Assembly (NCBI GenBank): GCA_044070495.1
Contig: JBIPSI010000036.1
Location: 1-50,104 of the forward strand
Origin: Spirulina sp.
Lineage (GTDB): Bacteria; Cyanobacteriota; Cyanobacteriia; Phormidesmidales; Phormidesmidaceae
Length of the DNA: 50,104 bases
Direction: 5' to 3'
Shown: one piece after another, positions 1 to 50,104 of the stretch
How the letters are laid out: every line of letters starts with the position of its first letter
How positions within the stretch are numbered: the first letter of the stretch is position 1
Position numbers and translations under genes: made by a program
Notes under the pieces: generated by a model
Seen by the model: only the letters and a program-made list of their open reading frames with translations
The model's database searches: none
What the model was told of the DNA's origin: nothing

Positions 1-100
1 AGCCTATATCTTTTTCAGCTTGCGTCGTTTTGTCGAGCAGCGGGCCAGCATAGGTGCGGTTCGCCTCCTCCACTGAGTGCCCCATCAGCTCAGCAGCGGC
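1..100 (-). pseudogene. Putative C-terminal remnant of a tyrosine recombinase/integrase (runs off the window start)
   Basis: The minus frame from 100 reads AAAELMGHSVEEANRTYAGPLLDKTTQAEKDIG. This has the box II LMGH-x8-Y spacing. An in-frame TAA lies immediately upstream (103-101), and the fragment is just 3' of a tRNA. Confidence 0.5.
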
Positions 101-122
101 TTAATGAGAATTTCAGATTCTC

Positions 123-170
123 AAAAGCATTGATGCGCAAGGGCTAGAACCCTTACGCATCAATGCTTTT
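123..170 (-). terminator. Long hairpin/intrinsic terminator downstream of tRNA-Val
   Basis: 21-bp arms AAAAGCATTGATGCGCAAGGG / CCCTTACGCATCAATGCTTTT. The single mismatch is a G-U pair on the minus strand, and the structure ends in a T run. Confidence 0.8.
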
Positions 171-176
171 ACAGTA

Positions 177-248
<72 letters not shown>

Positions 249-332
249 GTCGGTCTTATAAAGTAGCACAGGATGCGAACCTAGCTCAACTGATTTTCCA
301 ATTTTTCCGGTTGGGGCCGCGAGGGAAGACCG

Positions 333-809
333 TTAGGCGAGGTCGGTGGGGATGGGGTTGACTTGGGTTTGGGCGAGTTGGGCTTGGACGAGGAGTTCGA
401 TGTCTTGGCGGCGCACTTCGATGCCTTGGCCCAATTGGCCGGGGGTTTCGCAGAAGATCAGGCTGTCGATGGGTTTCATGGCCAGCAGTTGGAACAGGAT
501 GTTGATGACGGGAACGGGTAGGGCCATTACCTGGGGGTCTTTGATGGTCGCTTGGCTGGCGGCGGCGTCTGGCAGGGTGGGGTAGGCGTAGACGACGTTT
601 TTGCGGGTATTGGGCTGGGTGCGATTGCTGAGGGTGGTCATCACCCAGCTTTGCTCTAGGTTTTGCAGGATGTAGTACTGGGGGTATTTAAGCTGCACGG
701 CTATCGCCTTGAGGGTAGGGGCGATGGCAGCCACGGTGGTCGGGTTGATCAGGTGGCTGGGGGTGTTTTGCACCAGGTTGGCGATTTGGTCGTCGAGGGT
801 CATGAACAA
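333..809 (-). CDS. Conserved cyanobacterial hypothetical protein, divergent from hetZ
   Basis: 158-aa ORF with natural composition; ATG at 803 is the likely start. No family recognised. Confidence 0.7.
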   Translation of the reverse strand: MFMTLDDQIANLVQNTPSHLINPTTVAAIAPTLKAIAVQLKYPQYYILQNLEQSWVMTTLSNRTQPNTRKNVVYAYPTLPDAAASQATIKDPQVMALPVPVINILFQLLAMKPIDSLIFCETPGQLGQGIEVRRQDIELLVQAQLAQTQVNPIPTDLA

Positions 810-1092
810 TAGGGGGATGAGGGCCAGGGTGAAAATATTAGGTGCGTTGCCAGCTTTGGAGAGGTGTTAAACTTAAGCGGCAGGGATGGGGATGATGATC
901 GACATCCTTCAGGGGTGTTAGGGGCAGTCGGGTAACCAACTGCCCTCTAACTTGTCCTAAAGCTAGGCATCGTCCTCAGTATAGAGTAGCGTCGCGGCGT
1001 CCGTTTAACTTGGGGGCGGCGACCAAGGCATCTACATTACTTTCAAACACCTGAATATCGCACATCGATTTGTGTCGCTCTTTTAAGGATCA

Positions 1093-2232
1093 ATGCGCTT
1101 GAGCCAGGGGATCTGTTTGTTGTCTGTAGATGCTTTAACACAGGCTTTGTACGACGGGCTGCGGGAAAAGACCAGGGCTCCGGAGACGGCGTGTTGGGCC
1201 GTTGCGGGGCGCTTAGGACGAGAGGTGCAGCGAATTTGCAGTGAGAGCGACCGGATTCAGGCATCGGGGGAGGTGGCCGATTGGGCCTCTTCCCTGGGGA
1301 ACTATCGCCTGGAGCAATGTTTGCGGTACTACGGTTTGGGGTCGCGGCAGGGACGAGTTGATCTCCACAGCACCCTCAGCGCCATTGTCTATCGCTATAT
1401 GACGCCGCCCCACGGGCAGGTGAGCTATCCGGCTCGGCTGAGTTTAATTGAGGATTTTTTGCAGGGGTTTTACGTGGAGACGCTGGGGGCCTTTCGGCGG
1501 GAGAACCAGATGAGCGGCGAGTATCAACCCCGCACCCTGTTGGAACTGGCGGAGTTTATGGCCTTTGCGGAGCGCTATGGCAAGCGGCGGATTCCGCTGC
1601 CAGGGCATCGCAGCCAGCAGTTAATTATTCTCAGGGCGCAAACCTTTTCGCGACAGCAGCCCCCGGAGTTGGCGGTCGATATTACCCAGGCCATAGACTA
1701 TGGGGGCGAGAGCGACGATGTGCGTCCAGTGGCCTCTCACCAGCGGATTCGGGAGGAACTGTTGGCCCAAGGGGAGGAGGTGCCGGAGTGTTCCCTGCGA
1801 GATGAGGTGATCGAGAAGCTGATGGATTACCTCAAGGAGCGGGATCAAATGGACTGTGCCGACTATTTCACCCTGCGGCTGATGGACTTGCCCACCCAGG
1901 AGATTGAGGCCCTGCTCCATCTCACCCCCCGTCAGCGGGACTACCTTCAGCAGCGGTTTAAGTATCACCTGCTGCGCTTTGCCCTGTCCCACCATTGGCA
2001 ATTGGTGCACGAATGGTTAGGTGTGGGGTTAGAGACTAACCTAGGGCTAACCCCGCAGCAGTGGCAGCAGTGGCAGCAAACCTTGACCCCGCCGCAGGCT
2101 GAATTGCTACGTTTAAAGCAGACGGGGGTAGCCGATGGAGAGGCGGCTAAACAACTGGGCCTTACCACTAACCAACTCCATAAGCAATGGACTAAATTGT
2201 TGGCACAGGCGTGGGAAATTCGTAATCTTTAG
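1093..2232 (+). CDS. hetZ: HetZ (heterocyst differentiation regulator homologue, C-terminal HTH)
   Basis: Motifs EVQRICSESDRIQASG, LHSTLSAIVYRY, QQLIILRAQTF and RQRDYLQQRFKYH; C-terminal HTH; followed by patU. Confidence 0.88.
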   Translation: MRLSQGICLLSVDALTQALYDGLREKTRAPETACWAVAGRLGREVQRICSESDRIQASGEVADWASSLGNYRLEQCLRYYGLGSRQGRVDLHSTLSAIVYRYMTPPHGQVSYPARLSLIEDFLQGFYVETLGAFRRENQMSGEYQPRTLLELAEFMAFAERYGKRRIPLPGHRSQQLIILRAQTFSRQQPPELAVDITQAIDYGGESDDVRPVASHQRIREELLAQGEEVPECSLRDEVIEKLMDYLKERDQMDCADYFTLRLMDLPTQEIEALLHLTPRQRDYLQQRFKYHLLRFALSHHWQLVHEWLGVGLETNLGLTPQQWQQWQQTLTPPQAELLRLKQTGVADGEAAKQLGLTTNQLHKQWTKLLAQAWEIRNL

Positions 2233-2256
2233 TATCCGGATAGGCGGATTTAGGCC

Positions 2257-3207
2257 ATGAATAGAGACTCAGATATCATGAAAGCCATCCTGCTGAAGCT
2301 GCTGTTTGAGGCGGATTCGGCGGAAGGTTCCCCATCAGGAGACGACCGTCTAAGTTCCTCTACCTCGGCCCCATGGCCCGATTCTGTAGCATCCGATGAC
2401 GTATTCGCCTATTCCCACGGTGCAGACCCCAATGCCGTTTTCGACCCTGGAGATCATCCCGTCGTGCAAACCCATTTTGAAGCTCTTTTAAAGCGCCGCC
2501 TCAGCCAAGACATTGCCCAACATCCACCCCTGTTTCCCTGGGAGCAGGGTCTCCAAGACTACCCTGACCAATTGCGCCTAGAGGTGGGGGTTGCCTCCAT
2601 TTGGCTAGACCACCTGCAAAACCTAGAAGTTCCCGCCGATTTCCCGGAGGAGGTACTGGCGGAACTATTGGGCCACTGCCAGCGAGCCACCCGTCAGGCC
2701 CAACAATTGGGGCGGCAACTGATGGAGGCGGTGGAAGCCTTCTTCCCTGACCAATCCCAAGACCTAGCCTACGTGGCGGGGTTGGTGGCGCGGCCCAATT
2801 TTCGCGGAACGGCAGCGGCCCTTGGCACCGTAGACTATACGAGTGCCTCGCCCCAGCAGCAAATAGCTCTCACCATGCTGGCCGCCCGTCAGATTTTTGA
2901 GGCCCTTTCCCTCACCGTTTCCCCCCTAGCCCCCAGCATCCACCGCACTTGGATGACCGCCGCTGGCCCCCTCAGCATTGCTGTGGCGCGGCTGAATGAG
3001 GCCATTGTAGAAGTGCGGGCCGAATTGCCTCAAGCTGGGGCCGTGGTGCTTACGGGGCTCACCGATACCCTCCACTCAGATCGTTCCACAGCGGGGGAAG
3101 TTATCCTCCAACTAACCTACCCCCAACCCTACACCCCCTACACCCTAGAGGTCAGCCTAGGGGAGGAAACAACGCCCCTGCGATTCCAACTGACTGTTGA
3201 AGCCTAG
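2257..3207 (+). CDS. patU: PatU (single ORF spanning the PatU5-like and PatU3-like parts)
   Basis: N-terminus MNRDSD..ILLKLL and the motif FEALLKRRL...HPPLFPWE; directly downstream of hetZ. Confidence 0.8.
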   Translation: MNRDSDIMKAILLKLLFEADSAEGSPSGDDRLSSSTSAPWPDSVASDDVFAYSHGADPNAVFDPGDHPVVQTHFEALLKRRLSQDIAQHPPLFPWEQGLQDYPDQLRLEVGVASIWLDHLQNLEVPADFPEEVLAELLGHCQRATRQAQQLGRQLMEAVEAFFPDQSQDLAYVAGLVARPNFRGTAAALGTVDYTSASPQQQIALTMLAARQIFEALSLTVSPLAPSIHRTWMTAAGPLSIAVARLNEAIVEVRAELPQAGAVVLTGLTDTLHSDRSTAGEVILQLTYPQPYTPYTLEVSLGEETTPLRFQLTVEA

Positions 3208-3272
3208 GGGACGCTCTGCTTAGCCTGGAAGGGGAGGGTAACGAGCCATCGTCCTTGGTTTACACTAGGGCC

Positions 3273-3737
3273 ATGACCGCCCCCGATCCCACCCCCCTGA
3301 CCGAGATTGCCCTCCAGCCCCCGTCCAAGTCGGATGCGGGGCTGGCTCCGTTGCTGTTGACGGTGATTGAACTGGTGCGCCAACTGATGGAGGCCCAGGT
3401 GATTCGGCGCATGGAGGGGGGCGAACTCAGCGACGACGACCTAGATCGAGCCTCGGAAAGCTTGACCAAGCTAGAGGAGCAGGTGGTGCACCTGTGCGAA
3501 ATTTTTGAAGTGGATCCGGCGGAGCTCAACATTGACCTGGGGGAAATGGGCACCCTGCTGCCTAGGGTGGGCCATTACTATCCGGGCGAAGTCTCCCAAA
3601 GCCCGACGATTTTGGAATTGCTGGATCGCCTCTTAGATACGGGGGTGGTGGTGGAGGGGAACGTGGAACTGGGCATGGCTCGCCTGAATCTGATCCACGC
3701 TAAGCTGCGGCTGGTGCTGACCTCTAAGCCCGTCTAG
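3273..3737 (+). CDS. gvpK: Gas vesicle protein GvpK
   Basis: GLAPLLLTVIELVRQLMEAQVIRRME and LNIDLG (GvpK), plus a GvpA/J-like tail ILELLDRLLDTGVVV. ATG at 3273. Confidence 0.88.
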   Translation: MTAPDPTPLTEIALQPPSKSDAGLAPLLLTVIELVRQLMEAQVIRRMEGGELSDDDLDRASESLTKLEEQVVHLCEIFEVDPAELNIDLGEMGTLLPRVGHYYPGEVSQSPTILELLDRLLDTGVVVEGNVELGMARLNLIHAKLRLVLTSKPV

Positions 3738-3757
3738 TCGGTCTAGTCCAGGTGGAT

Positions 3758-4147
3758 CTAGTCTACGACGGGGCTGCCGTGGTGATGGGTCATATACCAG
3801 CGTCCGGCCATGCGTTCAAAGCCGTTGGTGGCCATGGAACGGGCCTGAAGTCGCCGCCCCTGGCTAATTTGCAGCACGTTTTCCACCAGCACGACGTAGG
3901 CCAGATCGCCACTGACTTCCACGGTCAAAACATCGGTGTCGATTTCGATGTAGCTGGTGTGGGCAAAAATTCTGGCCCAGGCCTCGCGAATCTCCGTCCA
4001 TCCCTTGAGGGCATCGCGACCTGGGTGGATGCAGAGGCAGCCGATGCCCTTAGACCAGACGGCCTCCATCGCTTCGAGGTCTTTTTTCTCAAAGCTGCGA
4101 TAGAACGCCTGATTGGCGGCCAAAACTAATTCCCGATCATCAGCCAT
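3758..4147 (-). CDS. NTF2/SnoaL-like fold protein
   Basis: ANQAFYRSF, CIHPG, ATNGFE and HHHGSP. Start taken at MADD (the ORF can extend to 4201). Confidence 0.8.
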   Translation of the reverse strand: MADDRELVLAANQAFYRSFEKKDLEAMEAVWSKGIGCLCIHPGRDALKGWTEIREAWARIFAHTSYIEIDTDVLTVEVSGDLAYVVLVENVLQISQGRRLQARSMATNGFERMAGRWYMTHHHGSPVVD

Positions 4148-4266
4148 AGGCTCCTCACTGATAAGATACAAGGGCTTTTCCTGGCCTCCTCTGTTGAGCA
4201 TAGCTAACCGCTCCGGGGTCTAACCACCTTGGCGGCCCAGATTTTTTATCCCCGCTCCGAATTCCT

Positions 4267-5202
4267 ATGCTGACCCTCGAAAACCTCTGTAAGTCCTATG
4301 GTTCTAAGCCCGTTCTGCAAGATTTGAGCTTGGCCCTTGAACCGGGGGAAATCTACGGCCTGCTGGGGCCAAACGGAGCCGGAAAAACCACCACCATCAA
4401 CATCATTTGCGGCCTACTGAAGGCCGATGCTGGGGCCGTTTACCTGGGTGGCCAACCCGCCAGTGCCCGTACCAAGGGCCAGGTGGGCATCGTCCCCCAG
4501 AGCAATTTGCTCTACACCAGCCTCTCCTGCCGGGATAATTTGGCCTTTCTAGGGCGGCTGTATGGGCTGTCTCGCCAAGACTGTCGGCGGCGCATTGAGG
4601 TGTGCCTGGGGGCGGTGAACTTGCTGGAGAAGCGCCATACCCCCGTAGAGCGCCTTAGCGGCGGCATGCAGCGGCGGCTGAGCTTGGCGGCGGCCATGCT
4701 CCACAAACCCCAACTGGTGATTTTGGACGAACCCACCACCGGGTTAGACATTGAGTCCCGCCAGGATGTGTGGCAACTGATCCGCCAACTGAGGGAGATG
4801 GGGGTGACGGTGCTGCTCACCAGCCATCTGTTCGACGAGGTGGAGCGTCTCTGTCAGCGCATTGGCATCCTCAAGCAGGGGCGCATTGTGGCCGAGGGCA
4901 GCCTAGACACCCTGCGGCAGCGCATCCCCGCCCACGAAATCGTTACCCTCGACACCCCCGACCCCGACAGCGCCATCCAACGCGGGAATCAGTTGGGCTA
5001 TGCCCACCGCTACTACGGCGGCGAACTCGCCTTTTGGGTGCCCGACCAGCCCGACCTCAAGGAACTGATTGCCCGCTTCGATGGCGTCCCCCTCGACTCC
5101 ATTGCCCGCCATCCCATCAAGCTAGAGCATGTCTACCTAGAGGTAACCCGCCAAGCAGTCATCCCCTCCCCTGAGGTGGGGCGGCTGTCCTCCGTGGGAT
5201 AA
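4267..5202 (+). CDS. ABC-2 type exporter ATP-binding subunit
   Basis: Walker A GPNGAGKT, signature LSGGM, Walker B ILDEPT and H-loop SH. Confidence 0.92.
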   Translation: MLTLENLCKSYGSKPVLQDLSLALEPGEIYGLLGPNGAGKTTTINIICGLLKADAGAVYLGGQPASARTKGQVGIVPQSNLLYTSLSCRDNLAFLGRLYGLSRQDCRRRIEVCLGAVNLLEKRHTPVERLSGGMQRRLSLAAAMLHKPQLVILDEPTTGLDIESRQDVWQLIRQLREMGVTVLLTSHLFDEVERLCQRIGILKQGRIVAEGSLDTLRQRIPAHEIVTLDTPDPDSAIQRGNQLGYAHRYYGGELAFWVPDQPDLKELIARFDGVPLDSIARHPIKLEHVYLEVTRQAVIPSPEVGRLSSVG

Positions 5203-5369
5203 CCAGGGCGAGGATCGAGGTCTGGCTATCCCATAAGATTTGTAACCCACCCCAGCTATCTGAATGCTGCACGGTTGAAAGAACGGTTTAAGATGAGAGC
5301 AAGGGTTACATCCCTTCACACTTTACCCTTCACCTCCCACCTCTGTTTTCCCCTCTACCCGCTGGTGCC

Positions 5370-5600
5370 ATGTCGTTCTTTCGGTCTTATATTGCCCCGC
5401 TGCTGATTGTGCTCATTTTTGCCGTAGCCATGCTGGCGGTGAGTGCCCGCATCTTTTTGCCCAGCGACATGATGGCCCCCGCCCCCCTTGAGGAACCTGT
5501 GTCTACCCTGCCAACAGATCTCCTGGGGGCTAGCGATGGAGGATCCGTTGATCTGTCCGAATTCATCCATGGCCCTGCGGCTTATCAGGTCGAGGGCTAG
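5370..5600 (+). CDS. Small single-TM cyanobacterial membrane protein
   Basis: YIAPLLIVLIFAVAMLAVSARIFLPSDMMAPAP: a hydrophobic helix followed by a conserved-looking motif. Confidence 0.7.
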   Translation: MSFFRSYIAPLLIVLIFAVAMLAVSARIFLPSDMMAPAPLEEPVSTLPTDLLGASDGGSVDLSEFIHGPAAYQVEG

Positions 5601-5707
5601 CCTACATTTCATGAACCTTAGGGATACCAAGTCCTAAGGGTTCGGTACCCTGTGGAAGGTTGGGGGGCCATGACCCACCCGCTCTTTTTCGCTGTGGGGT
5701 GCCTATC

Positions 5708-7546
5708 GTGTCCGCATTGCCGTTTATTATCCAAAAGTTTGTCTTCCAGCCGGAGGGGCAGGCCAACATTGTTGACCTAGACGATGCCACGGGCAATCCG
5801 GGCACCATTCCGGGCTACTTTGTGATGAGCAGCGCCCCACCCAACATTGATCCCACCCCGGAGGAACTGGAGGGGATCAATGAAGCCCTCCAGCAGGAAC
5901 AGGCGCGGCAGGGGGTAGAGGAGATTGCCGATCATCTGCATCGGATGATGGCCGCCAACCCAGAGGGCCATGCCGAACTGGTGATTACGGTACATGGCTA
6001 CAACACCAGCCGCCGAGGGGTAGAGGCTTGGTATAAAAACATTTTCAAGTCCATCAACCGCCACGATGATGCCATTCGGGACAAGGCTAACCACGTTTTC
6101 ATCGGCTATCGCTGGCCCTCGGAAAACGTCAAGCTGAGCCGATTCCCAGAGGCGTTGCTGGCTCTACCGCCCCTCCCCCGCGATATTTTGGCGTCTGGGA
6201 TGCTGGGGTTTGTGCTGCTGGTTATTATCCAATTCCTAGCCTTTGGGGCCACCCTGTGGGGATGGTTGGTTAGTGCGGTGCTCGGCCTTTTGACGGCCCT
6301 AGGGCTGCTGATGTTTGCCCTGGTGGTGCTGCGGCTGGTGGTGTATTTTCGAGATAACTACCGCGCCAACAACTTTGGGGTGCTGGATCTAGTAGAACTG
6401 CTGCGCCAGATTGACCACGCCATTGTGCAGCGCACCGCCGAAGAGATGTTTCCCGGCATGGCGCAGGCTTCTCCCACCGATCAGGCGAAGGCCATGGCCC
6501 AGGCCCAGAACTACTGGGGGCGGCGTTCTCGCAATAAGGTGAAGCTGAGCTTCATTGGCCACAGCATGGGGGCCTTTGTGGTCACCAATGTGGTGCGGAT
6601 TCTATCGGATGTGTTTGACAGCAGTTCCGTCAACAAGCGCCCCGATAGCGACGTGGGGGATGTGTTTCGCCTAGAGCGCTTGGTGCTAGCCTCCCCGGAT
6701 ATTCCGGTGCTGACGATTATCACTAGTCGGGCCAACTTCCTGGCATCGTCCCTGCGGCGATTCTCCGAGTCCTACCTGTTTTCCAGCGAGGGAGACATTG
6801 CCCTACGCATTGCCTCCACCGCCGCCAACTACATCGCCTTCCCCAGCCGCAGCCAGTCTCGTGGTTATCGCCTGGGCAATGTGGCCCTCAAAAATCCCTC
6901 CGGCACCCGTGCCGACTACGGCCTGCTGAACCTGCCCCACCTAGAGCAAGACTTCCCCCTCGATCTCCCCATCAGCGTGGCCCTCGCCCAGGCCCAGGAT
7001 CGGGTGATGGAGATGCTTTTCCTCACCTTCCAGCGGTTTCAGGCCCAGGGGGTGGTCACCCTGGCCAGCCTATTCCAGGAACAGACCAGCAGCCCCAGCA
7101 ACCAGGCCACCATCGCCGATCTGTTCACCTACTTCGACTGCACCGACTATGTGGATGTGCGCTACAACCCCGCCGACAACACCTGTTCCGCCCAGCCCCT
7201 GGGCCTACTCACCAGAGCCAAGGGCAAACCCGTGCTCAAATCCCTAGACTATTTCCTGCTCACCCTCGACTATGCCACGGGCAAGCGCGATGTTCACGGC
7301 GGCTACTTCCAGGGACAATTCAGTCAACAACTCCTCTACAGGCTGGCGTTTCTCGGCTTTGGCGGCTACCTCAAAACCTTCGATGCCGACCCCCAGGTGG
7401 CCCTCAGCCAGTTTCACCTCGCCTGCCAAGACAAGCACATCCAGGGCTATCTCTCCCCCTTCCGCTACCGCGTGGATATCCAGGGTGGCAACCGCCAAGG
7501 GGCCTTGAGGGATATGTTGAATGCCATCGAAGAAAAGGCTTCCTAG
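5708..7546 (+). CDS. Alpha/beta hydrolase (DUF900-like) with inserted transmembrane hairpin
   Basis: VHGYN oxyanion motif, YRWPS, nucleophile elbow GHSMG, LASPDI and C-terminal VHGGYF. Start uncertain (GTG 5708; ORF open from 5660). Confidence 0.75.
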   Translation: MSALPFIIQKFVFQPEGQANIVDLDDATGNPGTIPGYFVMSSAPPNIDPTPEELEGINEALQQEQARQGVEEIADHLHRMMAANPEGHAELVITVHGYNTSRRGVEAWYKNIFKSINRHDDAIRDKANHVFIGYRWPSENVKLSRFPEALLALPPLPRDILASGMLGFVLLVIIQFLAFGATLWGWLVSAVLGLLTALGLLMFALVVLRLVVYFRDNYRANNFGVLDLVELLRQIDHAIVQRTAEEMFPGMAQASPTDQAKAMAQAQNYWGRRSRNKVKLSFIGHSMGAFVVTNVVRILSDVFDSSSVNKRPDSDVGDVFRLERLVLASPDIPVLTIITSRANFLASSLRRFSESYLFSSEGDIALRIASTAANYIAFPSRSQSRGYRLGNVALKNPSGTRADYGLLNLPHLEQDFPLDLPISVALAQAQDRVMEMLFLTFQRFQAQGVVTLASLFQEQTSSPSNQATIADLFTYFDCTDYVDVRYNPADNTCSAQPLGLLTRAKGKPVLKSLDYFLLTLDYATGKRDVHGGYFQGQFSQQLLYRLAFLGFGGYLKTFDADPQVALSQFHLACQDKHIQGYLSPFRYRVDIQGGNRQGALRDMLNAIEEKAS

Positions 7547-7606
7547 GCGAGAGGGCTGGGCTGGGTGGTCGAATTGGCAGGGATCGAGACCCATGGTTTT
7601 GGCCCA

Positions 7607-7618
7607 TTTCTTAAGAAA
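7607..7618. promoter_or_regulatory. 12-bp perfect palindrome upstream of the 2Fe-2S/PAS/SpoIIE operon
   Basis: TTTCTTAAGAAA. A TAGACT -10-like hexamer lies further downstream (~7659). Confidence 0.3.
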
Positions 7619-7699
7619 ATCCTTGGCTTCCGGCCCGTCTGCCCCCGCCCCCCCTGTTTAGACTAAAGGGGTTGCCTTTGCCCTTCATTCCACAGCGCC

Positions 7700-7975
7700 A
7701 TGGCGAAAGAAAACCTGTTTCTTTGTATGGGGTCGGCCTGTCACCAAATGGGGGTCTACGATGTGTTGCCCCAGCTTCAGGCGTTAATTCAGGCCCACAA
7801 TTTGGATGACGTGATTGAACTGAAGGGTTCCTTCTGTCTAGAAACGTGCAGTCAGGGGATTGTGATGAAGTTTCAGGATCATCGCTTTTTGGGCATTAGT
7901 CCTCAAAATGTAGAAACAATTTTCGTCGAGCGTATTTTACCAATGATTCAGGCGGCCCTTGCCCACGCCCAGTAG
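7700..7975 (+). CDS. Thioredoxin-like [2Fe-2S] ferredoxin (HfsA/NuoE-C-like)
   Basis: CMGSACH ... ELKGSFCLETC, i.e. two Cys pairs C-x4-C and C-x3-C; 91 aa. Confidence 0.85.
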   Translation: MAKENLFLCMGSACHQMGVYDVLPQLQALIQAHNLDDVIELKGSFCLETCSQGIVMKFQDHRFLGISPQNVETIFVERILPMIQAALAHAQ

Positions 7976-7985
7976 GGATTTTGTT

Positions 7986-8615
7986 ATGGTAAACCCTGCC
8001 TTTCCCAACCCCTCCCCCCATCCCAAAAACGAGGATACCGATCCTCAAGATCACCATCACCTTTGGCAGTTGTTGTGGGAATACGACCCCAATGGCCTGC
8101 TGGTGGTGGATGCGGATCTCTATATTAAGCTGGTGAATCCGGCCTTTTGTCGGATGTTTAAGGTGCAGCCTGAGGATGTTATCGGACAGCCTGCTAGCAC
8201 CATTTTGGACGACGTGAGTGATTTTCGACGAGTGTGGGAAACGGGGGAAGTCTATCGCGGTAAGCCAAGGGAATTTGCCCAGTACAATCTATTAGTCAAT
8301 CAGGTGATTTTTCCCATCCCCGATGAGGGGATTGTCGCTTGCATTATGGCGGACTACAGTCATCAACTGATCGAGCGGCGAGAACTAATGGCCATCAAAG
8401 AAACCACCATTCAGCAGGTAAACCAGGTGGTGGATAACCAAATGAAGGTCGTCCAGGAAATTGCCGGGTTACTAGGGGAAACCACGGCCCAAACCAAGGT
8501 GAGTCTTTTAAAAATTGTGCAAATGCTCCAGCACGAAGCGGTGGATGCCGTGGCGGTGAGGCCCGTGGATAGGGGAGGTGCCGACGCAGCGCGTGCCAGG
8601 GTGGAGGACGGCTAG
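7986..8615 (+). CDS. PAS-domain protein with a HydS/HfsB-like C-terminal helical tail
   Basis: PAS start DPNGLLVVD...VNPAFCRMF...VIG; tail VVDNQMKVVQEIAGLLGETTAQTKVSL. ATG at 7986. Confidence 0.8.
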   Translation: MVNPAFPNPSPHPKNEDTDPQDHHHLWQLLWEYDPNGLLVVDADLYIKLVNPAFCRMFKVQPEDVIGQPASTILDDVSDFRRVWETGEVYRGKPREFAQYNLLVNQVIFPIPDEGIVACIMADYSHQLIERRELMAIKETTIQQVNQVVDNQMKVVQEIAGLLGETTAQTKVSLLKIVQMLQHEAVDAVAVRPVDRGGADAARARVEDG

Positions 8616-8618
8616 CCC

Positions 8619-9785
8619 ATGACCGTAGACACCTTCATTGACATCCACAGCGCCAGTCTGAATAAGCGGGGTGAGGAACTCTGTGGCGATAAGGTCAAGT
8701 ACCTGAAAACGGGCACCAAAACCACCGTGGTGCTGTCCGATGGCCTGGGGAGCGGGGTGAAGGCCAACATTTTGGCCACCCTGACCACGGAAATTTTAAT
8801 CACCATGCTAAATGCCGATGTGCCCCTGGAGGAGGTACTGAAAACGGTGATCGCCACCCTGCCCATTTGCCAGGTGCGAAAAATTGCCTATTCCACCTTC
8901 ACCATCCTCTGGGTGGATGGCCACACCAACCGCTTCAAGGTGATTAATTTCGATAATCCGCCCCCGGTGTTTTGCCATCGGGGCCACGTCGAACCCCTGG
9001 CCATGGAAACCCAGGAAATCCTAGGCCGCAAGCTGCAATCCGCCGAGGGCCAACTCGACCGAGGGGACTTCTTGGGGGCGATTAGCGACGGCGTGCTCTA
9101 TGCCGGGATGGGCATGACCATGAACTTTGGCTGGGGCTGGGACAACATCGCCCAGTACGTAGAAGGGGTGATTGGCAGTCAGGCCCACACGGCGCGATCC
9201 ATCGTCAAGCGGGTGATTGACCACACCTTCGAGCTATACCAGGGCCAGGTGGGCGACGATGCCACCATGGTGGGGCTGTATATGCGCCAGCGCCACCCGC
9301 TGATGATTTTCACTGGCCCCCCCCTGGAGGACAGCCAGGACGAAACCTTTGTGAATCGGCTGCTGAATTTTGAGGGGCGCAAGGTAGTGTGCGGCGGCAC
9401 CACGGGCAACATCGTGGCCAGCTACCTGGGGGAAATCGTCGAGATGGATCTGTCCACCATGCGGCGAGAACTGCCCCCCATTGGTCGCCTCAGCAGTGTG
9501 GATCTGGTCACCGAGGGGATTTTGACCCTCTCCAAGGCGACGGAATACATTCGCCAGTGCCACTGCGACCTAGGCCGCCTGCGCTTCGACAACAATGGAG
9601 CCTATCTGCTGGCCTGCGAAATTCTCCAGGCCGACTCGATTCACTTTTTGGTGGGGCAGAGCATTAACGAGTTTTACCAAAACCCGCTGTTGCCTAAGAA
9701 TATTTCCATCCGCCGCAGCCTGATTGAGGATCTCGTCACCGTACTGCGCCGCTTCCAAAAGGAGGTAACCATTGAGTATTGTTAG
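8619..9785 (+). CDS. SpoIIE/PP2C-type Ser/Thr phosphatase (HfsC-like)
   Basis: Metal-binding motifs ELCGD, LSDGLGSG, ISDG and GDDAT; C-terminal domain KVVCGGTT...VDLVTEGILTL. Confidence 0.85.
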   Translation: MTVDTFIDIHSASLNKRGEELCGDKVKYLKTGTKTTVVLSDGLGSGVKANILATLTTEILITMLNADVPLEEVLKTVIATLPICQVRKIAYSTFTILWVDGHTNRFKVINFDNPPPVFCHRGHVEPLAMETQEILGRKLQSAEGQLDRGDFLGAISDGVLYAGMGMTMNFGWGWDNIAQYVEGVIGSQAHTARSIVKRVIDHTFELYQGQVGDDATMVGLYMRQRHPLMIFTGPPLEDSQDETFVNRLLNFEGRKVVCGGTTGNIVASYLGEIVEMDLSTMRRELPPIGRLSSVDLVTEGILTLSKATEYIRQCHCDLGRLRFDNNGAYLLACEILQADSIHFLVGQSINEFYQNPLLPKNISIRRSLIEDLVTVLRRFQKEVTIEYC

Positions 9786-9874
9786 CCTCAGTGAAGTCTT
9801 GGCCTATCCGCCGTGCTAAACCAAAGCTATCTCGTATAGCTTGTATATTTGTAGAATCTTAGGAATCATTGTTT

Positions 9875-9945
9875 GGGAATTCTTGTAGAAATCACCGACC
9901 GAGAAGGGAATCGTCGGCAATTTTAGGCCCATCCTTGGGCAATCT
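9875..9945 (+). promoter_or_regulatory. Two candidate SigJ/SigF-type (J-box-like) promoter elements upstream of pilT2
   Basis: GGGAATTCT (9875-9883) and GGGCAATCT (9937-9945), compared with the GGGaAtacT consensus. Confidence 0.35.
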
Positions 9946-10019
9946 AAACTGTAGTCCGGGTGCCTTTCCTCTGCCCACCGCTGACCCGGATTGTCTACCC
10001 ATCACGGAGAACTGGTTCT

Positions 10020-11360
10020 ATGGCTGAGTCATCGCGTGTTCCGGCCAACCCCAATGTCCCCCCCCGTCCGGCGGCACCGTCCGCCGCCCCAGGGCAGCGG
10101 CCCCCATCTGCCCCACCGCCCCAGGGACAACGGCCTCCTGCGCCGCCCCAGGGCCAGCAGCGGCCCCCGGCCCCACCGCCCCAATCTCCCCCCCCCCAAC
10201 CCTCAGGCCAGGGACAGCAGCGCCCTCCGGCAGCGGCTCAGCACCGTGCCCCTAGCCCGCCGCCCATGCCCACCGCCGCCGAAACCATCAAGGTGGGGGG
10301 CAGCCCCACCCTGGAGCATATCGTGCGGGAAGCCTTTGATAAGGGCTTTTCCGACATCCACCTGGGCGTAGGCGAAATACCCCGGTTCCGGGAACGGGGG
10401 GAAATTAGCCCGACGGAATACCCCGTCACCGACGAGGCCACCTTTTACAGTTGGCTAGAGGAAATTCTGCGGCCCGACCAAATCCAGGAATTTCGCCAGA
10501 GCCTGGACTTTGACGGTGCCGCCCAGTACGACTTCACCCGGATCCGGATCAACATTTTTGACTCCCTGCGTGGCCCTGCCATGGTGCTGCGTCTGATTCC
10601 GGTGAAAATTCTCACCCTAGAGCAATTGGGCTTCGATGGCATTTTTAAAGAGGTCTGCCACTACCACAAGGGCCTAATTCTGGTGACGGGGCCAACCGGT
10701 TCCGGGAAATCCACCACCATGGCGGCGATGATTGACTATGTGAACAGCGAGATGCCGAAGCACATCATCACCATCGAAGACCCGGTGGAATTTGTCCACA
10801 CCAGTAAACGTTCCCTGGTGAAGCAGCGGGAAGTGGGGATGCACACCCACAAGTTCGATAACGCCCTGAAAGCCTCCCTGCGGGAAGACCCGGACATCAT
10901 TCTGGTGGGGGAAATGCGGGACAAAGAAACGGTGAACACCGCCCTCAAAGCCGCCCAAACCGGACACTTGGTGATGGGAACCCTACACACCAACAGCGCC
11001 GTAAAGACGGTGGAGCGGATCCTCAACCTCTATGAGCCCGACCAGCAAGCCCCGATTCGGGTAGCCCTGGCGGAATCGCTGATCGCCGTCATTGCCCAGG
11101 GTCTCTGCCGCACCACCGACGGCAAACGGGCCGCATTCCACGACATCTTGATCAACACCGACGCCATTAAGGACTACATCCTGCGCGGTCAGTTGGACGA
11201 GGTGGAAGCGCTGATTCCCAAATGTACCTTCGACGGCATGTGTACCATGAACCAGTCCCTCTACGCCCTCTACGAATCGGGGCGGATCACCGAGGAAACG
11301 GCCCTGGAAATGTCGCCGAAACAGAACGAAATGGCCCAGATGTTGCGGGGCCGTGTCTAG
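10020..11360 (+). CDS. pilT2: Type IV pilus retraction ATPase PilT2 (Pro/Gln-rich N-terminus)
   Basis: SDIHL, GPTGSGKST, TIEDPVE, LREDPDIILVGEMRD and GHLVMGTLH; AIKDYIL in place of AIRNLIRE; Pro-rich extension. Confidence 0.9.
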   Translation: MAESSRVPANPNVPPRPAAPSAAPGQRPPSAPPPQGQRPPAPPQGQQRPPAPPPQSPPPQPSGQGQQRPPAAAQHRAPSPPPMPTAAETIKVGGSPTLEHIVREAFDKGFSDIHLGVGEIPRFRERGEISPTEYPVTDEATFYSWLEEILRPDQIQEFRQSLDFDGAAQYDFTRIRINIFDSLRGPAMVLRLIPVKILTLEQLGFDGIFKEVCHYHKGLILVTGPTGSGKSTTMAAMIDYVNSEMPKHIITIEDPVEFVHTSKRSLVKQREVGMHTHKFDNALKASLREDPDIILVGEMRDKETVNTALKAAQTGHLVMGTLHTNSAVKTVERILNLYEPDQQAPIRVALAESLIAVIAQGLCRTTDGKRAAFHDILINTDAIKDYILRGQLDEVEALIPKCTFDGMCTMNQSLYALYESGRITEETALEMSPKQNEMAQMLRGRV

Positions 11361-12129
11361 GGTGCCTCGATCTACCCCCACCACCGCCGCCAGTTTTAAG
11401 GGGCTAGCCCTCTTCACTCCGGGCGGCGACTGCGTCTACTGCATCGACCAGCGGAAACGCAACCACTGGCACCTGGATCTCTGTGCGGCGCTGCAAACCT
11501 CCCTGGGGCTAGCCGAGCCGCCCTATTTCCTGTTGCCCTGCTTCACCGCCACCGTAGATCGCTGGATAGACCCCAGGAATCAAGCCATCGTCACCGTGGC
11601 CGAAGCCTACCCCCGTGCCCTGCGCTATCAAACCCTGCTCAACGTCCTGTTTGACACCAACGATCTGGAGTGGCAGCCCAACTACAGCCACCACGAAGAC
11701 TGCTCTGTTTGGGTGATCGAGTCCTACCGAACGACCTTTCCCCAACTGTGGGAGCGTCACAATCTAATCCGGCGGGTGGAGGCGAGCTGGGTTAGCCCGC
11801 TGGGTGTTGGCTTTTTCCCTGCCGCTGTTAGAGACAGTGCCTCCGGGGATATCCCAGAAGAGGAGACCAGCCATGTGTTCAAACTGTTTGTGAGCGGGGC
11901 CGACACCACCGCCACCGAGCACATGCTGCGGGTGCTGCGCAACACCCTGGAGGCCACTCTACCTCACCCCTATACCCTTCATCTTATCGACGTTCTCACC
12001 CATCCCGATGAGGCCGAAACCAACAACATTACGGCCACTCCCACCCTGATTCAGGTGTCGCCCCCGCCCGCCCGCCGCATTGTGGGTCAGTGGCCTAGCC
12101 CCAACCAACTCAGGCAGCTCTTGGGTTAG
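11353..12129 (+). CDS. KaiB-domain protein (N-terminal extension plus C-terminal KaiB-like fold)
   Basis: C-terminal FKLFVSG...[23 protein letters not shown]...RRIVG; N-terminal [12 protein letters not shown]. Confidence 0.8.
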
Positions 12130-12191
12130 TCAAGGCTCAGGGGATAGGCCCAAGGGATAAGATAGACACTGGCCCCGTTGAAATCTCTGCT

Positions 12192-12851
12192 ATGCAAACC
12201 CAAAATCGTCCTTTGCCCGTCGCCGACTCCGCTGCTGACTCTGTCGCTATCGTAGGACTGCCCCCTCGGCAGGCCAGTGTTAGCCGTACCACCGGAGAAA
12301 CCGATGTGCGGGTGAGCCTCAACCTAGACGGCAGCGGCCAGTGTAGTGCCAACACGGGCATTCCGTTTTTGGATCACATGCTGCACCAAATTTCCTCCCA
12401 CGGGTTGATTGATCTCGACGTGCAGGCCCAGGGCGATATCCACATCGACGACCACCACACCAACGAAGATGTGGGCATTACCCTCGGCATGGCCCTACAC
12501 CAGGCGTTGGGCGACCGCAAGGGCATTACCCGCTTCGGCCACTTTGTTGCGCCGTTAGATGAGTCTCTCGTGCAGGTGGCCCTAGACTTTTCGGGACGGC
12601 CCCACCTCAGCTACGGCCTCACCATCCCCACCGAGCGGGTCGGCACCTACGATACCCAACTGGTGCGCGAGTTTTTTGTGGCCATCGTCAACCACAGCCA
12701 AATGACCCTCCACCTGCGCCAACTGGACGGCCTCAACTCCCACCACATCATCGAAGCCACCTTCAAAGCCTTTGCCAGAGCCATGCGGATGGCGGTGGAG
12801 GTCGATCCCCGTCGCGCCCACCTGATCCCCAGTTCTAAGGGTGTGATTTAA
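12192..12851 (+). CDS. hisB: Imidazoleglycerol-phosphate dehydratase
   Basis: [29 protein letters not shown] and PSSKG. Confidence 0.97.
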
Positions 12852-12856
12852 AGGCT

Positions 12857-13603
12857 GTGTTTAGATCCGTTGCCCCCGGCACCACCAGTCGTCTGATCAG
12901 TGTCGATCATCGGGAAACCTATGGTCGCCATGTGCTGGCTCGCCTTGCGCCCCAAATTCCCATCCACACCTGCCTAGATTTGGGCTGTGGGGCGGGGGCC
13001 GATCTGGGGATTATCAAGGCAAACCATCCCCAGTCCCAATGCTATGGGGTCGATTTTGGCGACTGGAATGCCGCCACCCTCAATCAAGCCGGAATTCAGC
13101 CCGTGGCAGTAAACATTGAGACGGAACCGCTGCCCTTTGGCCCGGAAACCATGGATTTGGTGATTGCCAACCAGGTGCTAGAGCACACCAAGGAAGTATT
13201 TTGGATCAACCACGAAATTTTTCGAGTACTCAAGGTCGGTGGTTTTCTATATTTGGGGGTGCCCAACGTCCTTTCTCTGCACAATCGCATTTTGGGCTTG
13301 TTTGGCGTTCATCCCACCTCTAGCAAACTGATCTCGGCCCATGTGCGGCCCTTTTCCAAAGGCGATACGCTGCTGTTTTATCGGGAAATCGGCGGACATT
13401 TCACCGAACTTGCTGGCTTCTGGGGGTCTCAGTTCTACCCCTTCCCCCCTTCCCTTGCCCGTCCTCTAGCCCAATGGTTTCCATCGGCGGCCTTTTCAAT
13501 TTTTTTCTTAGTTAAGAAAACAGGCCCCTACCAAGGAGAATTTATCCGCTACCTCTCCCAAGTCACCCTAGAAACCAACTTTTTTACCGGCCTAGGCCCC
13601 TAA
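12857..13603 (+). CDS. Class I SAM-dependent methyltransferase
   Basis: LDLGCGAG, NQVLEH and RVLKVGG. Confidence 0.85.
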   Translation: MFRSVAPGTTSRLISVDHRETYGRHVLARLAPQIPIHTCLDLGCGAGADLGIIKANHPQSQCYGVDFGDWNAATLNQAGIQPVAVNIETEPLPFGPETMDLVIANQVLEHTKEVFWINHEIFRVLKVGGFLYLGVPNVLSLHNRILGLFGVHPTSSKLISAHVRPFSKGDTLLFYREIGGHFTELAGFWGSQFYPFPPSLARPLAQWFPSAAFSIFFLVKKTGPYQGEFIRYLSQVTLETNFFTGLGP

Positions 13604-13838
13604 TCATCGCTGGATACCCTTAGGGCGGACAGGCTCTCTTCAAGGCAAATCCTAATTCATGCCCCAAGGTAGTCCTAATGTAATTGATGTCCCGATTGAG
13701 GAGATCACGGGGCTGGGTCTCTGCCAATGTGCCGGAAAAAGCCACAGTCCTAGAGGCAAGGCCTACAATAAGAATGAGATCACGTTACAAAACTTTATCT
13801 CGCCAAAAGCGATCCCCGTTTTCGGGTAACGTCCTTAT

Positions 13839-14426
13839 ATGAAAGAGTTTAACGCCAGCCAAGCCCTACACCTGCGGGTACCCCACGAGGCCATCCCCAT
13901 CGAGCATTACCTGCGCCAGCCCCAGCGATTGGTGCAGGCCATCACCGATCCACGCCGCATCGAACCCCGTGAGGAGGGGGTGTATCGTCTCAGCTTGCGA
14001 CCCCTGCACTTTTTCGGCCTCCATGTCGAACCCACCACAGACCTCAAGGTGTGGGGGCTAGACGATGGGTCCCTCTGTCTCGAGGCGCTTAACTGCGAAG
14101 TGCGAGGCCCCGACTACCTCAGCCACATTAACGACTCCTTTTCCATGGGTCTCAAGGGCATCCTCACGCCCCATCGTCAAGATCAACACACCGAGCTCCA
14201 GGGTGAAGCCAACCTCACCATTCGGTTAGACATGCCCCCGCCCATTAAGTTCATGCCCCACTCGGTGCTGGATGCCACCGGGCGTACCTTCCTCAGCGGC
14301 ATTTTGATGACCATGAAAAACCGCATCGAGCATCACCTGATCCACGATTACCGGGCCTGGGTGGAACACACTACTCAAAACTCCCAGACTCAGCCCAGTG
14401 TTTTTCAAGGTCGCCTCGCCCAGTAA
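13839..14426 (+). CDS. DUF1997 family protein
   Basis: PIEHYLRQPQRLV...L.G.A.L...DY.AW pattern. Confidence 0.75.
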   Translation: MKEFNASQALHLRVPHEAIPIEHYLRQPQRLVQAITDPRRIEPREEGVYRLSLRPLHFFGLHVEPTTDLKVWGLDDGSLCLEALNCEVRGPDYLSHINDSFSMGLKGILTPHRQDQHTELQGEANLTIRLDMPPPIKFMPHSVLDATGRTFLSGILMTMKNRIEHHLIHDYRAWVEHTTQNSQTQPSVFQGRLAQ

Positions 14427-14463
14427 ATAGGACTAATGTGCCCTACTGAAACGGTTTTGGGGA

Positions 14464-15750
14464 TCAGCCTCGTGCAAGTTCCCTAGCCAAGGTCAGACAG
14501 GTGGATAGAGCCGCATCGGTTTTGATGGCTTGGGGATCGCAACTGGGCACGGTGGCTCGGTAGCCTGCGGTGTTGAGGGCCACAATCAGGTGATCTCGGT
14601 TGGGAATGTCCATCTGTCCCCGGCGGCCAATTTCCCCGAGGGGATAGTAATAGGGGGGCAGGGGGGCTTCGGCGGCCATGCGGTTCAGGACTTCGACCTG
14701 CGACGACCAACCCCAGTCCTGCGCCAAGGTAGCCATCGCTTCTAGGGTGGGGACATGGTGCAGATCCCCTAGCCACATGGGGCCGCTGAGCACCAGGCTG
14801 GCACCGTCCCCGGCACGGGTGACGGGTGGGATGACTTCGTCTGTCGGACAGCCTGGATCTAACCCAGGCTGTGACCGATTTGTCCAAGATGGATTTTGCG
14901 GATCCTGGGCTGGGCAGTCACAGGTACAGGTGACTTGGCCCAACTTGCGCCAATCCACAGTTTGAAACTGGCCGCAGCGGTGGCAATAGGCCAAAAACCC
15001 GTAGGTGCGGCTGGAGAGGGTGGGGCGTTTAACGAGACGCACCATGGCCCGATGCACCTGCCCCGTAAACAGGGAGAAGATGGGATCAATGCCAAGGCCA
15101 CGGGCGGCAGCGGTTTGGGCCGCATGGCCAATCAGCAACCGTAGCCCCTGTTCATGGACAGCGGGGTGAGAACGGGCGCTGGCCCCGTAGATTTTCAGGC
15201 TGCGTTCGGGATCGTGGCCGCTGGTGGAACGGGCATCGGTACTGGTCAGGTACAGCAGCCCGCCAATTTTAGCCGCCCAGAGGGCATTGCTGGTGTGGGG
15301 ACTGGGACTGCCGAAGTTGTCGATATCGACCAGATCGTAGAAATCCCGTGCTTGGTAGCAGCGAAAGAAAACGGCCTGGGCATCGTCGTGGGTGATGCGG
15401 TAGCGGGTTGATTCAACCTGGGCTAGGTTCGCTGTGAGGAGATCGGCATGATCTGGGTTGCCTTCGTTGGCCCATACCCAATCGACCCCGGCTTCGACTA
15501 AGTACCGTAGGGGCCGCACGCCGCTGCCCGTCATGGCGTCGAGGACCCGCAGATGGCCAAGACGCTGTTTTTCTAAGGTCGCTACGAGTACGGCTAAATC
15601 ACGGGCAAGGGCACTCTGGGGTCGATAAAACGCGTCGCCCACCCTAAACGAAACCCGACCTTCCTGCTGCCGTGGTGGTTTGGATGATCGTGACGCTATC
15701 GAGGCCGATCCGGCGGGATGACGCTGGGAATCAGGGGGTTCCCCGGACAT
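14464..15750 (-). CDS. Trm1-like tRNA (guanine-26-N2)-dimethyltransferase
   Basis: FYRPQSALARDL, VLDAMTGSGVR.LRY, DLVDIDNFGSP, LTSTD, HEQGLRLL, CHRC...C, GPMWLG.LH and KTDA. ATG at 15750 directly follows the DUF2103 stop. Confidence 0.85.
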   Translation of the reverse strand: MSGEPPDSQRHPAGSASIASRSSKPPRQQEGRVSFRVGDAFYRPQSALARDLAVLVATLEKQRLGHLRVLDAMTGSGVRPLRYLVEAGVDWVWANEGNPDHADLLTANLAQVESTRYRITHDDAQAVFFRCYQARDFYDLVDIDNFGSPSPHTSNALWAAKIGGLLYLTSTDARSTSGHDPERSLKIYGASARSHPAVHEQGLRLLIGHAAQTAAARGLGIDPIFSLFTGQVHRAMVRLVKRPTLSSRTYGFLAYCHRCGQFQTVDWRKLGQVTCTCDCPAQDPQNPSWTNRSQPGLDPGCPTDEVIPPVTRAGDGASLVLSGPMWLGDLHHVPTLEAMATLAQDWGWSSQVEVLNRMAAEAPLPPYYYPLGEIGRRGQMDIPNRDHLIVALNTAGYRATVPSCDPQAIKTDAALSTCLTLARELARG

Positions 15751-15751
15751 T

Positions 15752-16048
15752 CTAAGCGGCCTCAATGGCCTTGGCGACGGCGGCTTCGAGTCCGGTTTTA
15801 TCCAATTCTGTGAGTACAAAGACTTCCTGTACGGTCTTGCCTTTTCGGGCAATTAACTTAAACCCACCCCGAATGGGCACCGATACCTTCACCCGCAGTT
15901 CGGGAGAATGGGCGCGGACATTGGCAATCACCCCAGGGGTAACGGTGCCAATCCCAGGTTGGTTCAGCAGTTGTTCCAGAATAGGAATCAGTCCCGGTAG
16001 ATGGGTAGAGTGGTTCCAAACGAGGCGGCCGTCCGAGGCTTGCGTCAT
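15752..16048 (-). CDS. DUF2103 domain protein
   Basis: GRLVWNHSTHLPGLIP...GGFKLIARKGKTVQEVF. Confidence 0.8.
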   Translation of the reverse strand: MTQASDGRLVWNHSTHLPGLIPILEQLLNQPGIGTVTPGVIANVRAHSPELRVKVSVPIRGGFKLIARKGKTVQEVFVLTELDKTGLEAAVAKAIEAA

Positions 16049-16138
16049 ATACGTTGTTTTATAAGGAGAAAAAGATGGAATTGGAAACGGTAGGAACGCC
16101 CGATTCGTGGTGCCCCTGTTGCCCAGTCTACCGCAGGA

Positions 16139-16462
16139 TTAAGCCCTTTCGAGGGGAGCCATGGTCAAGCCAGCCCGGGTGAGTTGGCTGTGGTAAAGTT
16201 CTGCCTGTTCTAGGGGGCCAACCCACACCGTAGCCTGCCCCTCGTAGTGAATTTGATTGGTCAGGTTCCAGGCTTGGTCAGCCCCCATGCCTGGGATGTA
16301 TTTCACCAGGCATTCCGCCACATGCTGAAAGGTGTTGAAGTCGTCGTTGAGGACGATGATCTTGTAGTTGGGGTAGGGCTGGCGGGTGGTTTGGCTGGTT
16401 TTCTCAGGGGCAATGGTCGGTGAAGCCGCAGCGGTGATGGCCGTTGTCAAAACCCAAGTCAT
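16139..16462 (-). CDS. clpS: ATP-dependent Clp protease adaptor ClpS
   Basis: YKIIVLNDDFNTFQHV...IHYEGQA.VW.GPLEQAELY. Start uncertain. Confidence 0.92.
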   Translation of the reverse strand: MTWVLTTAITAAASPTIAPEKTSQTTRQPYPNYKIIVLNDDFNTFQHVAECLVKYIPGMGADQAWNLTNQIHYEGQATVWVGPLEQAELYHSQLTRAGLTMAPLERA

Positions 16463-16713
16463 AACGGTGATGGAAAAAACACTAGAAAAAAGTAGCTCAG
16501 GAGATACCCAAGGCGGTTTTCGATCCAATGTAGGCTAGCTAAGCCCTCGATGAGTAAGCGCTACAGCTATCTCTATGTACCTTATACCAGTGAGAACAAC
16601 ACCATAAATGACATGTTCCCGTTCAGACCAACAATGGATACTGGTGGGGTGGACGTTCTCTGGGCCATTGCCTTCTAGTGTATCGAATCTTGGCCGTTGG
16701 GGCCGAGGGCAGG

Positions 16714-18636
16714 TTAGGCGGGATCAGACCGACGAGCCGCCCGTCTCAGGTTCAACAACCGCTCTAGGCTGAGGGAAACTACCCCTAAGGTTACCAGCAC
16801 CACCCCCATCCACTGAATAAATTGCAGGGCAGACTTTTCCCCCGGCAAGACTAGGTAGGCCAAAACAGCGGTGACCACGGGGCCACTGGCCGCCACGATG
16901 GACGCCTGGGCCGCCCCCATCAGTTTGACGCCGTAGTTGTTGAAGAGATAGCCCAGCAGGGTCAAAAACCCTAGCATCAGCCCCCCTAGGTAAAGGCCAA
17001 GCTGGCTATTCGGCTCGCTGGGTTGCAGGCCAAAGAACGACCCGACAATCAAAATCACGCTGGTAAGGCCGAAGACCGTGGAAAACTGCATCAGGCTGAC
17101 GGGCACCGGATGGAGCCGCCGAAAGCTGAGCTGCATCGCCACTAGGTATAGGGCGAAGGCCACACTGGACACCATGGCCGCCCCCACCCCCCAGGGAGAT
17201 ACCGTACTGGTACTGATGTCGCTGGAGATGCGGGGCAGGGCCGTGAATACAATGCCCATGGTGATGGCGAACATGACCACCAAACGCAGGGGGGTGGGCC
17301 GATCTCCAAACAAGGCCCAGGCAAGGGGCACAGTGATGAGGGGATACATGAATAGGAGCGTTACGGCGACCCCTGGCCCAATGTCAGAAATGGCCTTGTA
17401 GATCAGGACTTGGGAGAGAAATAGGAAACCGCCGCTGGCCAAGACCTGAATTAGGGGGCGGCGATCCTCCTGGGCGAGAAGTTGTCCAATTTCCTGGCCT
17501 ACGGTGGGCCGCAGGCGTTGGGCCACGATGACCATGAGCGGCACCACCACGACCATCCGCAACCACAGCAACAGGAGCGAGTTGGGAATCGTAAGCGGCA
17601 GGATCGCCTCCACGGGGAACCGCCCTAGCACCTGCCCACCATAGCCAATCAACCCCACCAGAACGTTATGGATGGATAGCGCTACGGTGGACAGCACCAC
17701 CAAAATCAGACCTGCCTGAAGTTGGCTGCGGCTCATGGCCGGGGTCTGTGGGGCAGGGGGCGGGTTTTGGGGTTTTGATCGAGAACCCTCTGGCGTAGTG
17801 AGTGATGTCTGATCGGATAGTCCCCTCGGTAGACCTGGCCGAGGTCGTGCCCCAGCGGGAAGCTGTCCTGGACTCTCGGTGGTCGGCGGTGCGAGATATT
17901 GAGCATTGCTCCCCCTAGGCCAAGGGTTAGCAGGAGGACTCCACAGTCCTTGGCCTGGAAGTTCCGGCGGACGTTGTCCCGACGGCAGAGCAACGTCCGC
18001 CGCCGACTCCCGCCCGACCATGCCCGGTCTCCGTTGGGGGGGCTGCACCATCTGAATCTGAAGCTGTTGGCTCATCCGGGCTACTAGCGCCTCTAGGATG
18101 GCCTCCCCCTGCTGCTCCATGCTGTGCATTCGGCTGACCTGCTGGGACAGGCTGCTTTGATAGCCATGGAGATCTTGCTGGAGAGCCTTGAGGGCACTGT
18201 GGAGGCTGCTGTCAAGGGCGGTTAGGCGTTCGCTAGCCTCGGTAAAGGAGGTGAGCGCATCCCCCCCAGCAACTGCCCCAGGGGCCAGCAGCGACTCCGT
18301 CAGCCGAGCCTGGAGATGGGTGGCAAGGGCCTGGGCTAGACGCTTGGCCCACACCTGCTGCTGGGCAATCTGCGCCTCACTGAGGGCTTGGCTGTGGTTT
18401 TCTCGCAACGCTTGATAGTCAGCCTTAAGCTGGGAAAAATCCCCCTCCAAGGTCTCAATATCGGCCATCAGCCGCTGCTTACGGCTTTGTAGGTAGGTAA
18501 TATCCTCGGTCAACTGAGCCGAAATCTTTTGACGTAGGGCCTCAAGGTCTTGGCCTAGGCCCTTGATCGCGTCCTCCGCCACCGATGATGAAGGATGAGG
18601 TGATGGGTCATTGGGTAGATGATCAATTGGCCCCAT
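16714..18636 (-). CDS. sepJ: Septal junction protein SepJ (FraG)
   Basis: N-terminal coiled coil (QQQVWAKRLAQALA..LQ; YQSSLSQQVSRMHSMEQQGEAILEALV), Pro-rich linker and C-terminal DMT/EamA permease. Confidence 0.88.
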   Translation of the reverse strand: MGPIDHLPNDPSPHPSSSVAEDAIKGLGQDLEALRQKISAQLTEDITYLQSRKQRLMADIETLEGDFSQLKADYQALRENHSQALSEAQIAQQQVWAKRLAQALATHLQARLTESLLAPGAVAGGDALTSFTEASERLTALDSSLHSALKALQQDLHGYQSSLSQQVSRMHSMEQQGEAILEALVARMSQQLQIQMVQPPQRRPGMVGRESAADVALPSGQRPPELPGQGLWSPPANPWPRGSNAQYLAPPTTESPGQLPAGARPRPGLPRGLSDQTSLTTPEGSRSKPQNPPPAPQTPAMSRSQLQAGLILVVLSTVALSIHNVLVGLIGYGGQVLGRFPVEAILPLTIPNSLLLLWLRMVVVVPLMVIVAQRLRPTVGQEIGQLLAQEDRRPLIQVLASGGFLFLSQVLIYKAISDIGPGVAVTLLFMYPLITVPLAWALFGDRPTPLRLVVMFAITMGIVFTALPRISSDISTSTVSPWGVGAAMVSSVAFALYLVAMQLSFRRLHPVPVSLMQFSTVFGLTSVILIVGSFFGLQPSEPNSQLGLYLGGLMLGFLTLLGYLFNNYGVKLMGAAQASIVAASGPVVTAVLAYLVLPGEKSALQFIQWMGVVLVTLGVVSLSLERLLNLRRAARRSDPA

Positions 18637-18671
18637 GGGATCTGTCTCGAATGCTGCAACCCACCTGACCC

Positions 18672-18961
18672 TGGATAGCCCAAGGGAACTAGGTCAACCT
18701 GGATGATAGTATTGTGCGCAAAAAATGGAAAAAGATCTCACCGAAATCCTGTTCCACTCATGCTCCTCATCCTAGGTTGATAGGCCGGAGAAATCCAGTA
18801 TATGGGAGCCCTAAGGCTCAGGACAAGGCTCTGGTTGAGGGCATTAAGATTTAAATAACGCCCAAGGTAAGACCAGAATCTCCGTTAGGGTGTGTCCTAA
18901 TATCAGTAACGGTTCTCATCCGGTTAACACGCTAATCCCAACCTAGGCCTTGGGCTATCCA
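18672..18961. repeat. 14-bp inverted repeat pair about 260 bp apart upstream of sepJ
   Basis: TGGATAGCCCAAGG (18672-18685) and CCTTGGGCTATCCA (18948-18961) are exact reverse complements. Confidence 0.6.
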
Positions 18962-19064
18962 AGGGACGGCAAAAACCATGGGGCTGTCTTCCGCCGATCA
19001 TCCCCTGAAGACAGGGTGGTGGAGAGGCTTGGGGCCAGCTTTGGATCAAAAATCCTACGTAGTA

Positions 19065-19427
19065 TTAAAAGGAGTCTAAATCTAGCGCCTTTGAGCCACC
19101 TTCCTCAATCATGGCCAGAATTTTGCCCAATTGCGACCAAATGAGAAGACCACTGAGAAGCGTCATCGGGGCTCCCATGGCGTAGGCAACCTGACCCGAA
19201 AAGCCAAACAGTTGAATACCGGAGGCTAGGAAAACGCACACGCCAGCGCAGATACCAAAGAAGGGAATCTTAAGCTGAGGGCCACGCAGGGTGGCTAGAA
19301 TGCGGGTGGAACGCTTACGGTTCCAGTCGCTGACGGATTCTTGTAGGGCGGTGCTAAAGGCATAACCAGAGGTGACGGCGGCAAGGAAGCCCGCCAAGAG
19401 CAGAATGTAGGGAGGTTGGGAATACAC
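19065..19427 (-). CDS. Conserved cyanobacterial membrane protein
   Basis: PPYILLLAG...three hydrophobic segments...GGSKALDLD; GTG start at 19427. Confidence 0.7.
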   Translation of the reverse strand: MYSQPPYILLLAGFLAAVTSGYAFSTALQESVSDWNRKRSTRILATLRGPQLKIPFFGICAGVCVFLASGIQLFGFSGQVAYAMGAPMTLLSGLLIWSQLGKILAMIEEGGSKALDLDSF

Positions 19428-19504
19428 GGGTAACGCTCTGAAACAATCATTAATCTTTAGCAATTATAGGGGAGAGGTCGCCCTTCGCTAGGGTGGCCCT
19501 GGCC

Positions 19505-21211
19505 CTAAACCTGGAGCACCTGGCGCAGTTCTCCCATGCCGGGTACCAGTTGTTCAGCCTGTTCTAGGGAGTAGGTGGTGAAGGCTCCCCAGGCGGCACC
19601 CAGCACCCGATCCATGGTCAGATCGTCCTTTACTAAGGCCCATAGGCGCTGTACCTCCTCGGTGTGGAGGCGGTCATTTTCGGTTAAGGCCAGCAGCAGC
19701 ATCCGACGCAGATGCAGCCCTTCCTCCGACATGAGGTAGCGAATGCCTAGGCCAGCGGTCGGCAGGACATCGAAGTGGCTGTCGCTACGGGCAATGGCCA
19801 GCATATTTTCCAGCCGTTGCCACTGCAATTGACCATCTTTAAAAATTACCTCTAACAGGCGCTGGCGTAGGGCCGGAGTCTCGCCCAACAACAGCCGACG
19901 GGCAACGTAGGGGTAGGCCACATCCACAATCTTAAAATCGGGATTGAGGCTGAGGGCTAGCCCTTCCTGGGTGACGAGGGAGCGAATGATCAGGGCAAAC
20001 TGGGCGGGCACCCGGAAGGGGTACTCGTACATTAGCTCTGAGAATTGATCGGTGATGGTTTTGAAGTTAAAGTCCTGTACCCTGGCCCCCATGGCATCCC
20101 CCAGCACCCGCTTAAGGGCGGGGATAATGGGGCCTAGCTCGGTATCTGGGGTGAGGAAGCCCAGCTTGACAAAGGCCAGACCCAGTCGCTCAAAGTCTTG
20201 GTTAATGAGGTAAACAATGGCATCTACCAGGGTTTCCTTGGTCTCCTGGTTGAGTTGATCCATCATACCAAAGTCGATGTAGGCCATGCGGCCATCGGCT
20301 AGGGCAAACAGGTTACCGGGGTGAGGATCGGCATGGAAGAAGCCAAATTCCAGCAGTTGCCGCAGCCCAGAGGTCACACCAATTTCAATCAGGCGATCCT
20401 GCTCTAGGTTAGCCGCCGCCATCCCTTCGGCGTCGGTGAGCTTGCTGCCCTCAATCCATTCCAGGGTCAAGACTCGATGGCTGCTATAGGGCCAGTAGAT
20501 TGTGGGTACCTTGACCGTTGGATCGTCTTTAAAGTTAGCCGCGAATCGCTCGGCGTTGCGACCTTCGTTGAGGTAGTCAATTTCCTCAAATAGCTTGGTG
20601 CCAAACTCGTCCACAATCAGGGTGAGATCGTGGCCAAGGTTGAGGGGCAGGAACCGCGCCATCCACCCAGCGGCCCAGCGCATCAGGTAAAGATCGCGGC
20701 TGAGCAGGGGCCGGAGATTGGGGCGCTGCACCTTGACAGCCACCTCTTCGCCAGAAAAGAGGCGGGCTCGGTAGACTTGGCCTAGGCTAGCGGCAGCTAC
20801 GGGGGCCGGGGAAATGGTACTAAAAATTTCTTCGGGGGAGTAGCCCAGTTCCGCCTCAATGATGGCGCGGGCTAGGGGGGTAGGGAAGGGGGGAAGCTGA
20901 TCCTGAAGCTTAGTCAGTTCCTCCAAAAAGTCTTTACGGACGAGGTCGGGTCGGGTAGATAGCGCCTGACCGACCTTAATGAAGGTTGGCCCTAGATCAA
21001 TCAGCACCTGCCGTAGCTGGGAGGCCCGTTTTTGTCGGTTTTGTTCCTCTCGCCGGAACCACCGATCCATGTTTAACCCCAGAACAAAGGTGCCTAGCCA
21101 CCAGAGAATTTGCACCACCCTGGTCGTCAGTGTCCACCAGCGCCAGCGAAAATGACGGGCTATGACGGCAGCGTCATAGGCCCACATAGCATTGGGATCT
21201 TCACCAGTCAC
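19505..21211 (-). CDS. ABC1/AarF/UbiB family atypical kinase
   Basis: LGPTFIKVGQ.LSTRPD, AAASLGQVY, VAVKVQRP, FFHADPHPGN and IDFGM. Confidence 0.93.
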   Translation of the reverse strand: MTGEDPNAMWAYDAAVIARHFRWRWWTLTTRVVQILWWLGTFVLGLNMDRWFRREEQNRQKRASQLRQVLIDLGPTFIKVGQALSTRPDLVRKDFLEELTKLQDQLPPFPTPLARAIIEAELGYSPEEIFSTISPAPVAAASLGQVYRARLFSGEEVAVKVQRPNLRPLLSRDLYLMRWAAGWMARFLPLNLGHDLTLIVDEFGTKLFEEIDYLNEGRNAERFAANFKDDPTVKVPTIYWPYSSHRVLTLEWIEGSKLTDAEGMAAANLEQDRLIEIGVTSGLRQLLEFGFFHADPHPGNLFALADGRMAYIDFGMMDQLNQETKETLVDAIVYLINQDFERLGLAFVKLGFLTPDTELGPIIPALKRVLGDAMGARVQDFNFKTITDQFSELMYEYPFRVPAQFALIIRSLVTQEGLALSLNPDFKIVDVAYPYVARRLLLGETPALRQRLLEVIFKDGQLQWQRLENMLAIARSDSHFDVLPTAGLGIRYLMSEEGLHLRRMLLLALTENDRLHTEEVQRLWALVKDDLTMDRVLGAAWGAFTTYSLEQAEQLVPGMGELRQVLQV

Positions 21212-21360
21212 AGTATGCGCGCCTCTCTTCCGGGGGATAGGAGAACATTAAAATGGGGCACAGCCACCGGGCGTGAGCTATGCGGCATCATGTCCGGGGA
21301 GAATTCATCCGAGAATTCACTGACTTTAGTATCAGGTCTGCTCGTCTTCTATTAAGACTA

Positions 21361-21374
21361 GTATAGAAAACTAC
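21361..21374. promoter_or_regulatory. Candidate NtcA box
   Basis: GTA-TAGAAAAC-TAC(A) in the AT-rich region upstream of the ABC1 kinase. Confidence 0.35.
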
Positions 21375-21628
21375 AAACAAATTTATCTAAGAAAACCTAC
21401 CTATTGCCTTGGCTTTCCTCCGCCTACGGATAGAGTCTTCTCAATCTTTCGGCGGAACGCTGCGTACCCAATGGGGCTAGGCGACCTCGGCACCCGTTGG
21501 GCAAAACCCCACACCACTATTCCTAAGCTTTGACCCTGGGGATCAGAGTTGCGTAACGTGAACGGGGTGCTGTGCCAATCGTCTATGCCGACTAGCCCAC
21601 AGAATGTGGTTCTCTGAATGCCGGGAAG

Positions 21629-22786
21629 CTAGCAGTATTGGGCGGTTTTTACGCCAACCTCCGACAGCACTTGCCGCAGGGTAGCCACGACGACATCCTG
21701 GCGGGCGGCATCTAGCTCTGGGAACATGGGCAGGGAAAGGACCTGGTGGGCGGCGGCTTCGGCCTGGGGCAAGTCGCCCGGTTTATAGCCGAGGGCCTGG
21801 TAGACCGGCTGAAGGTGCAGGGGCAGAGGGTAGTAAACCATGCAGATCACCCCGGCCTCGCGCATGCGCTGCTGGATGTGGTTGCGATCTTGGCCGTTGG
21901 CGGTGGCCCCCACAATCCGCAGGGTGTACTGGTTCCACACCGATTGCCCAAAGGTGGGGGCCTGGGGCCGCACAATCCCTGGCACATCCGCCAGCAGAGC
22001 ATCGTAGCGTTGGGCCACGGTGGCGCGCTGCTGGTTCCACTGATCCAGGTAGCGCAGCTTGATGGTCAAAATGGCGGCCTGTACGGCATCGAGGCGACTG
22101 TTCACGCCAATGGCTTCGTGGTGATACCGCACCCGACTGCCGTGCTCTCGCAGCATGGTCATGGTGGCGGCTAGTTCGGGATCGTTGGTGGTGATGGCTC
22201 CACCATCGCCGCAGCCGCCCAGGTTTTTAGTGGGGAAAAAGCTAAAGCAGCCGACATGGCCAAGACTACCGACGGTTTTGCCCTGCCATTGGGCTCCCGT
22301 GGCCTGGGCACAGTCTTCAATGACCGCCAACTGGTGGCGACTGGCCAAATCGAGCAGTGGCCCCATATCCACCGGACAACCAAACAGGTGTACGGGCATG
22401 ATGGCGCGGCTGCGGGGGGTGATCGCCGCCTCAATTTTTGTGATATCGAGGTTGAAGGTATCCAGATCGATATCGACAAAAACGGGGGTAGCGCCCACGG
22501 CACTGATGGCTTCGGCGGTGGCAATGAAGGTGAAGGGGGAGGTGATGACTTCGTCCCCAGGTCCAATTTTAAGGGCGCGGAGGGCGAGGTAAAGGGCATC
22601 GGTGCCAGAATTACAAACCACGCAATGATCGGTGCCCACGGAACGGCCAAAGGCTTCGGTGAAGGCTTGAACCACAGGCCCATTAATATACTGACCCGAT
22701 GCCAGTACCTCGGCCACCGCCGCATTCACTTCGGCCTGAATTCGCGTAAACTGCTCCGTCAGATCAACAGGAGGAATCACAGCCAC
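21629..22786 (-). CDS. DegT/DnrJ/EryC1/StrS aminotransferase
   Basis: NSGTDAL, PVHLFG, IEDCAQA, SFFPTKNLG..GDGG, NSRLD and LSLPMFP. Confidence 0.93.
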   Translation of the reverse strand: MAVIPPVDLTEQFTRIQAEVNAAVAEVLASGQYINGPVVQAFTEAFGRSVGTDHCVVCNSGTDALYLALRALKIGPGDEVITSPFTFIATAEAISAVGATPVFVDIDLDTFNLDITKIEAAITPRSRAIMPVHLFGCPVDMGPLLDLASRHQLAVIEDCAQATGAQWQGKTVGSLGHVGCFSFFPTKNLGGCGDGGAITTNDPELAATMTMLREHGSRVRYHHEAIGVNSRLDAVQAAILTIKLRYLDQWNQQRATVAQRYDALLADVPGIVRPQAPTFGQSVWNQYTLRIVGATANGQDRNHIQQRMREAGVICMVYYPLPLHLQPVYQALGYKPGDLPQAEAAAHQVLSLPMFPELDAARQDVVVATLRQVLSEVGVKTAQYC

Positions 22787-22891
22787 TCGCTCACACTCAC
22801 GAACTTAGATAGGGTTAGTGTACCGTACTATTTGAGACCTCGTGGGTTCCCCCGTCCCCCCGTTCAGCCCATTGATTGCGTCCTAGCCGCC

Positions 22892-24001
22892 ATGACCGAG
22901 TCCTTTGCCATCAACCCCCAAGACCCCGTTCATCGACAGTGGATGGCTCGCTGCTTAGCCTTGGCTCAGCAAGCCGCCGGACAAACGGCCCCCAACCCGA
23001 TGGTGGGTTCGGTCATCGTGCAGGCTGGGGAGGTGGTGGGGGAGGGATTTCACCCCGGTGCAGGGCAGCCCCATGCCGAGGTATTTGCCCTAGGGCAGGC
23101 GGGGGATAGGGCCAAGGGATCCACGCTCTACGTCAACCTTGAACCCTGCAACCATACCGGGCGCACCCCACCCTGCACGGAGGCGATTATTCGGGCGGGA
23201 GTGCAGCGGGTGGTGGCGGGGATGGTGGATCCCGATCCACGAGTTTCTGGCGGCGGGCTAGCTCGGCTGCGGGAGGCCGGAATTGAGGTGGTGGTTGGGG
23301 TGGAGGAAGCGGCCTGTCGGCGGTTGAACGAGGCTTTTATCTGTCGGGTGCGACGTCGGCGTCCCTTCGGTCTGTTGAAATACGCCATGACCCTAGACGG
23401 CAAAATTGCCACTACCACAGGCCATAGCCAATGGGTGACGGGGCCAGAGGCGCGGGCGGCGGTACATCAACTGCGGGCCGTTTGCGATTCCGTTGTGGTG
23501 GGCGGCAACACCGTGCGCCATGATAATCCCCGCCTCACCAGCCATGGCCATAGTCCCCACAATCCCCGCCGGGTAGTGATGAGCCGCACCATGGATCTCC
23601 CAGATCAGGCTCACCTGTGGGATACCTCGATGGCTCCGACGACTGTGTTTACCAGTGCCGCCGCCGCTATGGAAAAGCGTCAATTATTAGAGCAGGCTGG
23701 AGTTGAGGTGGTCGTCATGGATGTTCTTACTCCCATGGCCGTTATGGCTTACCTGTACGATCAAGGCTGCGCCCAGGTGTTGTGGGAATGCGGCGGCATC
23801 CTCGCGGCCCAGGCGATTCAGGACGGTGTGATTGATAAAGTGTGGGCCTTTGTGGCTCCTAAGTTGGTGGGAGGACAGGGAGCTTCTACGCCCCTGGGGA
23901 ACCTGGGCATCAGCGAGATGTCTGCGGCCCTACCCCTTGCCGATTTCACCTGGCGACCCCTGGGGGCGGATCTGTTATTGGAGGGGTATCTGACGCAATG
24001 A
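22892..24001 (+). CDS. ribD: Riboflavin biosynthesis deaminase/reductase RibD
   Basis: PNPMVG, HAE, LEPCNH.GRTPPC and KYAMTLDGKIA. The real start is ATG 22892. Confidence 0.95.
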   Translation: MTESFAINPQDPVHRQWMARCLALAQQAAGQTAPNPMVGSVIVQAGEVVGEGFHPGAGQPHAEVFALGQAGDRAKGSTLYVNLEPCNHTGRTPPCTEAIIRAGVQRVVAGMVDPDPRVSGGGLARLREAGIEVVVGVEEAACRRLNEAFICRVRRRRPFGLLKYAMTLDGKIATTTGHSQWVTGPEARAAVHQLRAVCDSVVVGGNTVRHDNPRLTSHGHSPHNPRRVVMSRTMDLPDQAHLWDTSMAPTTVFTSAAAAMEKRQLLEQAGVEVVVMDVLTPMAVMAYLYDQGCAQVLWECGGILAAQAIQDGVIDKVWAFVAPKLVGGQGASTPLGNLGISEMSAALPLADFTWRPLGADLLLEGYLTQ

Positions 24002-24130
24002 CTCCAAACCACGCATCAAGCTGCCATGGTTTGGGCTTAAGGGGGGAATTGAGGCATAGACCCAGAACCTACGCCCCGGCCCCATGCACCTGGCTACCGA
24101 GGGAAAGGTGGATGGCCTTGACCGGTGGGA

Positions 24131-24499
24131 CTAGGGATAAATGCGCACGAGAGGAGACATTTCGTAGCGTAGGGATCGCTGGTGCATAAAGCTATCGAGC
24201 ACTTGCCGCATGTCATCTTTGCTGCGGAAGGTTTCTAGGCGCTGCCGCAGTTCACCGTTCTCAAACAGCAACAGGGTGGGCAGACTGGAGAGGCGGTAGG
24301 TATTGGCCAATCGGAGGTTTTCATCGGCGTTGACATCCACAAGGCGAACTTGGCCTTCCCACTCGACCTGAAAGTGATTGAGCAGGGGAGTCACCATCTT
24401 GCAGAGTCCGCACCAGGGAGCCCAAAAATGAACAAGCACAGGTAACTCTGAGGCTAAAACGGTGGATTCAAAGGTGGCTTCGCTCACGGAGGTTGACAT
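24131..24499 (-). CDS. trxC: Cyanobacterial thioredoxin C (WCGLC)
   Basis: FWAPWCGLC active site and LPTLLLF. Confidence 0.8.
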   Translation of the reverse strand: MSTSVSEATFESTVLASELPVLVHFWAPWCGLCKMVTPLLNHFQVEWEGQVRLVDVNADENLRLANTYRLSSLPTLLLFENGELRQRLETFRSKDDMRQVLDSFMHQRSLRYEMSPLVRIYP

Positions 24500-24833
24500 C
24501 GGTATGTTTAAGAAATTTGGTTATTAGCTTAATTGTGGCACCTCGCTGCACGTTGGCAACATCCCTTGACCTAACCCCACCAGAACCGGCGAACCAAACG
24601 GCAAATTACCCCAGAGTTCGGAGGGTATGGCTCGGCCACCATGGGGCCTAGTTTAGGCCCAAATTCGCAGAACGCTGGGGCCTATCCCAGGGATGACGCA
24701 CCTGGGATCATTGTAGATCAAGGACGAATTGACGTTAACGGGCTACGGACTGCCCGCCACCGAAGGATGATCCCCATCGCTAGGCCGGTGTAGGGGGGCC
24801 ATTTGGGCCGGACATCTAAGGGATAGTCATAAC

Positions 24834-27458
24834 CTAGGCGATCTGGGGCACATGGCGGGACAGAAGGGCTTGGGCTTCTTCCACGGGGAGGGGTTTGGCA
24901 AAGAAGTAGCCCTGGCCGTAGTCGCAGTGTTCCTGTTTCAGCATGGTCACCTGTTCTAGGGTTTCCACCCCTTCTGCGACCACCTCCATGCCCAACTTTT
25001 GTCCTAGGGTAAGAATCGTGTGAATGATGGCCCGATCTTCGTTGCTTTTTTCCAACCGCCCCACAAAAGATTTATCGACCTTCAGGGTGTCCATGGGGAA
25101 GCGGTGGAGATAGCTGAGGGAGGAATAGCCGGTACCAAAGTCGTCGATGGCGAGCTTTAGATCCAAGGACTTCAGCTTCAGCATCAAGTCAATCGCCGCG
25201 TCCACATCGCCCATGACCATGCTTTCGGTAATTTCTAGGCGCACACAGTCTCCGCGCACCTGGGTATCTTGAAGAGCCGCTTTGACTTGGCTAATCAAGT
25301 CAGACTGGCCAAACTGCCGATTCGACAGGTTGATACTCATGGTCAGGTGAGGATGCTGGGGAAACATCTGGTGCCAGGTGTGCAGTTGGCGGCAGGCTTC
25401 CCGGAAGATCCACTGACCGAGGGCCATAATCAGCCCCGTTTCCTCAGCGGCGGGAATAAAGGCGCTGGGCAACACAAAGCCTCGATCCTTTTGGTGCCAG
25501 CGCACGAGAGCCTCAAACCCCGCCAGTTCTCCGGTGGCGAGGCGGATAATCGGCTGGTAGTAGAGCAGAAATTCCTGGTTATCAAGGGCGCTGAGGAGGT
25601 CGCTTTCCAACTGAAGACGGTTGACCGCTTCGGTGAGCATCCCCGCCGCAAACACCTCAAAGCGAGATTTACCCAAGGCTTTGGCTCGATACATGGCCGT
25701 ATGGGCGTCCCGCAACAGATCGGCGGGCTTGTGGGCGAGACCAGGCTGGCTGATGGCCATGCCCATGCTGATGGTGCTCGGCAACTTTTGCCCTTGCAGG
25801 GTGATGGGCTCTGAGAGGGTGTACTGGAGGGCATCCATCCGCTCCCCTGCCGTCTCGTTGTCCATATTGGTTAGCATCAGGGCAAATTCATCGCCGCCCA
25901 CCCGCGCCACCTTGGCCTCTAAGGGCATGTGTTGAATCAACCGCTGGGCAATGATGCGCAGTACCCGATCCCCCGCTTGGTGCCCCAGACTTTCGTTGAT
26001 CACCTTAAACCGATCAATACCCATGAAAACGACAATCACCGGATCGGCCTCCGGGTCGCCGGGGTGCTGGCGCAGGGCTTTTTGAATGCTGGTGAGGAAT
26101 GCCTCGCGATTGGCCAGCCCGGTGAGGGGATCGTGGGTGCTGCGGTAGAGCAGCTTGTAGGCAATCACCGCTGAGGTGGTGGTGATAATGCCCACGATCG
26201 GCTCGGCGATGGGTAGCCAGAGGAGTTGCTGCACCGTGATCCAGCCTACCCCCACGACCCCCACCAGCAACACCACGCTCGATCCCAGCATCAGGCTAGG
26301 ACGCTTGAGCCCCCAGACCAGGGTGCCTGCGGCTAGGCACCAACCCAATAGCCATAGCCCTTCACTCCAGGGTGACAAATAGCGATACAGTGCTGGCTTG
26401 CCCTCGATTAAATCCAAAAGCTGGCTCACCATCTGGGCATGGATCACCACCCCCGCCATGGTCAGATCTTCGTCTTGGTTAAAGCTGAAGGGGGTATAGA
26501 AGCGATCCTTGAGGCTAGCCGCCGTGGTGCCAATCAGCACCACTTGATCCGTAATCCAGTCGGGGTCAAACTGGCCGCTGAGCACCTGGCTCATAGAGAG
26601 TTGGCGGGCGGGTAGGTGGCGGCTGTGGTAGCGCAGCAGAATTTGGTAACCACTGCTGTCTACCGATTGATAACCCCCGTCTGGAGCGGAGAGAACCCGA
26701 ATGGGGATATCGCCCAGGTAAAGGTGATTTTCGTCAGTGTTTAAGGGAAGGGGATCGCCCTGGCTATCCGCGAGGACAACCCGCAACCCAAAGGAGTAGT
26801 GACCATTCTCTGGTCGGCCCACAAACAGTAGGTTTCTGCGAATGATGCCATCTGAATCGGTCGGGAAGTCGTTGAACCCAATCCGCTCAGCCCCCACCGT
26901 TGGCGGGGGTGGCACTTCCCCCAGTCCTGGCGCATTGCCCACATTTTTAATGGCAATTAGATTTTCAGCGGCCAACTGCTCGACAAGGGCCTCAGACCCC
27001 GGTGGACGAAAGGTACTGCGGTAGAGATCGAGCCCTACCACCCGAGGCTGATGCGCCTGGATAGCTTCAAGCAAGGTCGCCAACTGCCCGTCTGAGAGCG
27101 GCCAACCGTACTGGCGCAGATCCCCCTCACTCAGGCCAATAATCGTGATGCGCGGATTGAGATCCTGATCTGGCAGGGAGCGCACAATGCGGTCAAACAC
27201 AAATAGCTCGGCTGGTTCCAGGATTTGTAGCCATTTCAGCCCTGTGATGCACAAGCCCGCAAACAGGCTGGATAACAGGATGATTTTGCCCCCAGTCGCT
27301 AAGGTTTGGGTCTCCGACGGGTAGAGTACCTTGGGTAGTACAACGTGGCGAAGAACGTGATTGAAGTACTTAAAAGAGGCTTTCACAGTCTCTGGAATCC
27401 CCGATGAGGTCAGTTTGCGGCCATAGTTGCATCCTGTAATCGATGACCCAAGCGTCAA
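24834..27458 (-). CDS. CHASE2-GGDEF-EAL diguanylate cyclase/phosphodiesterase
   Basis: CHASE2 (WPLSD, VGLDLYR, DSDGIIRR, VLIG.TA, GVVIHA), three TM helices, DPLTGLANR, ARVGGDEF, FEALVRW, DDFGTGYSSL and EGVET. Start uncertain. Confidence 0.92.
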   Translation of the reverse strand: MTLGSSITGCNYGRKLTSSGIPETVKASFKYFNHVLRHVVLPKVLYPSETQTLATGGKIILLSSLFAGLCITGLKWLQILEPAELFVFDRIVRSLPDQDLNPRITIIGLSEGDLRQYGWPLSDGQLATLLEAIQAHQPRVVGLDLYRSTFRPPGSEALVEQLAAENLIAIKNVGNAPGLGEVPPPPTVGAERIGFNDFPTDSDGIIRRNLLFVGRPENGHYSFGLRVVLADSQGDPLPLNTDENHLYLGDIPIRVLSAPDGGYQSVDSSGYQILLRYHSRHLPARQLSMSQVLSGQFDPDWITDQVVLIGTTAASLKDRFYTPFSFNQDEDLTMAGVVIHAQMVSQLLDLIEGKPALYRYLSPWSEGLWLLGWCLAAGTLVWGLKRPSLMLGSSVVLLVGVVGVGWITVQQLLWLPIAEPIVGIITTTSAVIAYKLLYRSTHDPLTGLANREAFLTSIQKALRQHPGDPEADPVIVVFMGIDRFKVINESLGHQAGDRVLRIIAQRLIQHMPLEAKVARVGGDEFALMLTNMDNETAGERMDALQYTLSEPITLQGQKLPSTISMGMAISQPGLAHKPADLLRDAHTAMYRAKALGKSRFEVFAAGMLTEAVNRLQLESDLLSALDNQEFLLYYQPIIRLATGELAGFEALVRWHQKDRGFVLPSAFIPAAEETGLIMALGQWIFREACRQLHTWHQMFPQHPHLTMSINLSNRQFGQSDLISQVKAALQDTQVRGDCVRLEITESMVMGDVDAAIDLMLKLKSLDLKLAIDDFGTGYSSLSYLHRFPMDTLKVDKSFVGRLEKSNEDRAIIHTILTLGQKLGMEVVAEGVETLEQVTMLKQEHCDYGQGYFFAKPLPVEEAQALLSRHVPQIA

Positions 27459-27869
27459 AGCATAGGTCGGCTTCCAGAACGGAAGACGGAAGCAGGACAG
27501 CCATCCTAGCCATAGACTCAGGGTTGCTGTGCGCTAAGCACCCACCTGTCCCCTGAAGCCCTAGCAAGCATCCATCTCTGTTCTATCTGAGTTCTGGGAG
27601 AACGGCCAGAGAGCGTCATAGGTCGTAATTCTTGACGGGTGCCAAGACTGGGACGGCGACGACTAGCTTAGGGAATGGAATCGCCCTAGGCTACTGGATC
27701 AATGGGGTTATCAGGAAGCTCCATACGGTTAGGATGCCCAATCCTAGGTTTCACCTATCGCCTGATTGAATCCGGATTCCATGCCCTATCTCTAGAGCAC
27801 GCCAAACCCTGGGGTTACAGTCGGGCCAGCGCTATGGGCGGTGGATTGCTGTCCCAATCACAACTCAAT

Positions 27870-27900
27870 AAAAAAACTTCCCCCCCAGGGAGGGGAAGTT
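27870..27900 (-). terminator. Intrinsic terminator of the rpo operon
   Basis: Minus strand AACTTCCCC...GGGGAAGTT followed by TTTT. Confidence 0.75.
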
Positions 27901-27976
27901 GTGGAAAATCAAGGATGGCCTGATGGTGAGGTGGCCACGTTAGCCACCTCATCGTTGGGGAGAGGGGTTTCCTCGT

Positions 27977-30900
27977 TTACAGGGCACCGGTTTGATCGTC
28001 AATTAAGAGATCATCATCATCGATGTTCATCCCTGGGAACTCATCCCCATCGTCTGCTAGAGAGGATGGACGGCGCAGGCCGCTATCTTCTAAGGAGGAG
28101 CCACCAATCATCTCATCATCGTCGGCTAGCATACTCAGGCTGCCCTCCATGTCGTAGGTGCGGGCGGTGCGGTCATCCAGCACCACATCCTGGAGATCAT
28201 CGTCAATGATGGCAGACTCATAGCCCGGATCGATCTCAGGGGCCGGAGCGTCTTCGTAGGCGTTGTAGCCCGTCCCCGCCGGGATCAGACGACCAATGAT
28301 GACGTTTTCCTTCAGGCCGCGCAGCCAGTCAGACTTGCCTTCGATGGCCGCTTCGGTAAGCACCCGAGTGGTCTCTTGGAAGCTGGCCGCAGAGATAAAG
28401 CTGTCGGTGTTGAGGGAGGCCTTAGTGATCCCCAGCAGCACCGGGGTGTACTGGGCCGGGGCACCGCCGGTAATCGACATGGCTTCGTTCACCTGCTCCA
28501 CCTGGTAGATTTCCACCAGTTCACCGGGCAGCATGGTGGTGTCGCCGCCATCATCGATGCGGCACTTGGAGGACATCTGCCGCACGATCACCTCCGTGTG
28601 TTTATCGGAGATATCAATCCCCTGGGACTGATACACCGACTGCACCTCGTTCACCAGGAAGCTCTGCACCTCTTGCAGGCTCATCAGAGCGGCATCGTGG
28701 ATGCCCTCGCCCCGGCTGAGGTGGTAATCAAAGAAGACCTCCAGGATTTCGTGGGGGTTGGCGGGGCCATCGGTGAGGTGGTCGGCGGCTTCCACCTGCT
28801 GACCGTCAGAAACGATCACATTCTGACCGGGGTTGATCGGATATTCCGACACCACTCCGTCATTTTCAATCACCTTCACCTCAACGGTTTCGTCGTCGCT
28901 GTAGACCACCTGGGCCGTACCAGGACGGCGGGCCAAAATACAGGCTTCCTTCGGCTTCCGGGCCTCCAGCAGTTCTTCAATCCGAGGGAGACCTTGGATG
29001 ATGTCCCCGGTTTTGGCCCGCTCAAACACCAGCAGCACCAGATTATCCCCCCGCTGCACCAGGTCACCATCCTCGATGTGTAGCACGGCCCCGGTAGACA
29101 CGCGGTAGGGGCGGGCCAGACGTAGGGTCAGCGTGTTGCCATTGATGCTGGCAACCTCCCCAGACTCACTGTGGCTAATACTGGGGGCAAGTTCCGTTTC
29201 CGCCACCGCCAGATCGCCCACCTGAACCGAGGGCGTTTGGCCACCGAGGTCAATCTGTACCTGGTCAGAGTCGCGCACCACGAGTAAGCGGCGCACGGCT
29301 TCCTGCCCTTCACGGATTCCGCGCACCACCCCGGATTCCTTACACTTGATTTCGGTGCGAGCCAGCACGGCACCGGGGGGAATCTGGTCGCCATCCTGCA
29401 CCAGCAGCGTAGTGATCGTGCTGCCCTGGGTTTGGTCTGCTACCACATCACGGCGGATCACCTGGGTTTCGAGCACCACCATTTGCAGACGGGTGACATC
29501 GGGATCCGTCTCATCGGGCACCAGTTCAATGTCGGCCACCACATGGGGAGACTCGTCTTCGATGTCGAGCACCAGTTGGGTACGCAGGAGCTCAACGCCA
29601 TCGACCACCTCAATGCGGTCGCCATCCTTGAAGGGCACCCGCTGCACCGCTCGCAGTTTGATGGAACTGCCCGCATCTGTAGCAGAACCCTGACTGGGCA
29701 CCGAGGGCTCGTTGGGGACGGTGTACTCTTCCACCGGACGCAGCAGAATCGCAGGCCCTTCAGGGGTTTCCACGTACTCTACGTAGCGCAGGGCATCGGA
29801 TACCAAACCGGGCATGATCTCTTCCCCAGCATTCACCAGGGTACGATCCCGCTCCATCACGTCTTCGGGGGCATCCACCATGTGCAGGTCGCCCGGTTTG
29901 ACGATGATCTTGCGGAGGATGTCGTTTTTCTGGGTGATTTCCACCACACCGCTGTTTTGGCAGAAGATGTCCTTCACCACTTCGGTGCCCGCTTCCAGGT
30001 ATTGACCATCCTCCACCATCAGCAGGGAGATGTCTTTATTGACCTCGTGGGTTTCTTCGGGAATCCACAGCAGGGTACCGCCCTGGACGACTTCATAGCC
30101 CTGCTTGCCCTTGCCTTTCTTAGCGACCTCTACTCCAGAAAACTTGACGATGCCGCCGGTTTGGGTCTTGAACTGGTCGTCTTCTAGCTCGGCAATCACC
30201 TGGCCGCTGGTCACTTTGGCCCCAGGGGTGGCAATCAACGAGAACCGCTGACCGTAGGAGGTTTCAATGAAATAATGCTCCCGACCTTGGCCCTGTTCCT
30301 TGCGCACCTGGGCCTGATCCAGCATTACCGAGGCGGTGATAATCTCCACTTCCCGGCTGCCCTTGTCGTCTTGGCTTTCGGGCAGACGCACGAAACCGCC
30401 GCGCTCGGTGGTCAGTTTGGTCGCCGCCAGGGTATCCCCGGCGCTGACGGCATCCCCGTTGCGCACCACGGGCTCGGCACCGGGCAGCAGGTTATACACA
30501 TCCCCCGACAGCACCCACAGCAGGCCACCACGCTGGGCTAAACGGGTAGTGTTGCCCTGGCGGTCAGTTTTTTCCTCCTGCACCAAGCCGTCAAACTTCA
30601 CTTCCCCGGCTAGGTCGGAGGTCACGTCCTTGGTGGCCTTTTCCGTCACCTTACGGGTGCGCCCTGCGGAGGGCAGTTCCGCCAAGAGTTGATCTTTCTT
30701 GACCGCATCGCCATCGTTCACAAACAGGATCGTCCCCTGGGGCAGGCGTTCCGTTTGGTTCTTGCCGCTCATTTCCACCACTAGGTCAGCGTCGGATTCC
30801 AACATCAGAGCCTCTTCGCCGTAGCGGGTACGGAAGCCACGACTCTTGAAGCGCTTGGCTAGGCGCACGGTACCGTCCTTGTTGGCGTTGATGCGAGGAG

Positions 30901-31966
30901 CCACTTCCCCAGTAAAGGTGCCGCCCGTGTGGAAGGTTCGCATGGTCATCTGGGTACCGGGCTCACCAATAGACTGGGCAGCAATGATGCCCACCGCTTC
31001 GCCTAGGTCTACCATGTCGGAATGGGCCAGACTCCAGCCATAGCAGAGCCGACAAACCGAGCGGGTGGCATCACAGGTGAGGGGAGATCGCACCTTCACC
31101 TCTTCCACGCCAGCCTTCACAATTTCGGTCGCCTTCTCGGGGGAAACCGGTTCATTCTTGGCGAGAACCACCTCGCCCGTTTCGGGGTTGACCACATCCT
31201 CGGCGACCACTCGGCCCAGCAGACGGCTTTCCAGGGGAATCAGTACCCGCTCCCCGTCGGTCATGCTGCGCAGAGGGATGCTGCGCTCAGTGCCGCAGTC
31301 GTGCTCCCGAATAATCACATCCTGGGACACGTCCACCAGACGCCGAGTGAGATATCCAGAGTCCGCCGTCCGCAGCGCCGTATCCACTAGACCTTTCCGT
31401 GCCCCGTAGGAGGAAATCACGTACTCGGTTACGGTCAAACCCTCCCGGAAGTTGGTTTTAATCGGAAGGTCAATGATTTCCCCTTGAGGATTGGCCATCA
31501 GACCGCGCATTCCTACGAGCTGACGCACCTGGGAGATATTCCCCCTTGCCCCAGAGAAGGCCATCATGTAAACCGAGTTGAGGGGGTTGTTCTTTTTGAA
31601 GTTCTCAACCACCTGATCCTTCAGCTTTTCACTGGTATCGTTCCAGGTGTCAATCACCTTGGTCAGACGCTCTACCTCAGTAATTTCTCCTCGGATGTAG
31701 CGCTCTTCAGTGGCGTTGATGTCCTCCTCAGCGGCGGCCAAAAGCTGGCGCTTTTCCTCAGGGACTTGCAAATCTTCCACGCTGATGGAGACCCCAGCCC
31801 GAGTGGCATACTTAAAGCCCAGATCCTTAATCCGGTCGGCCATTTGAGAGGTGCGGGCCGTACCGTAGTGGGTAAACGACCAGGAGATCAGCTTCTTAAG
31901 CTGCTTTTTGTCAATGATACGGTTCCGAAAAACCAGCGAGGATTGAGTTGCCCCTTGCTCAGCCAT
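27977..31966 (-). CDS. rpoC2: RNA polymerase beta' subunit (C-terminal part, with the large SI3 insertion)
   Basis: [50 protein letters not shown] and GLKENVI. Confidence 0.98.
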
Positions 31967-32048
31967 GTTGTTTCTGCCCCTCGTGCGTTGTACTGATGTC
32001 TTTACCGATTAACCTGTCCTCCAGGCCTGTCGTTGCCTGGGGAAAATC

Positions 32049-33917
32049 CTAGCTGGCGATGGCCTCTAGGACGGCTTTGTTGTAGATAATTCGGCCCGTG
32101 GTGGTTTTGATGTACTGGGAAATGATGTTGCCGTCTTGGTCAAGGCGGATGCGGCGATCAGAATAGACCCGCGTGGTAATGCCACCGGCTTCCTCTTCTT
32201 TTTCCAGCACCTCCGGCTGATCCGATTCCACTGGCCCGTCATAGCGCAGCCACACCCTGGCATGGAGATCTACCAAGCCCTGCTCGAAGGCCATGACAGC
32301 GTCTGCCATGCTGGCAAAGTAGCGCCCTTCGCCCTTGGTTGCCCCGGGGTTGTCCGCCGTCAGGTAGTAGCAACCCAGCACCATGTCCTGGGAGGGGGTA
32401 ATGATCGGCTGCCCCGTGGCCGGAGACAGGACGTTGTTGGAGGCCAACATCAGCAACCGCGCCTCGGCCTGGGCTTCCAGGGACAGAGGCACGTGGACGG
32501 CCATCTGGTCACCGTCAAAGTCGGCGTTGAAGGCAGGACAGACCAGGGGATGAAGCTGAATGGCGCGGCCCTCTACCAGGATCGGCTCGAAGGCCTGAAT
32601 CCCTAGGCGGTGAAGGGTCGGTGCCCGGTTCAGCATGACGGGGTGGCTTTCAATCACCTCCTCTAACACTTCCCACACGTTGGGATCGTTGTGCTGGATC
32701 ATCTTTTTCGCGGCCTTGATGTTGTTCACCAAACCCTGACGAATCAGGCGGTGGATGACAAAGGGCTGGAACAGCTCAATGGCCATTTCTCGAGGCAGAC
32801 CGCATTGGTGGATTTGCAGCTTCGGCCCCACCACGATGACGGAACGACCGGAGTAGTCCACCCGTTTCCCCAGCAGGTTTTGGCGGAAGCGGCCCTGTTT
32901 CCCTTCAATGATGTCCGACAGGGACTTGAGGGGACGGTTGTTGGCCCCCACCACGGTGCGACCTCGGCGACCGTTATCGATCAAGGCATCTACGGCCTCC
33001 TGCAGCATCCGCTTTTCGTTACGGACGATGATTTCGGGAGCCAGGATTTCCTGCAAACGAGCCAGACGGTTGTTGCGGTTGATCACCCGCCGATAGAGAT
33101 CGTTGAGGTCGGAGGTGGCAAAGCGGCCCCCGTCCAACTGCACCATGGGGCGCAGGTCGGGGGGAATGACGGGAATCACATCCAGCACCATCCACTCGGT
33201 TTTGGATCCGGTGGCAATGAAGTTATCGATCACCCGCAGTCGCTTGATCAGCTTGGCCCGCTTTTGACCCTTGGAGTTAGCGATTTCCTCCCGCAGTTTT
33301 TCCGCCACGGTTTCCAGCTCTAGATCTTGCAGCAAACGCTGAAGGGCTTCGGCCCCAATGCCGACCTCAACCCCGGAGAGCTCGGTCTCTTCGTCGTAGA
33401 GTTGGTCTTCGATTTCGATCCACTGATCTTCTGTCAGCAGTTGCTTATAGCTGAGGTTCTCGGCATTACCGGGATCCAACACCACGTAGGCATTGAAGTA
33501 AACAATCTGCTCCACGTCCCGCAGGGGCATATCGAGCAGAATGGCGATGTAGCTGGGGATGCCCTTCAGGTACCAAACGTGGGCCACCGGAGCCGCCAGT
33601 TTGATGTAGCCCATGCGGTGCCGCCGCACCCGCGATTCGGTGACTTCCACACCGCAGCGCTCGCAGACAATACCCCGGTGGCGCACCCGCTTGTATTTGC
33701 CGCAGTGGCATTCCCAGTCCTTGGCGGGGCCAAAAATCCGCTCGCAAAAGAGCCCATCCATCTCCGGCTTTAGCGTTCGGTAGTTGATGGTTTCCGGCTT
33801 GGTGACTTCGCCCACCACTTGGCCGTTGGGCAGGGTGCGTTCTCCCCACTGGCGAATGCGTTCCGGGGATGCCAATCCAATTTTGACGTAGTCAAACCGC
33901 TGTTCTAGCTTGGCCAT
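32049..33917 (-). CDS. rpoC1: RNA polymerase gamma subunit
   Basis: NADFDGD catalytic motif, Zn-finger Cys residues and [14 protein letters not shown]; start MAKLEQ. Confidence 0.98.
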
Positions 33918-34008
33918 GCTGGGTGTTTTCCTTGTAAGCGCGCTCAATCGAATGGAAAGCCGTGATCTGGAAAGATCCGTGTCGGTTCAAAAAGCTGGGG
34001 AATGGGGG

Positions 34009-34037
34009 TTCCGGGGTAAGGACAAGCTACCCCGGAA
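34009..34037. other. Stem-loop in the rpoB-rpoC1 spacer
   Basis: 10-bp arms TTCCGGGGTA / TACCCCGGAA. Confidence 0.6.
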
Positions 34038-34059
34038 GGGTTCGTCGTAGACGTGGCCC

Positions 34060-37000
34060 CTAGTCCTCAATGTCCTCGCTGTCGTCGCGGGCAATGGATT
34101 CGTAGGTGGGCCGAGAGGGGGCTCGGCGGCTGTTGACATCGGCCATCAGGTCTACTTCAATGTCGCGACTGGTGCCGTCTTCCTTGGTTTCCACCTTGTG
34201 AACGGCGATGTCGAGACAGAGGGATTGCAACTCCCGCATCAACACCTTGAAGGACTCAGGCGTACCGGGACGAGGAATCGACTTGCCCTTGACGATGGCG
34301 TTGAGGGCTTCGTTACGGCCCTGCATATCGTCGGACTTCACCGTCAGCAATTCCTGGAGGGTATAGGCGGCCCCAAAGGCTTCTAGCGCCCACACTTCCA
34401 TTTCCCCGAAGCGCTGGCCACCCTGTTGAGCCTTACCGCCGAGGGGCTGCTGGGTCACCAGGGAGTAGGGCCCCGTGGAGCGGGCGTGGATCTTGTCATC
34501 GACGAGGTGCACCAGCTTCAGCATGTAGGCTTTCCCGACGGTGATAGCCTTGTCGAAGGGTTCCCCGGTACGGCCATCCCGCAGGGTGATCTTGCCGGGA
34601 TCGTCGGGGTTGTAGACCCAATCCTTCCCAGTGGTTTCCCTGGCCTCCATCAGCTTGCCGTGGGTGGAGTTGCGGGAGGCTTCTTCCCCGTACATTTCGT
34701 CGAAGGGGATCACCTTAAAGCGGGCGTCCAGATTTTCCGCCGCCCAGCCCAGTAGGCACTCAAACACTTGGCCCACGTTCATCCGGGAAGGCACACCCAG
34801 GGGGTTGAGGGCAATGTCGATGGGGGTGCCGTCGGGCAGATAGGGCATGTCCTCAATGGGCAGAATGCGGGAAATAATTCCCTTGTTGCCGTGGCGTCCG
34901 GCCATCTTGTCGCCCACCTGGATTTTGCGCTTTTGGGCCACGTAGACCCGCACCACCATGTTGGCACCGGGGGGCAGTTCGTCGCCCTGCTCGCGAGTGA
35001 ACACCCGCACATCGACCACGCGGCCCTTTTCGCCGTTGGGCACCCGCAGGGAGTTATCCCGCACGTCCCGCGCCTTTTCGCCGAAGATGGCCCGCAGCAG
35101 CTTCTCTTCCGGCGGCTGGTCGGATTCACCCTTGGGCGTCACCTTACCCACCAGAATGTCGCCAGATTCCACCCAGGCCCCAATGCGGATAATCCCGGTT
35201 TCGTCCAGTTGCCGCAGGGCATCTTCCCCCACGTTAGGGATTTCGCGGGTGATTTCCTCAGGCCCTAGCTTGGTTTGCCGCGCCTCAATCTCGAACTTCT
35301 CGACGTGGATGGAGGTGTAGACGTCGTCGTAGACCATCCGCTCACTGAGCAGGATGGCGTCCTCGTAGTTGTAGCCTTCCCAGGGCATGTAGGCCACCAG
35401 GATGTTTTGCCCCAGGGCCAACTCACCGCCTTCGGTGGCAGAACCATCAGCCAGCACCTGCCCCGACTGCACCTTCTCCCCAGGGAATACAATGGGGCGC
35501 TGGTTCAAACAGGTGTCTTGGTTAGAACGCTGGTACTTTTGCAACTCGTAGGCGTGGATGTTGCCTTCGGGATCCTTCACCTTAATCAGGTCGGCATCCA
35601 GGTAGACCACCTCGCCATCGGTGCGGCTGATGATCACCATCCCAGAGTCGCGGGCGGCCTGGGCTTCGAGGCCCGTACCCACCAGGGGCCGCTCCGGCTG
35701 CAACAGGGGCACCGCCTGCCGCTGCATGTTGGAACCCATCAGGGCACGGTTGGCGTCGTCGTGTTCCAGGAAGGGAATCAGCGAGGTAGCTACGGAGATA
35801 ATCTGCACCGGGGACACCGCCACATAGTCCACCTCCGTCGAGGCGGTGGTGGTGAAGTCTTGCCGATAGCGCACGGGCACCGTATCGCCAATGATGTAGC
35901 CCTCTTCGTCGGTAGCAATATCGCCCGGAGCCACCCGTAGGTCGTCCTCTTCGTCGGCGGTCATGTAGACCGGGGAAATATCCTTCCGCACCCGGCCATT
36001 TTCCGCCCTGAAGAAGGGGGTTTCGATGAAGCCGAAGTCGTTAACGCGGGCGTGGGTGGCCAGGGAGCCAATCAACCCGGCATTGGGGCCTTCCGGCGTT
36101 TCGATGGGGCAAATCCGCCCGTAGTGGGAGGGGTGAATATCGCGCACCGCAAAGCCCGCTCGCTCGCGGGTAAGGCCACCGGGGCCAAGGGCGCTAATTC
36201 GCCGCTTGTGGGTCAACTCCGCCAGGGGGTTGGTTTGATCCATGAACTGGGAAAGCTGGCTGGAACCGAAGAACTCCTTAATTGCCGCCACCAGGGGCTT
36301 GGGGTTCACCAAGGAGGCCGGAGTGAGGGAGTCGGCATCGGACACGGTCATCCGTTCCCGAATAATCCGCTCTAGGCGATTAAGGCCCACCCGCACCTGG
36401 TTTTGCAGCAGTTCGCCCACGGAGCGCACCCGGCGGTTGCCGAGGTGGTCGATGTCGTCGATGCTACCGATGTCGAATTCCAGGTTGATCAGGTAGTCGA
36501 TGGCGGTGAGAATGTCCGTGGGAGTCAGTACGCGGGTGGTGTCAGGCACGTTCAGCCGCAGTTTGCGGTTTAGCTTGTAGCGGCCTACCCGCCCCAGGTC
36601 GTAGCGCTTGGGATCGTGGAAACGGGAAAAGAGCAACTGCTCGCCCCCAGCCACCGTGGGCGGTTCACCGGGACGCAGCTTGCGGTACAGCTCCAGCAGG
36701 GCTTCCTCTTCGCTGAACTGCCCTTCTTTTTCGATAGTTTTTTGGAAATATTCCGGGTTGCGCAGCGAGTCAAAAATCTCGTTGTCGCTTAGCCCCAGGG
36801 CCTTCAGTAACACCTGGGCCGACAGCTTGCGGGTTTTGTCAATCCGCACCCACACCAAGTCATTCTTGTCGGTCTCGAACTTCAGCCAAGCGCCCCGGTT
36901 GGGAATCAGGTTGGCGTTGTAAGTACGGCGACCGTTTTTGTCGGTTTCTGATTTATAGTACACCCCAGGACTACGGACGATCTGGTTGACGATCACCCGC

Positions 37001-37362
37001 TCGGCCCCGTTGATGATAAAGGTTCCCCGGTCGGTCATCAGCGGCAGGTCGCCAATGAATACCTCTTGCTCCTTGATCTCCCCGGTTTCTTTGTTGATCA
37101 GCCGGGTGGGCACATACATCTGCACCGAGTAGGTGGCGTCCCGCCGCTTGGCCTCGTCTACGTCATACTTGGGGCTTTTGAGCTTATACTGCTTACCCAA
37201 GAAGTGCAGCTCTAACTTGCCGGTGTAGTCGGTAATCGGGGAGAAACTTTCCAACTCCTCGATCAACCCTTCCTCTAAGAACCAGCGGAAACTGGATCGC
37301 TGGATTTCCACAAGGTCGGGTAGAACAAAGTTGGGCGTGGTGTAGGTGATAGGTTCAGTCAT
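34060..37362 (-). CDS. rpoB: RNA polymerase beta subunit
   Basis: [21 protein letters not shown] and GGQRFGEME. Confidence 0.99.
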
Positions 37363-37426
37363 GGGTTTCCTAAAGCGAGTCAGGCCCTGGCCTGTGTGGC
37401 CGTTGATTTAGACGAAATCATCCAAA

Positions 37427-37463
37427 CAAAAAGGTCAGTTAGTCAGCGTAATGACTAACCGAT
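37427..37463 (-). terminator. Terminator-like hairpin between tatD and rpoB
   Basis: Minus strand GTTAGTCA-ttacgc-TGACTAAC, then TGACCTTTTTGTTT. Confidence 0.5.
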
Positions 37464-37591
37464 GGCGGTGCACAGAATAATCGGCATGGTCATAGTGGGG
37501 GCAGGATAGATAGCTAACCTCAGCACAGAAAAACCTTAAAACAACAAACCCCTAAACAGACGGCAATCCGCACGCCTTCCTTGGGACGTGA

Positions 37592-38416
37592 TTACCCGGT
37601 AGCTATGGGCGTCCAGGGATCAATTGAGGGGATGGGATCAGGCCACTGAAAGAGATCCCAGGCATTGCGTGTGGTCACCTCAGCCAAGGTCTGAAAATCC
37701 ACACAGCGAAGATCCGCCAGGTAGTGGGCCACATGGCGGACAAAAGCTGGTTGATTGCGCCGCTCCTTACGCATGGGTTCGGGGGAGAGGAAAGGACAGT
37801 CAGTTTCGACCAACAACCGATTCTCCGGAACAATTTGGGCAGAGGCTTTAACCTGGTGAGCATTCTTGAAGGTGACAATGCCGCTGAAGCTAATGTAAAA
37901 CCCCAGATCTAGAAACCACCGGGTTTCCTCTGGTGTTCCGGCCCAGCAATGCATCACGCCACCCACAGGCCCCACCGTTCGATGAAACTCCTCGATAAGT
38001 TGGGCCGTTGCCGGAGCTGCATCCCGGCAGTGAATGATGACCGGAAGAGATAGCCGAGAAGCCATGGCCAAGTGCTCCCAGAAAGCTTGGCGCTGAATTT
38101 CAGCGTTGTCTGCCTTGAAAAAGTCAAGACCAGTTTCTCCAATAGCCACCACTCGCTGATCAGTTTGGGCCATTTGGGCAATCTCTACGGCCAAGGAATC
38201 TCGCCACTGATCGACATCCAGGGGATGAAGCCCCACGGCTAAAGACACCTCCGGAAACCGATCCGCGATGGCCTGCATCGCGGCAAAGTCTCCAGGTTCG
38301 ACGCAGGAATGCACCATACGCACAACCCCAGCTTCTCGCCAGGCTCGGGCTAGAACGTCTAGATCCTCAGCAAATGTATCGAAGTTGAGGTGTACGTGGG
38401 TGTCAACCAGCGGCAT
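37592..38416 (-). CDS. tatD: TatD family DNase
   Basis: [20 protein letters not shown] and LVETDCPFL; typical rpsT-tatD-rpoB synteny. Confidence 0.93.
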
Positions 38417-38470
38417 AGTGGGTGCGGCAGCAACGTAGAAAACAGGGGCGATAGTTAACCCAAACCGTTT

Positions 38471-38779
38471 CTAGGAGGCTGCCTCAACCCCTTGGCCGTC
38501 CTTAGCCTTAATGGCTCGGGCAAGGGTGGATTTTTTGCGTGCCCCGGTATTTGGGTGCAACACGCCACGCTTAACGGCCTTATCGATTTTGCTGTAAGTC
38601 ACCGCCAGCTTAGCCTGGGCATCCGCCAGGTTAGCTGGAGAGGGGTCGGCCTGGTATGCTTCAGCCGCCGCTAAATAGGTTTTGCTGAGTGTTTTAACCG
38701 CCGATTTGTAAGAACGATTACGGAGCCGATTCCGCTCGGCAACTTCAATGCGCTTGAGCGCAGACTTAATGTTTGCCAC
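38471..38779 (-). CDS. rpsT: 30S ribosomal protein S20
   Basis: ANIKSALKR...[23 protein letters not shown] start. Confidence 0.97.
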
Positions 38780-39066
38780 AGTATGCCCTAGCTTAACAAG
38801 AATTACACTTGATCTGGATATAACATCTTAGCACCAGATGTTGCTGTTAGGTATATCAATGTTGAAGGATTTTTGAGCAAGGGGGATTAAAAAAGTCTGA
38901 GGAAGGGGAATGGGGCGATGGGTTTGGCTCCAAGTTCGCTTAGAAATCGACTATCCTGTATAGAACACGACTACCTACCTATGGTCAGTATACAAGGACT
39001 GCTGTTTAGAGTCCTGGGCCACGGGTTCGTGTTTTCCGCCGAATCTATCCGAACCACTTCGCCGTA

Positions 39067-40356
39067 ATGCTGCGCATCACTCATCAGCTCACTGAGGCTA
39101 GGGCCGAGCTACAGCGTATCTGTGCCCGTACCCACGACGATCAGGTTGTTCACAAAGAGGCGACCGTTCGCGAGATTTTGCATGCGGTTAAGCGTCAGGG
39201 TGATCAGGCCTTGGTGCAGTACACCCAGGATTTTGACCGGGTTTCCCTTGCTCCTGAAGAGTTGCGCGTGACGGGGGCGGAACTGGACGCAGCCTACCAG
39301 CAGGTGAGTAAGCCCCTTTTGGATGCATTGCGAGTGGCCTGCCGTAACGTTGAAGCCTTCCATCGCCAGCGTCTACCGAAAAGCTGGGTACAGTTTGAAG
39401 ACAATGGAGTTGTTCTGGGCAAGCGCTACACGCCGGTGGATCGGGCAGGCATTTATATTCCTGGCGGGCGGGCAGCCTACCCTAGTACTGTTTTGATGAA
39501 CGCGATTCCAGCCAAGGTGGCAGGGGTGTCAAGGATCGTCATGGTGACGCCCCCCGGCCCCGATAAGGCGATCACCCCGGCGGTGCTGGTGGCGGCTCAA
39601 GAGGCGGGGATTGACGAGATTTACCGAGTCGGGGGTGCTCAGGCTATTGGTGGGCTAGCCTACGGTACCGAGAGCATTCCAGCGGTGGATGTGATCACTG
39701 GCCCTGGCAACATCTACGTTACCTTGGCCAAGAAGCTGGTCTTTGGCACCGTGGGGATTGACTCCCTAGCGGGGCCTTCGGAGGTGTTGGTGATTGCCGA
39801 TAGCACGGCCAATGCCGACCATGTGGCTACGGATATGCTGGCCCAGGCGGAGCATGATCCCCTGGCGGCCTCGATTTTGATCACCACTAGTGCGCCCCTG
39901 GCGGAGTCGGTAGCGGCATCGGTGGCTCGCCAGTTGACTGACCATCCACGCCAGACCCTGACCGAAAAATCCATTGCCAACTATGGCCTCGCCGTGGTGG
40001 TAGAAACCCTAGAACAGGCGGCAGACCTCTCTAACCAGTTTGCCCCAGAGCATTTGCAGCTTGAGGTTGAGGATCCTTGGGCGCTACTAGACTACATTCG
40101 CCATGCGGGAGCGATTTTCCTGGGCCATTCCACCCCTGAAGCCATTGGCGACTACCTGGCGGGGCCAAACCACACCCTGCCTACCTCTGGCGCGGCCCGC
40201 TATGCTTCTCCTCTCTCCACGGAGACCTTTATGAAGCATTCCAGCCTGATTCAGTACACCCCCAGGGCGCTTCAGGAGGTTTCTGAGGCCATTGCCGTGC
40301 TGACCGAAGCTGAGGGACTGCCCTCCCATGGCCAGTCGGTGACGGATCGGCTGTAG
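39067..40356 (+). CDS. hisD: Histidinol dehydrogenase
   Basis: GPGNIYV, IDSLAGPSE, AQAEHD, APEHL and GPNHTLPT. Confidence 0.97.
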   Translation: MLRITHQLTEARAELQRICARTHDDQVVHKEATVREILHAVKRQGDQALVQYTQDFDRVSLAPEELRVTGAELDAAYQQVSKPLLDALRVACRNVEAFHRQRLPKSWVQFEDNGVVLGKRYTPVDRAGIYIPGGRAAYPSTVLMNAIPAKVAGVSRIVMVTPPGPDKAITPAVLVAAQEAGIDEIYRVGGAQAIGGLAYGTESIPAVDVITGPGNIYVTLAKKLVFGTVGIDSLAGPSEVLVIADSTANADHVATDMLAQAEHDPLAASILITTSAPLAESVAASVARQLTDHPRQTLTEKSIANYGLAVVVETLEQAADLSNQFAPEHLQLEVEDPWALLDYIRHAGAIFLGHSTPEAIGDYLAGPNHTLPTSGAARYASPLSTETFMKHSSLIQYTPRALQEVSEAIAVLTEAEGLPSHGQSVTDRL

Positions 40357-40643
40357 CGTGAAGCTAGGCGCAAGGGTTAAACGGACTAGGAGACCTTGCC
40401 CCCACGGTTTGACGACGGGTTGGGGATCGGTGGTATCTACCTCGGATTTGCTCCAAAACTAGAGTTTTATCCTTGGGGATATCGCGCTAGCGCCATGGAC
40501 GATTGATATGCGGTCTAGCTCAACCCCTGCGGTTATTCAAACTGTCCGGTTATTGCGTTTGGTTTCTGAAAAATAGGAACAGAGTCCCGTTGTGTGGATT
40601 CGGTGCCCTTGTGCGCCCATTTCAGGCGTTCTCCATTGCGATT

Positions 40644-41945
40644 ATGTTCTACCCCATTGGCTGGCTGGCCCCAGAGTTGCCCAAACCTGCACCTCAGATT
40701 TTGGGTTCTGATCGGTTGTCGGTGTTGCCATCTACTCATGCAGCCTCCCTTTGGCCTCGGCAAGGGCACCGCCATGGCTTAGCCGAGGCCATCCACCGCC
40801 CCCGATGGACCCCGGGTCGTAGCCCCTCGAAGGCCCTGCCCCCCGGCCCCGTTGTCCCTGGGTCAGATCAGTCTACGGCCTCGGCGTCTACCGCCGAATC
40901 CACCCAAGCCATGGTTCTGCGCCAGGGCAGTCAAGGGGACGCGGTGTGGGCGGTACAGGCGCGACTCCAGCGGTTAGGCTACGATCCCGGCCCCCTAGAT
41001 GGCTACTTTGGTCCCCAAACGGAGCGGGCCGTGCGGCAGTTTCAGCAGGCCTCCTCCATTGCGGTAGATGGGGTAGTAGGGGCAATTACCTGGCGATATT
41101 TAGTGCCTGGGCGAGCCATTCCCCTGGCTCTCAACGTACCCCCTGCTCCCGCCCCGCCCCTCGCCGCCGCCGGTGTGACATCGGTGCTTCCCCCGGCGGC
41201 TGGGGCCTTGTCTACCCCCCTCGGCCTCAGCCCCATGGTTGTTCTGCCAGAGGAATCTCCCTCGCAGATACTGGGGATTGTGGTGATTGGGTTGGGCCTA
41301 GCGGGTTTGGTGACCCACCTGGGCTTTCGTCCCGATGTAGCCCTTCGTCCTCGCCAATCGTCCGCTAGCGCCCCCTCCCCTCCCATTCACACTCCTCAGC
41401 CGATTTATCCTGTAAACCCTACCCCATTCCACCCGGCTGCTTCAGACCTCTCCGACTCAAACCGCCCTAACCCTGCCCCCTCTAACCCGGATCCCTCTGA
41501 CCCCGCCATCCCACCCATCATCACCCCCACTCACTTGCCCGACTTTGTCTACGACCTGCTGCAACCCTACGACCGACATCAGCTAGAAGTCCTGCTGCAG
41601 GGTAGGGCGGCCCAAGGGGTAGCGGCCAAGCAGGAATTATCAGCCAAGGCTGGGCAGGCGTCCCAGAGCCAACCGATGCTAGCGGCCCTGTTGCAGCGGG
41701 TGGGCATTTTCCCAGAGCACAACCACCGCACCGGATCGCCCTATACCTACATGCTGCTGGATGACGTAGGCGGCTGTTTTCGGCTATGCGGTAACGAGCT
41801 ATGGCTCACTCACATTGTCCACCACTGGTTTCAGCCCGATATGGCCTACACCGCCATGATTCGCCGTATTGATGCCGTCGGGCAGGTGTTGGATAAGGAA
41901 TTTACGGTGGCCCTCAGTCGGCAGCAGTTGGCCTGGGTGGCCTAG
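40644..41945 (+). CDS. Peptidoglycan-binding membrane protein with C-terminal cadherin-like domain
   Basis: PG_binding_1 motif LRQGSQGDAV..VQ.RL..LGY...DGYFGPQTE.AV..FQ......DGVVG..TW, one hydrophobic helix, Pro-rich linker and cadherin-like tail. Start uncertain (40503 or 40644). Confidence 0.7.
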   Translation: MFYPIGWLAPELPKPAPQILGSDRLSVLPSTHAASLWPRQGHRHGLAEAIHRPRWTPGRSPSKALPPGPVVPGSDQSTASASTAESTQAMVLRQGSQGDAVWAVQARLQRLGYDPGPLDGYFGPQTERAVRQFQQASSIAVDGVVGAITWRYLVPGRAIPLALNVPPAPAPPLAAAGVTSVLPPAAGALSTPLGLSPMVVLPEESPSQILGIVVIGLGLAGLVTHLGFRPDVALRPRQSSASAPSPPIHTPQPIYPVNPTPFHPAASDLSDSNRPNPAPSNPDPSDPAIPPIITPTHLPDFVYDLLQPYDRHQLEVLLQGRAAQGVAAKQELSAKAGQASQSQPMLAALLQRVGIFPEHNHRTGSPYTYMLLDDVGGCFRLCGNELWLTHIVHHWFQPDMAYTAMIRRIDAVGQVLDKEFTVALSRQQLAWVA

Positions 41946-42008
41946 GGTTGGGGCGACCTGGCAAGGCTTACAATGGGGAATACGCCACCCTAGGGAGGTT
42001 TTTGGCCC

Positions 42009-42782
42009 ATGGCTGAGACCAGTAGATTGATCTCCGAACCCATCGTCTATCCCGAAACCGATGGCCAACCCATGACCGAAAGCGACGCCACCCGCGACTA
42101 CCTGATTTACTGCCTTGAGGTACTGCGGCTGTACTTCAAAAGCCGTCAGAACATCTATGTCTCTGGGAATTTATTCGTCTACTACGAAGAGGGCAACCCC
42201 AGGGCATCGGTTTCGCCGGATGTGTTTGTGATCTTCGGTGTCAGCCATCGGCAGCGCCGCAGCTACAAGGCTTGGCAGGAAGGGGGAAAGCTTCCCAACT
42301 TTGTGTTAGAAATTACCTCCCGCACCACCAAGCGCCAAGATCAAGAGGAGAAACCCAAGCTCTACGCCAGCCTGGGCGTGGAAGAATACATGCAGTACGA
42401 CCCCACCGCCGACTACCTCAAGCCACAATTGCAGGGGGCTCGGCTGGTGGATGGTGTCTATCAGCCCCTGCCCCTGATCACTACCCCCGAGGGCATTCCC
42501 TACCTGCATAGCCAGGTGCTAGGGCTGGATTTGCAACTGCACGATCCCTACCCCGCCCTGGGATTGGCACCCCTGCCCCGTGCCCTGCGGTTCTATGACC
42601 CTGAAACTGGGACAAAACTGCTCAACCGCGAGGAAGTGGAGCAGGAGCGAGTTGCCCTGGAGCAGGAGAATGCGATCATTCAACAGGAGCGCGATGTTGC
42701 CCAGCAGGAGCGCGATGCCGCCCTACGGCGGGCCGAAGAACTGGAGGCTCGTTTGCGAGATCTGGGCGTTGATTTGGAGTAG
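42009..42782 (+). CDS. Uma2 family endonuclease with coiled-coil tail
   Basis: YPETDGQPMTES, SPDVFV, VLEITS and LGVEEY..YDP. Confidence 0.9.
   Translation: MAETSRLISEPIVYPETDGQPMTESDATRDYLIYCLEVLRLYFKSRQNIYVSGNLFVYYEEGNPRASVSPDVFVIFGVSHRQRRSYKAWQEGGKLPNFVLEITSRTTKRQDQEEKPKLYASLGVEEYMQYDPTADYLKPQLQGARLVDGVYQPLPLITTPEGIPYLHSQVLGLDLQLHDPYPALGLAPLPRALRFYDPETGTKLLNREEVEQERVALEQENAIIQQERDVAQQERDAALRRAEELEARLRDLGVDLE
42639..42722 (+). repeat. Four degenerate 21-bp in-frame repeats ((E/Q)QE... heptads)
   Basis: CAGGAG recurs every 21 bp: EQERVAL EQENAII QQERDVA QQERDAA. Confidence 0.7.
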
Positions 42783-42871
42783 CGGGTTGTACCGTCCCAC
42801 GGCCTAGGGGCCACAATTGCCCCTAACGCATTGATACTTTTTAAGCATTGTCTGTGTCTTTACCCACTGCC

Positions 42872-43942
42872 ATGACCTCAGCCCTACAAGCAATCCAATC
42901 CACCCAAGGTGCTATGTTTGACCCACCCCAGGGGCCACCGCTCAGCTTTGGCAATGACGAGGTGGCCTTGGCCGCTGTCAGCGCCGGGGTCGTGCTGGTG
43001 GATCGCAGCCATTGGGGGGTCTTGGAGATGACCGGGGCGGATCGGCTGCGGTTTCTCCACAACCAAACCACCAACGCCCTTACCCAGCGCCAGCCGGGGC
43101 AGGGCTGCGACACGGTGTTTGTCACCTCCACCGCTCGCACCCTCGATCTGGCGACGGTCTACGCCACCGAGGAAAGCCTGTGGATCGTCACCTCCCCTGG
43201 TCAAGATCAGCGATTGCTGGACTGGATGGATCGCTACATTTTCCCGGCAGACAAGGTGAATTTGACCAACCACACGGGCCAGATGGGCCTGTTTTCCCTG
43301 ATCGGGCCAGGTAGCCATGCTCTCATTAAATTCCTGGGGGTCAACCTAGAGGCCGACAGCCCCTACGGTCAGCATTGTCCTCTAGGGGACAATGGATGGC
43401 GCGTAGCGGTGGGCAGTGGCCTGGGCTGGCCGGGATATACCCTATTTGGGCCAATAGCAACCGCCGCTGAGGTGTGGCAGCGCTGTAGCCAGGGGGGAGC
43501 CATCCCCGCCGGAGAAATGCTGTGGGAGCGGTGGCGCATTCAGCAGGGGCGTCCGGTGCCGGGGGCCGAACTTACCGAGGAGGTGAACCCCCTGGAGGCG
43601 GGGCTGTGGCATACCCTATCCTTTGATAAGGGCTGCTACATCGGCCAAGAAACCATCGCCCGCCTGAATACCTATCGGGGGGTGAAGCAACAGCTTTGGG
43701 GTCTGCGCCTCAGTCAGTGGGTGGACCCCGGTGAGCCCCTTTACCTAGGGGAGGACAAGGTGGGGTGGGTCACCAGTGTTGTGGAGACGGAAACGGGCAT
43801 CCTAGGGCTGGGCTATCTGCGCACTAAGGCCGGGGGGCAAGGGTTAACCGTCACCGCCGCCGCCGCCACTGCCCAGGTGGTTGAGGTTCCCTTTCTGTCG
43901 CGAGGGTATCTGGCCGAGGATCCTCTATCGTCCAAGGCTTGA
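42872..43942 (+). CDS. ygfZ: Folate-binding protein YgfZ
   Basis: GADRLRFLHNQTTN and signature KGCYIGQE. Confidence 0.9.
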   Translation: MTSALQAIQSTQGAMFDPPQGPPLSFGNDEVALAAVSAGVVLVDRSHWGVLEMTGADRLRFLHNQTTNALTQRQPGQGCDTVFVTSTARTLDLATVYATEESLWIVTSPGQDQRLLDWMDRYIFPADKVNLTNHTGQMGLFSLIGPGSHALIKFLGVNLEADSPYGQHCPLGDNGWRVAVGSGLGWPGYTLFGPIATAAEVWQRCSQGGAIPAGEMLWERWRIQQGRPVPGAELTEEVNPLEAGLWHTLSFDKGCYIGQETIARLNTYRGVKQQLWGLRLSQWVDPGEPLYLGEDKVGWVTSVVETETGILGLGYLRTKAGGQGLTVTAAAATAQVVEVPFLSRGYLAEDPLSSKA

Positions 43943-44294
43943 GGAATTTCTGGCTACCAATCCCTCCTACCTGCCCGGCTGTCTCCAAATGCACCTTCTA
44001 GGGCAATTCTTCAGCCACCAGTGGGTAGACTAGGGTCAGCGCCAACTTGAGGGACGCTGTTGCTCCCTTAGAGTCCCATCTTGAGATGATTTCTGGAGGG
44101 ATCTGGCTTTGGGCCAACGCATTCTCGGAAGCCCTAAGTCGGTATCCTAGTCACTACGGTTTCCCTTAATCTGGTCTTGGGCTGACGTAAAACCTCGCCC
44201 ATCGCGACCTATCCTTGGCTTGGCCACCCTAGCCTACGGGCTGCCCTAGTCCATGGATGGCCCGCCAGCGTTCACGTTACGACATGAGAAAACT

Positions 44295-45368
44295 ATGAGC
44301 CAGCCCAAACGTGCATTGATTACCGGCATCACGGGTCAAGACGGATCCTATCTAGCCGAGTTGCTGCTAGAGAAAGGTTACGAAGTGCACGGCATCATCC
44401 GCCGCACCTCCACCTTTAATACCGACCGCATTGATCATATCTACGTTGACCCACACAACGAAGAGGCCCGGCTGTTTTTGCACTATGGCGACCTTACGGA
44501 TGGCACCATGCTGCGCCGCATTCTAGAGCAGGTTCAGCCCCAGGAGGTCTACAACCTAGGCGCACAGTCCCACGTACGGGTCAGCTTCGACTCGCCGGAA
44601 TATACCGCCGATGCCGTGGGTATGGGCACCCTGCGCCTGCTAGAGGCCATCCGCGACTACCAGCAACGGACGGACTCTGAGGTGCGGTTCTACCAGGCCG
44701 GATCCTCGGAAATGTTCGGCAAGGTGCAGGAAATTCCCCAAACAGAAACCACCCCCTTCTACCCCCGCAGCCCCTACGCCTGCGCCAAGGTTTACGCCCA
44801 CTGGCAAACCATCAACTATCGCGAATCCTACAATCTGTTTGCCTGCAACGGCATTTTGTTTAACCACGAGTCTCCCCGCCGGGGCGAAACCTTTGTGACC
44901 CGCAAAATTACCCGTGCCGTGGCCCGGATTGTGGCGGGTCAGCAGAAAAAGCTGTACCTGGGCAATCTGGACGCGAAGCGCGACTGGGGCTACGCCAAGG
45001 ACTACGTGAAGGCCATGTGGCTGATGCTCCAGCAAGATCAGCCCGACGACTATGTGGTGGCCACCAACGAAACCCACTCCATCCGCGAGTTCCTCGATAT
45101 CGCCTTTAACCACGTCAACCTCGACTGGCACGACTATGTAGAGTTTGACCCCCGCTACCTGCGCCCCGCCGAGGTGGAACTGCTGATTGGCGATTCCACC
45201 AAAGCCCGTCAACAGCTCGGCTGGGAACCCAGCGTCACCTTCGAGCAGTTGGTACACCTGATGGTAGAAGCCGATCTCGAAGCGGTAGGCATTGCCCACG
45301 GCAACGGCCACAGCAACGACGTGGCCACCGTGCGCAAGGACATGCTGCACCTTTCACCCCAGGGCTAA
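44295..45368 (+). CDS. gmd: GDP-mannose 4,6-dehydratase
   Basis: [32 protein letters not shown] and RDWG. Confidence 0.96.
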
Positions 45369-45607
45369 GGGGCGAAAGCTTCCCCTCAGCGGTTTCCCGT
45401 CATTGGCCTCAGTCCGCGAAGCTGGGGCCTGATTAGATCAGGCTATGGGGTGTTCTGGTTTTTCTATCGGGAAATCGTTCTGTTGGCGAGGTCTTTCCCT
45501 TAGTATGGAAATGCTCTCGGTTCCAGGCTCGGCGATTTGGCTTCGAGTTAGGGCCAGGACGGTCTATCGCTACGGATTCTCGGTTGTCGATTTTAGTACT
45601 GCACGCT

Positions 45608-46048
45608 ATGGCTGACGAAAAGACCCCGCAAACGTCCCCTGCCGCCAAGGCTCCCAAAAAGGAAAAGCCCCCCGCCCTGGAAGATAAGCCCTTCCCGGAG
45701 TTTATGCAGCAGCACTTTTTGCCGAGCCTAGAAGCGGCGCTCAAAGAGAAGGGCATGGGCGATATTAAGCTCAGCTTTGCCCAGCAGCCCCTTGCGGTGT
45801 TTGGGGTTTCCGATGGCGAAGCCTATTGGCAGGTGAAAGGCCAGTGGCTGGGGGACAGCCGCCAGTTCACCATCGCCTTTCTGAAGGACAGCATCACCAG
45901 CCCCAAGCTGTTTTACCTAGCGGATGGTGGCAGCGAACCCAGCACCATCGAGCAATTTATGGGCGACGAGCGCAAAATCACCCTCGACCTGATGGTGCTC
46001 TACACCCTGCAACGCCTCAACGGCCAAAAGTGGCTGGTGCGCAATTAG
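45608..46048 (+). CDS. DUF2996 family protein
   Basis: PPALEDKPF.EF and IEQFMGDERKITLDLMV...QRLNGQKWL. Confidence 0.8.
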   Translation: MADEKTPQTSPAAKAPKKEKPPALEDKPFPEFMQQHFLPSLEAALKEKGMGDIKLSFAQQPLAVFGVSDGEAYWQVKGQWLGDSRQFTIAFLKDSITSPKLFYLADGGSEPSTIEQFMGDERKITLDLMVLYTLQRLNGQKWLVRN

Positions 46049-46109
46049 TCGCGGGTAGACCATGGGGGTATCGGTGCTAGGACGGCCAATGGAGCCGTGA
46101 AATTTTTCT

Positions 46110-46904
46110 ATGGCTGACTGCAACCAAACCGCCTACGCCAAGTCCAGCCTGGTTCGCTACTACACGCAACTGCACCAGCTTCAGCCCGCCGAACGGGGAA
46201 TTTTGATGCGGCTGAGGGATCAGTTGCCCACCATGGCCATGCTGGATCTCGGCATTGGCGGCGGACGCACCACCCAGCATCTTTGGCCCAGGGTCGGCCA
46301 GTATACGGGCATTGACTACTCGGCGGAAATGATCGCCGCCTGTCGTGCCCGGTTTAGCCCTGCTGGTGATGACGGGGCGGGGCCAACCTTGGCGGTCATG
46401 GATGCGCGGGATCTCTCGGCCTTTGAGGACAAAAGCTTTGACCTAATTTGGTTCAGCTTCAATGGTCTGGACTACGTTTCCCATGCCGACCGCCTAAAAA
46501 TTTTGCAGGAAGTCCACCGCGTCGGCAAACCGGGGGCTTATTTTGTGTTTTCCAGCCACAACCTGCGGGGCATGGCCAGGACATTTGACTATCGCCAGCA
46601 TCTCAGCTTCAACCCCCTAACCACCTACGTTGATTTGGCGATGTGGGGCCTGCTGCGCTGGTTTAACCGGGGAGTGGGTATCACGGATTTGTCCCGCACC
46701 GATCACCTCATCCTACGGGACGAGTCCCACAACTTTGCTCTCCAGACCTACTACATCGATCCCGCTGCCCAAATTCAACAACTTGCCTTTGGGTTCCACA
46801 GCATCGAGGTCTATCCTTGGACTCAGATGGATCCAGTGAATGACGTAGATGATCCAGGTTTAAGCTCAGCCCTTTGGCTGTATTACTGCGGTGTCGTGGC
46901 TTAA
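46110..46904 (+). CDS. Class I SAM-dependent methyltransferase
   Basis: LDLGIGGGRTT, GIDYS.EM, DARDL and FSFNGLDY. Confidence 0.85.
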   Translation: MADCNQTAYAKSSLVRYYTQLHQLQPAERGILMRLRDQLPTMAMLDLGIGGGRTTQHLWPRVGQYTGIDYSAEMIAACRARFSPAGDDGAGPTLAVMDARDLSAFEDKSFDLIWFSFNGLDYVSHADRLKILQEVHRVGKPGAYFVFSSHNLRGMARTFDYRQHLSFNPLTTYVDLAMWGLLRWFNRGVGITDLSRTDHLILRDESHNFALQTYYIDPAAQIQQLAFGFHSIEVYPWTQMDPVNDVDDPGLSSALWLYYCGVVA

Positions 46905-46932
46905 ATCGCGGATGAGATTGGCTGGGCCTAGA

Positions 46933-47289
46933 TTAACGGGTCAGCAAGGCTTGTAGGGCAGGGGACTGGGGCTTGAACCCCACAGCAATGGCCTGCCCCG
47001 CCTGGACAAAGAGGGGACGCTTGATCAGCATGGCATTGGCGGCAAAGGCGGCAATCCACTGTTCCTCCGTCCAGGTTTGCTTTTCCTCGCCTAGGGAACG
47101 GTAGACTTGGCCTGAGGTATTGCGCAGGGGCTTGAATCCTAGGGTGCTTACCCAATCGGCCACCATGGTGCGGCTAGGGGGAGCAATCTTGGTGTCTACG
47201 AATTCGTAGGCAATGTGGTTTTGGTCTAACCACTGAAGGGCTTTTTTGCAGGTGTTGCAGGTGGGAATGCCGTAAACCGTTAGGGTCAT
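46933..47289 (-). CDS. ArsC/Spx/MgsR family protein
   Basis: YGIPTCNTCKKA, NTSG and LIKRP. Confidence 0.88.
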   Translation of the reverse strand: MTLTVYGIPTCNTCKKALQWLDQNHIAYEFVDTKIAPPSRTMVADWVSTLGFKPLRNTSGQVYRSLGEEKQTWTEEQWIAAFAANAMLIKRPLFVQAGQAIAVGFKPQSPALQALLTR

Positions 47290-47310
47290 AGGGAAAGGGC
47301 GATGGTCAGC

Positions 47311-47350
47311 CAGACATGAATCGATCAGACGTTAACCGATCAGACATTAA
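47311..47350. repeat. Three copies of a 15-bp-period repeat
   Basis: CAGACATGAATCGAT CAGACGTTAACCGAT CAGACATTAA at 47311, 47326 and 47341. Confidence 0.7.
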
Positions 47351-47356
47351 ATAAGG

Positions 47357-47404
47357 CAGTTACCCAAGGGCATCTGGGCTAAAGCCTAGCCCCCTGGGTA
47401 ACTG
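47357..47404 (-). terminator. Hairpin downstream of cp12
   Basis: Arms CAGTTACCCAAGGG / CCCCTGGGTAACTG with an inner GGGCTA/TAGCCC stem. Confidence 0.6.
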
Positions 47405-47425
47405 TGAGCGGTCGATCTAGTTGGC

Positions 47426-47647
47426 CTAGTTATCGTAGACGCGGCACTCGTCGGCGTCAGGGTTGTTGTCGCAGTAGGTTTCTAAGGAACTTTTGTCGGT
47501 ACCCTGTTCTCGCTGGTGGGAGGCTTCGGCCTGAAGCTCTTCAACGGCATCCCAGGCGGCAGCGCATTCTTGGGAGTTACCGGTGTCGCAGGCGGCTCGG
47601 GCGCTTTCAATTTCGCTCTGGATGCGGGTTTGGATGTTATCGCTCAT
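47426..47647 (-). CDS. cp12: Calvin cycle regulator CP12 (both Cys pairs)
   Basis: C..C-AAAWDAVEELQAE and YCDNNPDADECRVYD. Confidence 0.95.
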   Translation of the reverse strand: MSDNIQTRIQSEIESARAACDTGNSQECAAAWDAVEELQAEASHQREQGTDKSSLETYCDNNPDADECRVYDN

Positions 47648-48012
47648 GGCTTTCCTTTCGAGTGTTATCTCGTTTGATAAGGTCTTATCTGGTCTTGGCT
47701 ATCGGATCCGAATCGGTCTGAACATGGGCCAAATGGGCTTTGATCGTGGGCTTCACGAGGGTTGCGCCCACGTCTTCCCATGGGCCTGGGGACACGTCAT
47801 TGTCTCCGATGCTTTGAGGGCAAACCTTAAAATCCAGTATAGTTTAACGTTTAGAATGACCTAGTTCAGTGACCTAGCCAACCATAGGGGGTATCAGCCA
47901 TGGCCCACGGGTCATCCTCACGACTAGGCCATTGATCAGGTCGTGTTGATAGGGCCATGTCATGACCAAACGCTGCAACCACTGAAACCAACCGCGAAGG
48001 AGAGGATCCACC

Positions 48013-49245
48013 ATGAATGGCGATTCCCAGACCATGCAGTGGGCCAATGCCCTATCCCAGCGAGCTTCCCTGGAGGGGGCGGTGCAGGAGGTGGTGGATT
48101 GCCTCAAGGATCACTTTGAAGCTCCGCCGGATCTGGGGCTGGTGTTCATTTCCTCAGCCTTTACCAGTGAGTTTCCGCGCCTGCTACCTCTGCTGCAAGA
48201 ACGGTGGCCTATGCCTGTGCTGGTGGGCTGTAGCGGCGGCGGTGTGGTGGGTATGACGGCTGCCGATGAAGCCTTGGAGGTGGAGTCTGCCCCTGCCCTC
48301 AGCCTTACCGTGGCGCGCCTGCCAGGAGTAACGGTGCAACCCTTTCACCTATCCAGCGACGACCTACCCGATCTAGACAGCCCGCCCAACACCTGGACTG
48401 ACCTGCTTGGCGTAGACCCCGCCACCAATCCTCAGTTCATTTTGCTGGCGGATCCCTTTTCCGCCAGCATCAACGACCTGCTCCAGGGGCTAGATTTTGC
48501 CTACCCCCAAGCCGTAAAGGTGGGTGGCTTGGCCAGTGTGGATGGCTTTAACCGTCAGAGTGGCCTGTTCTGTAACAGCACCCTGCACAGCGAGGGCGTG
48601 GTGGGGGTGGCGCTTTCCGGTGCCATTGTCCTTGATGCCATTGTGGCCCAGGGTTGTCGCCCCATTGGCCCTGCCTACCAGGTGAGCCAATCGGAACGGA
48701 ACATCGTCCTTGGCCTCAACGATCCAGACCAGGAGGGCCAGGAACGCCCCCCCCTAGAGGTGCTGCAAGGGTTGATTCAAACCCTCAGCGAGGCGGATCG
48801 CAAACTGGCCCAAAACTCCCTCTTTATCGGCATTGCTCAGGATAGCTTTAAGCTCACCCTCAGTCCTGGCGACTTTCTGATTCGGACATTGCTGGGTGTC
48901 GATCCGAAGGTGGGGGCCATTGCCGTGGGCGACCGAGTGCGACCTGGTCAGCGAATTCAGTTTCACCTGCGCGATGCCCGTACCTCCGCCGAAGACCTTG
49001 ACCACTGGTTGGGCAACTACCAGCGCCAACAACCCACCGCCCCCGCCGGGGCCCTGATGTTTGCCTGTATGGGCCGGGGGGAGGGCCTATACCAAAGCTC
49101 CAACTTCGACTCTGGGTTACTTCAGCAATACCTTGGCCCCGTGCCCCTGGGCGGGTTCTTCTGCGGCGGCGAAATTGGCCCCGTCGGCAACACTACCTTC
49201 CTCCATGGCTTCACCTCCGTCTTCGGCATTTGTCGCCAACCCTAG
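48013..49245 (+). CDS. FIST (NosP-like) domain protein
   Basis: GCSGGG, VGGLAS, QGCRPIG, QFHLRD, FACMGRG and GFFCGGEIGP...HGFT. Confidence 0.9.
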   Translation: MNGDSQTMQWANALSQRASLEGAVQEVVDCLKDHFEAPPDLGLVFISSAFTSEFPRLLPLLQERWPMPVLVGCSGGGVVGMTAADEALEVESAPALSLTVARLPGVTVQPFHLSSDDLPDLDSPPNTWTDLLGVDPATNPQFILLADPFSASINDLLQGLDFAYPQAVKVGGLASVDGFNRQSGLFCNSTLHSEGVVGVALSGAIVLDAIVAQGCRPIGPAYQVSQSERNIVLGLNDPDQEGQERPPLEVLQGLIQTLSEADRKLAQNSLFIGIAQDSFKLTLSPGDFLIRTLLGVDPKVGAIAVGDRVRPGQRIQFHLRDARTSAEDLDHWLGNYQRQQPTAPAGALMFACMGRGEGLYQSSNFDSGLLQQYLGPVPLGGFFCGGEIGPVGNTTFLHGFTSVFGICRQP

Positions 49246-49305
49246 GGGGTGGCTTAAGCTTCCCTTTCCAGCAGCAGAATAGAGCTTATAAAGAGGGTTG
49301 TGGAT

Positions 49306-49334
49306 GTTGGGTTTCGTCCCTCAACCCAACCTAC
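49306..49334 (-). repeat. GTAG-type REP-like palindrome
   Basis: Minus strand GTAG-GTTGGGTT-GAGGGACGA-AACCCAAC. Confidence 0.7.
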
Positions 49335-49494
49335 GACGAACGATCACACTACGAAGAGCGGCCATACGACCTAACCGACATTCCGCAGGTTGACAAAAGG
49401 GATATTGAGGGTAGCTGAGGTAAGCTCAGGGCAAGCAATGGGATCGCGCCTTGGAGATAGAAAACCTGGATTACTTAGGGTTGGTGACCGCCTT

Positions 49495-50104
49495 AGCTCG
49501 ACTTTATCCATTTGATCCAAAAAGGAAAGCAGCAAGCAGAATTCAGATGAGGGTCTGAGGAGCTTGCTGCGATGGAATTTATGTCGATGATGATAGCGTT
49601 TGCGCCGCTGTCTTCCCAGCGGGTCCCCAGGCCCTGACCCTGGTGATGGGAGCGCTGTTGGCTCCAGGGAAACGGACGGTGAGCCAGGTGTTGCGGGTGA
49701 TGGGGTTAGCGGATGAGCCTCAATTTCAGCGTTATCACCGGGTGCTAAATCGGGCGGTTTGGTCGTCTCGGCAGGCGAGTCGCATCTTGTTGAGCCTTTT
49801 GGTGAGAACCTTTGCCGCTGATGGTGTCATCGTGATGGGTCTCGATGACACGATCGAACGACGGTGGGGAAAGCGGATTGCAGCGTGGGGGATCTACCGC
49901 GACCCCGTGCGTTCGAGCCAAGCGCATGTCGTCAAGACCAGTGGGTTGCGCTGGCTCAGTCTGATGCTGTTGGTGCCGATTCCCTGGGCACAGTGCGTTT
50001 GGGCCTTACCGTTTTTAACCGTACTCGCGCCGTCAGAGCGCTACAACCAACAGCAAGGGCGACGGCACAAAGCGTTAACCGATTGGGCGAGACAAATGCT
50101 GGTT
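49495..50104 (+). mobile_element. IS701-like (DDE) insertion sequence, left part; runs off the window end
   Basis: Candidate left end (TT)AGCTCGACTTTATCCA followed by a transposase reading frame. Confidence 0.7.
49572..50104 (+). pseudogene. IS701-like transposase with an early frameshift
   Basis: Frame A (ATG 49572) MEFMSMMIAFAPLSSQRVPRP* stops. The -1 frame continues QALTLVMGALLAPGKRTVSQVLRVMGL...YHRVLNRAVWSS...GLDDTIERRWGKRI...YRDPVRSS...GLRW...WALPFL. Confidence 0.75.

Follow-up and report, generated by a model that had tools for sequence, protein, structure and literature searches.

The three-gene cassette and its proteins

The window analyzed here is a stretch of 50,104 nucleotides from a Spirulina sp. 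genome, and the cassette within it consists of three genes on the plus strand. The ORF coordinates bear out an earlier sequence-only reading of this DNA, which had described three genes in one orientation, separated by 10 nt (7976-7985, between the FeS and PAS genes) and 3 nt (8616-8618, between the PAS and phosphatase genes). The first gene (7700..7975; 91 aa in the ORF list) encodes a small thioredoxin-like [2Fe-2S] protein of the HfsA-like, or HydS-upstream, type. The second (7986..8615) encodes a protein with a PAS domain and a conserved C-terminal helix, which is 209 aa long when counted from the ATG at 7986; as an alternative, translation could begin as early as an in-frame TTG at 7959. 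The third (8619-9785; 388 aa) encodes a phosphatase made up of a SpoIIE/PP2C Ser/Thr phosphatase domain (8619..9293, residues 1-225) and a C-terminal, predicted alpha/beta (Rossmann-like) domain with CGGTT and DLxTEG motifs that has no curated family (9294..9785, residues 226-388). A promoter and terminator scan of positions 7300-10200 returned background levels (2 versus 1.4 and 5 versus 4.0 in shuffled sequence).

The FeS protein matches the Pfam family 2Fe-2S_thioredx weakly (E 1e-3, 19.4 bits, below the cut-off of 24.8). Its four cysteines C9, C14, C46 and C50 (C-x4-C ... C-x3-C) are invariant in 17/17 aligned homologues, and a profile of the family matches the C-terminal [2Fe-2S] domain of Thermotoga maritima HydA (7p5h_A residues 568-641) with an E value of 2.8e-11, as well as NuoE/HydC-type chains (E 1e-6 to 1e-4). 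By these comparisons it is a thioredoxin-like [2Fe-2S] ferredoxin of the NuoE C-terminal domain type, with predicted cluster binding. Longer or fused versions of the FeS protein were looked for without any being found, which is weak evidence. For the PAS protein, Pfam and NCBIfam gave PAS matches only, including PAS_9 at an E value of 4e-8, and in the family alignment Cys55 is invariant and the C-terminal helix nearly so.

Residues 33-220 of the phosphatase match Pfam SpoIIE (E 5.7e-18), and the Asp motifs GD24, SD41G, D157G and GD213D214 are invariant in 18/18 sequences. Pfam, profiles and alignments thus agree with the sequence-only reading of the three products as a 4-Cys thioredoxin-like [2Fe-2S] protein, a PAS protein and a SpoIIE phosphatase with intact Asp motifs. 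An AF2 model of the catalytic domain (pLDDT 87) has its best Foldseek matches in SpoIIE, RsbX and the RsbU domain of Rv1364c, with E values down to 5e-14. A complex prediction for the phosphatase with residues 22-190 of the PAS protein scored 0.02 and gave no answer.

The extra C-terminal domain, which had also been noted from the letters alone for its CGGTT and VDLVTEG motifs, is well conserved. The motifs C258-G-G-T-T262 and D295-L-x-T-E-G300 are invariant in the phosphatase alignments (18/18 sequences), and the domain is kept across full-length phosphatases (572 cluster representatives at E<=1e-30); among the best 150 of these 572, nearly all are 380-400 aa long and align along their whole length. 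Neither Pfam nor NCBIfam has a match to residues 226-388. For the AF2 model of the domain (pLDDT 91), no Foldseek hit reached E<=1e-3, and methylglyoxal synthases came closest (E 4.6e-3, TM 0.38-0.48). VIA-align gave Z scores of 9.7 for FhcB, 9.2 for NuoG and ~8 for formate dehydrogenase domains, barely above a background of 7-8, and the ESM Atlas contained only unnamed clusters of ~150 aa with scores of 0.91-0.92. The model therefore depicts a Rossmann-like alpha/beta domain without family assignment, to which fold matches are weak.

The cassette is stable as a unit. The three genes occur in the same order in 72/80 related loci, and 5 of the remaining 8 are truncated by a contig end. In the window it is flanked by a DUF900 hydrolase gene on one side and a PilT-like ATPase gene on the other. 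This context recurs in two independent assemblies, one with an ABC transporter, the DUF900 hydrolase, the cassette and the PilT-like gene (L001) and the other with the cassette and PilT-like, KaiB-like and HisB genes (L003). GC content has no break at the cassette within the window, and we conclude that the contig is not chimeric at this point. Judging by record titles, cassette-bearing genera are Arthrospira/Limnospira, Planktothrix, Oscillatoria, Phormidium, Geitlerinema/Baaleninema, Coleofasciculus, Spirulina, Leptolyngbya and Nodosilinea.

Relationship to the HydS cassette of anaerobes

The sequence-only reading had likened the three genes to the Hfs/HydS cassette of anaerobes, and the likeness holds: the three proteins align collinearly with the 2Fe-2S / HydS / PP2C triad. 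In one HydS locus (L087) the gene order is 2Fe-2S, HydS, PP2C and then HydCBA. Here the FeS protein aligns with the 76-aa protein upstream of HydS (26% identity, E 3e-12), and the phosphatase aligns over residues 6-387 with the phosphatase adjoining HydS (30% identity, E 3e-54). The PAS protein aligns by BLASTP with residues 417-574 only of the 588-aa HydS (24% identity, E 4e-10). A 162-aa ORF that follows the phosphatase in this locus is perhaps not a genuine gene; Pfam, NCBIfam and the PDB yielded no match to it. The arrangement is general: among 80 loci scanned, HydS lies directly upstream of the phosphatase in 77, the small 2Fe-2S gene is present too in 59, and the tblastn matches of the PAS protein to the C-terminal part of HydS extend to all 80.

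What the PAS protein shares with HydS is confined to the PAS module at the C terminus, and no H-cluster domain remains. Relative to HydS, a group C sensory [FeFe] hydrogenase (HydS/HfsB), the protein is without the Fer4, H-cluster (PF02906) and 4-Cys FeS (PF04060) domains, keeps the PAS domain and C-terminal helix, and has a cysteine at position 55 that is invariant in the PAS-only clade, where the HydS compared has Ile. The phosphatase resembles that of HydS clusters in its catalytic domain, in similarity along its full length and in gene position. By sequence, then, the three genes are H-cluster-less ("PAS-only") relatives of the HydS cassette, collinear with its triad. Gene order is the same as in hfsABCD of Thermoanaerobacterium saccharolyticum, all three proteins are homologous and the C-terminal domain of the phosphatase is common to both, in a comparison made through other HydS loci and PMC5707799. 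According to the available portion of PMC5707799, deletion of hfsA or hfsB raises adhE expression, and a high ethanol yield requires intact hfsC and hfsD. From the loci annotated here, that portion and the part of 10.64898/2026.10.06.756941 at hand, HydS clusters and the PAS-only cassette are alike in being tied to NADH/ferredoxin-linked hydrogenases and alcohol dehydrogenase genes.

Outside cyanobacteria, the PAS-only cassette is found beside hydrogenase genes of several types. It adjoins HydG, HydF and, tentatively, HydE genes in L053, HydA and a Rex fusion in L060, a group-B [FeFe] hydrogenase in L067, L076, L090 and L092, and HoxEF-like genes in L057 and L058. The fusion in L060 is Rex::[2Fe-2S], which connects the FeS domain with a regulator that senses NADH. 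All 11 non-cyanobacterial genomes with a PAS-only cassette have an [FeFe] hydrogenase, a Hox-like NiFe hydrogenase or both. In three of the genomes (G401, G403 and G404) the NiFe gene adjoins a NuoF-like gene; two Chloroflexota genomes have, instead of this pairing, HoxEF-like genes adjoining the cassette.

In the phosphatase tree, cyanobacterial sequences form a single clade nested among sequences of anaerobes. Vertical inheritance from a common ancestor with non-photosynthetic Cyanobacteriota was rejected by the AU test (p 1e-48, for a group that was named after the tree had been seen). The trees and the AU test indicate a single horizontal acquisition from anaerobes, in favor of the transfer that had been proposed. 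The acquisition is old and common to many cyanobacterial families and is therefore not special to the Spirulina sp. genome.

Association with the Hox hydrogenase

The cassette had been described as lacking a hydrogenase. This holds for the [FeFe] type: the H-cluster family PF02906 has no match in the whole Spirulina sp. genome (97% completeness), an [FeFe] hydrogenase was found in 0/175 oxygenic cyanobacteria sampled, as expected by the sequence-only reading, and PMC5186783, in its available part, likewise describes oxygenic cyanobacteria as without one. It does not hold for hydrogenases in general, since a search for hydrogenase genes recovered a complete hoxEFUYH operon on contig C51 of the same genome, with hoxW on C14; the cassette is on C36. 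The cyanobacterial partner hydrogenase, in contrast to that of HydS clusters, is the [NiFe] enzyme Hox. HoxEFUYH is itself credited with bifurcation/confurcation and a HydBC-like module in the part of the preprint 10.64898/2026.06.25.734504 available to us.

Across cyanobacteria, the survey of synteny placed the cassette mostly between hoxH and hoxW. In 45 of the 58 informative loci (those with >=2 kb, i.e. at least 2 kb, of upstream sequence) hoxH is directly upstream on the same strand, at a distance of 10-678 nt in 43 of the 45, and hoxW (TIGR00072, E 1e-18) directly follows the cassette in 52/69 loci, in some of which hypA, hypB and hypF come after it. In one genome (G014) the order reads hoxE-F-(U)-Y-H, FeS, PAS, PP2C. 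The cassette lies away from hox in the window and in 12 other cyanobacterial loci, and in 3/69 the phosphatase has no FeS and PAS genes upstream. In the Spirulina sp. genome, the site downstream of hoxH that the cassette usually occupies elsewhere holds genes for a GIY-YIG protein, an Eco29kI-type endonuclease and a C5-methylase.

Co-occurrence points the same way as position. HoxF (PF01512) is present in 12/12 cassette-positive Cyanobacteriia versus 86/175 in families f1-f30, and in 18/18 genomes in which the cassette is off hox, has short upstream sequence or is without the FeS/PAS genes. Kinship was handled in these counts by within-family comparison only: in f14 the same 4 out of 6 genomes have the cassette and HoxF, and the others have neither, in f2 the cassette-positive genome is the only HoxF-positive one out of 3, and in f3 the single cassette-positive genome is one of 5 HoxF-positive ones out of 25. 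The sample also holds 76 HoxF-positive Cyanobacteriia without the cassette, so Hox works without it. As a family, then, the cassette has both the position and the co-occurrence of a hox accessory; the copy in the window does not have the position.

A candidate redox module for NuoE/F-type hydrogenases

We think it probable that the cassette is a PAS-only descendant of the HydS cassette and serves as a redox signaling module for NADH/ferredoxin-linked (NuoE/F-type) hydrogenases. In the proposed mechanism, (i) the small [2Fe-2S] protein would equilibrate with a low-potential pool, either reduced ferredoxin or the clusters of HoxEFU, (ii) the PAS protein would read the redox state of the [2Fe-2S] protein and switch the SpoIIE-type phosphatase, (iii) a nucleotide, for example NAD(H), may act as a further input through the Rossmann-like C-terminal domain, and (iv) the phosphatase would dephosphorylate a putative phosphoprotein through which Hox and fermentative enzymes would be controlled, in expression or in activity. 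Control of adhE by Hfs in Thermoanaerobacterium would be a parallel to this output. Lacking the H-cluster domain, the module is expected to respond to redox poise and not to H2. More tentatively, the cassette could be a Ser/Thr-phosphorylation governor of the bidirectional (confurcating) [NiFe] hydrogenase and of dark fermentation, in which an H2-blind HydS descendant reads the ferredoxin/NADH poise by means of its own [2Fe-2S] protein.

RsbP is a PAS-controlled phosphatase that responds to energy state. Like the phosphatase described here, RsbP/RsbQ, RsbU and SpoIIE of Bacillus have a catalytic domain of the SpoIIE/PP2C family; unlike in those systems, the PAS domain here is encoded as a protein of its own, a Rossmann-like domain at the C-terminal end of the phosphatase takes the place of regulatory domains at the N terminus, and there are no adjacent STAS or kinase partners. 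The structural kinship with SpoIIE, RsbX and the RsbU domain of Rv1364c would fit partner switching, in which the phosphatase would act on an unlinked STAS anti-anti-sigma factor and thereby on a sigma factor with a broad dark/anoxia regulon that includes Hox as one target. The genome does encode three small RsbW-like HATPase_c_2 ORFs (149-154 aa) and several small STAS proteins. However, none of its 12 HATPase_c_2 and 11 STAS matches lies on C36 or C51, and no kinase or STAS gene turned up beside the cassette in any cyanobacterial locus examined or in the annotated flanks of related loci. We regard this reading as unlikely, if worth keeping in view.

We find it harder still to credit the proposal of the sequence-only reading, a hydrogenase-independent sensor of redox, O2 or fermentation, put to a new use after transfer and functionally unconnected to any hydrogenase. 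The copy in the window, between the DUF900 hydrolase and PilT-like ATPase genes and on a contig apart from both hoxEFUYH and hoxW, fits such a sensor, as do the 12 further cyanobacterial loci without hox upstream and the loss of the H-cluster domain, so that H2 itself cannot be the signal. Yet HoxF accompanies the cassette in all of the cassette-bearing Cyanobacteriia examined, these detached loci included, the flanking genes are mostly hoxH and hoxW, and the same variant adjoins hydrogenase or maturase genes outside cyanobacteria; on these grounds the claim of independence is set aside.

A structural or maturation role, with the [2Fe-2S] protein as an additional subunit that serves Hox in electron transfer or assembly and the PAS and PP2C proteins riding along, would suit a cassette that sits between structural and maturation genes and an FeS protein whose nearest solved relative is the electron-transfer domain of HydA. 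It is very improbable, given that the three genes stay together irrespective of hydrogenase type, that L060 has a fusion of the FeS domain with the regulator Rex, that PAS and PP2C are signaling domains and that Hox-positive cyanobacteria without the cassette are common. Finally, detachment from hox and the other genes found after hoxH might suggest a functionless, decaying relic in the Spirulina sp. genome, which is hardly believable with intact frames, all invariant motifs and, for each of the three genes, dN/dS values of 0.03-0.10 relative to L001, L003 and L006, in which the cassette is likewise detached. By these ratios the cassette is under strong purifying selection, though away from hox.

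The preferred reading, a redox module for NuoE/F-type hydrogenases, would add a different kind of component to what has been described for hox. The known cyanobacterial hox regulators in the accessible text of the review PMC13421787 are LexA, CyAbrB1, CyAbrB2 and RpaA, all of them DNA-binding, and that text lists no Ser/Thr-phosphorylation component. These transcription factors presumably share a target process with the cassette, namely hoxEFUYH expression under changing redox, and are not related to it in sequence. HoxBC-HoxJ-HoxA of Cupriavidus (Ralstonia) follows the same logic of a hydrogenase-derived sensor that controls hydrogenase genes (PMC5707799, in its available portion) and differs in that it is not homologous, senses H2 via a complete active site and signals via a histidine kinase. 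The sequence-only reading was aware of no characterised cyanobacterial example; our literature searches also found no published one, nor a description of the cassette as a control circuit for cyanobacterial hydrogen metabolism.

The regulation and the physiological role of the cyanobacterial bidirectional hydrogenase are long-standing questions, and a cassette at hoxH/hoxW in numerous filamentous genera, often ones that form mats or blooms, is a candidate post-translational or redox input to Hox. For H2 biotechnology it is a candidate control knob that is seemingly absent from model strains. The picture fits Hox as a HydABC-like confurcating enzyme, as put forward in the available part of 10.64898/2026.06.25.734504. 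A HydS-type module that apparently does without the H-cluster, and that has [FeFe] or [NiFe] partners, bears on what HydS senses. If the governor model is true, bifurcating hydrogenases of the NuoE/F type would be served by one shared regulatory module in anaerobes and cyanobacteria, those with an [FeFe] and those with an [NiFe] active site alike.

Gene content and setting of the cassette

The cassette consists of three co-oriented genes on the forward strand. The FeS gene (ORF1, 7700-7975; ORF and family profile) encodes a thioredoxin-like [2Fe-2S] protein of 91 aa; the PAS gene (ORF2, 7986-8615; ORF and PAS_9) encodes 209 aa, with an in-frame TTG at 7959 as an alternative start; and the phosphatase gene (ORF3, 8619-9785; ORF and Pfam SpoIIE) encodes 388 aa. 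They are separated by 10 nt and 3 nt. The sequence-only reading had described the genes, gaps and domain types correctly, and the ORFs and the Cys, Asp and CGGTT motifs were found as it stated. The single-sequence Pfam match of ORF1 was under the cut-off (E 1e-3); its four cysteines are kept in 17/17 aligned homologues, and among solved structures the family profile matched the C-terminal [2Fe-2S] domain of T. maritima HydA (E 2.8e-11) as well as NuoE/HydC-type subunits. A 2003 study reportedly characterised a [2Fe-2S] protein from the T. maritima hydrogenase operon. ORF2 is a PAS domain (PAS_9, 4e-8) followed by a nearly invariant helix. In ORF3, the SpoIIE/PP2C domain (Pfam, 5.7e-18, residues 33-220) has every Asp motif invariant and is followed by a C-terminal domain of 163 residues with invariant CGGTT and DLxTEG motifs. 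This domain had no match to any curated family; its model has a Rossmann-like alpha/beta fold (pLDDT 91) with structural matches at background level, and our guess would be a nucleotide ligand.

The contig is not chimeric at this point, since there is no break in GC content at the cassette and the same flanks recur in two independent assemblies: ABC transporter, DUF900 hydrolase, cassette and PilT-like gene in locus L001, and cassette followed by PilT-like, KaiB-like and HisB genes in locus L003. The upstream neighbor (5660-7546), a 628-aa alpha/beta hydrolase of the DUF900 type whose middle stretch is hydrophobic, is conserved beside the cassette only in L001. Downstream lie a PilT-family ATPase (9960-11360; TIGR01420, 3e-137) with a Pro/Gln-rich N-terminal extension of ~115 aa and a 258-aa protein (11353-12129) with a C-terminal KaiB domain (3e-17), whose start overlaps the end of the PilT-family gene by 8 nt; beyond the closest relatives (L001-L003), the cassette is not followed by this pair.

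Homology to the HydS cassette

Close relatives of the phosphatase number in the thousands (7996 of 7998 candidates scored). In a scan of species-representative genomes, the FeS-PAS-PP2C order was kept in 72/80 loci; of the others, five are cut by a contig end and three (L029, L064, L074) have the phosphatase with neither of the upstream genes. By sequence, 69 of the 80 loci are cyanobacterial (65-98% identity), including L028 despite its Actinomycetota MAG label. The L028 contig carries cyanobacterial-type hoxEFUYH and the cassette, shows 67-79% identity to the window's genome and groups within the cyanobacterial clade; judged by its sequence, it was probably mis-binned. The remaining 11 loci (49-59% identity) come from MAGs of Planctomycetota, Verrucomicrobiota, Chloroflexota, Ignavibacteriota, Desulfobacteraceae and Pseudomonadota. 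Searching 1.84 billion cluster representatives with the phosphatase profile gave 572 at E<=1e-30, the best 150 of which are nearly all 380-400 aa and aligned end to end; Acidobacteriota, Geotoga petraea, Proteiniclasticum and Lentisphaeria are among those with a name.

The order cited in the sequence-only reading (Fe-S protein, PAS-bearing HydS, phosphatase) exists, and the cassette is its homologue. Locus L087, from a family (f34) of non-photosynthetic Cyanobacteriota with genomes of 1.6-2.5 Mb, reads 2Fe-2S protein (76 aa), HydS (588 aa), PP2C (385 aa), second 2Fe-2S protein (94 aa), group-B [FeFe] hydrogenase, HydC, HydB, HydA. Its HydS contains Fer4, Fe_hyd_lg_C, PF04060 and a PAS-like C-terminal part, the Pfam PAS match itself being to the HydS of sister locus L086. 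All three window proteins align in order: the FeS protein with the 76-aa protein (26% identity, E 3e-12), the PAS protein with only residues 417-574 of HydS (24%, E 4e-10) and the phosphatase with PP2C over its full length (30%, E 3e-54). The window cassette is thus a HydS-cassette homologue without the hydrogenase domain. In a scan led by the Clostridia-type phosphatase alignment (loci including Clostridium tetanomorphum, Ruminiclostridium sufflavum, C. acetireducens and an Acetobacterium woodii MAG), the gene immediately upstream of the phosphatase encodes a HydS H-domain plus PAS in 77/80 loci, the other three being cut by a contig end; a small 2Fe-2S gene is also present in 59/80, and the window PAS protein matches the HydS C-terminal part in 80/80. 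Cys55 is invariant in the PAS proteins of the window's clade, whereas the one HydS compared has Ile at that site. A profile search of the window genome (97% complete) found no PF02906 and no HydF.

Association with the hox genes

The sequence-only reading took the cassette to lack a hydrogenase, but the window genome carries hoxE, hoxF, hoxU, hoxY and hoxH on one contig (C51) and hoxW on another (C14). Of the 58 cyanobacterial loci that have the full cassette and extend 2 kb or more upstream of it, 45 carry a co-oriented hoxH on that side, 10-678 nt away in 43 and ~3 kb away in two; L004 and L007, with shorter flanks, likewise show this arrangement. The next downstream gene is the maturation protease gene hoxW in 52/69 cyanobacterial loci (TIGR00072, E 1e-18 to 5e-19, above cut-off), followed in some by hypA, hypB and hypF. 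Therefore, the common arrangement is hoxEFUYH, FeS, PAS, PP2C, hoxW, hypAB. Also downstream of hoxW in several cyanobacterial loci are an acetyl-CoA-synthetase-like protein (CoA-ligase/ATP-grasp and GNAT domains; ~970-aa ORF; nine loci, including L016 and L034-L040), pyruvate:ferredoxin oxidoreductase (PFOR; ~1190 aa; L018, L028, L043, L046, L070) and a 204-aa CBS-CP12 protein (nine loci, including L043-L049 and L065). Alcohol dehydrogenase, PFOR and acetyl-CoA synthetase-like genes recur near the cassette in the loci examined.

Hox genes do not adjoin the cassette in the window or its nearest relatives (L001, L003, L006), nor in Spirulina subsalsa (L013), seven Coleofasciculus loci, L068 or L075. 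The separation is recent in the window's lineage, because relatives whose phosphatases are 84-89% identical to the window's (L004, L007, L008) keep hoxH upstream. At the site where most relatives have the cassette, the window genome has GIY-YIG, Eco29kI-type restriction endonuclease and C5 DNA methylase genes downstream of hoxH, and a mobile restriction-modification unit may have displaced the cassette. The same hox operon (locus L085, 2900-13600) has a Zn-dependent alcohol dehydrogenase-like ORF between hoxF and hoxU. Between the window and L001, L003 and L006, all detached from hox, the phosphatase has a dN/dS of 0.03-0.05, the FeS protein 0.04-0.06 and the PAS protein 0.05-0.10, values indicative of continued purifying selection.

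We searched 401 Cyanobacteriota genomes with the phosphatase profile (E<=1e-60), PF02906 and PF01512. The phosphatase was found in 12 oxygenic Cyanobacteriia, including the window genome, and in 126 non-photosynthetic members. In line with the sequence-only reading, by which cyanobacteria are not known to make [FeFe] hydrogenases, PF02906 matched 0/175 genomes in families f1-f30; it matched 154/225 in the other twelve families. The former agrees with the absence of [FeFe] homologues from 130 genomes in the portion of PMC5186783 available. PF01512 matched 86/175 genomes in f1-f30, with all 12 cassette-positive ones among them. It is also present in 18/18 genomes from which cassette loci with no hox upstream, or with short or incomplete flanks, derive. 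In Cyanobacteriia we take this profile to mark HoxF, because NDH-1 there presumably has no NuoF; the window genome's match falls in the hox operon. From these tallies, uncorrected for kinship, 11 independent draws would all be HoxF-positive with a chance of ~3e-4. Within families, the four cassette-positive genomes of f14 are exactly the HoxF-positive ones (4 of 6), the single one of f3 is among 5 HoxF-positive genomes of 25, that of f2 is the only HoxF-positive genome of three, and f4 has four, with HoxF in 6/6; the product of these chances is ~0.004. Since 76 HoxF-positive Cyanobacteriia in the sample have no cassette, it is an accessory. In cyanobacteria, the cassette is part of the hox gene cluster, and every cassette-bearing genome examined also has Hox.

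The sequence-only reading was aware of no characterised cyanobacterial example, and a full-text literature search, covering the main text of papers available without subscription, found no description of the cassette in cyanobacteria and no paper combining "bidirectional hydrogenase" and "SpoIIE". The available portions of PMC13421787, PMC5186783, PMC2674450, PMC3858816 and PMC10055695 do not mention it; among them, genes other than the cassette are described downstream of hoxH in Lyngbya strains.

Relatives, origin and proposed signaling

Outside cyanobacteria, the PAS-only variant is hydrogenase-linked too. Directly upstream in L053 are a radical-SAM gene, a HydG-like gene, aspartase and HydF; L060 has HydA, a Rex::[2Fe-2S] fusion, PAS, PP2C and three radical-SAM genes; L067 and L076 have a group-B-like [FeFe] hydrogenase downstream; Chloroflexota loci L057 and L058 have HoxE/F-like genes immediately upstream (49-57% identity to cyanobacterial ones); L090 (Thermotogota) reads 2Fe-2S, PAS-only protein (173 aa), PP2C, 2Fe-2S, [FeFe] hydrogenase; and L092 (Petrotoga) has AdhE upstream. 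The fusion (L060, 4559-5479, a Planctomycetales MAG), the sole instance among the loci examined, is a 306-aa ORF joining a Rex-type repressor (wHTH and CoA_binding/Rossmann) to the cassette [2Fe-2S] domain, with HydA on one side and the PAS gene on the other. L087 and L090 each have two small 2Fe-2S genes, the first preceding the PAS-bearing gene (HydS and PAS-only, respectively) and the second, right behind the phosphatase, preceding a group-B [FeFe] hydrogenase; the small protein may generally accompany such genes. Six of the 11 non-cyanobacterial genomes have an [FeFe] hydrogenase (G402, G405, G426, G427, G428 and, in-locus, L067). None was found in the other five, which are MAGs of unknown completeness; these have NiFe large-subunit matches, adjoining a NuoF-like gene in G401, G403 and G404, while G424 and G425 are Chloroflexota. 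Common to the cassette's partners is a hydrogenase carrying a NuoE/F-type NADH module, with either metal site. Synechocystis HoxEFUYH is described, in the part of a preprint available (10.64898/2026.06.25.734504), as a bifurcating/confurcating enzyme that works with NADH and ferredoxin and contains a HydBC-like module.

A FastTree phylogeny of 180 phosphatases groups the 69 cyanobacterial rows in a single clade (support 99), itself nested within an 84-row PAS-only clade (support 99) and nearest to Ignavibacteria locus L056 and cluster representative P0121. A quick IQ-TREE tree of 71 rows gave the same picture (SH-aLRT 98 and 99), with the f34 sequences placed among HydS-type representatives on the far side. 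A constraint that unites Cyanobacteriia and f34 in a single clade, a grouping chosen with a tree already in view, costs 196.9 log-likelihood units (p-AU 1e-48). Clade nesting and the AU test support the proposed horizontal acquisition for oxygenic cyanobacteria as a group, as an ancient, shared event. Because verified HydS-type contexts (f34; the Clostridia-type clade with representative P0190) lie on both sides of the midpoint root, loss of the H-domain would be the simpler reading of how the PAS-only lineage arose, with gene contexts known for few representatives.

Roles as input, transmitter and output may be assigned against the observed domain content, conserved residues, synteny and co-occurrence. 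The [2Fe-2S] protein would be the redox input, since L060 has it fused to the NADH sensor Rex and its closest relatives of solved structure are the mobile [2Fe-2S] domains found in bifurcating hydrogenases; the PAS protein, as the retained part of HydS, would pass the signal on; and the phosphatase would be the output. Twelve HATPase_c_2 and 11 STAS matches occur in the window genome, all of them unlinked to the cassette. As an analogy, in the portions available, PMC5707799 reports that hfsA or hfsB deletion raises adhE expression and ethanol yield in a manner needing intact hfsC and hfsD, and a 2026 preprint (10.64898/2026.10.06.756941) describes hydS with a PP2C phosphatase and alcohol dehydrogenase in Kiritimatiellia. 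Of the earlier interpretation, the absence of a hydrogenase falls, with hox in the genome and HoxF in 12/12 and 18/18; what stands, on homology and gene order, is a predicted HydS-derived signaling cassette lacking the H-cluster.
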